Positions 1-64,000 of a stretch of DNA of 64,000 bases are shown here, one piece after another. A program made the position numbers and the translations under genes. Source of the DNA: Lepidodermella squamata (lineage: Eukaryota; Animalia; Gastrotricha); the NCBI GenBank assembly GCA_047495785.1, contig JBLDXI010000050.1, positions 434,001-498,000 on the forward strand, in the 5' to 3' direction. The notes under the pieces were generated by a model. That model saw only the letters and a program-made list of their open reading frames with translations. It was not told the origin of the DNA and searched no databases. Every line of letters begins with the position of its first letter. The first letter of the stretch is position 1.

Positions 1-3000
1 GTAGCTGTCACAGAAATGTCAGAAAATTCATTTCTCGGGTGCGAAACGATAATGCATGGCAGACAGAACGCGTCGTGTCAGTTCATTGTGGTAGCTCTCA
101 CAGAAATTTCAGAAAATTCATTGCCCTTGAGTGAATGAAGAATGGCTCGCCGACAGAACGCATCGTGTCTGTTCAATGTGGTAGCTCTCACAGAAATTTT
201 AGAAAATTCATTTCTCGGGTGCGAAACGATAATGCATGGCAGACAGAACGCGTCGTGTCGGTTCATTGTGGTAGCTCTCACAGAAATTTCAGGAAATTCA
301 TTGCTCGGGTGCGAAACGATAATGCCTGGCAGACAAAACGCGCCGTGTCCGATCATTGTGGTAGCTCTCACAGAAATTTCAGAAAATTCATTGCCCTTGA
401 GTGAATGGAGAATGCCTCGCCGACAGAACGCGTCGTGTCTGTTCAATGTGGTAGCTCTCACAGAAATTTCAGAAAATTCATTTCTCGGGTGCGAAATGAT
501 AATGCATGGCAGACAGAACGCGTCGTGTCAGTTCATTGTGGTAGCTCTCACAGAAATTTCAGAAAATTCATTGCCCTTGAGTGAATGAAGAATGGCTCGC
601 CGACAGAACGCATCGTGTCTGTTCAATGTGGTAGCTCTCACAGAAATTTTAGAAAATTCATTTCTCGGGTGCGAAACGATAATGCATGGCAGACAGAACG
701 CGTCGTGTCAGTTCATTGTGGTAGCTCTCACAGAAATTTCAGGAAATTCATTGCTCGGGTGCGAAACGATAATGCCTGGCAGACAAAACGCGCCGTGTCC
801 GATCATTGTGGTAGCTCCTACAGAAATTTCAGAAAATTCATTGCCCTTGAGTGAATGGAGAATGCCTCGCCGACAGAACGCGTCGTGTCTGTTCATTGTG
901 GTAGATGTCACAGAAATTTCAGGAAATTCATTGCTCGGGTGCGAAACGATAATGCCTGGCAGACAAAAGGCGCCGTGTCCGATCATTGTGGTAGCTCTCA
1001 CAGAAATTTCAGAAAATTCATTGCCCTTGAGTGAATGGAGAATGCCTCGCCGACAGAACGCGTCGTGTCTGTTCATTGTGGTAGATGTCACAGAAATTTC
1101 AGGAAAATCATTGCTCGGGTGCGAAACGATAATGCCTCGCCGACAGAACGCGTTGTGCCTGCTCATTGTGGTAGCTGTCACAGAAATGTCAGAAAATTCA
1201 TTTCTCGGGTGCGAAATGATAATGCATGGCAGACAGAACGCGTCGTGTCAGTTCATTGTGGTAGCTCTCACAGAAATTTCAGAAAATTCATTGCCCTTGA
1301 GTGAATGAAGAATGGCTCGCCGACAGAACGCATCGTGTCTGTTCAATGTGGTAGCTCTCACAGAAATTTTAGAAAATTCATTTCTCGGGTGCGAAACGAT
1401 AATGCATGGCAGACAGAACGCGTCGTGTCAGTTCATTGTGGTAGCTCTCACAGAAATTTCAGGAAATTCATTGCTCGGGTGCGAAACGATAATGCCTGGC
1501 AGACAAAACGCGCCGTGTCCGATCATTGTGGTAGCTCTCACAGAAATTTCAGAAAATTCATTGCCCTTGAGTGAATGGAGAATGCCTCGCCGACAGAACG
1601 CGTCGTGTCTGTTCATTGTGGTAGATGTCACAGAAATTTCAGGAAAATCATTGCTCGGGTGCGAAACGATAATGCCTCGCCGACAGAACGCGTTGTGCCT
1701 GCTCATTGTGGTAGCTGTCACAGAAATGTCAGAAAATTCATTTCTCGGGTGCGAAACGATAATGCATGGCAGACAGAACGCGTCGTGTCAGTTCATTGTG
1801 GTAGCTCTCACAGAAATTTCAGAAAATTCATTGCCCTTGAGTGAATGAAGAATGGCTCGCCGACAGAACGCATCGTGTCTGTTCAATGTGGTAGCTCTCA
1901 CAGAAATTTTAGAAAATTCATTTCTCGGGTGCGAAACGATAATGCCTGGCAGACAGAACGCGTCGTGTCAGTTCATTGTGGTAGCTCTCACAGAAATTTC
2001 AGAAAACTCATTTCTCGGTTGCGAATCGATAATGCCTGCAGAAAAACGCATCTTGTCCGATCATTGTAGTAGCTCTCTCAGAAATTTCAGAAAATTCATT
2101 GCCCTTGAGTGAATGAAGAATGGCTCGCCGACAGAACGCATCGTGTCTGTTCAATGTGGTAGCTCTCACAGAAATTTCAGAAAATTCATTTCTCGGGTGC
2201 GAAATGATAATGCATGGCAGACAGAACGCGTCGTGTCAGTTCATTGTGGTAGCTCTCACAGAAATTTCAGAAAATTCATTGCCCTTGAGTGAATGAAGAA
2301 TGGCTCGCCGACAGAACGCATCGTGTCTGTTCAATGTGGTAGCTCTCACAGAAATTTTAGAAAATTCATTTCTCGGGTGCGAAATGATAATGCATGGCAG
2401 ACAGAACGCGTCGTGTCAGTTCATTGTGGTAGCTCTCACAGAAATTTCAGAAAATTCATTGCCCTTGAGTGAATGAAGAATGGCTCGCCGACAGAACGCA
2501 TCGTGTCTGTTCAATGTGGTAGCTCTCACAGAAATTTCAGAAAATTCATTTCTCGGGTGCGAAATGATAATGCATGGCAGACAGAACGCGTCGTGTCAGT
2601 TCATTGTGGTAGCTCTCACAGAAATTTCAGGAAATTCATTGCTCGGGTGCGAAACGATAATGCCTGGCAGACAAAACGCGCCGTGTCCGATCATTGTGGT
2701 AGCTCTCACAGAAATTTCAGAAAATTCATTGCCCTTGAGTGAATGGAGAATGCCTCGCCGACAGAACGCGTCGTGTCTGTTCATTGTGGTAGATGTCACA
2801 GAAATTTCAGGAAATTCATTGCTCGGGTGCGAAACGATAATGCCTGGCAGACAAAAGGCGCCGTGTCCGATCATTGTGGTAGCTCTCACAGAAATTTCAG
2901 AAAATTCATTGCCCTTGAGTGAATGGAGAATGCCTCGCCGACAGAACGCGTCGTGTCTGTTCATTGTGGTAGATGTCACAGAAATTTCAGGAAAATCATT

Positions 3001-6000
3001 GCTCGGGTGCGAAACGATAATGCCTCGCCGACAGAACGCGTTGTGCCTGCTCATTGTGGTAGCTGTCACAGAAATGTCAGAAAATTCATTTCTCGGGTGC
3101 GAAACGATAATGCATGGCAGACAGAACGCGTCGTGTCAGTTCATTGTGGTAGCTCTCACAGAAATTTCAGAAAATTCATTGCCCTTGAGTGAATGAAGAA
3201 TGGCTCGCCGACAGAACGCATCGTGTCTGTTCAATGTGGTAGCTCTCACAGAAATTTTAGAAAATTCATTTCTCGGGTGCGAAACGATAATGCATGGCAG
3301 ACAGAACGCGTCGTGTCAGTTCATTGTGGTAGCTCTCACAGAAATTTCAGGAAATTCATTGCTCGGGTGCGAAACGATAATGCCTGGCAGACAAAACGCG
3401 CCGTGTCCGATCATTGTGGTAGCTCTCACAGAAATTTCAGAAAATTCATTGCCCTTGAGTGAATGGAGAATGCCTCGCCGACAGAACGCGTCGTGTCTGT
3501 TCATTGTGGTAGATGTCACAGAAATTTCAGGAAATTCATTGCTCGGGTGCGAAACGATAATGCCTGGCAGACAAAAGGCGCCGTGTCCGATCATTGTGGT
3601 AGCTCTCACAGAAATTTCAGAAAATTCATTGCCCTTGAGTGAATGGAGAATGCCTCGCCGACAGAACGCGTCGTGTCTGTTCATTGTGGTAGATGTCACA
3701 GAAATTTCAGGAAAATCATTGCTCGGGTGCGAAACGATAATGCCTCGCCGACAGAACGCGTTGTGCCTGCTCATTGTGGTAGCTGTCACAGAAATGTCAG
3801 AAAATTCATTTCTCGGGTGCGAAACGATAATGCATGGCAGACAGAACGCGTCGTGTCAGTTCATTGTGGTAGCTCTCACAGAAATTTCAGAAAACTCATT
3901 TCTCGGTTGCGAATCGATAATGCCTGCAGAAAAACGCATCTTGTCCGATCATTGTAGTAGCTCTCTCAGAAATTTCAGAAAATTCATTGCCCTTGAGTGA
4001 ATGAAGAATGGCTCGCCGACAGAACGCATCGTGTCTGTTCAATGTGGTAGCTCTCACAGAAATTTCAGAAAATTCATTTCTCGGGTGCGAAATGATAATG
4101 CATGGCAGACAGAACGCGTCGTGTCAGTTCATTGTGGTAGCTCTCACAGAAATTTCAGAAAATTCATTGCCCTTGAGTGAATGAAGAATGGCTCGCCGAC
4201 AGAACGCATCGTGTCTGTTCAATGTGGTAGCTCTCACAGAAATTTTAGAAAATTCATTTCTCGGGTGCGAAATGATAATGCATGGCAGACAGAACGCGTC
4301 GTGTCAGTTCATTGTGGTAGCTCTCACAGAAATTTCAGAAAATTCATTGCCCTTGAGTGAATGAAGAATGGCTCGCCGACAGAACGCATCGTGTCTGTTC
4401 AATGTGGTAGCTCTCACAGAAATTTCAGAAAATTCATTTCTCGGGTGCGAAATGATAATGCATGGCAGACAGAACGCGTCGTGTCAGTTCATTGTGGTAG
4501 CTCTCACAGAAATTTCAGGAAATTCATTGCTCGGGTGCGAAACGATAATGCCTGGCAGACAAAACGCGCCGTGTCCGATCATTGTGGTAGCTCTCACAGA
4601 AATTTCAGAAAATTCATTGCCCTTGAGTGAATGGAGAATGCCTCGCCGACAGAACGCGTCGTGTCTGTTCATTGTGGTAGATGTCACAGAAATTTCAGGA
4701 AATTCATTGCTCGGGTGCGAAACGATAATGCCTGGCAGACAAAAGGCGCCGTGTCCGATCATTGTGGTAGCTCTCACAGAAATTTCAGAAAATTCATTGC
4801 CCTTGAGTGAATGGAGAATGCCTCGCCGACAGAACGCGTCGTGTCTGTTCATTGTGGTAGATGTCACAGAAATTTCAGGAAAATCATTGCTCGGGTGCGA
4901 AACGATAATGCCTCGCCGACAGAACGCGTTGTGCCTGCTCATTGTGGTAGCTGTCACAGAAATGTCAGAAAATTCATTTCTCGGGTGCGAAACGATAATG
5001 CATGGCAGACAGAACGCGTCGTGTCAGTTCATTGTGGTAGCTCTCACAGAAATTTCAGAAAATTCATTGCCCTTGAGTGAATGAAGAATGGCTCGCCGAC
5101 AGAACGCATCGTGTCTGTTCAATGTGGTAGCTCTCACAGAAATTTTAGAAAATTCATTTCTCGGGTGCGAAACGATAATGCATGGCAGACAGAACGCGTC
5201 GTGTCAGTTCATTGTGGTAGCTCTCACAGAAATTTCAGGAAATTCATTGCTCGGGTGCGAAACGATAATGCCTGGCAGACAAAACGCGCCGTGTCCGATC
5301 ATTGTGGTAGCTCTCACAGAAATTTCAGAAAATTCATTGCCCTTGAGTGAATGGAGAATGCCTCGCCGACAGAACGCGTCGTGTCTGTTCATTGTGGTAG
5401 ATGTCACAGAAATTTCAGGAAATTCATTGCTCGGGTGCGAAACGATAATGCCTGGCAGACAAAAGGCGCCGTGTCCGATCATTGTGGTAGCTCTCACAGA
5501 AATTTCAGAAAATTCATTGCCCTTGAGTGAATGGAGAATGCCTCGCCGACAGAACGCGTCGTGTCTGTTCATTGTGGTAGATGTCACAGAAATTTCAGGA
5601 AAATCATTGCTCGGGTGCGAAACGATAATGCCTCGCCGACAGAACGCGTTGTGCCTGCTCATTGTGGTAGCTGTCACAGAAATGTCAGAAAATTCATTTC
5701 TCGGGTGCGAAACGATAATGCATGGCAGACAGAACGCGTCGTGTCAGTTCATTGTGGTAGCTCTCACAGAAATTTCAGAAAATTCATTGCCCTTGAGTGA
5801 ATGAAGAATGGCTCGCCGACAGAACGCATCGTGTCTGTTCAATGTGGTAGCTCTCACAGAAATTTTAGAAAATTCATTTCTCGGGTGCGAAACGATAATG
5901 CATGGCAGACAGAACGCGTCGTGTCAGTTCATTGTGGTAGCTCTCACAGAAATTTCAGGAAATTCATTGCTCGGGTGCGAAACGATAATGCCTGGCAGAC

Positions 6001-9000
6001 AAAACGCGCCGTGTCCGATCATTGTGGTAGCTCTCACAGAAATTTCAGAAAATTCATTGCCCTTGAGTGAATGGAGAATGCCTCGCCGACAGAACGCGTC
6101 GTGTCTGTTCATTGTGGTAGATGTCACAGAAATTTCAGGAAATTCATTGCTCGGGTGCGAAACGATAATGCCTGGCAGACAAAAGGCGCCGTGTCCGATC
6201 ATTGTGGTAGCTCTCACAGAAATTTCAGAAAATTCATTGCCCTTGAGTGAATGGAGAATGCCTCGCCGACAGAACGCGTCGTGTCTGTTCATTGTGGTAG
6301 ATGTCACAGAAATTTCAGGAAAATCATTGCTCGGGTGCGAAACGATAATGCCTCGCCGACAGAACGCGTTGTGCCTGCTCATTGTGGTAGCTGTCACAGA
6401 AATGTCAGAAAATTCATTTCTCGGGTGCGAAACGATAATGCATGGCAGACAGAACGCGTCGTGTCAGTTCATTGTGGTAGCTCTCACAGAAATTTCAGAA
6501 AATTCATTGCCCTTGAGTGAATGAAGAATGGCTCGCCGACAGAACGCATCGTGTCTGTTCAATGTGGTAGCTCTCACAGAAATTTTAGAAAATTCATTTC
6601 TCGGGTGCGAAACGATAATGCATGGCAGACAGAACGCGTCGTGTCAGTTCATTGTGGTAGCTCTCACAGAAATTTCAGGAAATTCATTGCTCGGGTGCGA
6701 AACGATAATGCCTGGCAGACAAAACGCGCCGTGTCCGATCATTGTGGTAGCTCTCACAGAAATTTCAGAAAATTCATTGACACATCTCGTGAGAGTAATG
6801 CCTCGCCGACAGAACGCGTCGTGTCTGTTCATTGTGGTAGATGTCACAGAAATTTCAGGAAATTCATTGCTCGGGTGCGAAACGATAATGCCTGGCAGAC
6901 AAAAGGCGCCGTGTCCGATCATTGTGGTAGCTCTCACAGAAATTTCAGAAAATTCATTGCCCTTGAGTGAATGGAGAATGCCTCGCCGACAGAACGCGTC
7001 GTGTCTGTTCATTGTGGTAGATGTCACAGAAATTTCAGGAAAATCATTGCTCGGGTGCGAAACGATAATGCCTCGCCGACAGAACGCGTTGTGCCTGCTC
7101 ATTGTGGTAGATGTCACAGAAATTTCAGGAAAATCATTGCTCGGGTGCGAAACGATAATGCCTCGCCGACAGAACGCGTCGTGTCAGTTCATTGTGGTAG
7201 CTCTCACAGAAATTTCAGAAAATTCATTGCCCTTGAGTGAATGAAGAATGGCTCGCCGACAGAACGCATCGTGTCTGTTCAATGTGGTAGCTCTCACAGA
7301 AATTTTAGAAAATTCATTTCTCGGGTGCGAAACGATAATGCATGGCAGACAGAACGCGTCGTGTCAGTTCATTGTGGTAGCTCTCACAGAAATTTCAGGA
7401 AATTCATTGCTCGGGTGCGAAACGATAATGCCTGGCAGACAAAACGCGCCGTGTCCGATCATTGTGGTAGCTCTCACAGAAATTTCAGAAAATTCATTGC
7501 CCTTGAGTGAATGGAGAATGCCTCGCCGACAGAACGCGTCGTGTCTGTTCATTGTGGTAGATGTCACAGAAATTTCAGGAAATTCATTGCTCGGGTGCGA
7601 AACGATAATGCCTGGCAGACAAAAGGGCGCCGTGTCCGATCATTGTGGTAGCTCTCACAGAAATTTCAGAAAATTCATTGCCCTTGAGTGAATGGAGAAT
7701 GCCTCGCCGACAGAACGCGTCGTGTCTGTTCATTGTGGTAGATGTCACAGAAATTTCAGGAAAATCATTGCTCGGGTGCGAAACGATAATGCCTCGCCGA
7801 CAGAACGCGTTTGTGCCTGCTCATTGTGGTAGCTGTCACAGAAATGTCAGAAAATTCATTTCTCGGGTGCGAAACGATAATGCATGGCAGACAGAACGCG
7901 TCGTGTCAGTTCATTGTGGTAGCTCTCACAGAAATTTCAGAAAATTCATTGCCCTTGAGTGAATGAAGAATGGCTCGCCGACAGAACGCATCGTGTCTGT
8001 TCAATGTGGTAGCTCTCACAGAAATTTTAGAAAATTCATTTCTCGGGTGCGAAACGATAATGCATGGCAGACAGAACGCGTCGTGTCAGTTCATTGTGGT
8101 AGCTCTCACAGAAATTTCAGGAAATTCATTGCTCGGGTGCGAAACGATAATGCCTGGCAGGACAAAACGCGCCGTGTCCGATCATTGTGGTAGCTCCTAC
8201 AGAAATTTCAGAAAATTCATTGCCCTTGAGTGAATGGAGAATGCCTCGCCGACAGAACGCGTCGTGTCTGTTCATTGTGGTAGATGTCACAGAAATTTCA
8301 GGAATTCATTGCTCGGGTGCGAAACGATAATGCCTGGCAGACAAAAGGCGCCGTGTCCGATCATTGTGGTAGCTCTCACAGAAATTTCAGAAAATTCATT
8401 GCCCTTGAGTGAATGGAGAATGCCTCGCCGACAGAACGCGTCGTGTCTGTTCATTGTGGTAGATGTCACAGAAATTTCAGGAAAATCATTGCTCGGGTGC
8501 GAAACGATAATGCCTCGCCGACAGAACGCGTTGTGCCTGCTCATTGTGGTAGCTGTCACAGAAATGTCAGAAAATTCATTTCTCGGGTGCGAAACGATAA
8601 TGCATGGCAGACAGAACGCGTCGTGTCAGTTCATTGTGGTAGCTCTCACAGAAATTTCAGAAAATTCATTGCCCTTGAGTGAATGAAGAATGGCTCGCCG
8701 ACAGAACGCATCGTGTCTGTTCAATGTGGTAGCTCTCACAGAAATTTTAGAAAATTCATTTCTCGGGTGCGAAACGATAATGCATGGCAGACAGAACGCG
8801 TCGTGTCAGTTCATTGTGGTAGCTCTCACAGAAATTTCAGGAAATTCATTGCTCGGGTGCGAAACGATAATGCCTGCAGACAAAACGCGCCGTGTCCGAT
8901 CATTGTGGTAGCTCTCACAGAAATTTCAGAAATTCATTGCCCTTGAGTGAATGGAGAATGCCTCGCCGACAGAACGCGTCGTGTCTGTTCATTGTGGTAG

Positions 9001-12000
9001 ATGTCACAGAAATTTCAGGAAAATCATTGCTCGGGTGCGAAACGATAATGCCTCGCCGACAGAACGCGTTGTGCCTGCTCATTGTGGTAGCTGTCACAGA
9101 AATGTCAGAAAATTCATTTCTCGGGTGCGAAACGATAATGCATGGCAGACAGAACGCGTCGTGTCAGTTCATTGTGGTAGCTCTCACAGAAATTTCAGAA
9201 AATTCATTGCCCTTGAGTGAATGAAGAATGGCTCGCCGACAGAACGCATCGTGTCTGTTCAATGTGGTAGCTCTCACAGAAATTTTAGAAAATTCATTTC
9301 TCGGGTGCGAAACGATAATGCATGGCAGACAGAACGCGTCGTGTCGGTTCATTGTGGTAGCTCTCACAGAAATTTCAGGAAATTCATTGCTCGGGTGCGA
9401 AACGATAATGCCTGGCAGACAAAACGCGCCGTGTCCGATCATTGTGGTAGCTCTCACAGAAATTTCAGAAAATTCATTGCCCTTGAGTGAATGGAGAATG
9501 CCTCGCCGACAGAACGCGTCGTGTCTGTTCATTGTGGTAGATGTCACAGAAATTTCAGGAAATTCATTGCTCGGGTGCGAAACGATAATGCCTGGCAGAC
9601 AAAAGGCGCCGTGTCCGATCATTGTGGTAGCTCTCACAGAAATTTCAGAAAATTCATTGCCCTTGAGTGAATGGAGAATGCCTCGCCGACAGAACGCGTC
9701 GTGTCTGTTCATTGTGGTAGATGTCACAGAAATTTCAGGAAAATCATTGCTCGGGGTGCGAAACGATAATGCCTCGCCGACAGAACGCGTTGTGCCTGCT
9801 CATTGTGGTAGCTGTCACAGAAATGTCAGAAAATTCATTTCTCGGGTGCGAAACGATAATGCATGGCAGACAGAACGCGTCGTGTCAGTTCATTGTGGTA
9901 GCTCTCACAGAAATTTCAGGAAATTCATTGCTCGGGTGCGAAACGATAATGCCTGGCAGACAAAAGGCGCCGTGTCCGATCATTGTGGTAGCTGTCACAG
10001 AAATGTCAGAAAATTCATTTCTCGGGTGCGAAACGATAATGCATGGCAGACAGAACGCGTCGTGTCAGTTCATTGTGGTAGCTCTCACAGAAATTTCAGG
10101 AAATTCATTGCTCGGGTGCGAAACGATAATGCCTGGCAGACAAAACGCGCCGTGTCCGATCATTGTGGTAGCTCTCACAGAAATTTCAGAAAATTCATTG
10201 CCCTTGAGTGAATGGAGAATGCCTCGCCGACAGAACGCGTCGTGTCTGTTCATTGTGGTAGATGTCACAGAAATGTCAGAAAATTCATTTCTCGGGTGCG
10301 AAACGATAATGCATGGCAGACAAAAGGCGCCGTGTCCGATCATTGTGGTAGCTGTCACAGAAATGTCAGAAAATTCATTTCTCGGGTGCGAAACGATAAT
10401 GCATGGCAGACGGAACGCTTCGTGCCAGTTCATTGTGGTAGCCATCACAGGAATTTCAGGAAATTCATTGCTCGGATGCGAAACGATAATGCCTCGCCGA
10501 CAGAACGCGTTGTCCCTGCTCATTGTTGTAGATGTCACAGAAATGTCAGAAAATTCATTTCTCGGGTGCGAAACGATAATGCCTGGCAGACAAAACGCGC
10601 CGTGTCCGATCATTGTGGTAGCTCTCACAGAAATTTCAGGAAATTCATTGCTCGGGTGCGAAACGATAATGCCTGGCAGACAAAACGCGCCGTGTCCGAT
10701 CATTGTGGTAGCTCTCACAGAAATTTCAGAAAATTCATTGCCCTTGAGTGAATGGAGAATGCCTCGCCGACAGAACGCGTCGTGTCTGTTCATTGTGGTA
10801 GATGTCACAGAAATGTCAGAAAATTCATTTCTCGGGTGCGAAACAATAATGCATGGCAGACGGAACGCGTCGTGTCAGTTCATTGTGGTAGCTCTCACAG
10901 AAATTTCAGAAAACTCATTTCTCGGTTGCGAATCGATAATGTATGCAGAAAAACGCATCTTGTCCGATCATTGTAGTAGCTCTCTCAGAAATTTCAGAAA
11001 ATTCATTGCCCTTGAGTGAATGAAGAATGGCTCGCCGACAGAACGCATCGTGTCTGTTCAATGTGGTAGCTCTCACAGAAATTTCAGAAAATTCATTTCT
11101 CGGGTGCGAAATGATAATGCATGGCAGACAGAACGCGTCGTGTCAGTTCATTGTGGTAGCTCTCACAGAAATTTCAGGAATTCATTGCTCGGGGTGCGAA
11201 ACGATAATGCCTGGCAGACAAAACGCGCCGTGTCCGATCATTGTGGTAGCTCTCACAGAAATTTCAGAAAACTCATTTCTCGGTTGCGAATCGATAATGC
11301 CTGCAGAAAAACGCATCTTGTCCGATCATTGTAGTAGCTCTCTCAGAAATTTCAGAAAATTCATTGCCCTTGAGTGAATGAAGAATGGCTCGCCGACAGA
11401 ACGCATCGTGTCTGTTCAATGTGGTAGCTCTCACAGAAATTTCAGGAAATTCATTGCTCGGGTGCGAAACGATAATGCCTGGCAGACAAAACGCGCCGTG
11501 TCCGATCATTGTGGTAGCTCTCACAGAAATTTCAGAAAATTCATTGCCCTTGAGTGAATGGAGAATGCCTCGCCGACAGAACGCGTCGTGTCTGTTCATT
11601 GTGGTAGATGTCACAGAAATGTCAGAAAATTCATTTCTCGGGTGCGAAACGATAATGCATGGCAGACAAAAGGCGCCGTGTCCGATCATTGTGGTAGCTG
11701 TCACAGAAATGTCAGAAAATTCATTTCTCGGGTGCGAAACGATAATGCATGGCAGACGGAACGCTTCGTGTCTGTTCAATGTGGTAGCTCTCACAGAAAT
11801 GTCAGAAAATTCATTTCTCGGGTGCGAAACGATAATGCATGGCAGACAGAACGCGTCGTGTCAGTTCATTGTGGTAGCTCTCACAGAAATTTCAGGAAAT
11901 TCATTGCTCGGGTGCGAAACGATAATGCCTGGCAGACAAAACGCGCCGTGTCCGATCATTGTGGTAGCTCTCACAGAAATTTCAGAAAATTCATTGCCCT

Positions 12001-15000
12001 TGAGTGAATGGAGAATGCCTCGCCGACAGAACGCGTCGTGTCTGTTCATTGTGGTAGATGTCACAGAAATTTCAGGAAAATCATTGCTCGGGTGCGAAAC
12101 GATAATGCCTCGCCGACAGAACGCGTTGTGCCTGCTCATTGTGGTAGCTGTCACAGAAATGTCAGAAAATTCATTTCTCGGGTGCGAAACGATAATGCAT
12201 GGCAGACAGAACGCGTCGTGTCAGTTCATTGTGGTAGCTCTCACAGAAATTTCAGGAAATTCATTGCTCGGGTGCGAAACGATAATGCCTGGCAGACAAA
12301 AGGCGCCGTGTCCGATCATTGTGGTAGCTGTCACAGAAATGTCAGAAAATTCATTTCTCGGGTGCGAAACGATAATGCCTGGCAGACAAAAGGCGCCGTG
12401 TCCGATCATTGTGGTAGCTCTCACAGAAATTTCAGGAAATTCATTGCTCGGGTGCGAAACAATAATGCCTGGCAGACAAAATGCGCCGTGTCCGATCATT
12501 GTGGTAGCTCTCACAGAAATTTCAGAAAATTCATTGCCCTTGAGTGAATGGAGAATGCCTCGCCGACAGAACGCGTCGTGTCTGTTCATTGTGGTAGATG
12601 TCACAGAAATGTCAGAAAATTCATTTCTCGGGTGCGAAACGATAATGCATGGCAGACAAAAGGCGCCGTGTCCGATCATTGTGGTAGCTGTCACAGAAAT
12701 GTCAGAAAATTCATTTCTCGGGTGCGAAACGATAATGCATGGCAGACGGAACGCTTCGTGTCAGTTCATTGTGGTAGCCATCACAGGAATTTCAGGAAAT
12801 TCATTGCTCGGGTGCGAAACGATAATGCATGGCAGACGGATCGCTTCGTGTCAGTTCATTGTGGTAGCTCTCACAGAAATTTCAGAAAATTCATTGCCCT
12901 TGAGTGAATGGAGAATGCCTCGCCGACAGAACGCGTCGTGTCTGTTCATTGTGGTAGATGTCACAGAAATTTCAGGAAATTCATTGCTCGGGTGCGAAAC
13001 GATAATGCCTGGCAGACAAAACGCGCCGTGTCCGATCATTGTGGTAGCTCTCACAGAAATTTCAGAAAATTCATTGCCCCTGAGTGAATGGAGAATGCCT
13101 CGCCGACAGAACGCGTCGTGTCTGTTCATTGTGGTAGATGTCACAGAAATTTCAGGAAAATCATTGCTCGGGTGCGAAACGATAATGCCTCGCCGACAGA
13201 ACGCGTTGTGCCTGCTCATTGTGGTAGCTGTCACAGAAATGTCAGAAAATTCATTTCTCGGGTGCGAAACGATAATGCATGGCAGACAGAACGCGTCGTG
13301 TCAGTTCATTGTGGTAGCTCTCACAGAAATTTCAGGAAATTCATTGCTCGGGTGCGAAACGATAATGCCTGGCAGACAAAAGGCGCCGTGTCCGATCATT
13401 GTGGTAGCTGTCACAGAAATGTCAGAAAATTCATTTCTCGGGTGCGAAACGATAATGCCTGGCAGACAGAACGCGTCGTGTCAGTTCATTGTGGTAGCTC
13501 TCACAGAAATTTCAGGAAATTCATTGCTCGGGTGCGAAACGATAATGCCTGGCAGACAAAACGCGCCGTGTCCGATCATTGTGGTAGCTCTCACAGAAAT
13601 TTCAGAAAATGCATTGCCCTTGAGTGAATGGAGAATGCCTCGCCGACAGAACGCGTCGTGTCTGTTCATTGTGGTAGATGTCACAGAAATTTCAGGAAAT
13701 TCATTGCTCGGGTGCGAAACGATAATGCCTGGCAGACAAAAGGCGCCGTGTCTGTTCATTGTGGTAGATGTCACAGAAATGTCAGAAAATTCATTTCTCG
13801 GGTGCGAAACGATAATGCATGGCAGACAAAAGGCGCCGTGTCCGATCATTGTGGTAGCTGTCACAGAAATGTCAGAAAATTCATTTCTCGGGTGCGAAAC
13901 GATAATGCATGGCAGACGGAACGCTTCGTGTCAGTTCATTGTGGTAGCCATCACAGGAATTTCAGGAAATTCATTGCTCGGGTGCGAAACGATAATGCCT
14001 CGCCGACAGAACGCGTAGTCCCTGCTCATTGTTGTAGATGTCACAGAAATGTCAGAAAATTCATTTCTCGGGTGCGAAACGATAATGCCTGGCAGACAAA
14101 ACGCGCCGTGTCCGATCATTGTGGTAGCTCTCACAGAAATTTCAGAAAATTCATTGCTCGGGTGCGAAACGATAATGCCTGGCAGACAAAGGCGCCGTGT
14201 CCGATCATTGTGGTAGCTCTCACAGAAATTTCAGGAAATTCATTGCTCGGGTGCGAAACGATAATGCCTGGCAGACAAAACGCGCCGTGTCCGATCATTG
14301 TGGTAGCTCTCACAGAAATTTCAGAAAATTCATTGCTCGGGTGCGAAACAATAATGCATGGCAGACGGAACGCGTCGTGTCCCATCATTGTGGTAGCTCT
14401 CACAGAAATTTCAGAAAATGCATTGCCCTTGAGTGAATGGAGAATGCCTCGCCGACAGAACGCGTCGTGTCTGTTCATTGTGGTAGATGTCACAGAAATG
14501 TCAGAAAATTCATTTCTCGGGTGCGAAACGATAATGCATGGCAGACAAAAGGCGCCGTGTCCGATCATTGTGGTAGCTGTCACAGAAATGTCAGAAAATT
14601 CATTTCCCGGGTGCGAAACGATAATGCATGGCAGACGGAACGCTTCGTGTCAGTTCATTGTGGTAGCCATCACAGGAATTTCAGGAAATTCATTGCTCGG
14701 GGGCGAAACGATAATGCCTCGCCGACAGAACGCGTAGTCCCTGCTCATTGTTGTAGATGTCACAGAAATGTCAGAAAATTCATTTCTCGGGTGCGAAACG
14801 ATAATGCCTGGCAGACAAAACGCGCCGTGTCCGATCATTGTGGTAGCTCTCACAGAAATTTCAGAAAATTCATTGCCCTTGAGTGAATGGAGAATGCCTC
14901 GCCGACAGAACGCGTCGTGTCTGTTCATTGTGGTAGATGTCACAGAAATGTCAGAAAATTCATTTCTCGGGTGCGAAACAATAATGCATGGCAGACGGAA

Positions 15001-18000
15001 CGCGTCGTGTCCCATCATTGTGGTAGCTCTCACAGAAATTTCAGAAAATGCATTGCCCTTGAGTGAATGGAGAATGCCTCGCCGACAGAACGCGTCGTGT
15101 CTGTTCATTGTGGTAGATGTCACAGAAATTTCAGGAAATTCATTGCTCGGGTGCGAAACGATAATGCCTGGCAGACAAAAGGCGCCGTGTCCGATCATTG
15201 TGGTAGCTGTCACAGAAATGTCAGAAAATTCATTTCTCGGGTGCGAAACGATAATGCATGGCAGACGGAACGCTTCGTGTCAGTTCATTGTGGTAGCCAT
15301 CACAGAAATGTCAGGAAATTCATTGCTCGGGTGCGAAACGATAATGCCTGGCAGACAAAAGGCGCCGTGTCCGATCATTGTGGTAGCTGTCACAGAAATG
15401 TCAGAAAATTCATTTCTCGGGTGCGAAACGATAATGCATGGCAGACGGAACGCGTCGTGTCTGTTTATTGTGGTTGCCATCACAGGAATTTCAGGAAATT
15501 CATTGCTCGGGTGCGAAACGATAATGCCTCGCCGACAGAACGCGTTGTGCCTGCTCATTGTGGTAGCTGTCACAGAAATGTCAGAAAATTCATTTCTCGG
15601 GTGCGAAACGATAATGCATGGCAGACGGATCGCTTCGTGTCAGTTCATTGTGGTAGCCATCACAGGAATTTCAGGAAATTCATTGCTCGGGTGCGAAACG
15701 ATAATGCCTCGCCGACAGAACGCGTTGTCCCTGCTCATTGTTGTAGATGTCACAGAAATGTCAGAAAATTCATTTCTCGGGTGCGAAACGATAATGCCTG
15801 GCAGACAAAACGCGCCGTGTCCGATCATTGTGGTAGCTCTCACGAAATTTCAGAAAATTCATTGCCCTTGAGTGAATGGAGAATGCCTCGCCGACAGAAC
15901 GCGTCGTGTCTGTTCATTGTGGTAGATGTCACAGAAATGTCAGAAAATTCATTTCTCGGGTGCGAAACAATAATGCATGGCAGACGGAACGCGTCGTGTC
16001 AGTTCATTGTGGTAGCCATCACAGAAATGTCAGGAAATTCATTGCTCGGGTGCGAAACGATAATGCCTGGCAGACAAAAGGCGCCGTGTCCGATCATTGT
16101 TGTAGCTGTCACAGAAATGTCAGAAAATTCATTTCTCGGGTGCGAAACGATAATGCATGGCAGACGGAACGCTTCGTGTCAGTTCATTGTGGTAGCCATC
16201 ACAGGAATTTCAGGAAATTCATTTCTCGGGTGCGAAACGATAATGCATGGCAGACAGAACGCGTCGTGTCAGTTCATTGTGGTAGCTCTCACAGAAATTT
16301 CAGGAAATTCATTGCTCGGGTGCGAAACGATAATGCCTGGCAGACAAAACGCGCCGTGTCCGATCATTGTGGTAGCTCTCACAGAAATTTCAGAAAATTC
16401 ATTGCCCTTGAGTGAATGGAGAATGCCTCGCCGACAGAACGCGTCGTGTCTGTTCATTGTGGTAGATGTCACAGAAATTTCAGGAAATTCATTGCTCGGG
16501 TGCGAAACGATAATGCCTGGCAGACAAAAGGCGCCGTGTCCGATCATTGTGGTAGCTGTCACAGAAATGTCAGAAAATTCATTTCTCGGGTGCGAAACGA
16601 TAATGCATGGCAGACGGAACGCTTCGTGTCAGTTCATTGTGGTAGCCATCACAGGAATTTCAGGAAATTCATTGCTCGGGTGCGAAACGATAATGCCTCG
16701 CCGACAGAACGCGTTGTCCCTGCTCATTGTGGTAGCTGTCACAGAAATGTCAGAAAATTCATTTCTCGGGTGCGAAACGATAATGCATGGCAGACGGAAC
16801 GCTTCGTGTCAGTTCATTGTGGTAGCCATCACAGGAATTTCAGGAAATTCATTGCTCGGGTGCGAAACGATAATGCCTCGCCGACAGAACGCGTTGTCCC
16901 TGCTCATTGTGGTAGATGTCACAGAAATTTCAGAAAATGCATTGCCCTTGAGTGAATGGAGAATGCCTCGCCGACAGAACGCGTCGTGTCTGTTCATTGT
17001 GGTAGATGTCACAGAAATGTCAGAAAATTCATTTCTCGGGTGCGAAACGATAATGCATGGCAGACAAAAGGCGCCGTGTCCGATCATTGTGGTAGCTGTC
17101 ACAGAAATGTCAGAAAATTCATTTCTCGGGTGCGAAACGATAATGCATGGCAGACGGAACGCTTCGTGTCAGTTCATTGTGGTAGCCATCACAGGAATTT
17201 CAGGAAATTCATTGCTCGGGTGCGAAACGATAATGCCTCGCCGACAGAACGCGTAGTCCCTGCTCATTGTTGTAGATGTCACAGAAATGTCAGAAAATTC
17301 ATTTCTCGGGTGCGAAACGATAATGCCTGGCAGACAAAACGCGCCGTGTCCGATCATTGTGGTAGCTCTCACAGAAATTTCAGAAAATTCATTGCCCTTG
17401 AGTGAATGGAGAATGCCTCGCCGACAGAACGCGTCGTGTCTGTTCATTGTGGTAGCTCTCACAGAAATTTCAGGAAATTCATTGCTCGGGTGCGAAACGA
17501 TAATGCCTGGCAGACAAAACGCGCCGTGTCCGATCATTGTGGTAGCTCTCACAGAAATTTCAGAAAATTCATTGCCCTTGAGTGAATGGAGAATGCCTCG
17601 CCGACAGAACGCGTCGTGTCTGTTCATTGTGGTAGATGTCACAGAAATTTCAGGAAATTCATTGCTCGGGTGCGAAACGATAATGCCTGGCAGACAAAAG
17701 GCGCCGTGTCCGATCATTGTGGTAGCTGTCACAGAAATGTCAGAAAATTCATTTCTCGGGTGCGAAACGATAATGCATGGCAGACGGAACGCTTCGTGTC
17801 AGTTCATTGTGGTAGCCATCACAGGAATTTCAGGAAATTCATTGCTCGGGTGCGAAACGATAATGCCTCGCCGACAGAACGCGTTGTCCCTGCTCATTGT
17901 GGTAGCTGTCACAGAAATGTCAGAAAATTCATTTCTCGGGTGCGAAACGATAATGCATGGCAGACGGAACGCTTCGTGTCAGTTCATTGTGGTAGCCATC

Positions 18001-21000
18001 ACAGGAATTTCAGGAAATTCATTGCTCGGGTGCGAAACGATAATGCCTCGCCGACAGAACGCGTTGTCCCTGCTCATTGTGGTAGATGTCACAGAAATTT
18101 CAGAAAATGCATTGCCCTTGAGTGAATGGAGAATGCCTCGCCGACAGAACGCGTCGTGTCTGTTCATTGTGGTAGATGTCACAGAAATGTCAGAAAATTC
18201 ATTTCTCGGGTGCGAAACGATAATGCATGGCAGACAAAAGGCGCCGTGTCCGATCATTGTGGTAGCTGTCACAGAAATGTCAGAAAATTCATTTCTCGGG
18301 TGCGAAACGATAATGCATGGCAGACGGAACGCTTCGTGTCAGTTCATTGTGGTAGCCATCACAGGAATTTCAGGAAATTCATTGCTCGGGTGCGAAACGA
18401 TAATGCCTCGCCGACAGAACGCGTAGTCCCTGCTCATTGTTGTAGATGTCACAGAAATGTCAGAAAATTCATTTCTCGGGTGCGAAACGATAATGCCTGG
18501 CAGACAAAACGCGCCGTGTCCGATCATTGTGGTAGCTCTCACAGAAATTTCAGAAAATTCATTGCCCTTGAGTGAATGGAGAATGCCTCGCCGACAGAAC
18601 GCGTCGTGTCTGTTCATTGTGGTAGATGTCACAGAAATGTCAGAAAATTCATTTCTCGGGTGCGAAACAATAATGCATGGCAGACGGAACGCGTCGTGTC
18701 CCATCATTGTGGTAGCTCTCACAGAAATTTCAGAAAATGCATTGCCCTTGAGTGAATGGAGAATGCCTCGCCGACAGAACGCGTCGTGTCTGTTCATTGT
18801 GGTAGATGTCACAGAAATTTCAGGAAATTCATTGCTCGGGTGCGAAACGATAATGCCTCGCAGACAAAAGGCGCCGTGTCCGATCATTGTGGTAGCTGTC
18901 ACAGAAATGTCAGAAAATTCATTTCTCGGGTGCGAAACGATAATGCATGGCAGACGGAACGCTTCGTGTCAGTTCATTGTGGTAGCCATCACAGAAATGT
19001 CAGGAAATTCATTGCTCGGGTGCGAAACGATAATGCCTGGCAGACAAAAGGCGCCGTGTCCGATCATTGTGGTAGCTGTCACAGAAATGTCAGAAAATTC
19101 ATTTCTCGGGTGCGAAACGATAATGCATGGCAGACGGAACGCGTCGTGTCTGTTTATTGTGGTTGCCATCACAGGAATTTCAGGAAATTCATTGCTCGGG
19201 TGCGAAACGATAATGCCTCGCCGACAGAACGCGTTGTGCCTGCTCATTGTGGTAGCTGTCACAGAAATGTCAGAAAATTCATTTCTCGGGTGCGAAACGA
19301 TAATGCATGGCAGACGGATCGCTTCGTGTCAGTTCATTGTGGTAGCCATCACAGGAATTTCAGGAAATTCATTGCTCGGGTGCGAAACGATAATGCCTCG
19401 CCGACAGAACGCGTTGTCCCTGCTCATTGTTGTAGATGTCACAGAAATGTCAGAAAATTCATTTCTCGGGTGCGAAACGATAATGCCTGGCAGACAAAAC
19501 GCGCCGTGTCCGATCATTGTGGTAGCTCTCACGAAATTTCAGAAAATTCATTGCCCTTGAGTGAATGGAGAATGCCTCGCCGACAGAACGCGTCGTGTCT
19601 GTTCATTGTGGTAGATGTCACAGAAATGTCAGAAAATTCATTTCTCGGGTGCGAAACAATAATGCATGGCAGACGGAACGCGTCGTGTCAGTTCATTGTG
19701 GTAGCCATCACAGAAATGTCAGGAAATTCATTGCTCGGGTGCGAAACGATAATGCCTGGCAGACAAAAGGCGCCGTGTCCGATCATTGTTGTAGCTGTCA
19801 CAGAAATGTCAGAAAATTCATTTCTCGGGTGCGAAACGATAATGCATGGCAGACGGAACGCTTCGTGTCAGTTCATTGTGGTAGCCATCACAGGAATTTC
19901 AGGAAATTCATTTCTCGGGTGCGAAACGATAATGCATGGCAGACAGAACGCGTCGTGTCAGTTCATTGTGGTAGCTCTCACAGAAATTTCAGAAAATTCA
20001 TTTCTCGGGTGCGAAACAATAATGCATGGCAGACGGAACGCGTCGTGTCCCATCATTGTGGTAGCTCTCACAGAAATTTCAGAAAATGCATTGCCCTTGA
20101 GTGAATGGAGAATGCCTCGCCGACAGAACGCGTCGTGTCTGTTCATTGTGGTAGATGTCACAGAAATTTCAGGAAATTCATTGCTCGGGTGCGAAACGAT
20201 AATGCCTCGCAGACAAAAGGCGCCGTGTCCGATCATTGTGGTAGCTGTCACAGAAATGTCAGAAAATTCATTTCTCGGGTGCGAAACGATAATGCATGGC
20301 AGACGGAACGCTTCGTGTCAGTTCATTGTGGTAGCCATCACAGAAATGTCAGGAAATTCATTGCTCGGGTGCGAAACGATAATGCCTGGCAGACAAAAGG
20401 CGCCGTGTCCGATCATTGTGGTAGCTGTCACAGAAATGTCAGAAAATTCATTTCTCGGGTGCGAAACGATAATGCATGGCAGACGGAACGCGTCGTGTCT
20501 GTTTATTGTGGTTGCCATCACAGGAATTTCAGGAAATTCATTGCTCGGGTGCGAAACGATAATGCCTCGCCGACAGAACGCGTTGTGCCTGCTCATTGTG
20601 GTAGCTGTCACAGAAATGTCAGAAAATTCATTTCTCGGGTGCGAAACGATAATGCATGGCAGACGGATCGCTTCGTGTCAGTTCATTGTGGTAGCCATCA
20701 CAGAAATGTCAGAAAATTCATTTCTCGGGTGCGAAACGATAATGCCTGGCAGACAAAACGCGCCGTGTCCGATCATTGTGGTAGCTCTCACGAAATTTCA
20801 GAAAATTCATTGCCCTTGAGTGAATGGAGAATGCCTCGCCGACAGAACGCGTCGTGTCTGTTCATTGTGGTAGATGTCACAGAAATGTCAGGAAATTCAT
20901 TTCTCGGGTGCGAAACAATAATGCATGGCAGACGGAACGCGTCGTGTCCGATCATTGTTGTAGCTGTCACAGAAATGTCAGAAAATTCATTTCTCGGGTG

Positions 21001-24000
21001 CGAAACGATAATGCATGGCAGACGGAACGCTTCGTGTCAGTTCATTGTGGTAGCCATCACAGGAATTTCAGGAAATTCATTTCTCGGGTGCGAAACGATA
21101 ATGCATGGCAGACAGAACGCGTCGTGTCAGTTCATTGTGGTAGCTCTCACAGAAATTTCAGGAAATTCATTGCTCGGGTGCGAAACGATAATGCCTGGCA
21201 GACAAAACGCGCCGTGTCCGATCATTGTGGTAGCTCTCACAGAAATTTCAGAAAATTCATTGCCCTTGAGTGAATGGAGAATGCCTCGCCGACAGAACGC
21301 GTCGTGTCTGTTCATTGTGGTAGATGTCACAGAAATTTCAGGAAATTCATTGCTCGGGTGCGAAACGATAATGCCTGGCAGACAAAAGGCGCCGTGTCCG
21401 ATCATTGTGGTAGCTGTCACAGAAATGTCAGAAAATTCATTTCTCGGGTGCGAAACGATAATGCATGGCAGACGGAACGCTTCGTGTCAGTTCATTGTGG
21501 TAGCCATCACAGGAATTTCAGGAAATTCATTGCTCGGGTGCGAAACGATAATGCCTGGCAGACAAAAGGCGCCGTGTCCGATCATTGTTGTAGCTGTCAC
21601 AGAAATGTCAGAAAATTCATTTCTCGGGTGCGAAACGATAATGCATGGCAGACGGAACGCTTCGTGTCAGTTCATTGTGGTAGCCATCACAGGAATTTCA
21701 GGAAATTCATTGCTCGGGTGCGAAACGATAATGCCTCGCCGACAGAACGCGTTGTCCCTGCTCATTGTGGTAGATGTCACAGAAATGTCAGAAAATTCAT
21801 TTCTCGGGTGCGAAACGATAATGCCTCGCCGACAGAACGCGTCGTGTCTGTTCATTGTGGTAGATGTCACAGAAATTTCAGGAAATTCATTGCTCGGGTG
21901 CGAAACGATAATGCCTGGCAGACAAAAGGCGCCGTGTCCGATCATTGTGGTAGCTGTCACAGAAATGTCAGAAAATTCATTTCTCGGGTGCGAAACGATA
22001 ATGCATGGCAGACAGAACGCGTCGTGTCAGTTCATTGTGGTAGCTGTCACAGAAATGTCAGAAAATTCATTGCTCGGGTGCGAAACGATAATGCCTGGCA
22101 GACAAAACGCGCCGTGTCAGCTCATTGTGGTAGCTCTCACAGAAATCTCAGGAAATTCATTGCTGGGTTGCGAAACGATAATGCCTCGCCGACAGAACGC
22201 GTTGTGCCTGCTCATTGTGGTAGCTGTCACAGCAATGTCAGAAAATTCATTGCTCGGGTGCGAAACGATAATGCCTCGCCGACAGAACGCGTTGTCCCTG
22301 CTCATTGTTGTAGATGTCACAGAAATGTCAGAAAATTCATTTCTCGGGTGCGAAACGATAATGCCTGGCAGACAAAACGCGCCGTGTCCGATCATTGTGG
22401 TAGCTCTCACGAAATTTCAGAAAATTCATTGCCCTTGAGTGAATGGAGAATGCCTCGCCGACAGAACGCGTCGTGTCTGTTCATTGTGGTAGATGTCACA
22501 GAAATGTCAGAAAATTCATTTCTCGGGTGCGAAACAATAATGCATGGCAGACGGAACGCGTCGTGTCCCATCATTGTGGTAGCTCTCACAGAAATTTCAG
22601 AAAATGCATTGCCCTTGAGTGAATGGAGAATGCCTCGCCGACAGAACGCGTCGTATCTGTTCATTGTGGTAGCCATCACAGAAATGTCAGGAAATTCATT
22701 GCTCGGGTGCGAAACGATAATGCCTGGCAGACAAAAGGCGCCGTGTCCGATCATTGTGGTAGCTGTCACAGAAATGTCAGAAAATTCATTTCTCGGGTGC
22801 GAAACGATAATGCATGGCAGACGGAACGCTTCGTGTCAGTTCATTGTGGTAGCCATCACAGAAATGTCAGAAAATTCATTTCTCGGGTGCGAAACGATAA
22901 TGCATGGCAGACGGAACGCTTCGTGTCAGTTCATTGTGGTAGCCATCACAGGAATTTCAGGAAATTCATTTCTCGGGTGCGAAACGATAATGCATGGCAG
23001 ACAGAACGCGTCGTGTCAGTTCATTGTGGTAGCTCTCACAGAAATTTCAGGAAATTCATTGCTCGGGTGCGAAACGATAATGCCTGGCAGACAAAACGCG
23101 CCGTGTCCGATCATTGTGGTAGCTCTCACAGAAATTTCAGAAAATTCATTGCCCTTGAGTGAATGGAGAATGCCTCGCCGACAGAACGCGTTGTGCCTGC
23201 TCATTGTGGTAGCTGTCACAGAAATGTCAGAAAATTCATTTCTCGGGTGCGAAACGATAATGCATGGCAGACGGATCGCTTCGTGTCAGTTCATTGTGGT
23301 AGCCATCACAGGAATTTCAGGAAATTCATTGCTCGGGTGCGAAACGATAATGCCTCGCCGACAGAACGCGTTGTCCCTGCTCATTGTTGTAGATGTCACA
23401 GAAATGTCAGAAAATTCATTTCTCGGGTGCGAAACGATAATGCCTGGCAGACAAAACGCGCCGTGTCCGATCATTGTGGTAGCTCTCACGAAATTTCAGA
23501 AAATTCATTGCCCTTGAGTGAATGGAGAATGCCTCGCCGACAGAACGCGTCGTGTCTGTTCATTGTGGTAGATGTCACAGAAATGTCAGAAAATTCATTT
23601 CTCGGGTGCGAAACAATAATGCATGGCAGACGGAACGCGTCGTGTCAGTTCATTGTGGTAGCCATCACAGAAATGTCAGGAAATTCATTGCTCGGGTGCG
23701 AAACGATAATGCCTGGCAGACAAAAGGCGCCGTGTCCGATCATTGTTGTAGCTGTCACAGAAATGTCAGAAAATTCATTTCTCGGGTGCGAAACGATAAT
23801 GCATGGCAGACGGAACGCTTCGTGTCAGTTCATTGTGGTAGCCATCACAGGAATTTCAGGAAATTCATTTCTCGGGTGCGAAACGATAATGCATGGCAGA
23901 CAGAACGCGTCGTGTCAGTTCATTGTGGTAGCTCTCACAGAAATTTCAGGAAATTCATTGCTCGGGTGCGAAACGATAATGCCTGGCAGACAAAACGCGC

Positions 24001-27000
24001 CGTGTCCGATCATTGTGGTAGCTCTCACAGAAATTTCAGAAAATTCATTGCCCTTGAGTGAATGGAGAATGCCTCGCCGACAGAACGCGTCGTGTCTGTT
24101 CATTGTGGTAGATGTCACAGAAATTTCAGGAAATTCATTGCTCGGGTGCGAAACGATAATGCCTGGCAGACAAAAGGCGCCGTGTCCGATCATTGTGGTA
24201 GCTGTCACAGAAATGTCAGAAAATTCATTTCTCGGGTGCGAAACGATAATGCATGGCAGACGGAACGCTTCGTGTCAGTTCATTGTGGTAGCCATCACAG
24301 GAATTTCAGGAAATTCATTGCTCGGGTGCGAAACGATAATGCCTCGCCGACAGAACGCGTTGTCCCTGCTCATTGTGGTAGCTGTCACAGAAATGTCAGA
24401 AAATTCATTTCTCGGGTGCGAAACGATAATGCATGGCAGACGGAACGCTTCGTGTCAGTTCATTGTGGTAGCCATCACAGGAATTTCAGGAAATTCATTG
24501 CTCGGGTGCGAAACGATAATGCCTCGCCGACAGAACGCGTTGTCCCTGCTCATTGTGGTAGATGTCACAGAAATGTCAGAAAATTCATTTCTCGGGTGCG
24601 AAACGATAATGCCTCGCCGACAGAACGCGTCGTGTCTGTTCATTGTGGTAGATGTCACAGAAATTTCAGGAAATTCATTGCTCGGGTGCGAAACGATAAT
24701 GCCTGGCAGACAAAAGGCGCCGTGTCCGATCATTGTGGTAGCTGTCACAGAAATGTCAGAAAATTCATTTCTCGGGTGCGAAACGATAATGCATGGCAGA
24801 CAGAACGCGTCGTGTCAGTTCATTGTGGTAGCTGTCACAGAAATGTCAGAAAATTCATTGCTCGGGTGCGAAACGATAATGCCTGGCAGACAAAACGCGC
24901 CGTGTCAGCTCATTGTGGTAGCTCTCACAGAAATCTAAGGAAATTCATTGCTGGGTTTTGAAACGATAATGCCTCGCCGACAGAACGCGTTGTGCCTGCT
25001 CATTGTGGTAGCTGTCACAGCAATGTCAGAAAATTCATTGCTCGGGTGCGAAACGATAATGCCTCGCCGACAGAACGCGTTGTCCCTGCTCATTGTTGTA
25101 GATGTCACAGAAATGTCAGAAAATTCATTTCTCGGGTGCGAAACGATAATGCCTGGCAGACAAAACGCGCCGTGTCCGATCATTGTGGTAGCTCTCACGA
25201 AATTTCAGAAAATTCATTGCCCTTGAGTGAATGGAGAATGCCTCGCCGACAGAACGCGTCGTGTCTGTTCATTGTGGTAGATGTCACAGAAATGTCAGAA
25301 AATTCATTTCTCGGGTGCGAAACAATAATGCATGGCAGACGGAACGCGTCGTGTCCCATCATTGTGGTAGCTCTCACAGAAATTTCAGAAAATGCATTGC
25401 CCTTGAGTGAATGGAGAATGCCTCGCCGACAGAACGCGTCGTATCTGTTCATTGTGGTAGCCATCACAGAAATGTCAGGAAATTCATTGCTCGGGTGCGA
25501 AACGATAATGCCTGGCAGACAAAAGGCGCCGTGTCCGATCATTGTGGTAGCTGTCACAGAAATGTCAGAAAATTCATTTCTCGGGTGCGAAACGATAATG
25601 CATGGCAGACGGAACGCTTCGTGTCAGTTCATTGTGGTAGCCATCACAGAAATGTCAGAAAATTCATTTCTCGGGTGCGAAACGATAATGCATGGCAGAC
25701 GGAACGCTTCGTGTCAGTTCATTGTGGTAGCCATCACAGGAATTTCAGGAAATTCATTTCTCGGGTGCGAAACGATAATGCATGGCAGACAGAACGCGTC
25801 GTGTCAGTTCATTGTGGTAGATGTCACAGAAATTTCAGGAAATTCATTGCTCGGGTGCGAAACGATAATGCCTGGCAGACAAAAGGCGCCGTGTCCGATC
25901 ATTGTGGTAGCTGTCACAGAAATGTCAGAAAATTCATTTCTCGGGTGCGAAACGATAATGCATGGCAGACGGAACGCTTCGTGTCAGTTCATTGTGGTAG
26001 CCATCTCAGGAATTTCAGGAAATTCATTGCTCGGGTGCGAAACGATAATGCCTCGCCGACAGAACGCGTTGTCCCTGCTCATTGTGGTAGCTGTCACAGA
26101 AATGTCAGAAAATTCATTTCTCGGGTGCGAAACGATAATGCATGGCAGACGGAACGCTTCGTGTCAGTTCATTGTGGTAGCCATCACAGAAATGTCAGGA
26201 AATTCATTGCTCGGGTGCGAAACGATAATGCCTCGCCGACAGAACGCGTTGTCCCTGCTCATTGTGGTAGATGTCACAGAAATGTCAGAAAATTCATTTC
26301 TCGGGTGCGAAACGATAATGCCTGGCAGACGGAACGCTTCGTGTCAGTTCATTGTGGTAGCCATCACAGGAATTTCAGGAAATTCATTGCTCGGGTGCGA
26401 AACGATAATGCCTCGCCGACAGAACGCGTTGTCCCTGCTCATTGTGGTAGATGTCACAGAAATGTCAGAAAATTCATTTCTCGGGTGCGAAACGATAATG
26501 CCTCGCCGACAGAACGCGTCGTGTCTGTTCATTGTGGTAGATGTCACAGAAATTTCAGGAAATTCATTGCTCGGGTGCGAAACGATAATGCCTGGCAGAC
26601 AAAAGGCGCCGTGTCCGATCATTGTGGTAGCTGTCACAGAAATGTCAGAAAATTCATTTCTCGGGTGCGAAACGATAATGCATGGCAGACAGAACGCGTC
26701 GTGTCAGTTCATTGTGGTAGCTGTCACAGAAATGTCAGAAAATTCATTGCTCGGGTGCGAAACGATAATGCCTGGCAGACAAAACGCGCCGTGTCAGCTC
26801 ATTGTGGTAGCTCTCACAGAAATCTAAGGAAATTCATTGCTGGGTTTTGAAACGATAATGCCTCGCCGACAGAACGCGTTGTGCCTGCTCATTGTGGTAG
26901 CTGTCACAGCAATGTCAGAAAATTCATTGCTCGGGTGCGAAACGATAATGCCTCGCCGACAGAACGCGTTGTCCCTGCTCATTGTGGTAGATGTCACAGA

Positions 27001-30000
27001 AATGTCAGAAAATTCATTTCTCGGGTGCGAAACAATAATGCATGGCAGACGGAACGCGTCGTGTCCCATCATTGTGGTAGCTCTCACAGAAATTTCAGAA
27101 AATGCATTGCCCTTGAGTGAATGGAGAATGCCTCGCCGACAGAACGCGTCGTATCTGTTCATTGTGGTAGCCATCACAGAAATGTCAGGAAATTCATTGC
27201 TCGGGTGCGAAACGATAATGCCTGGCAGACAAAAGGCGCCGTGTCCGATCATTGTGGTAGCTGTCACAGAAATGTCAGAAAATTCATTTCTCGGGTGCGA
27301 AACGATAATGCATGGCAGACGGAACGCTTCGTGTCAGTTCATTGTGGTAGCCATCACAGAAATGTCAGAAAATTCATTTCTCGGGTGCGAAACGATAATG
27401 CATGGCAGACGGAACGCTTCGTGTCAGTTCATTGTGGTAGCCATCACAGGAATTTCAGGAAATTCATTTCTCGGGTGCGAAACGATAATGCATGGCAGAC
27501 AAAACGCGCCGTGTCCGATCATTGTGGTAGCTCTCACAGAAATTTCAGAAAATTCATTGCCCTTGAGTGAATGGAGAATGCCTCGCCGACAGAACGCGTC
27601 GTGTCTGTTCATTGTGGTAGCCATCACAGAAATGTCAGGAAATTCATTGCTCGGGTGCGAAACGATAATGCCTGGCAGACAAAAGGCGCCGTGTCCGATC
27701 ATTGTGGTAGCTGTCACAGAAATGTCAGAAAATTCATTTCTCGGGTGCGAAACGATAATGCATGGCAGACGGAACGCTTCGTGTCAGTTCATTGTGGTAG
27801 CCATCACAGAAATGTCAGAAAATTCATTTCTCGGGTGCGAAACGATAATGCATGGCAGACGGAACGCTTCGTGTCAGTTCATTGTGGTAGCTCTCACAGA
27901 AATTTCAGGAAATTCATTGCTCGGGTGCGAAACGATAATGCCTGGCAGACAAAACGCGCCGTGTCCGATCATTGTGGTAGCTCTCACAGAAATTTCAGAA
28001 AATTCATTGCCCTTGAGTGAATGGAGAATGCCTCGCCGACAGAACGCGTCGTGTCTGTTCATTGTGGTAGATGTCACAGAAATTTCAGGAAATTCATTGC
28101 TCGGGTGCGAAACGATAATGCCTGGCAGACAAAAGGCGCCGTGTCCGATCATTGTGGTAGCTGTCACAGAAATGTCAGAAAATTCATTTCTCGGGTGCGA
28201 AACGATAATGCATGGCAGACGGAACGCTTCGTGTCAGTTCATTGTGGTAGCCATCTCAGGAATTTCAGGAAATTCATTGCTCGGGTGCGAAACGATAATG
28301 CCTCGCCGACAGAACGCGTTGTCCCTGCTCATTGTGGTAGCTGTCACAGAAATGTCAGAAAATTCATTTCTCGGGTGCGAAACGATAATGCATGGCAGAC
28401 GGAACGCTTCGTGTCAGTTCATTGTGGTAGCCATCACAGAAATGTCAGGAAATTCATTGCTCGGGTGCGAAACGATAATGCCTCGCCGACAGAACGCGTT
28501 GTCCCTGCTCATTGTGGTAGATGTCACAGAAATGTCAGAAAATTCATTTCTCGGGTGCGAAACGATAATGCCTGGCAGACAAAACGCGTCGTGTCCCATC
28601 ATTGTGGTAGCTCTCACAGAAATTTCAGAAAATTCATTGCCCTTGAGTGAATGGAGAATGCCTCGCCGACAGAACGCGTCGTGTCTGTTCATTGTGGTAG
28701 ATGTCACAGAAATTTCAGGAAATTCATTGCTCGGGTGCGAAACGATAATGCCTGGCAGACAAAAGGCGCCGTGTCCGATCATTGTGGTAGCTGTCACAGA
28801 AATGTCAGAAAATTCATTTCTCGGGTGCGAAACGATAATGCCTCGCCGACAGAACGCGTTGTGCCTGCTCATTGTGGTAGCTGTCACAGAAATGTCAGAA
28901 AATTCATTGCTCGGGTGCGAAACGATAATGCCTGGCAGACAAAACGCGCCGTGTCAGCTCATTGTGGTAGCTCTCACAGAAATCTCAGGAAATTCATTGC
29001 TGGGTTGCGAAACGATAATGCCTCGCCGACAGAACGCGTTGTGCCTGCTCATTGTGGTAGCTGTCACAGCAATGTCAGAAAATTCATTTCTCGGGTGCGA
29101 AACGATAATGCATGGCAGACAGAACGCGTCGTGTCAGTTCATTGTGGTAGCTCTCACAGAAATTTCAGGAAATTGATTGCTCGGGTGCGAAACGATAATG
29201 CCTGGCAGACAAAACGCGCCGTGTCCGATCATTGTGGTAGCTCTCACGAAATTTCAGAAAATTCATTTCTCGGGTGCGAAACGATAATGCATGGCAGACG
29301 GAACGCTTCGTGTCAGTTCATTGTGGTAGCCATCACAGAAATGTCAGGAAATTCATTGCTCGGGTGCGAAACGATAATGCCTCGCCGACAGAACGCGTTG
29401 TCCCTGCTCATTGTTGTAGATGTCACAGAAATGTCAGAAAATTCATTTCTCGGGTGCGAAACGATAATGCCTGGCAGACAAAACGCGTCGTGTCCCATCA
29501 TTGTGGTAGCTCTCACAGAAATTTCAGAAAATTCATTGCCCTTGAGTGAATGGAGAATGCCTCGCCGACAGAACGCGTCGTGTCTGTTCATTGTGGTAGA
29601 TGTCACAGAAATTTCAGGAAATTCATTGCTCGGGTGCGAAACGATAATGCCTGGCAGACAAAAGGCGCCGTGTCCGATCATTGTGGTAGCTGTCACAGAA
29701 ATGTCAGAAAATTCATTTCTCGGGTGCGAAACGATAATGCATGGCAGACAGAACGCGTCGTGTCAGTTCATTGTGGTAGCTCTCACAGAAATTTCAGGAA
29801 ATTGATTGCTCGGGTGCGAAACGATAATGCCTGGCAGACAAAACGCGCCGTGTCCGATCATTGTGGTAGCTGTCACAGAAATGTCAGAAAATTCATTTCT
29901 CGGGTGCGAAACGATAATGCCTCGCCGACAGAACGCGTTGTGCCTGCTCATTGTGGTAGCTGTCACAGAAATGTCAGAAAATTCATTGCTCGGGTGCGAA

Positions 30001-33000
30001 ACGATAATGCCTGGCAGACAAAACGCGCCGTGTCAGCTCATTGTGGTAGCTCTCACAGAAATCTCAGGAAATTCATTGCTGGGTTGCGAAACGATAATGC
30101 CTCGCCGACAGAACGCGTTGTGCCTGCTCATTGTGGTAGCTGTCACAGCAATGTCAGAAAATTCATTTCTCGGGTGCGAAACGATAATGCATGGCAGACA
30201 GAACGCGTCGTGTCAGTTCATTGTGGTAGCTCTCACAGAAATTTCAGGAAATTGATTGCTCGGGTGCGAAACGATAATGCCTGGCAGACAAAACGCGCCG
30301 TGTCCGATCATTGTGGTAGCTGTCACAGAAATGTCAGAAAATTCATTTCTCGGGTGCGAAACGATAATGCATGGCAGACAGAACGCGTCGTGTCAGTTCA
30401 TTGTGGTAGCTCTCACAGAAATTTCAGGAAATTGATTGCTCGGGTGCGAAACGATAATGCCTGGCAGACAAAACGCGCCGTGTCCGATCATTGTGGTAGC
30501 TGTCACAGAAATGTCAGAAAATTCATTTCTCGGGTGCGAAACGATAATGCCTCGCCGACAGAACGCGTTGTGCCTGCTCATTGTGGTAGCTGTCACAGAA
30601 ATGTCAGAAAATTCATTGCTCGGGTGCGAAACGATAATGCCTGGCAGACAAAACGCGCCGTGTCAGCTCATTGTGGTAGCTCTCACAGAAATCTCAGGAA
30701 ATTCATTGCTGGGTTGCGAAACGATAATGCCTCGCCGACAGAACGCGTTGTGCCTGCTCATTGTGGTAGCTGTCACAGCAATGTCAGAAAATTCATTTCT
30801 CGGGTGCGAAACGATAATGCATGGCAGACAGAACGCGTCGTGTCAGTTCATTGTGGTAGCTCTCACAGAAATTTCAGGAAATTGATTGCTCGGGTGCGAA
30901 ACGATAATGCCTGGCAGACAAAAGGCGCCGTGTCCGATCATTGTGGTAGCTGTCACAGAAATGTCAGAAAATTCATTTCTCGGGTGCGAAACGATAATGC
31001 ATGGCAGACAGAACGCGTCGTGTCAGTTCATTGTGGTAGCTCTCACAGAAATTTCAGAAAATTCATTGCTCGGGTGCGAAACGATAATGCCTCGCCGACA
31101 GAACGCGTAGTCCCTGCTCATTGTTGTAGATGTCACAGAAATGTCAGAAAATTCATTTCTCGGGTGCGAAACGATAATGCCTGGCAGACAAAACGCGCCG
31201 TGTCCGATCATTGTGGTAGCTCTCACAGAAATTTCAGAAAATTCATTGCCCTTGAGTGAATGGAGAATGCCTCGCCGACAGAACGCGTCGTGTCTGTTCA
31301 TTGTGGTAGATGTCACAGAAATGTCAGAAAATTCATTTCTCGGGTGCGAAACAATAATGCATGGCAGACGGAACGCGTCGTGTCCCATCATTGTGGTAGC
31401 TCTCACAGAAATTTCAGAAAATGCATTGCCCTTGAGTGAATGGAGAATGCCTCGCCGACAGAACGCGTCGTGTCTGTTCATTGTGGTAGATGTCACAGAA
31501 ATTTCAGGAAATTCATTGCTCGGGTGCGAAACGATAATGCCTGGCAGACAAAAGGCGCCGTGTCCGATCATTGTGGTAGCTGTCACAGAAATGTCAGAAA
31601 ATTCATTTCTCGGGTGCGAAACGATAATGCATGGCAGACGGAACGCTTCGTGTCAGTTCATTGTGGTAGCCATCACAGAAATGTCAGGAAATTCATTGCT
31701 CGGGTGCGAAACGATAATGCCTGGCAGACAAAACGCGCCGTGTCCGATCATTGTGGTAGCTGTCACAGAAATGTCAGAAAATTCATTTCTCGGGTGCGAA
31801 ACGATAATGCCTCGCCGACAGAACGCGTTGTGCCTGCTCATTGTGGTAGCTGTCACAGAAATGTCAGAAAATTCATTGCTCGGGTGCGAAACGATAATGC
31901 CTGGCAGACAAAACGCGCCGTGTCAGCTCATTGTGGTAGCTCTCACAGAAATCTCAGGAAATTCATTGCTGGGTTGCGAAACGATAATGCCTGGCAGACA
32001 AAAGGCGCCGTGTCCGATCATTGTGGTAGCTGTCACAGAAATGTCAGAAAATTCATTTCTCGGGTGCGAAACGATAATGCATGGCAGACAGAACGCGTCG
32101 TGTCAGTTCATTGTGGTAGCTCTCACAGAAATTTCAGGAAATTGATTGCTCGGGTGCGAAACGATAATGCCTGGCAGACAAAACGCGCCGTGTCCGATCA
32201 TTGTGGTAGCTGTCACAGAAATGTCAGGAAATTCATTTCTCGGGTGCGAAACGATAATGCCTCGCCGACAGAACGCGTTGTGCCTGCTCATTGTGGTAGC
32301 TGTCACAGAAATGTCAGAAAATTCATTGCTCGGGTGCGAAACGATAATGCATGGCAGACAGAACGCGTCGTGTCAGTTCATTGTGGTAGCTCTCACAGAA
32401 ATTTCAGGAAATTGATTGCTCGGGTGCGAAACGATAATGCCTGGCAGACAAAACGCGCCGTGTCCGATCATTGTGGTAGCTCTCACAGAAATTCCAGAAA
32501 ATTCATTGCCCTTGAGTGAATGGAGAATGCCTCGCCGACAGAACGCGTCGTGTCTGTTCATTGTGGTAGATGTCACAGAAATTTCAGGAAAATCTTTGCT
32601 CGGGTGCGAAACGATAATGCCTCGCCGACAGAACGCGTTGTGTCTGCTCATTGTGGTAGCTGTCACAGCAATGTCAGAAAATTCATTTCTCGGGTGCGAA
32701 ACGATAATGCATGGCAGACAGAACGCGTCGTGTCAGTTCATTGTGGTAGCTCTCACAGAAATTTCAGGAAATTCATTGCTCGGGTGCGAAACGATAATGC
32801 CTGGCAGACAAAAGGCGCCGTGTCCGATCATTGTGGTAGCTGTCACAGAAATGTCAGAAAATTCATTTCTCGGGTGCGAAACGATAATGCATGGCAGACA
32901 GAACGCGTCGTGTCAGTTCATTGTGGTAGCTCTCACAGAAATTTCAGGAAATTCATTGCTCGGGTGCGAAATAACGATAATGCCTCGCCGACAGAACGCG

Positions 33001-36000
33001 TTGTGTCTGCTCATTGTGGTAGCTGTCACAGAAATGTCAGAAAATTCATTTCTCGGGTGCGAAACGATAATGCATGGCAGACAGAACGCGTCGTGTCAGC
33101 TCATTGTGGTAGCTCTCACAGAAATCTCAGGAAATTCATCGCTGGGTTGCGAAACGATAATGCCTCGCCGACAGAACGCGTTGTGCCTGCTCATTGTGGT
33201 AGCTGTCACAGAAATGTCAGAAAATTCATTTCTCGGGTGCGAAACGATAATGCATGGCAGACAGAACGCGTCGTGTCAGCTCATTGTGGTAGCTCTCACA
33301 GAAATCTCAGGAAATTCATCGCTGGGTTGCGAAACGATAATGCCTCGCCGACAGAACGCGTTGTGCCTGCTCATTGTGGTAGCTGTCACAGAAATGTCAG
33401 AAAATTCATTTCTCGGGTGCGAAACGATAATGCATGGCAGACAGAACGCGTCGTGTCAGTTCATTGTGGTAGCTCTCACAGAAATCTCAGGAAATTCATC
33501 GCTGGGTTGCGAAACGATAATGCCTCGCCGACAGAACGCGTTGTGCCTGCTCATTGTGGTAGCTGTCACAGAAATGTCAGAAAATTCATTTCTCGGGTGC
33601 GAAACGAAAATGCATGGCAGACAGAACGCGTCGTGTCAGTTCATTGTGGTAGCTCTCACAGAAATTTCAGAAAATTCATTGCCCTTGAGTGAATGGAGAA
33701 TGCCTCGCCGACAGAACGCGTCGTGTCTGTTCATTGTGGTAGATGTCACAGAAATTTCAGGAAAATCTTTGCTCGGGTGCGAAACGATAATGCCTCGCCG
33801 ATAGAACGCGTTGTGTCTGCTCATTGTGGTAGCTGTCACAGCAATGTCAGAAAATTCATTTCTCGGGTGCGAAACGATAATGCATGGCAGACAGAACGCG
33901 TCGTGTCAGTTCATTGTGGTAGCTCTCACAGAAATTTCAGGAAATTGATTGCTCGGGTGCGAAACGATAATGCCTGGCAGACAAAAGGCGCCGTGTCCGA
34001 TCATTGTCGTAGCTGTCACAGCAATGTCAGAAAATTCATTTCTCGGGTGCGAAACGATAATGCATGGCAGACAGAACGCGTCGTGTCAGTTCATTGTGGT
34101 AGCTCTCACAGAAATTTCAGGAAATTGATTGCTCGGGTGCGAAACGATAATGCCTGGCAGACAAAAGGCGCCGTGTCCGATCATTGTCGTAGCTGTCACA
34201 GAAATGTCAGAAAATTCATTTCTCGGGTGCGAAACGATAATGCATGGCAGACGGAACGCGTCGTGTCAGTTCATTGTGGTAGCCATCACAGGAATTTCAG
34301 GAAATTCATTGCTCGGGTGCGAAACGATAATGCATGGCAGACGGAACGCGTCGTGTCTGCTCATTGTCGTAGCTGTCACAGAAATGTCAGAAAATTCATT
34401 TCTCGGGTGCGAAACGATAATGCATGGCAGACAAAACGCGTCGTGTCAGTTCATTGTGGTAGCCATCACAGGAATTTCAGGAAATTCATTGCTCGGGTGC
34501 GAAATAACGATAATGCCTCGCCGACAAAAGGCGCCGTGTCCGATCATTGTGGTAGCTGTCACAGAAATGTCAGAAAATTCATTTCTCGGGTGCGAAACGA
34601 TAATGCATGGCAGACAGAACGCGTCGTGTCAGTTCATTGTGGTAGCTCTCACAGAAATTTCAGGAAATTCATTGCTCGGGTGCGAAATAACGATAATGCC
34701 TCGCCGACAGAACGCGTTGTGTCTGCTCATTGTGGTAGCTGTCACAGAAATGTCAGAAAATTCATTTCTCGGGTGCGAAACGATAATGCATGGCAGACAG
34801 AACGCGTCGTGTCAGCTCATTGTGGTAGCTCTCACAGAAATCTCAGGAAATTCATCGCTGGGTTGCGAAACGATAATGCCTCGCCGACAGAACGCGTTGT
34901 GCCTGCTCATTGTGGTAGCTGTCACAGAAATGTCAGAAAATTCATTTCTCGGGTGCGAAACGATAATGCATGGCAGACAGAACGCGTCGTGTCAGCTCAT
35001 TGTGGTAGCTCTCACAGAAATCTCAGGAAATTCATCGCTGGGTTGCGAAACGATAATGCCTCGCCGACAGAACGCGTTGTGCCTGCTCATTGTGGTAGCT
35101 GTCACAGAAATGTCAGAAAATTCATTTCTCGGGTGCGAAACGATAATGCATGGCAGACAGAACGCGTCGTGTCAGTTCATTGTGGTAGCTCTCACAGAAA
35201 TCTCAGGAAATTCATCGCTGGGTTGCGAAACGATAATGCCTCGCCGACAGAACGCGTTGTGCCTGCTCATTGTGGTAGCTGTCACAGAAATGTCAGAAAA
35301 TTCATTTCTCGGGTGCGAAACGAAAATGCATGGCAGACAGAACGCGTCGTGTCAGTTCATTGTGGTAGCTCTCACAGAAATTTCAGAAAATTCATTGCCC
35401 TTGAGTGAATGGAGAATGCCTCGCCGACAGAACGCGTCGTGTCTGTTCATTGTGGTAGATGTCACAGAAATTTCAGGAAAATCTTTGCTCGGGTGCGAAA
35501 CGATAATGCCTCGCCGATAGAACGCGTTGTGTCTGCTCATTGTGGTAGCTGTCACAGCAATGTCAGAAAATTCATTTCTCGGGTGCGAAACGATAATGCA
35601 TGGCAGACAGAACGCGTCGTGTCAGTTCATTGTGGTAGCTCTCACAGAAATTTCAGGAAATTGATTGCTCGGGTGCGAAACGATAATGCCTGGCAGACAA
35701 AAGGCGCCGTGTCCGATCATTGTCGTAGCTGTCACAGAAATGTCAGAAAATTCATTTCTCGGGTGCGAAACGATAATGCATGGCAGACAAAACGCGTCGT
35801 GTCAGTTCATTGTGGTAGCCATCACAGGAATTTCAGGAAATTCATTGCTCGGGTGCGAAATAACGATAATGCCTCGCCGACAAAAGGCGCCGTGTCCGAT
35901 CATTGTGGTAGCTGTCACAGAAATGTCAGAAAATTCATTTCTCGGGTGCGAAACGATAATGCATGGCAGACAGAACGCGTCGTGTCAGTTCATTGTGGTA

Positions 36001-39000
36001 GCTCTCACAGAAATTTCAGGAAATTCATTGCTCGGGTGCGAAATAACGATAATGCCTCGCCGACAGAACGCGTTGTGTCTGCTCATTGTGGTAGCTGTCA
36101 CAGAAATGTCAGAAAATTCATTTCTCGGGTGCGAAACGATAATGCATGGCAGACAGAACGCGTCGTGTCAGCTCATTGTGGTAGCTCTCACAGGAATCTC
36201 AGGAAATTCATCGCTGGGTTGCGAAACGATAATGCCTCGCCGACAGAACGCGTTGTGCCTGCTCATTGTGGTAGCTGTCACAGAAATGTCAGAAAATTCA
36301 TTTCTCGGGTGCGAAACGATAATGCATGGCAGACAGAACGCGTCGTGTCAGCTCATTGTGGTAGCTCTCACAGAAATCTCAGGAAATTCATCGCTGGGTT
36401 GCGAAACGATAATGCCTCGCCGACAGAACGCGTTGTGCCTGCTCATTGTGGTAGCTGTCACAGAAATGTCAGAAAATTCATTTCTCGGGTGCGAAACGAT
36501 AATGCATGGCAGACAGAACGCGTCGTGTCAGTTCATTGTGGTAGCTCTCACAGAAATCTCAGGAAATTCATCGCTGGGTTGCGAAACGATAATGCCTCGC
36601 CGACAGAACGCGTTGTGCCTGCTCATTGTGGTAGCTGTCACAGAAATGTCAGAAAATTCATTTCTCGGGTGCGAAACGAAAATGCATGGCAGACAGAACG
36701 CGTCGTGTCAGTTCATTGTGGTAGCTCTCACAGAAATTTCAGAAAATTCATTGCCCTTGAGTGAATGGAGAATGCCTCGCCGACAGAACGCGTCGTGTCT
36801 GTTCATTGTGGTAGATGTCACAGAAATTTCAGGAAAATCTTTGCTCGGGTGCGAAACGATAATGCCTCGCCGACAGAACGCGTTGTGTCTGCTCATTGTG
36901 GTAGCTGTCACAGCAATGTCAGAAAATTCATTTCTCGGGTGCGAAACGATAATGCATGGCAGACAGAACGCGTCGTGTCAGTTCATTGTGGTAGCTCTCA
37001 CAGAAATTTCAGGAAATTGATTGCTCGGGTGCGAAACGATAATGCCTGGCAGACAAAAGGCGCCGTGTCCGATCATTGTGGTAGCTGTCACAGAAATGTC
37101 AGAAAATTCATTTCTCGGGTGCGAAACGATAATGCCTGGCAGACAAAAGGCGCCGTGTCCGATCATTGTGGTAGCCATCACAGGAATTTCAGGAAATTCA
37201 TTGCTCGGGTGCGAAACGATAATGCCTCGCCGACTGAACGCGTTGTGCCTGCTCATTGTGGTAGATGTAACAGAAATGTCAGAAAATTCATTTCTCGGGT
37301 GCGAAACGATAAGGCCTGGCAGACAAAACGCGCCGTGTCCGATCATTGTGGTAGCTCTCACAGAAATTCCAGAAAATTCATTGCCCTTGAGTGAATGGAG
37401 AATGCCTCGCCGACAGAACGCGTCGTGTCTGTTCATTGTGGTAGATGTCACAGAAATGTCAGAAAATTCATTTCTCGGGTGCGAAACGATAATGCCTCGC
37501 CGACAGAACGCGTCGTGTCAGTTCATTGTGGTAGCTCTCACAGAAATTTCAGGAAATTCATTGCTCGGGTGCGAAATAACGATAATGCCTCGCCGACAAA
37601 AGGCGCCGTGTCCGATCATTGTGGTAGCTGTCACAGAAATGTCAGAAAATTCATTTCTCGGGTGCGAAACGATAATGCATGGCAGACAGAACGCGTCGTG
37701 TCAGTTCATTGTGGTAGCTCTCACAGAAATTTCAGGAAATTGATTGCTCGGGTGCGAAATAACGATAATGCCTCGCCGACAGAACGCGTTGTGTCTGCTC
37801 ATTGTGGTAGCTGTCACAGAAATGTCAGAAAATTCATTTCTCGGGTGCGAAACGATAATGCATGGCAGACAGAACGCGTCGTGTCAGCTCATTGTGGTAG
37901 CTCTCACAGAAATCTCAGGAAATTCATCGCTGGGTTGCGAAACGATAATGCCTCGCCGACAGAACGCGTTGTGCCTGCTCATTGTGGTAGCTGTCACAGA
38001 AATGTCAGAAAATTCATTTCTCGGGTGCGAAACGATAATGCATGGCAGACAGAACGCGTCGTGTCAGCTCATTGTGGTAGCTCTCACAGAAATCTCAGGA
38101 AATTCATCGCTGGGTTGCGAAACGATAATGCCTCGCCGACAGAACGCGTTGTGCCTGCTCATTGTGGTAGCTGTCACAGAAATGTCAGAAAATTCATTTC
38201 TCGGGTGCGAAACGATAATGCATGGCAGACAGAACGCGTCGTGTCAGCTCATTGTGGTAGCTCTCACAGAAATCTCAGGAAATTCATCGCTGGGTTGCGA
38301 AACGATAATGCCTCGCCGACAGAACGCGTTGTGCCTGCTCATTGTGGTAGCTGTCACAGAAATGTCAGAAAATTCATTTCTCGGGTGCGAAACGAAAATG
38401 CATGGCAGACAGAACGCGTCGTGTCAGTTCATTGTGGTAGCTCTCACAGAAATTTCAGAAAATTCATTGCCCTTGAGTGAATGGAGAATGCCTCGCCGAC
38501 AGAACGCGTCGTGTCTGTTCATTGTGGTAGATGTCACAGAAATTTCAGGAAAATCTTTGCTCGGGTGCGAAACGATAATGCCTCGCCGATAGAACGCGTT
38601 GTGTCTGCTCATTGTGGTAGCTGTCACAGCAATGTCAGAAAATTCATTTCTCGGGTGCGAAACGATAATGCATGGCAGACAGAACGCGTCGTGTCAGTTC
38701 ATTGTGGTAGCTCTCACAGAAATTTCAGGAAATTCATTGCTCGGGTGCGAAACGATAATGCCTGGCAGACAAAACGCGCCGTGTCCGATCATTGTGGTAG
38801 CTCTCACAGAAATTCCAGAAAATTCATTGCCCTTGAGTGAATGGAGAATGCCTCGCCGACAGAACGCGTCGTGTCTGTTCATTGTGGTAGATGTCACAGA
38901 AATTTCAGGAAAATCTTTGCTCGGGTGCGAAACGATAATGCCTCGCCGACAGAACGCGTTGTGCCTGCTCATTGTGGTAGCTGTCACAGAAATGTCAGAA

Positions 39001-41720
39001 AATTCATTTCTCGGGTGCGAAACGATAATGCATGGCAGACAGAACGCGTCGTGTCAGCTCATTGTGGTAGCTCTCACAGAAATCTCAGGAAATTCATCGC
39101 TGGGTTGCGAAACGATAATGCCTCGCCGACAGAACGCGTTGTGCCTGCTCATTGTGGTAGCTGTCACAGAAATGTCAGAAAATTCATTTCTCGGGTGCGA
39201 AACGATAATGCATGGCAGACAGAACGCGTCGTGTCAGCTCATTGTGGTAGCTCTCACAGAAATCTCAGGAAATTCATCGCTGGGTTGCGAAACGATAATG
39301 CCTCGCCGACAGAACGCGTTGTGCCTGCTCATTGTGGTAGCTGTCACAGAAATGTCAGAAAATTCATTTCTCGGGTGCGAAACGAAAATGCATGGCAGAC
39401 AGAACGCGTCGTGTCAGTTCATTGTGGTAGCTCTCACAGAAATTTCAGAAAATTCATTGCCCTTGAGTGAATGGAGAATGCCTCGCCGACAGAACGCGTC
39501 GTGTCTGTTCATTGTGGTAGATGTCACAGAAATTTCAGGAAAATCTTTGCTCGGGTGCGAAACGATAATGCCTCGCCGATAGAACGCGTTGTGTCTGCTC
39601 ATTGTGGTAGCTGTCACAGCAATGTCAGAAAATTCATTTCTCGGGTGCGAAACGATAATGCATGGCAGACAGAACGCGTCGTGTCAGTTCATTGTGGTAG
39701 CTCTCACAGAAATTTCAGGAAATTCATTGCTCGGGTGCGAAACGATAATGCCTGGCAGACAAAACGCGCCGTGTCCGATCATTGTGGTAGCTCTCACAGA
39801 AATTCCAGAAAATTCATTGCCCTTGAGTGAATGGAGAATGCCTCGCCGACAGAACGCGTCGTGTCTGTTCATTGTGGTAGATGTCACAGAAATTTCAGGA
39901 AAATCTTTGCTCGGGTGCGAAACGATAATGCCTCGCCGACAGAACGCGTTGTGTCTGCTCATTGTGGTAGCTGTCACAGCAATGTCAGAAAATTCATTTC
40001 TCGGGTGCGAAACGATAATGCATGGCAGACAGAACGCGTCGTGTCAGTTCATTGTGGTAGCTCTCACAGAAATTTCAGGAAATTGATTGCTCGGGTGCGA
40101 AACGATAATGCCTGGCAGACAAAAGGCGCCGTGTCCGATCATTGTGGTAGCTGTCACAGAAATGTCAGAAAATTCATTTCTCGGGTGCGAAACGATAATG
40201 CCTGGCAGACAAAAGGCGCCGTGTCCGATCATTGTGGTAGCCATCACAGGAATTTCAGGAAATTCATTGCTCGGGTGCGAAACGATAATGCCTCGCCGAC
40301 CGAACGCGTTGTGCCTGCTCATTGTGGTAGATGTAACAGAAATGTCAGAAAATTCATTTCTCGGGTGCGAAACGATAAGGCCTGGCAGACAAAACGCGCC
40401 GTGTCCGATCATTGTGGTAGCTCTCACAGAAATTCCAGAAAATTCATTGCCCTTGAGTGAATGGAGAATGCCTCGCCGACAGAACGCGTCGTGTCTGTTC
40501 ATTGTGGTAGATGTCACAGAAATGTCAGAAAATTCATTTCTCGGGTGCGAAACGATAATGCCTCGCCGACAGAACGCGTTGTGTCTGCTCATTGTGGTAG
40601 CTGTCACAGCAATGTCAGAAAATTCATTTCTCGGGTGCGAAACGATAATGCATGGCAGACAGAACGCGTCGTGTCAGTTCATTGTGGTAGCTCTCACAGA
40701 AATTTCAGAAAATTCATTGCCCTTGAGTGAATGGAGAATGCCTCGCCGACAGAACGCGTCGTGTCTGTTCATTGTGGTAGATGTCACAGAAATTTCAGGA
40801 AAATCTTTGCTCGGGTGCGAAACGATAATGCCTCGCCGATAGAACGCGTTGTGTCTGCTCATTGTGGTAGCTGTCACAGCAATGTCAGAAAATTCATTTC
40901 TCGGGTGCGAAACGATAATGCATGGCAGACAGAACGCGTCGTGTCAGTTCATTGTGGTAGCTCTCACAGAAATTTCAGGAAATTCATTGCTCGGGTGCGA
41001 AACGATAATGCCTGGCAGACAAAACGCGCCGTGTCCGATCATTGTGGTAGCTCTCACAGAAATTCCAGAAAATTCATTGCCCTTGAGTGAATGGAGAATG
41101 CCTCGCCGACAGAACGCGTCGTGTCTGTTCATTGTGGTAGATGTCACAGAAATTTCAGGAAAATCTTTGCTCGGGTGCGAAACGATAATGCCTCGCCGAC
41201 AGAACGCGTTGTGTCTGCTCATTGTGGTAGCTGTCACAGCAATGTCAGAAAATTCATTTCTCGGGTGCGAAACGATAATGCATGGCAGACAGAACGCGTC
41301 GTGTCAGTTCATTGTGGTAGCTCTCACAGAAATTTCAGGAAATTGATTGCTCGGGTGCGAAACGATAATGCCTGGCAGACAAAAGGCGCCGTGTCCGATC
41401 ATTGTGGTAGCTGTCACAGAAATGTCAGAAAATTCATTTCTCGGGTGCGAAACGATAATGCCTGGCAGACAAAAGGCGCCGTGTCCGATCATTGTGGTAG
41501 CCATCACAGGAATTTCAGGAAATTCATTGCTCGGGTGCGAAACGATAATGCCTCGCCGACCGAACGCGTTGTGCCTGCTCATTGTGGTAGATGTAACAGA
41601 AATGTCAGAAAATTCATTTCTCGGGTGCGAAACGATAAGGCCTGGCAGACAAAACGCGCCGTGTCCGATCATTGTGGTAGCTCTCACAGAAATTTCAGAA
41701 AATTCATTGCCCTTGAGTGA
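1..41720. repeat. Homogeneous 90-bp tandem satellite array with higher-order repeats (centromeric/pericentromeric-like)
   Basis: Continuous head-to-tail monomers of about GTAGCTCTCACAGAAATTTCAGAAAATTCATTGCTCGGGTGCGAAACGATAATGCCTGGCAGACAGAACGCGTCGTGTCAGTTCATTGTG. There are two main monomer classes ('CTCGGGTGCGAAACGAT' and 'CCCTTGAGTGAATGGAG'). The centromeric role is inference only. Confidence 0.98.
6780..6796 (+). other. Probable PacBio barcode bc1003 remnant (technical artefact)
   Basis: ACACATCTCGTGAGAGT replaces exactly 17 nt of one monomer and was seen only once. It matches the bc1003 barcode plus T overhang as I recall it. Confidence 0.85.
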
Positions 41721-42250
41721 ATAGAGAATTCCTCGCCGACAGAACGCGCCGTGTCCGATCATTCTGGTAGCTCTCACAGAAAATTCATTGCCCTTGAGTG
41801 AAAGAAGAACGCCTCGCCGACAGAGCGCGTCGTGTCCGATCATTGTGGTAGCTCTCACAGCAATTTCAGAACATTCATTTCTCGGGTGCGAAACGATAAT
41901 GCCTGGCAGACAAAACGCGCCGTGTCAGTTTATTGTGGTAGCTCTCAAAGAAATTTCAGAAAATTCATTGCTCGGGTGCGAAACGATAATGCCTGGCAGA
42001 CAAAACGCATCGTGTCAGTTAATTTCGCTAGCTCTCACAGAAAATTCAGAAAATTTATTGCCCTTGAGTGAATGGAGAATGCCTCGCCGACAGAACGCAT
42101 CGTGTCCGATCATTGTGGTAGCTCTCACAGAAATGTCATGAAATGAATTGTCTAGGAGGAAATCGAGAATACAGCCAGACATGACGCATCGTGTCAGTTC
42201 ATTCTGGTAGCTCTCACAGAAATTTCAGGAAATTCATTGCTCGGGTGCGA
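41721..42250. repeat. Diverged 90-bp satellite, transition zone
   Basis: Same monomer with many private substitutions, a 9-bp deletion (~41780) and the first copy of a new 'GTCATGAAATGAATTGTCTAGGAGGAAATCGAGAATACAGCC' monomer (~42135). Confidence 0.92.
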
Positions 42251-43135
42251 TCCGGGCGATCCGTTCTTTAAGCGATTGCATCGAACTGCAGAAAGACTTG
42301 GATGAAATCATCAACTGGTTTGACGCTAACGGCCTGTCTGTGAATTCGAAAAAATGCGTCGTGCTTATACTCGGGCAAAACAAATTTATGTTCAAATTCA
42401 AAATTAAAGATGTCGAGCTTGATGTTGTGGACTCAGTGAAAGACCTCGGAATAATTATTGATAAAAATCTCACCTTCTCTGAGCACTGTAACGCATTGGC
42501 AACTAAATGCCTCAGAATTAACGGTGTTATTTGTAAATCGTTCGCCTCTAAATCCTTACGTCTCAAAGCCTATAAAACGTATACTTTATCTCGTCTTGAC
42601 TTTTGCCCGTCTGTTTACTCGCGTTACCTAATAACAGATATTGAAAAGGTCGAATCGATTCAAATCCGCTTCACAAAACGTTTGCTATATCGTAGTACCT
42701 ACTACTCATCGATCGAAGGCTCTTCCTATGAAGAACGACTAAAAAAGCTTGGGTTGTGTTCACTCGAATTAAGACGCTACCAACACGATCTTGCGTTATG
42801 TCATAAAATGTACCAGCGTGCTGTGGACTTAAATTTCTCTGACTTCTTTAATATTTCCACTAATCCGCGCTTACCGCATCATTCTGTTACGATGGAAAGC
42901 TACAGTCATGCCAGCTCTCAGTTTTCATTTGTGAGGCGAGTGCGTCCAGCCTGGAACCGGCTACCATCTTCCGTCGTTAATAATTCGTATTCTTCATTCT
43001 TGAAATATCTTAAATGTACTGACTTGGAAAAATTCACAATTTCTGTGGTGAGGCGCCATAACTTAACGTTTTGTTAATTCTTAATTGCTAAATGTCGAAA
43101 GACAAATTGCAAAATAAAACAGTATCAGTACTACC
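42251..43135 (+). mobile_element. 5'-truncated non-LTR retrotransposon (CR1-like LINE), 885 bp
   Basis: Interrupts a monomer at ...GGGTGCGA|AACGAT, with GCGA duplicated (42247-42250 and 43136-43139). Contains the ORF2 C-terminus, a short 3' UTR with AATAAA (43113-43118) and a CAGTA-T-CAGTA tail instead of poly(A). Confidence 0.9.
42253..43077 (+). pseudogene. LINE ORF2 C-terminal fragment (RT thumb region onward, truncated just after the expected YADD motif)
   Basis: Open frame RAIRSLSDCIELQKDLDEIINWFDANGLSVNSKKC...VKDLGIIID...IEKVESIQIRFTK...YEERLKKLGLCSLELRRYQHDL...RVRPAWNRLPSSVV. These motifs are typical of CR1-group ORF2. There is no endonuclease and no RT catalytic core. Confidence 0.88.
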
Positions 43136-46100
43136 GCGAAACGATAATGCCTGGCAGACAAAACGTGTCGTGTCCGATCATTGTGGTAGCTCTCAGAGAA
43201 ATTTCAGGAAATTCATTGCCCTTGAGTGAATGGAGAATGCCTCGCCGAAAGAACGCGTCGTGTCCGATTATTGTGGTAGCTCTCACATAAATTTCAGGAA
43301 ATTCATTGCTCGGGTGCGAAACGATAATGCCTGGCAGACAAAACGCATCGTGTCCGATCATTGTGGTAGCTCTCACAGAAATGTCATGAAATGAATTGTC
43401 TAGGAGGAAATCGAGAATACAGCCAGACATGACGCATCGTGTCAGTTCATTGTGGTAGCTCTCACAGAAATTTCAGGAAATTCATTGCTCGGGTGCGAAA
43501 CGATAATGCCTGGCAGACAAAACGTGTCGTGTCCGATCATTGTGGTAGCTCTCAGAGAAATTTCAGGAAATTCATTGCCCTTGAGTGAATGGAGAATGCC
43601 TCGCCGAAAGAACGCGTCGTGTCCGATTATTGTGGTAGCTCTCACATAAATTTCAGGAAATTCATTGCTCGGGTGCGAAACGATAATGCCTGGCAGACAA
43701 AACGCATCGTATCAGTTAATTGTGGTAGCTCTTACAGAAATTTCAGAAAATTCATTGCCCTTGAGTGAAAGGAGAATGGCTCGCCGAAAGAACGCATCGT
43801 GTCTGTTTATTGTGGTAGCCATCACAGGAATTTCAGGAAATTCATTGCTCGGGTGCGAAACGATAATGCCTCGCCGACAGAACGCATCGTGTATGTTTAT
43901 TGTGGTAGCCATCACAGGAATTTCAGGAAATTCATTGCTCGGGTGCGAAACGATAATGCCTGGCAGACAAAACGCATCGTGTCCGATCATTGTGGTAGCC
44001 ATCACAGAAATGTCATGAAATGAATTGTCTAGGAGGAAATCGAGAATACAGCCAGACATGACGCATCGTGTCAGTTCATTGTGGTAGCTCTTACAGAAAT
44101 TTCAGAAAATTCATTGCCCTTGAGTGAATGGAGAATGCCTCGCCGACAGAACGCATCGTGTCTGTTTATTGTGGTAGCCATCACAGGAATTTCAGGAAAT
44201 TCATTGCTCGGGTGCGAAACGATAATGCCTGGCAGACAAAACGCATCGTGTCCGATCATTGTGGTAGCCATCACAGAAATGTCATGAAATGAATTGTCTA
44301 GGAGGAAATCGAGAATACAGCCAGACATGACGCATCGTGTCAGTTCATTGTGGTAGCTCTCACAGAAATTTCAGGAAATTCATTGCTCGGGTGCGAAACG
44401 ATAATGCCTGGCAGACAAAACGTGTCGTGTCCGATCATTGTGGTAGCTCTCAGAGAAATTTCAGGAAATTCATTGCCCTTGAGTGAATGGAGAATGCCTC
44501 GCCGAAAGAACGCGTCGTGTCCGATTATTGTGGTAGCTCTCACAGAAATTTCAGGAAATTCATTGCTCTGGTGCGAAACGATAATGCCTGGCAGACAAAA
44601 CGTGTCGTGTCCGATCATTGTGGTAGCTCTCAGAGAAATCTCAGAAAATTCATTGCTCGGGTGCGAAACGATAATGCCTGGCAGACAGAACGCATCGTGT
44701 CCGATCATTGTGGTAGCTCTCAGAGAAATCTCAGAAAATTCATTGCTTGGGTGCGAAGCGATAATGCCTGGCAGACAAAACGTGTCGTGTTCGATCATTG
44801 TGGTAGCTCTCAGAGAAATTTCAGGAAATTCATTGCTCGGGTGCGAAACTATAATGCCTGGCAGACAAAACGCGCCGTGTCCGATCATTGTGGTAGCTCT
44901 CACAGAAATTTCAGAAAATTCATTGCGCGGGTCCGATCATTGTGGTAGCTCTCAGAGAAATCTCAGAAAATTCATTGCTCGGGTGCGAAACGATAATGCC
45001 TGGCAGACAAAAAGCATCGTGTCCGATCATTGTGGTAGCTCTCACAGAAATTTCAGAAAATTCATTGCCCTTGAGTGAAAGGAGAATGCCTCGCCGACAG
45101 AACGCATCGTGTCTGTTCATTGTGTTAGCTGTCACAGAAATGTCATGAAAAGAATTGTCTAGGAGGAAATCGAGAATACAGCCAGACATGACGCATCGTG
45201 TCAGTTCATTGTGGTAGCTCTCACAGAAATTTCAGGAAATTCATTGCTCGGGTGCGAAACGATAATGCCTGGCAGACAAAACGCATCGTGTCCGATCATT
45301 GTGGTAGCTCCCACAGAAATGTCATGAAATGAATTGTCTAGGAGGAAATCGAGAATACAGCCAGACAAAACGCGCCGTGTCCGATCATTGTGGTAGCTCT
45401 CGCAGAAAATTCATTGCCCTTGAGTGAATGGAGAATGGCTCGCCGACAGAACGCATCGTGTCTGTTTATTGTGGTAGCCATCACAGGAATTTCAGGAAAT
45501 TCATTGCTCGGGTGCGAAACGATAATGCCTGCAGAAAAACGCATCTTGTCCGATCATTTTAGTAGCTCTCACAGAAATTTCAGACAATTCATTGCCCTTG
45601 AGTGAATGGAGAATGCCTCGCCGACAGAACGCATCGTGTCTGTTTATTGTGGTAGCCATCACAGAAATTTCAGAAAATTTATTGCCCCTGAGTGAAAGGA
45701 GAATGCCTCGCCGACAGAACGCGTTGTGTCCGATCATTGTGGTAGCTCTCACAGAAATTTCAGTAAATTTATTGCCCTTGAGTGAAAGGAGAATGCCTCG
45801 CCGACAGAACGCGTCGTGTCTGTTCATTGTGTTAGCTGTCACAGAAATGTCATGAAAAGAATTGTCTAGGAGGAAATCGAGAATACAGCCAGACAGAACG
45901 CATCGTGTCCGATCATTGTGGTAGCTCTCACAGAAATTTCAGAAAATTCATTTCTCGGTTGCGAATCGATAATGCCTGCAGAAAAACGCATCTTGTCCGA
46001 TCATTTTAGTAGCTCTCACAGAAATTTCAGAAAATTTATTGCCCTTGAGTGAAAGGAGAATGCCTCGCCGCCAGAACGCATCGTGTCTGTTTATTGTGGT

Positions 46101-49100
46101 AGCCATCACAGAAATTTCAGAAAATTTATTGCCCTTGAGTGAAAGGAGAATGCCTCGCCGACAGAACGCGTTGTGTCCGATCATTGTGGTAGCTCTCACA
46201 GAAATTTCAGTAAATTTATTGCCCTTGAGTGAAAGGAGAATGCCTCGCCGACAGAACGCGTTGTGTCTGCTTATTGTGTTAGCTGTCACAGAATTGTGAG
46301 AAAATTCATTGCTCGGGTGCGAAACGATAATGCCTGGCAGACAAAACGCAGCGTGTCCGATCATTGTGGTAGCTCTCATAGAAATTTCAGAAAATTCATT
46401 TCTCGGTTGCGAATCGATAATGCCTGCAGAAAAACGCATCTTGTCCGATCATTTTAGTAGCTCTCACAGAAATTTCAGAAAATTCATTGCCCTTGAGTGA
46501 ATGAAGAATGGCTCGCCGGCAGAACGCGACGTCTCCGATCATTGTGGTAGCTCTCACAGAAAATTCATTGCCCTTCAGTGAATGAAGAATGCCTCGCCGA
46601 CAGAACGCATCGTGTCTGTTCATTGTGTTAGCTGTCACAGAAATGTCATGAAAAGAATTGTCTAGGAGGAAATTGAGAATACAGCCAGACAGAACGCATC
46701 GTGTCCGATCATTGTGGTAGCTCTCATAGAAATTTCAGAAAATTCATTGCTCGGGTGCGAAACGATAATGCCTGCAGAAAAACGCATCTTGTCCGATCAT
46801 TTTAGTAGCTCTCACAGAAATTTCAGACAATTCATTGCCCTTGAGTGAATGGAGAATGGCTCGCCGGCAGAACGCGACGTGTCCGATCATTGTGGTAGCT
46901 CTCACAGAAATTTCAGAAAATTTATTGCCCTTGAGTGAATGGAGAATGCCTCGCCGACAGAACGCATCGTGTCTGTTTATTGTGGTAGCCATCACAGAAA
47001 TTTCAGAAAATTTATTGCCCTTGAGTGAAAGGAGAATGCCTCGCCGACAGAACGCGTCGTGTCCGATCATTGTGGTAGCTCTCACAGAAATTTCAGTAAA
47101 TTTATTGCCCTTGAGTGAAAGGAGAATGCCTCGCCGACAGAACGCGTTGTGTCTGCTTATTGTGTTAGCTGTCACAGAATTGTGAGAAAATTCATTTCTC
47201 GGGATCGAAACGATTTCAGGAAATTCATTGCTCGGGTGCGAAACGATAATGCCTGGCAGACAAAACGCAGCGTGTCCGATCATTGTGGTAGCTCTCACAG
47301 AAATTTCAGAAAATTCATTTCTCGGTTGCGAATCGATAATGCCTGCAGAAAAACGCATCTTGTCCGATCATTTTAGTAGCTCTCACAGAAATTTCAGAAA
47401 ATTCATTGCCCTTGAGTGAATGAAGAATGGCTCGCCGGCAGAACGCGACGTCTCCGATCATTGTGGTAGCTCTCACAGAAAATTCATTGCCCTTCAGTGA
47501 ATGGAGAATGCCTCGCCGACAGAACGCATCGTGTCTGTTCATTGTGTTAGCTGTCACAGAAATGTCATGAAAAGAATTGTCTAGGAGGAAATTGAGAATA
47601 CAGCCAGACAGAACGCATCGTGTCCGATCATTGTGGTAGCTCTCATAGAAATTTCAGAAAATTCATTTCTCGGTTGCGAATCGATAATGCCTGCAGAAAA
47701 ACGCATCTTGTCCGATCATTTTAGTAGCTCTCACAGAAATTTCAGACAATTCATTGCCCTTGAGTGAATGGAGAATGGCTCGCCGGCAGAACGCGACGTG
47801 TCCGATCATTGTGGTAGCTCTCACAGAAATTTCAGAAAATTTATTGCCCTTGAGTGAATGGAGAATGCCTCGCCGACAGAACGCATCGTGTCTGTTTATT
47901 GTGGTAGCCATCACAGAAATTTCAGAAAATTTATTGCCCTTGAGTGAAAGGAGAATGCCTCGCCGACAGAACGCGTCGTGTCCGATCATTGTGGTAGCTC
48001 TCACAGAAATTTCAGTAAATTTATTGCCCTTGAGTGAAAGGAGAATGCCTCGCCGACAGAACGCGTTGTGTCTGCTTATTGTGTTAGCTGTCACAGAATT
48101 GTGAGAAAATTCATTTCTCGGGATCGAAACGATTTCAGGAAATTCATTGCTCGGGTGCGAAACGATAATGCCTGGCAGACAAAACGCAGCGTGTCCGATC
48201 ATTGTGGTAGCTCTCACAGAAATTTCAGAAAATTCATTTCTCGGTTGCGAATCGATAATGCCTGCAGAAAAACGCATCTTGTCCGATCATTTTAGTAGCT
48301 TTCACAGAAATTTCAGAAAATTCATTGCCCTTGAGTGAATGAAGAATGGCTCGCCGGCAGAACGCGACGTCTCCGATCATTGTGGTAGCTCTCACAGAAA
48401 ATTCATTGCCCTTCAGTGAATGGAGAATGCCTCGCCGACAGAACGCATCGTGTCTGTTCATTGTGTTAGCTGTCACAGAAATGTCATGAAAAGAATTGTC
48501 TAGGAGGAAATTGAGAATACAGCCAGACAGAACGCATCGTGTCCGATCATTGTGGTAGCTCTCATAGAAATTTCAGAAAATTCATTTCTCGGTTGCGAAT
48601 CGATAATGCCTGCAGAAAAACGCATCTTGTCCGATCATTTTAGTAGCTCTCACAGAAATTTCAGACAATTCATTGCCCTTGAGTGAATGGAGAATGGCTC
48701 GCCGGCAGAACGCGACGTGTCCGATCATTTTGGTAGCTCTCACAGAAATTTCAGAAAATTTATTGCCCTTGAGTGAAAGGAGAATGCCTCGCCGACAGAA
48801 CGCGTTGTGTCCGATCATTGTGGTAGCTCTCACAGAAATTTCAGAAAATTCATTTCTCGGGTGCGAAACGATAATGTGGTAGCTCTCACAGAAATTTCAG
48901 AAAATTCATTTCCCGGTTGCGAATCGATAATGCCTGCAGAAAAACGCATCTTGTCCGATCATTTTAGTAGCTCTCACAGAAATTTCAGAAAATTCATTGC
49001 CCTTGAGTGAATGAAGAATGGCTCGCCGGCAGAACGCGACGTGTCCGATCATTGTGGTAGCTCTCGCAGAAAATTCATTGCCCTTGAGTGAATGGAGAAT

Positions 49101-52100
49101 GGCTCGCCGACAGAACGCATCGTGTCTGTTTATTGTGGTAGCCATCACAGGAATTTCAGGAAATTCATTGCTCGGGTGCGAAACGATAATGCCTGCAGAA
49201 AAACGCATCTTGTCCGATCATTTTAGTAGCTCTCACAGAAATTTCAGACAATTCATTGCCCTTGAGTGAATGGAGAATGCCTCGCCGACAGAACGCATCG
49301 TGTCTGTTTATTGTGGTAGCCATCACAGAAATTTCAGAAAATTTATTGCCCTTGAGTGAAAGGAGAATGCCTCGCCGACAGAACGCGTTGTGTCCGATCA
49401 TTGTGGTAGCTCTCACAGAAATTTCAGTAAATTTATTGCCCTTGAGTGAAAGGAGAATGCCTCGCCGACAGAACGCGTTGTGTCTGCTTATTGTGTTAGC
49501 TGTCACAGAATTGTGAGAAAATTCATTTCTCGGGATCGAAACGATTTCAGGAAATTCATTGCTCGGGTGCGAAACGATAATGCCTGGCAGACAAAACGCA
49601 TCGTGTCTGTTCATTGTGTTAGCTGTCACAGAAATGTCATGAAAAGAATTGTCTAGGAGGAAATTGAGAATACAGCCAGACAGAACGCATCGTGTCCGAT
49701 CATTGTGGTAGCTCTCATAGAAATTTCAGAAAATTCATTTCTCGGTTGCGAATCGATAATGCCTGCAGAAAAACGCATCTTGTCCGATCATTTTAGTAGC
49801 TCTCACAGAAATTTCAGACAATTCATTGCCCTTGAGTGAATGGAGAATGCCTCGCCGACAGAACGCATCGTGTCTGTTTATTGTGGTAGCCATCACAGAA
49901 ATTTCAGAAAATTTATTGCCCTTGAGTGAAAGGAGAATGCCTCGCCGACAGAACGCGTTGTGTCTGCTTATTGTGTTAGCTGTCACAGAATTGTGAGAAA
50001 ATTCATTTCTCGGGATCGAAACGATTTCAGGAAATTCATTGCTCGGGTGCGAAACGATAATGCCTGGCAGACAAAACGCATCGTGTCTGTTCATTGTGTT
50101 AGCTGTCACAGAAATGTCATGAAAAGAATTGTCTAGGAGGAAATTGAGAATACAGCCAGACAGAACGCATCGTGTCTGTTTATTGTGGTAGCCATCACAG
50201 GAATTTCAGGAAATTCATTGCTCGGGTGCGAAACGATAATGCCTGCAGAAAAACGCATCTTGTCCGATCATTTTAGTAGCTCTCACAGAAATTTCAGACA
50301 ATTCATTGCCCTTGAGTGAATGGAGAATGCCTCGCCGACAGAACGCATCGTGTCTGTTTATTGTGGTAGCCATCACAGAAATTTCAGAAAATTTATTGCC
50401 CTTGAGTGAAAGGAGAATGCCTCGCCGACAGAACGCGTTGTGTCCGATCATTGTGGTAGCTCTCACAGAAATTTCAGTAAATTTATTGCCCTTGAGTGAA
50501 AGGAGAATGCCTCGCCGACAGAACGCGTTGTGTCTGCTTATTGTGTTAGCTGTCACAGAATTGTGAGAAAATTCATTTCTCGGGATCGAAACGATTTCAG
50601 GAAATTCATTGCTCGGGTGCGAAACGATAATGCCTGGCAGACAAAACGCAGCGTGTCCGATCGTTGTGATAGCTCTCACAGAAATTTCAGAAAATTCATT
50701 TCTCGGTTGCGAATCGATAATGCCTGCAGAAAAACGCATCTTGTCCGATCATTTTAGTAGCTCTCACAGAAATTTCAGAAAATTCATTGCCCTTGAGTGA
50801 ATGAAGAATGGCTCGCCGGCAGAACGCGACGTGTCCGATCATTGTGGTAGCTCTCACAGAAATTTCAGAAAATTTATTGCCCTCGAGTGAAAGGAGAATG
50901 CCTCGCCGACAGAACGCGTTGTGTCCGATCATTGTGGTAGCTCTCACAGAAATTTCAGAAAATTTATTGCCCTCGAGTGAAAGGAGAATGCCTCGCCGAC
51001 AGAACGCGTTGTGTCCGATCATTGTGGTAGCTCTCACAGAAATTTCAGAAAATTTATTGCCCTTGAGTGAAAGGAGAATGCCTCGCCGACAGAACGCGTT
51101 GTGTCCGATCATTGTGGTAGCTCTCACAGAAATTTCAGAAAATTCATTTCTCGGTTGCGAATCGATAATGCCTGCAGAAAAACGCATCTTGTCCGATCAT
51201 TTTAGTAGCTCTCACAGAAATTTCAGACAATTCATTGCCCTTGAGTGAATGGAGAATGGCTCGCCGGCAGAACGCGACGTGTCCGATCATTTTGGTAGCT
51301 CTCACAGAAATTTCAGAAAATTTATTGCCCTTGAGTGAAAGGAGAATGCCTCGCCGACAGAACGCGTTGTGTCCGATCATTGTGGTAGCTCTCACAGAAA
51401 TTTCAGAAAATTCATTTCTCGGGTGCGAAACGATAATGTGGTAGCTCTCACAGAAATTTCAGAAAATTCATTTCCCGGTTGCGAATCGATAATGCCTGCA
51501 GAAAAACGCATCTTGTCCGATCATTTTAGTAGCTCTCACAGAAATTTCAGAAAATTCATTGCCCTTGAGTGAATGAAGAATGGCTCGCCGGCAGAACGCG
51601 ACGTGTCCGATCATTGTGGTAGCTCTCGCAGAAAATTCATTGCCCTTGAGTGAATGGAGAATGGCTCGCCGACAGAACGCATCGTGTCTGTTTATTGTGG
51701 TAGCCATCACAGGAATTTCAGGAAATTCATTGCTCGGGTGCGAAACGATAATGCCTGCAGAAAAACGCATCTTGTCCGATCATTTTAGTAGCTCTCACAG
51801 AAATTTCAGACAATTCATTGCCCTTGAGTGAATGGAGAATGCCTCGCCGACAGAACGCATCGTGTCTGTTTATTGTGGTAGCCATCACAGAAATTTCAGA
51901 AAATTTATTGCCCTTGAGTGAAAGGAGAATGCCTCGCCGACAGAACGCGTTGTGTCCGATCATTGTGGTAGCTCTCACAGAAATTTCAGTAAATTTATTG
52001 CCCTTGAGTGAAAGGAGAATGCCTCGCCGACAGAACGCGTTGTGTCTGCTTATTGTGTTAGCTGTCACAGAATTGTGAGAAAATTCATTTCTCGGGATCG

Positions 52101-52255
52101 AAACGATTTCAGGAAATTCATTGCTCGGGTGCGAAACGATAATGCCTGGCAGACAAAACGCAGCGTGTCCGATCGTTGTGATAGCTCTCACAGAAATTTC
52201 AGAAAATTCATTTCTCGGTTGCGAATCGATAATGCCTGCAGAAAAACGCATCTTG
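43136..52255. repeat. Diverged layer of the 90-bp satellite with indel monomers and irregular HORs (e.g. 919 bp, 2562 bp)
   Basis: Same core motif. Contains 89-, 81-, ~48- and ~33-bp derivative monomers. Blocks repeat at 46396/47315/48234 and at 48807/51369. Confidence 0.95.
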
Positions 52256-52582
52256 TGTAACCGGTGTGAAGTCGACCATGACGAACCGCCGCTCAGATCG
52301 TCGACATGCTACGCATCACCGGCATCGTAGCGCGGTTCCACTCGGCTTACACCGCTACGGCTCACTGACGTTTTAGCGCGATCCCTGTAGCCGACACAGT
52401 AGCTGATGTTTCGCATGACCGGTTCTCATCATCCGGAACCAACACGGCCTCGAAAAACAACCCATCCTGATAGTATTTAAGCTGATGTAATTTGTCGATA
52501 AAATAACAAGTTGTACAAGTATAATAAAGTTGTGAGATTACCACTTCTGCCGTCTCTTGCCTAGTGTCGAACCCCTGTTACA
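52256..52582 (+). repeat. 5' LTR (327 bp)
   Basis: Starts TGTAAC and ends GTTACA (6-bp terminal inverted repeat). No differences from the 3' LTR on visual comparison. Confidence 0.97.
52474..52480 (+). promoter_or_regulatory. Putative LTR TATA box (TATTTAA)
   Basis: TATA-like motif ~50 bp upstream of the LTR AATAAA, the usual U3-R layout. It implies a short R region. Confidence 0.5.
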
Positions 52583-52585
52583 TTT

Positions 52586-52600
52586 TGGTGTCAGAAGTGG
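52586..52600 (+). promoter_or_regulatory. Primer binding site, tRNA-Leu type
   Basis: TGGTGTCAGAAGTGG lies 3 nt after the 5' LTR. It is complementary to the ...CCACTTCTGACACCA 3' end of metazoan tRNA-Leu(CAA); the tRNA sequence is recalled, not searched. Confidence 0.85.
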
Positions 52601-52807
52601 CTCTAGCCAAGAACGGCAGATCCCGCAGTCAAGTTGGAACCGGTCGACCCAAGCGAGCAAGACCAAACCGAAGCAAGCAACCAAGCTACTAACACTAGCA
52701 GAAGAAGCCAAGCGGAAGCAAGCAAACCATCCACCGACCTCCTTGCAATTACCCTAAAGAGACTTGGTCAGAAAACCAGCGCGCAGAAGAAGCCAGCAGC
52801 AACAACA

Positions 52808-53938
52808 ATGACGACAACTCTGTCTATCGACAAGGCGACGACGATCATCCCGAAAATCACCGGCGAATCATGGATGGCATTCGACAATGAGTGGCGACAA
52901 TTCGTCGATATCGTTCACGCTTGTGGTGGCGCCGACCCATTGCCGATACCAACGAGTGGAGCAGACCCAAATGCCTCGGAACCACAAAAATCCAAGGTCG
53001 AGAAGATGCAATATTTTGTCAACATCCTGGGATCGTTCCTACGCGGAAAAGCACTTCAAGTCTGGTATGAAGGTAACCGAGACGACATCAAAACGCTAGC
53101 AACAGCAAAAGCAGTACTGGAGGAAGGCCTCAACCTAAGACTGACAGCAGGCAGAGCAACGAAGCAGTTCTTCTCACGCGTACAAGGCACAAACGAAACG
53201 GTACGTGATTACATCGGCGACCTCAAACGCATAATGCAACACATGGGCAAAACGGAAAGCGAACGTGAGTACTGCCTGACACAACGTTTCCTAATGGGAA
53301 TTAAACCAGCACTACGGGTGGCAGTCTTCCGGCACGGCGAACCGAAGTCACTACAGAGCGCGTATGAACTAGCAGCCCTAGAAGAAGCCGCGCTGAATTC
53401 AACGACACTAAGCGAAAACGGAGCAGTTGTAGCCCAAGTATGGCCAACACCGGACGACATCGGAACCAACGACCCCGTGAAGCTACTGGTTCAGTTGGTA
53501 CGCGATCAAAACGAGATGCTACAAACTATGAAATCGTTAGTCGGACGGAGCAATAATCGTGAGCCCGATCAACGACAGTTTAGCAATAACAACCGCCGAT
53601 ACCCACCACGACAACAGCAAAACGGACGAAACGGTCAACAACAGCCGAGACCACCTACAGCGGGTTGCTACAATTGCGGACGCCACGGCCATATCGCGAG
53701 AAACTGTAACAACGGAAGATCTTGCTACAAGTGCGGACGACGAGGACACGTGCAAGCCCAATGTCGAAGTCAAGCACCTACAAACCAGACACCGAACGAC
53801 CGTTACCCACAAAACCAACCCGACGCAACAGTAAAGCCATGGAACGTACAACAAGTCACGGAAGATCCGATCTACTGGCAACCGCAAGTCGACGAATGGG
53901 GAAACGCAAACGGGTCGACCCCTTGTCCGGGAAAGTAG
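52808..53938 (+). CDS. gag: Gag polyprotein (capsid-like domain plus two CCHC zinc knuckles)
   Basis: First ATG is at 52808, although the frame is open from ~52607. Has a retrotransposon gag motif (RVQGTNETVRDYIGDL) and knuckles CYNCGRHGHIARNC and CYKCGRRGHVQAQC. Confidence 0.93.
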   Translation: MTTTLSIDKATTIIPKITGESWMAFDNEWRQFVDIVHACGGADPLPIPTSGADPNASEPQKSKVEKMQYFVNILGSFLRGKALQVWYEGNRDDIKTLATAKAVLEEGLNLRLTAGRATKQFFSRVQGTNETVRDYIGDLKRIMQHMGKTESEREYCLTQRFLMGIKPALRVAVFRHGEPKSLQSAYELAALEEAALNSTTLSENGAVVAQVWPTPDDIGTNDPVKLLVQLVRDQNEMLQTMKSLVGRSNNREPDQRQFSNNNRRYPPRQQQNGRNGQQQPRPPTAGCYNCGRHGHIARNCNNGRSCYKCGRRGHVQAQCRSQAPTNQTPNDRYPQNQPDATVKPWNVQQVTEDPIYWQPQVDEWGNANGSTPCPGK

Positions 53939-53949
53939 CGGAACGACCC
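53899..53949 (+). promoter_or_regulatory. -1 programmed ribosomal frameshift signal (G GGA AAC plus stem-loop)
   Basis: X XXY YYZ heptamer in the gag frame (53899-53905), a 6-nt spacer, then a GGGTCG...CGACCC stem (53912-53949) with an inner TCCG/CGGA stem. Pol is in the -1 frame and open across this site. Confidence 0.85.
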
Positions 53950-56900
53950 AAGCAACAAGACGATACGAACGACCCGGAAGCATGTATGACGGTAAACAAT
54001 GTAAATAACAATAAGGTGGCGGGTTACGGATTACATGCTGATGTTTCATTTAATAGTAGTGATGTAGGAAAACATATATCGAAAAATTTGTTGTTTATGT
54101 TAGACACAGGCGCAGAAATTAGTTGTATCAATAGCAAACATGTCCCGAAGTCAACAACCCTGGAACCAGCGTTAGCAGTCGGTGCAGACGGTCAAGACCT
54201 CAGCGTGCGAGGAAAAACCAAGTGCGAAGTTACCCCGGAAAATGGTCAAGCATACAAGGACGAAGTTTTGGTTGTCGAAGGTTTGTGCACCGACGGACTA
54301 CTCGGGTTCGACTTCATGAAGCAAAACGCCAACGGTATCAACTTCCAACGCAAGACGCTCGAATTCAAGGAAGGTCCAGTAAAACTCAAAGAAGTCCAAT
54401 CAAGGCGAAAAATGTTGGCAGCCGTACATGCTAGCGAAAAAGTGGAGATCCCAGCGTTCAGTGTCAAAGCGATCCGAGGTACCATTGGTGATGGTAAACG
54501 GAAATCGTACGGAACAGGCATCGTTGTCGGCGCCGAAAACACTTGCAATCAGAAAATGTGCGAAGTTATCCCTAGCCTGACAAAGACACCGTACGGACAA
54601 GTCAACGTACTTTATGTCAATCTGATGGACGAAGCGGTAAGCATTGAAAAAGATGAACCTATTGCAGGGTATGAAGAGGCCGAAGAAGCAACAATCCAAA
54701 CGATCGGTAAATTCCGACGTGCGACCGAAACCGAAAGGAAGCAACTCCCAAAGCCAAACCTCCGCCAGCTGATCAAACTACACAGCGACATCCCGAAAGA
54801 ACACGCCGAGAAATTCTACCAGCTAGCAGAAAAATACCCTGAAATCTTCTCTGTCTCGGACGACGATTTCGGGTACACCACCTACGTCAAGCACGAAATT
54901 CGAACAAATGGCGGCCCAATCCGTCAAACCGGTTACCGCCTGGGACGAAGCCAACTGGAAGAAGTCGAGTCGAAAATCAAGGATATGCTTAAGAAAAAGG
55001 TAATTCGCCCCAGTTCATCTGCATGGTCATCACCGATCGTCATGGTACCCAAAAAGTCGGGCGAAATGAGATTCTGTGTCGACCTGCGCAAAGTCAACGA
55101 CGTCACGGAGAAAGATGCGTTCCCACTACCACGTACCGACGACATATTGGAAGCACTGGGAGGATCGCAACTGTACAGTACTATGGACCTTACCAGCGGA
55201 TACTGGCAATTGGAACTCGAAGAATCAAGCAAGGAGAAGACCGCGTTCGTCACACCCTTCGGACTCTACGAATTCAACCGCATGCCATTCGGGCTGTGTA
55301 ACGCCCCAGCCACGTTTCAAAGATTGATGATGTTCGTACTAAACGGCCTGTTATACCGCGAAGTTTTGGTGTACCTCGACGACATCATCGTATTCAGCAA
55401 GACACTTGAAGAGCAACTCGAACGTCTTGAACGAGTTTTCATTCGACTGCGTGATGCAGGTTTGAAAATTAAACCATCTAAATGCAATTTTCTTTGTCCT
55501 TCAGTTACCTACTTGGGACACGTCGTCTCGAAAGATGGTATCAAACCCGATCCGAATCGCATTTCAGCTGTCAAAAACTGGCCGACACCTAATAGTGCCG
55601 CACAAGTGCGATCATTCCTGGGCCTAGCCAATTATTATCGGCGTTTTGTTCCAAAATTCGCCGACATTGCGAAACCACTATACAATCTCCTCAAGAAAGG
55701 CGAGAAATTCAACTGGACAACAGAAACAAAACAATCCTTCGAAACATTGCGTGACAAACTGGTTACTCACCCGATCTTGGCCTACCCGAACTTCGAGTTA
55801 CCCTTCAGAGTCGACACTGATGCTTCAAACTTTGCTATCGGAGCCATCCTGAGTCAAAAACAAGACGGACAAGAACGAGTCATTGCCTACGCGAGCCGAA
55901 CATTGAACCAGGCTGAACGAAACTACATGACGACGGAACGAGAACTCTTGGCTGCAACATGGGGTGTGGCGCAATTCGCACCATTCTTGAAATCCAAAGC
56001 GCAAGGTGGAGCATTCGAGCTATGGACCGACCACAACCCTTTGACAAGTCTACGCGCTTTGAAAGATCGCGGAGGAAAGCTAGCACGATACGAGTATCAA
56101 CTGATGCCCTATGAAATCACGTTCAAATGGAGAAAAGGCATCGACCATTCTAATGCCGATAGTCTGTCGCGAAGACCCGACCTTGAAGCTTTACCAATGG
56201 TCGGAAAAATCATCACGTTCGAACAACCAGACATCAACCGCGACGACGTTAAAATCGCACAACGAGAAGACGGAGAACTGAATTTGATTATAAAGCAATT
56301 GGAAGAGAATCCAGCGATCGGCGAAAAGTATGGTTTAAAATTAGCTGACAATGTTCTTTATCGTTACAGAGGTGAAAAAGGAGCAATCGTTATCCCGCCG
56401 GCGTTAAGACCTACAATTCTTAAGGCGATCCACGACGATATGGGTCACCTAGGCACCGAACGAACCCTTCAACGATTACGCGAACGATTCTACTGGCGCG
56501 GTTTCGAACTCGATACCGAAATCTACGTCAAATGTTGCGAACAATGTCAACGCCGCAAGAACCCACCAAAAACCCCTGTGGCCCCGCTCAACCCGATTGT
56601 GGTCAACCGACCAATGGAAATCGTCGGATGGGATGTCATGGGACCGATACAGCCAACATCGTCGAGTGGTCACCAGTACATTCTCGTCATTGGCGACTTA
56701 TTCTCCAAATACATCGAAGCATTCCCAATGAAAAACTACACGTCGGAAACACTGCTAAAACACCTCAACGGTTTTATGCTTCGCCACGGAGTACCTCAAA
56801 AACTTTTGAATGATCAAGGTAGTTCGCTGAATTCTGAAGTTGTTGAACAGGTTTGCAAGATGCTGAAAATCAAACACGTTCGAACTTCGAGCTACCACGC

Positions 56901-57744
56901 CCAAACAAATGGTTTCGTTGAACGACAGAACCGGAACCTTCAAAACATGCTAGCCAAGTACCTTCACGGCAAGTCACAGCGCGAATGGGATAGTTACCTG
57001 CCAGTTGCAGTGTTCGCCTACAACACTTCGGAGCACGAATCAACGAAGTACATGCCATATTTCCTATGGTACGGACGACCGCCACGCATCCCGATCGATG
57101 CCTTGCAACTGTACGAACCCTATCACGCCAGCGGTCTTACCCCATCGAAAGAAGACCCACAAGGCTATGCTACGAAAACATGGGCAGCACTGCGCGATGC
57201 GTACGAAGCGACACGGCAAAGACTCTTGAAAGCGCAAGCACGCCAAAAGGACCAGTACGACAAAAAGGAGAACGTGACAAACTACGTAACGGGACAATTG
57301 GTTTGGCTCAATTTACGCACGGTAAACACGAAAAATAACGAAGGTCGCAAATGGCTACTCAGTTGGCGAGGCCCGTTCACCGTACTGGCACCGTTGAAGA
57401 ACAGCACCTACTTGATTCGACTGTTTGATGGCAGTGGACCGGAGAAAGTTGTACACCACAATCGATTGAAACCGTATTTCGGATGCCCACCGAGAACGAC
57501 TAAACAATGGACGGAAAATGTTGGCAGTGACGATCTCGACGTAATCGTTGAAGACCCCGACGAATCAACCAATTGGCCAGAATTCTGGGCAAGTCACAAT
57601 GTCGAGGAACAGTCGGAGCGACCGACGGTCGAGCAACCTGCACCGGCGAGAAGTGACGAACGAGTAATTCCGATCAGATCATTCACGGACGACTTCCTGG
57701 AGGAAACGGATCGACTACTACAAGGATTGCCAATTCACAAATGA
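53902..57744 (+). CDS. pol: Pol polyprotein (protease, reverse transcriptase, RNase H, integrase), probably expressed as a Gag-Pol fusion
   Basis: PR LDTGAEIS; RT FCVDLRKVN, MPFGLCNAPATFQ, YLDD; RNase H DTDAS, ELLA, TDH, ADSLSR; IN HDDMGH...CEQC, WDVMGP, NDQG, VERQN, and WRGPF (GPY/F motif). Uninterrupted frame 53722-57744. Confidence 0.96.
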   Translation, partial: KRKRVDPLSGKVAERPKQQDDTNDPEACMTVNNVNNNKVAGYGLHADVSFNSSDVGKHISKNLLFMLDTGAEISCINSKHVPKSTTLEPALAVGADGQDLSVRGKTKCEVTPENGQAYKDEVLVVEGLCTDGLLGFDFMKQNANGINFQRKTLEFKEGPVKLKEVQSRRKMLAAVHASEKVEIPAFSVKAIRGTIGDGKRKSYGTGIVVGAENTCNQKMCEVIPSLTKTPYGQVNVLYVNLMDEAVSIEKDEPIAGYEEAEEATIQTIGKFRRATETERKQLPKPNLRQLIKLHSDIPKEHAEKFYQLAEKYPEIFSVSDDDFGYTTYVKHEIRTNGGPIRQTGYRLGRSQLEEVESKIKDMLKKKVIRPSSSAWSSPIVMVPKKSGEMRFCVDLRKVNDVTEKDAFPLPRTDDILEALGGSQLYSTMDLTSGYWQLELEESSKEKTAFVTPFGLYEFNRMPFGLCNAPATFQRLMMFVLNGLLYREVLVYLDDIIVFSKTLEEQLERLERVFIRLRDAGLKIKPSKCNFLCPSVTYLGHVVSKDGIKPDPNRISAVKNWPTPNSAAQVRSFLGLANYYRRFVPKFADIAKPLYNLLKKGEKFNWTTETKQSFETLRDKLVTHPILAYPNFELPFRVDTDASNFAIGAILSQKQDGQERVIAYASRTLNQAERNYMTTERELLAATWGVAQFAPFLKSKAQGGAFELWTDHNPLTSLRALKDRGGKLARYEYQLMPYEITFKWRKGIDHSNADSLSRRPDLEALPMVGKIITFEQPDINRDDVKIAQREDGELNLIIKQLEENPAIGEKYGLKLADNVLYRYRGEKGAIVIPPALRPTILKAIHDDMGHLGTERTLQRLRERFYWRGFELDTEIYVKCCEQCQRRKNPPKTPVAPLNPIVVNRPMEIVGWDVMGPIQPTSSSGHQYILVIGDLFSKYIEAFPMKNYTSETLLKHLNGFMLRHGVPQKLLNDQGSSLNSEVVEQVCKMLKIKHVRTSSYHAQTNGFVERQNRNLQNMLAKYLHGKSQREWDSYLPVAVFAYNTSEHESTKYMPYFLWYGRPPRIPIDALQLYEPYHASGLTPSKEDPQGYATKTWAALRDAYEATRQRLLKAQARQKDQYDKKENVTNYVTGQLVWLNLRTVNTKNNEGRKWLLSWRGPFTVLAPLKNSTYLIRLFDGSGPEKVVHHNRLKPYFGCPPRTTKQWTENVGSDDLDVIVEDPDESTNWPEFWASHNVEEQSERPTVEQPAPARSDERVIPIRSFTDDFLEETDRLLQGLPIHK

Positions 57745-57840
57745 ACAGTAGTAACCAGTAACCCCGAAACCCTTAGTATGTAGTAAGATTAAAGAAAGTG
57801 GTTGCTGCGCGGCGTCAAGCGCCAGCGCAAGGTGTATGTG

Positions 57841-57852
57841 TTTTGTTTTTAG
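57841..57852 (+). promoter_or_regulatory. Putative splice acceptor for a subgenomic env mRNA
   Basis: TTTTGTTTTTAG immediately precedes the env ATG at 57853. Confidence 0.65.
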
Positions 57853-59691
57853 ATGAATATTTTATCTTATGTTATATGGAGTGCGACGATAATTGGAACG
57901 GTAGCGACGCCCGTCGAGCAGGAATTTTGGCAGAAGCTGTTACTTCTTGGTCGCAGTCATGAAATGATCGCATGGTATGACACTGAAGTCCCTGTTGTCC
58001 TCCACCACGACCTCCACTTCCGACCACTCCATATCCGAGCCGGCATGTTCAAGTGGAAGGCCCTCAAAGCCATGATTGACCAATGGAACGCCAATTTCCC
58101 CAAACTAACCCCAATATTCACCGATACCGTCGACGACAACCGTCGAGCCAAACGGGACGTTTGCGAGTATGCGGTGCTACGATGGTTCTATGAACTTTTC
58201 AATGGAAAATGCTCGATATTGGGCAGGGGCGCCAAAGAAGCGCTACTCGATGAAGCCAACACCCTTCAACGCGAAAACACCGTAGCCCGAATAATCAATG
58301 ACCAGACGGCAACACTGTCGACGGAGGCTCATCAACTCCATAGTGAAGTGGGCGACATTGAGGATTTTCTCACTAATTATTATCAAGGTGGAGTGGGCAA
58401 TGCGGTCGATTCTCAATTACTACTAGCAGTGTGGCATTTATCGAATTTCGTCGAACAACGCACCGTTTGGGACCAGATCGAACGGTTGAAGGCTGCAAGT
58501 CGCATGGGAAGCTTTGCAATCAGCGATTTGCCGAACGCTGTACGTGCTAAATTCGAAACAGTCGTCATCTCTGCGATCAACCACATTAACGGTTCGGAAC
58601 TTACGCGGGCGATGGTCCTAGGGCACGCACCGATCTTCCAACGACCACACTTCCAGTGGGTTACCGAGCAGTCACAAGTAAGCTTCCAACTAAGGGCGTC
58701 GCTACCAATCGTCGCGATGGAGAGTTGCCATATCTTCCGATTGTCACCAGTGACGTTGAAAACAAACCGCGGTTGTGTAGGACCTGCCGAAGACGCTTAC
58801 AAGGGCAAGTTAATTTTGAAATGTGTTGACAAGTACTTTTATTTTGAAGAGAGCCGGCTGGCACAATGTCATCAAGCCAACGCCAGAACCTATCTTTGCG
58901 ATAACGCCGCAAGCCAATCCCGAGTTACAGTTCGGCCGAACGCCCATTCACTCGATGTTCTGGCGCATGGCGAGTCAGTGGTGTGCCCGAGATTAAAAAC
59001 GATTCGAATCAGTGGAGATACCGTGTTGTTGACTGGAGATGCCCGGGTCAAGTTTACGAAAGGGGAGAACGTCTCCGAGGAGTTGGCACCGGCTGGTACG
59101 GTGATGCAAATTCCGTGTGGTGGCTCGCTCCAAGTTGCCGACGAGCTACCGCTGATGGTTGTTGGATCCAACTGTATGGACAATCTTTCGATGGCGCCAA
59201 TCGAAATTGCAAGTGTTGACGAGCTCGATTTTACGGTGAATACGAATCAGTCGAATAATACTGTGTTGGAAACCCTGGTGACAAAGATGGTGGCAAGTCG
59301 AAAATCGGATAAGTGGGCAGATTTAGAAGCAGCGTACACCCGTCGTAGTAACGAAATTGGCAATCTGTTCGCGAAAACGGACGAGGAACTCGCTAACGTC
59401 AAAGCTGAAATTGCTAAGATAGTCGAAATTGGCGATCAAGTTCCGCTTGTATGGTACTTCTTGGCAACAATCCTGATGATCCTGTCGATGGCAAATTCTG
59501 TAGCTTTGGTGTTTCTTCTTGGTCGTACAAAGGTGGCAACGACAATTCGTTCGGTAGTACGACCGCAACCAGAACCGCAACTAAGCTTAACGCCGACGGC
59601 AGTTCGGTACGATAAGGAAGAAGATATCGTTTTCATCACGCCACCTGACGAACCCGACGAGCCCGACGTTAAAGATGGGCACCTCATTTAG
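57853..59691 (+). CDS. env: Envelope glycoprotein, class I (F-type) fusion protein architecture, 612 aa
   Basis: N-terminal hydrophobic signal peptide. Furin site RRAKR at aa 97-101 (58141-58155) is followed by a hydrophobic segment (VCEYAVLRWFYELF). Then a heptad-like region, a Cys-rich region, N-X-S/T sequons, a second helical region, a TM segment (LVWYFLATILMILSMANSVALVFLL) and a cytoplasmic tail. Located 3' of pol. Confidence 0.88.
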   Translation: MNILSYVIWSATIIGTVATPVEQEFWQKLLLLGRSHEMIAWYDTEVPVVLHHDLHFRPLHIRAGMFKWKALKAMIDQWNANFPKLTPIFTDTVDDNRRAKRDVCEYAVLRWFYELFNGKCSILGRGAKEALLDEANTLQRENTVARIINDQTATLSTEAHQLHSEVGDIEDFLTNYYQGGVGNAVDSQLLLAVWHLSNFVEQRTVWDQIERLKAASRMGSFAISDLPNAVRAKFETVVISAINHINGSELTRAMVLGHAPIFQRPHFQWVTEQSQVSFQLRASLPIVAMESCHIFRLSPVTLKTNRGCVGPAEDAYKGKLILKCVDKYFYFEESRLAQCHQANARTYLCDNAASQSRVTVRPNAHSLDVLAHGESVVCPRLKTIRISGDTVLLTGDARVKFTKGENVSEELAPAGTVMQIPCGGSLQVADELPLMVVGSNCMDNLSMAPIEIASVDELDFTVNTNQSNNTVLETLVTKMVASRKSDKWADLEAAYTRRSNEIGNLFAKTDEELANVKAEIAKIVEIGDQVPLVWYFLATILMILSMANSVALVFLLGRTKVATTIRSVVRPQPEPQLSLTPTAVRYDKEEDIVFITPPDEPDEPDVKDGHLI

Positions 59692-60033
59692 AATAGTTAA
59701 CACTGTGTAGCAGGTAGCTCTTTGAACTGAAATATTCTTTTCTGCGCCGTTTGTTTATTGAAAAGGGGAGGGAAAATAGTAAGTTGAATAGTGGAATGAT
59801 TGTAGCATTCATTACAGTAGTAACGTGCAGTAGTTTGTAGCGTATTATGCAAAGTAGTATACATAGTATACAATGTAGTTGTCGTATGCAATGAATGGTT
59901 GCGTGTGAATGGTAGTGTTGTATAGTTGCATGAATGACTCTGTAAAAACATGTAGTTCAGAATGTATTTTGTTTTGAAAAAGGTTATCTCACAACTCTAC
60001 GGTCGACTGTTCTATATCGGTGTTGGAGTGATG

Positions 60034-60387
60034 TCACGGAACGCGTTGCGGCGCATCCTCGTCGTTATTGTCATCGCCGCCAACAATTGCGACATTGGCA
60101 GCAGCCTGCGGCACAGCCCGATCCACGGTCGCGTCAATCGCGTTAAGCGCATCCGCAAGTTCTGGCGCGAATTCCGCAACCAAGGCCTCCAGCTCCGGAT
60201 CGGGTGCCAATAATTGTTGACGGACGCTTTGATGGAAACGCATGACTGCGTCGTCAACTGCAACAGTGCGGGCTTGGTCAGCATAAACCGATAACTGGAG
60301 CTCGTACGTCGCAATAATAAAATGGGCGAATTCTACGACACCCGCAATCGTCGTTAAGTCTAGAGCTTCGAGGCCCGCGATCGACAT
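60034..60387 (-). CDS. Putative antisense accessory protein (117 aa; 163 aa if started at the ATG inside the 3' LTR, 60525)
   Basis: AAAATG start context. GC-rich, coding-like block set in an AT-rich UTR. The product is Ala/Val/Asp-rich, looks helical and has an acidic tail. A minus-strand AATAAA lies downstream at 59754-59759. No recognised homology. Confidence 0.55.
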   Translation of the reverse strand: MSIAGLEALDLTTIAGVVEFAHFIIATYELQLSVYADQARTVAVDDAVMRFHQSVRQQLLAPDPELEALVAEFAPELADALNAIDATVDRAVPQAAANVAIVGGDDNNDEDAPQRVP

Positions 60388-60480
60388 TTTGGCAATGTTG
60401 CAGATTTGAAAGTTTCCCAATTGAAATGAATAGGCAATGGCAAGTACCCCAACAAGTTGGTTTGATGGACACCGGTAGTC

Positions 60481-60501
60481 AAAGGATAAACGGGGAGGAA
60501 A
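60481..60501 (+). promoter_or_regulatory. Polypurine tract
   Basis: AAAGGATAAACGGGGAGGAAA directly abuts the 3' LTR. Confidence 0.88.
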
Positions 60502-60828
60502 TGTAACCGGTGTGAAGTCGACCATGACGAACCGCCGCTCAGATCGTCGACATGCTACGCATCACCGGCATCGTAGCGCGGTTCCACTCGGCTTACACCG
60601 CTACGGCTCACTGACGTTTTAGCGCGATCCCTGTAGCCGACACAGTAGCTGATGTTTCGCATGACCGGTTCTCATCATCCGGAACCAACACGGCCTCGAA
60701 AAACAACCCATCCTGATAGTATTTAAGCTGATGTAATTTGTCGATAAAATAACAAGTTGTACAAGTATAATAAAGTTGTGAGATTACCACTTCTGCCGTC
60801 TCTTGCCTAGTGTCGAACCCCTGTTACA
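60502..60828 (+). repeat. 3' LTR (327 bp)
   Basis: Direct repeat of 52256-52582, followed by the TSD CTTG and the remainder of the interrupted monomer. Confidence 0.97.
60769..60774 (+). terminator. Polyadenylation signal AATAAA in the 3' LTR
   Basis: AATAAA followed by GT/T-rich sequence, ~55 bp before the LTR end. The 5' LTR copy is at 52523-52528. Confidence 0.65.
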
Positions 60829-63800
60829 CTTGTCCGATCATTTTAGTAGCTCTCACAGAAATTTCAGAAAATTCATTGCCCTTGAGTGAATGAAGAATGG
60901 CTCGCCGGCAGAACGCGACGTGTCCGATCATTGTGGTAGCTCTCACAGAAATTTCAGAAAATTTATTGCCCTCGAGTGAAAGGAGAATGCCTCGCCGACA
61001 GAACGCGTTGTGTCCGATCATTGTGGTAGCTCTCACAGAAATTTCAGAAAATTTATTGCCCTTGAGTGAAAGGAGAATGCCTCGCCGACAGAACGCGTTG
61101 TGTCCGATCATTGTGGTAGCTCTCACAGAAATTTCAGAAAATTCATTTCTCGGGTGCGAAACGATAATGTGGTAGCTCTCACAGAAATTTCAGAAAATTC
61201 ATTTCCCGGTTGCGAATCGATAATGCCTGCAGAAAAACGCATCTTGTCCGATCATTTTAGTAGCTCTCACAGAAATTTCAGAAAATTCATTGCCCTTGAG
61301 TGAATGAAGAATGGCTCGCTGGCAGAACGCGACGTGTCCGATCATTGTGGTAGCTCTCGCAGAAAATTCATTGCCCTTGAGTGAATGGAGAATGCCTCGC
61401 CGACAGAACGCATCGTGTCTGTTTATTGTGGTAGCCATCACAGGAATTTCAGGAAATTCATTGCTCGGGTGCGAATCGATAATGCCTGCAGAAAAACGCA
61501 TCTTGTCCGATCATTTTAGTAGCTCTCACAGAAATTTCAGACAATTCATTGCCCTTGAGTGAATGGAGAATGCCTCGCCGACAGAACGCATCGTGTCTGT
61601 TTATTGTGGTAGCCATCACAGAAATTTCAGAAAATTTATTGCCCTTGAGTGAAAGGAGAATGGCTCGCCGGCAGAACGCGACGTGTCGGATCATTTTGGT
61701 AGCTCTCACAGAAATTTCAGAAAATTTATTGCCCTTGAGTGAAAGGAGAATGCCTCGCCGACAGAACGCGTTGTGTCCGATCATTGTGGTAGCTCTCACA
61801 GAAATTTCAGAAAATTCATTTCTCGGGTGCGAAACGATAATGTGGTAGCTCTCACAGAAATTTCAGAAAATTCATTTCCCGGTTGCGAATCGATAATGCC
61901 TGCAGAAAAACGCATCTTGTCCGATCATTTTAGTAGCTCTCACAGAAATTTCAGAAAATTCATTGCCCTTGAGTGAATGAAGAATGGCTCGCCGGCAGAA
62001 CGCGACGTGTCCGATCATTGTGGTAGCTCTCGCAGAAAATTCATTGCCCTTGAGTGAATGGAGAATGGCTCGCCGACAGAACGCATCGTGTCTGTTTATT
62101 GTGGTAGCCATCACAGAAATTTCAGAAAATTCATTTCCCGGTTGCGAATCGATAATGCCTGCAGAAAAACGCATCTTGTCCGATCATTTTAGTAGCTCTC
62201 ACAGAAATTTCAGAAAATTCATTGCCCTTGAGTGAATGAAGAATGGCTCGCTGGCAGAACGCGACGTGTCCGATCATTGTGGTAGCTCTCGCAGAAAATT
62301 CATTGCCCTTGAGTGAATGGAGAATGCCTCGCCGACAGAACGCATCGTGTCTGTTTATTGTGGTAGCCATCACAGGAATTTCAGGAAATTCATTGCTCGG
62401 GTGCGAATCGATAATGCCTGCAGAAAAACGCATCTTGTCCGATCATTTTAGTAGCTCTCACAGAAATTTCAGACAATTCATTGCCCTTGAGTGAATGGAG
62501 AATGCCTCGCCGACAGAACGCATCGTGCCTGTTTATTGTGGTAGCCATCACAGAAATTTCAGAAAATTTATTGCCCTTGAGTGAAAGGAGAATGCCTCGC
62601 CGACAGAACGCGTTGTGTCTGCTTATTGTGTTAGCTGTCACAGAATTGTGAGAAAATTCATTTCTCGGGATCGAAACGATTTCAGGAAATTCATTGCTCG
62701 GGTGCGAAACGATAATGCCTGGCAGACAAAACGCATCGTGTCTGTTCATTGTGTTAGCTGTCACAGAAATGTCATGAAAAGAATTGTCTAGGAGGAAATT
62801 GAGAATACAGCCAGACAGAACGCATCGTGTCCGATCATTGTGGTAGCTCTCATAGAAATTTCAGAAAATTCATTTCTCGGTTGCGAATCGATAATGCCTG
62901 CAGAAAAACGCATCTTGTCCGATCATTTTAGTAGCTCTCACAGAAATTTCAGACAATTCATTGCCCTTGAGTGAATGGAGAATGCCTCGCCGACAGAACG
63001 CATCGTGTCTGTTTATTGTGGTAGCCATCACAGAAATTTCAGAAAATTTATTGCCCTTGAGTGAAAGGAGAATGCCTCGCCGACAGAACGCGTTGTGTCC
63101 GATCATTGTGGTAGCTCTCACAGAAATTTCAGTAAATTTATTGCCCTTGAGTGAAAGGAGAATGCCTCGCCGACAGAACGCGTTGTGTCTGCTTATTGTG
63201 TTAGCTGTCACAGAATTGTGAGAAAATTCATTTCTCGGGATCGAAACGATTTCAGGAAATTCATTGCTCGGGTGCGAAACGATAATGCCTGGCAGACAAA
63301 ACGCATCGTGTCTGTTCATTGTGTTAGCTGTCACAGAAATGTCATGAAAAGAATTGTCTAGGAGGAAATTGAGAATACAGCCAGACAGAACGCGACGTGT
63401 CCGATCATTGTGGTAGCTCTCGCAGAAAATTCATTGCCCTTGAGTGAATGGAGAATGGCTCGCCGACAGAACGCATCGTGTCTGTTTATTGTGGTAGCCA
63501 TCACAGGAATTTCAGGAAATTCATTGCTCGGGTGCGAAACGATAATGCCTGCAGAAAAACGCATCTTGTCCGATCATTTTAGTAGCTCTCACAGAAATTT
63601 CAGACAATTCATTGCCCTTGAGTGAATGGAGAATGCCTCGCCGACAGAACGCATCGTGTCTGTTTATTGTGGTAGCCATCACAGAAATTTCAGAAAATTT
63701 ATTGCCCTTGAGTGAAAGGAGAATGCCTCGCCGACAGAACGCGTTGTGTCTGCTTATTGTGTTAGCTGTCACAGAATTGTGAGAAAATTCATTTCTCGGG

Positions 63801-64000
63801 ATCGAAACGATTTCAGGAAATTCATTGCTCGGGTGCGAAACGATAATGCCTGGCAGACAAAACGCATCGTGTCTGTTCATTGTGTTAGCTGTCACAGAAA
63901 TGTCATGAAAAGAATTGTCTAGGAGGAAATTAAGAATACAGCCAGACAGAACGCATCGTGTCCGATCATTGTGGTAGCTCTCATAGAAATTTCAGAAAAT
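60829..64000. repeat. Diverged layer of the 90-bp satellite (continuation)
   Basis: Resumes the interrupted monomer in register and uses the same variant set as 45.5-52.2 kb. Confidence 0.96.

Follow-up and report, generated by a model that had tools for sequence, protein, structure and literature searches.

The questions raised by this locus are what kind of retroelement interrupts a tandem satellite array, which genes it carries, and whether it has stayed intact. The window analysed is a 64-kb (64,000-nucleotide) stretch of Lepidodermella squamata DNA, and an LTR element of 8,573 bp occupies its positions 52256-60828 on the + strand, the strand of every feature given below unless stated otherwise. 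The 5' LTR (52256..52582) and the 3' LTR (60502..60828), each 327 bp long, were identical at 327 of 327 positions, and the match ended exactly at both borders. The LTR termini read TGTAAC...GTTACA, i.e., the element has TG...CA ends, and a 4-bp target duplication, CTTG, flanks it on the left (52252-52255) and on the right (60829-60832).

The gag, pol and env-like genes contained no stops and no frameshifts, the usual -1 overlap of gag and pol aside. The gag gene (52805..53938; ORF list and Pfam) has 377 codons from its first ATG at 52805, in a frame that is open from 52634. Its product contains two zinc knuckles (zf-CCHC, two stretches, Pfam E 1.8e-9) and a weak capsid-like match that fell under the cut-off (Retrotrans_gag, E 4.5e-4). 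The pol gene (53722..57744; 1340 codons, open throughout; ORF list and Pfam) is read in the -1 frame with respect to gag, which it overlaps by 217 nt. Pfam domains follow each other in pol in the order RVP (protease with a DTGA motif, 54085-54327), RVT_1 (reverse transcriptase with YLDD, 55045-55524), RT_RNaseH (55714-56112), Integrase_H2C2 (the HHCC zinc domain of integrase, 56392-56562), rve (integrase core, 56605-57051) and Integrase_p58_C (a C-terminal GPY/F-type domain with a GPF motif, 57370-57474). This is the PR-RT-RNase H-IN order that, together with direct TG...CA LTRs and a target duplication of 4-6 bp (here 4 bp), is a hallmark of Ty3/gypsy elements. Neither a chromodomain nor a dUTPase was found in Pol with Pfam.

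Cis signals were located at the expected ends of the element. The LTR carries a TATA-like box at 52474 and an AATAAA motif at 52523. A stretch resembling a primer binding site, which begins with TGG, lies 4 nt past the 5' LTR (52586..52603), and a polypurine tract adjoins the 3' LTR (60488..60501). Another purine tract of 17 nt was read upstream, 69 nt past the env stop (59760..59776), and its core is the same as that of the tract at the 3' LTR. Two slippery heptamers in gag phase, GGGAAAC (53899) and GGGAAAG (53929), the latter adjoining the gag stop, mark the candidate site of -1 frameshifting where gag and pol overlap (53899..53935); comparison with shuffled sequences revealed no stimulatory structure 3' of them. 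Identical LTRs with a perfect target duplication, intact gag, pol and env, TG...CA ends combined with two Gag knuckles, and a set of cis signals had all been part of the original prediction, and each was recovered. The structured non-coding elements that it also listed were not: Rfam gave no match at E<=1, and folds of the leader, of the region after env and of the stretches downstream of the frameshift heptamers were no better than those of shuffled sequences (z -1.1 to +2.7).

On the opposite strand, downstream of env, lies a candidate fourth gene. ORF4 (60034..60525, - strand; ORF list and codon usage) could code for 163 aa from an ATG located 24 nt into the 3' LTR; further Met codons occur at residues 47 and 95, and the predicted product is acidic and alanine-rich. 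The codon-usage score of ORF4 in its own frame was +0.20 bit/codon, which is the level of gag, pol and env (0.14-0.21) and exceeds that of all antisense windows of the element (mean -0.19, sd 0.12). G is strongly represented at codon position 1 and low at position 2, and the base composition shifts abruptly at the stop-codon end of the frame, about 60030. If ORF4 were open by accident only, in a spacer richer in G+C, the element would be a plain gag-pol-env one, and we give this reading somewhat less than an even chance. When the whole antisense strand was shuffled, ORFs at least as long as ORF4 arose in 4% of cases; relatives of ORF4 were found neither in Pfam nor in PDB, and another antisense ORF, of 170 aa, is present over gag and pol. 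The codon-usage score of that second ORF was only -0.01, however, and the gene-like score of ORF4, its G bias and the composition step at its end all argue against a chance frame. The probability of ORF4 being open by chance is about 0.001 per frame. Judging from these codon statistics, we conclude that the stretch separating env from the 3' LTR probably holds a genuine additional gene, ORF4. The antisense ORF that had been predicted does exist, with gene-like codon usage; of the 'complex' retrovirus genome proposed along with it, the extra ORF with gene-like codons stands, but the label overstates a single ORF without relatives in Pfam or PDB.

HTLV-1 HBZ and HIV-1 ASP are antisense genes of complex retroviruses. 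ORF4 may be likened to them as a minus-strand ORF at the 3' end of a provirus that starts near or inside the 3' LTR, the analogy being one of position only. Complex retroviruses of vertebrates are known to have such an antisense layout, but errantivirus-like elements are not. If conserved and transcribed, ORF4 would give the env-carrying invertebrate Ty3/gypsy class its first accessory gene.

The third gene, ORF3 (57853..59691; 612 aa; ORF list, sequence features, family alignment and Foldseek), has the features of an envelope glycoprotein. A signal peptide is predicted at its start (57853-57909), followed by a furin-type site, RAKR, at residues 98-101 of 612 (58144-58155), and by a hydrophobic segment flanked by Cys (58156-58227). 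Long helices, a Cys-rich beta region and a membrane-proximal helix come next, five N-glycosylation sequons are present, and a single C-terminal transmembrane segment is predicted at about 59440-59520, with a tail of 55 aa after it. Among 1.8 billion representative proteins, ORF3 had four relatives, all weak; in the alignment of this small family, the basic cleavage site is conserved and eight Cys are invariant. No Pfam family, Baculo_F included, was matched at E<=10; word-index searches with both the protein and the family alignment were blank, and sequence and profile searches of PDB with ORF3 returned nothing or noise only.

An alignment-informed structure model of ORF3, which is of low confidence (pLDDT 41), was compared with known folds using Foldseek. 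Of the 73 matches at E<=1e-3 in PDB, the top 50 were all F proteins of paramyxo- or pneumoviruses; E reached 1e-6 over 400-500 aligned columns, but TM-scores were 0.2-0.3. Against BFVD, the top matches were a mixture of invertebrate-virus glycoproteins, and baculovirus F/Ld130 and paramyxovirus F0 were among the matches. The fold search with a single-sequence AlphaFold model (pLDDT 35) served as a negative control, and it gave no significant match and nothing beyond weak, partial hits to alphavirus E2. As far as the low-confidence model allows, ORF3 appears to have the layout of a class I fusion protein of the paramyxovirus/baculovirus F type. With the F proteins of paramyxoviruses, pneumoviruses and baculoviruses (Ld130), whose fold comprises three head domains and a heptad-repeat stalk, it would share a small N-terminal fragment, a basic cleavage site, a fusion segment, a long heptad helix, a beta-rich core, a second helix and a transmembrane segment; the likeness includes the Foldseek matches of the low-confidence model. 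Sequence identity to these proteins is 10-13%, without a profile match, and ORF3 is encoded by a retroelement, whereas the F proteins come from RNA viruses or baculoviruses.

Instead of an F-type fusogen, ORF3 could also be some other kind of membrane glycoprotein or a host gene that the element has captured; the element would then count as a Ty3/gypsy retrotransposon with three ORFs, the third of which has no assigned role. The lack of sequence matches in Pfam and PDB, the low confidence of both models and the alphavirus E2 matches of the single-sequence model would fit such a reading, and Rodriguez et al. caution that transmembrane, coiled-coil and cleavage motifs alone are insufficient as proof of an env (PMC5408684). 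It is nevertheless unlikely. In ORF3 the predicted cleavage site lies ca. 100 residues from the N-terminus, and the hydrophobic segment, the long helices, the beta-rich core, a further helix and the transmembrane segment come after it; this order is that of F and not of retroviral SU-TM, gB or Gn-Gc, and the 50 best PDB matches of the alignment-informed model were all F proteins.

To place the element, its proteins and organization were compared with those of described env-carrying retroelements. More than 6,400 relatives of Pol share a Ty3/gypsy-type Pfam set, the best at ca. 50% identity and none above about 51%; the nearest named ones, at 38-50% identity, belong to a sponge, a pseudoscorpion, fishes and frogs, not to insects. 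Beyond the insect clade, Ty3/gypsy elements that carry an env of F type or gB type have been collected across Metazoa (1,512 elements; PMC13524379), and Chary & Hayashi (eLife 2026; PMC13524379) described such 'ancient errantiviruses' as intact, apparently recent expansions in many phyla. The element is like those with F-type ENV in its GAG-POL-ENV order and in LTRs that are >99% identical. Its predicted envelope protein would share with theirs a signal peptide, a furin-type site, a hydrophobic segment for fusion, helices of head and stalk, a helix at the C-terminal end of the ectodomain and a transmembrane segment. Their short bridge between RNase H and integrase and the kinship of their Pol with ordinary non-insect Ty3/gypsy elements are also found here (PMC13524379). 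In the 'ancient' group there is RNase H plus a 'mini' domain, whereas insect errantiviruses carry a duplicated 'pseudo' RNase H in the bridge before integrase (PMC13524379); in our element, the RNase H match and the integrase zinc domain are 93 residues apart, a small space for a second RNase H-like fold. The element differs from the published group in the strong isolation of its env, and it has both an antisense ORF and Gag knuckles, neither of which is mentioned in PMC13524379.

The TelKA clade of bdelloid rotifers (Rodriguez, Kenefick & Arkhipova 2017, PMC5408684) is alike by description, being of the Ty3/gypsy type with an env-like glycoprotein of ca. 600 aa that is most similar to the class I F of paramyxoviruses. 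LTR elements are known to capture additional ORFs (PMC5408684). In rotifer lineages, a dUTPase is often present and the extra ORFs sit in the ORF3 position (PMC5408684), in contrast to our element, where there is no dUTPase and ORF4 is antisense. We conclude that the element is very likely a complete, provirus-like copy of an env-carrying Ty3/gypsy (Metaviridae) LTR retroelement of the non-insect, 'ancient' type.

The LTR ends of Drosophila errantiviruses differ from TG...CA. The original prediction had set the element apart from the classical Drosophila group, and the two CCHC knuckles, the TG...CA ends and the lack of a Pfam Baculo_F match agree with this. Similarities do exist: gypsy, ZAM, Idefix and 17.6 have LTRs, gag, pol and env, a -1 shift and a 4-bp target duplication (PMC3383448), and their env belongs to the F family with a furin site, which the RAKR site and putative F layout of ORF3 would parallel. 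Drosophila errantivirus Gag, however, has no zinc finger, accessory genes are 'not shown' for these viruses (PMC3383448), and their env matches baculovirus F in sequence, which ORF3 does not (Pfam, E<=10). That the element is a strict-sense insect errantivirus of the gypsy/17.6/ZAM group, merely atypical, is therefore very unlikely despite the shared gag-pol-env order, 4-bp duplication, -1 frameshift and F-like env, since two Gag knuckles (PMC3383448), the missing Baculo_F match, a gap before the integrase zinc domain that is rather short for a second RNase H-like domain (PMC13524379) and the absence of insects among the nearest named Pol relatives all speak against it. By these characters, the element very probably lies outside the insect (Drosophila) errantivirus group. 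The separate env-carrying lineage that had been proposed holds to the extent that the element differs from that group, but the idea is not new (PMC13524379, PMC5408684).

The env-bearing kind to which the element belongs is now known as widespread in invertebrate animals. As it stands, the element extends a known catalogue of >1,500 and opens no new category; its one unusual feature is the possible fourth gene on the opposite strand. A stronger interpretation joins an F-type env family that is nearly absent from public protein data with an antisense accessory gene that was acquired in the space separating an older polypurine tract from the 3' LTR and that has its start within the LTR; we consider this combination possible but doubtful. 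Intact env-bearing Ty3/gypsy elements shed light on the exchange of fusion genes between retrotransposons and enveloped viruses, and they also inform on persistence in animal germlines.

The anatomy of the element, together with what is established for its class, suggests the following life cycle. Transcription would start in the 5' LTR, at the TATA-like box, and end at the AATAAA of the 3' LTR. The full-length RNA would be translated into Gag and, through a -1 slip of the ribosome within the 217 nt that gag and pol share, into Gag-Pol. A host tRNA would pair with the TGG-initiated site past the 5' LTR and prime minus-strand DNA; the purine tract 5' of the 3' LTR would prime the plus strand, and integrase would join the TG...CA ends to the chromosome. 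ORF3 would be a type I membrane glycoprotein with the paramyxovirus/baculovirus F layout. Cleavage at RAKR would release a small N-terminal piece from a large membrane-anchored one, the new N-terminus of which would be the hydrophobic fusion segment between Cys residues, with the long helices behind it. If errantiviruses are a guide, the protein would be made from a subgenomic RNA and may allow passage from cell to cell. Judged from sequence, the element's anatomy is compatible with activity and infectivity.

The history of the insertion could be read from the surrounding satellite. An empty-site form of 22 nt, consisting of the left flank, a single CTTG and the right flank, occurred 23 times in neighbouring, uninterrupted monomers, versus 0 expected, and this comparison supports both copies of the target duplication. 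The spacings of repeats that span the element, less 8,577 bp, equal the periods of the array (391, 178 and 88). Since the satellite register is preserved across the element, and both a target duplication and empty-site paralogues are present, the insertion was clean. The element landed in a single 90-bp satellite monomer, with duplication of 4 bp at the target, and since then no difference between the LTRs has been gained and no lesion has arisen in any gene. A very recent insertion of an intact env-bearing Gypsy-type element in satellite DNA, as originally predicted, agrees with identical LTRs, open ORFs and an interrupted 90-bp array; diverged LTRs or inactivating lesions, named beforehand as findings that would count against it, were looked for, and LTR divergence was zero and lesions were none. 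An old insertion with LTRs and frames held identical by gene conversion or by homogenization of the satellite array is highly improbable: conversion and unequal exchange are frequent in satellite arrays, and the LTR identity of an element with a single copy in the window could in principle reflect conversion, but lesions are absent from three long ORFs within 8.2 kb of non-repeated sequence, the target duplication and flanks are intact with the array register kept, and the window holds no second copy as a conversion donor. The element is a clean specimen, with zero LTR divergence, all genes open and an exact target site within satellite, and can therefore serve as a reference both for its own family and for F-like glycoproteins of a branch with very sparse sampling. 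The 90-bp satellite unit occupies positions 1-42250 and 43136-64000 of the window, the element excepted.

The env-bearing Ty3/gypsy-type element at 52256-60828 (+ strand) is intact and recent, and is unlike the Drosophila type. Its LTRs, direct repeats of 327 bp each (52256-52582 and 60502-60828; ends TGTAAC...GTTACA), are identical at all 327 bases, and the match ends exactly at both borders; zero differences in 327 bp set a 95% upper bound of ca. 0.9% on LTR divergence. CTTG is found directly outside the element on both sides, as a 4-bp target-site duplication. A 22-nt string corresponding to the empty site (left flank, one CTTG, right flank) was present in 23 copies in neighbouring monomers, while none were expected. 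Subtraction of 8,577 bp (the element plus one CTTG) from the satellite repeat spacings across the element left 391, 178, and 88 bp, all of which are periods of the satellite array. Based on the empty-site copies, the target-site duplication, and the kept repeat spacing, we conclude that the element inserted cleanly into one satellite monomer, duplicating 4 bp of the target without rearrangement. Identical LTRs with TG...CA ends, a perfect duplication, and a location in satellite DNA had all been claimed in the original prediction, and are borne out; LTR divergence and inactivating lesions, looked for as evidence against it, were not found.

The predicted cis signals were also recovered. A TATA-like box and AATAAA lie inside the LTR, a TGG-initiated stretch resembling a primer-binding site starts 4 nt 3' of the 5' LTR, and a purine tract (60488-60501) adjoins the 3' LTR. 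The interior is filled by three long sense ORFs, gag, pol, and the env-like ORF3, each with no stops or frameshifts breaking it, as had been expected. The gag frame (+ strand) is open from 52634 to 53938, the first ATG being at 52805; both anticipated CCHC zinc knuckles are present in its product (Pfam E 1.8e-9), which also matches Retrotrans_gag weakly, below the threshold. The pol gene (53722-57744, + strand, 1340 codons) shares 217 nt with gag, relative to which it is read in the -1 frame. Slippery sequences of the form X XXY YYZ occur twice in the correct phase, as GGGAAAC (53899) and as GGGAAAG (53929), the latter adjoining the gag stop; RNA 3' of either heptamer folded no better than shuffles. 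By extension from established Ty3/gypsy and errantivirus biology, transcription would start from the LTR, Gag-Pol would be produced by -1 frameshifting, reverse transcription would be primed by tRNA and the plus strand at the purine tract, and integration would generate the 4-bp duplication.

The Pfam domains of pol are, in order, protease, reverse transcriptase (RT), RNase H, integrase zinc domain, integrase core, and a Ty3-type integrase C-terminal domain; motifs DTGA, YLDD, HHCC, and GPF were all found, and neither a chromodomain nor a dUTPase was detected. Proteins that share its Ty3/gypsy-type domain set number in the thousands, none of them above ca. 51% identity over the region from RT to integrase. 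The best matches are metagenome or read-assembly proteins; named relatives, from a freshwater sponge, a pseudoscorpion, teleosts, and frogs, are 38-50% identical. No near-identical match to pol or env was present in a collection of 15 billion proteins. On the coding strand of gag and pol, unlike in env and the satellite, A strongly exceeds T (AT skew 0.19-0.28), in agreement with the A-rich bias known in many retroelements.

ORF3 (57853-59691, + strand, 612 aa) has an N-terminal signal peptide, five N-glycosylation sequons, a furin-type RAKR at residues 98-101, followed at once by a hydrophobic segment between two cysteines, and a single C-terminal transmembrane helix with a tail of ca. 55 residues. 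It matched no Pfam family up to E<=10, no PDB entry by sequence, and nothing in a word-index search of 5.8 billion clusters. An exhaustive HMMER scan of 1.84 billion representatives revealed four proteins (E 5e-7 to 4e-4, 22-25% identity), encoded on assembled contigs that are short (2.5-10.7 kb). These four and two cluster members were aligned with ORF3 (seven rows). The alignment has eight invariant cysteines, and the basic cleavage site, the segment between two cysteines, and the anchor at the C-terminus are common to its members; we therefore conclude that ORF3 belongs to a real, thinly sampled glycoprotein family. Sources of the relatives (P0121-P0126) are read assemblies and a single ENA assembly; in three cases the contig is 8.0-10.7 kb long, approximately the size of a whole LTR element, which hints that they reside in similar elements.

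An AlphaFold model of ORF3 built from the seven-row alignment had low confidence (pLDDT 41), and contained, in order, long helices (residues 125-217), a beta-rich core (260-430), and a helix (487-527) beside the membrane anchor. With this model, Foldseek returned 73 PDB chains at E<=1e-3. The best 50 of the 73 were all fusion (F) proteins of pneumo- or paramyxoviruses; their alignments spanned 400-500 columns, and TM-scores reached only 0.2-0.3. Matches in BFVD were mixed invertebrate-virus glycoproteins, baculovirus F/Ld130 and paramyxovirus F0 among them. A control model made from the ORF3 sequence by itself (pLDDT 35) yielded no significant fold match. Cleavage ca. 100 residues from the N-terminus, followed by a fusion segment, is the layout of F proteins; the layouts of retroviral SU-TM, herpesvirus gB, and phlebovirus Gn-Gc differ from that of ORF3. 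Judging by the cleavage-site layout and the matches of a low-confidence model, ORF3 is quite likely an F-type class I fusion glycoprotein. It would be expressed from a subgenomic RNA, cleaved by furin, and would then mediate membrane fusion.

Env-carrying elements have been catalogued by Chary & Hayashi (eLife 2026; PMC13524379), who report 1,512 intact Ty3/gypsy elements from most animal phyla with env of the F or gB type, and conclude that contributions came from several Ty3/gypsy lineages. In rotifers, Rodriguez et al. described a clade, TelKA, with an F-like env of ca. 600 aa (PMC5408684). By these published descriptions, the element fits a class already known across Metazoa. Gag of Drosophila errantiviruses lacks a zinc finger and has an arginine-rich region instead (PMC3383448), while two knuckles are present in Gag of the element; errantivirus env matches baculovirus F by sequence, while ORF3 has no Pfam match. 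The insect clade is marked by a duplicated 'pseudo' RNase H, and the non-insect group by a 'mini' domain (PMC13524379). Judged by length, the 93 residues that link RNase H to the integrase zinc domain are few for the former and would be compatible with the latter. The suggested separate env lineage holds in that the element is not of the Drosophila type, but not as a class of its own. What is of note is the isolation of its env family and a possible antisense gene.

The distance from the env stop to the 3' LTR is unusually long (810 bp). A first purine tract of 17 nt (59760-59776), 69 nt past the env stop, shares its core with the tract at the LTR ca. 720 bp away, and between them lies the predicted fourth ORF, ORF4 (60034-60525, - strand, 163 codons), whose ATG is 24 nt inside the 3' LTR. 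An AT-rich stretch follows the first tract, and ORF4 occupies a G+C-richer block from ca. 60030. Under a codon-usage model whose training set was gag, pol, and env, the score of ORF4 was +0.20 bit per codon in the frame of the ORF and negative in the other five; gag, pol, and env, each left out when itself scored, gave 0.14-0.21. No 492-nt antisense window of the element scored as high (mean -0.19, sd 0.12), and another long antisense ORF (53537-54049) scored -0.01. The chance of 163 codons being open at ORF4 composition is ca. 0.001 per frame, and an ORF at least as long occurred in 4% of shuffles of the whole antisense strand. ORF4 has no relative in Pfam or PDB. On balance, its sequence favours ORF4 being a gene, and it may lie in a later-added module that separates an older purine tract from the LTR. 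According to a review of Drosophila errantiviruses, accessory genes have not been shown in these (PMC3383448). The 'structured non-coding elements' also proposed were not supported, with no Rfam match at E<=1 and fold z-scores of -1.1 to +2.7. C makes up only 11% of region 59692-60033, in which short words of the TAGTA/GTAGT kind abound and two copies of a 9-bp unit lie at 59855-59872; the composition switches abruptly at ca. 60030.

Nearly all of the window is 90-bp satellite. Positions 1-42250 hold plain 90-bp units (84% matches) in a homogeneous array; the array at 43136-64000 is of mixed period and made from at least two monomer variants, with a period of 90 bp and higher-order periods of 123, 178, ca. 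260, 391, and ca. 450-480 bp. The location of the element may reflect mere tolerance of insertions there; a single copy, which also lacks a chromodomain, allows no targeting to be inferred. A k-mer scan revealed only one other non-satellite stretch, 885 bp at 42251-43135, with one open frame (42253-43077, + strand). This stretch matches the last part of RVT_1 weakly, below the threshold (E 0.073), and probably represents the 3' portion of a non-LTR retrotransposon that was truncated. Both mobile-element insertions are at or inside the mixed-period array, and the 885-bp one is exactly at its border with the homogeneous array.
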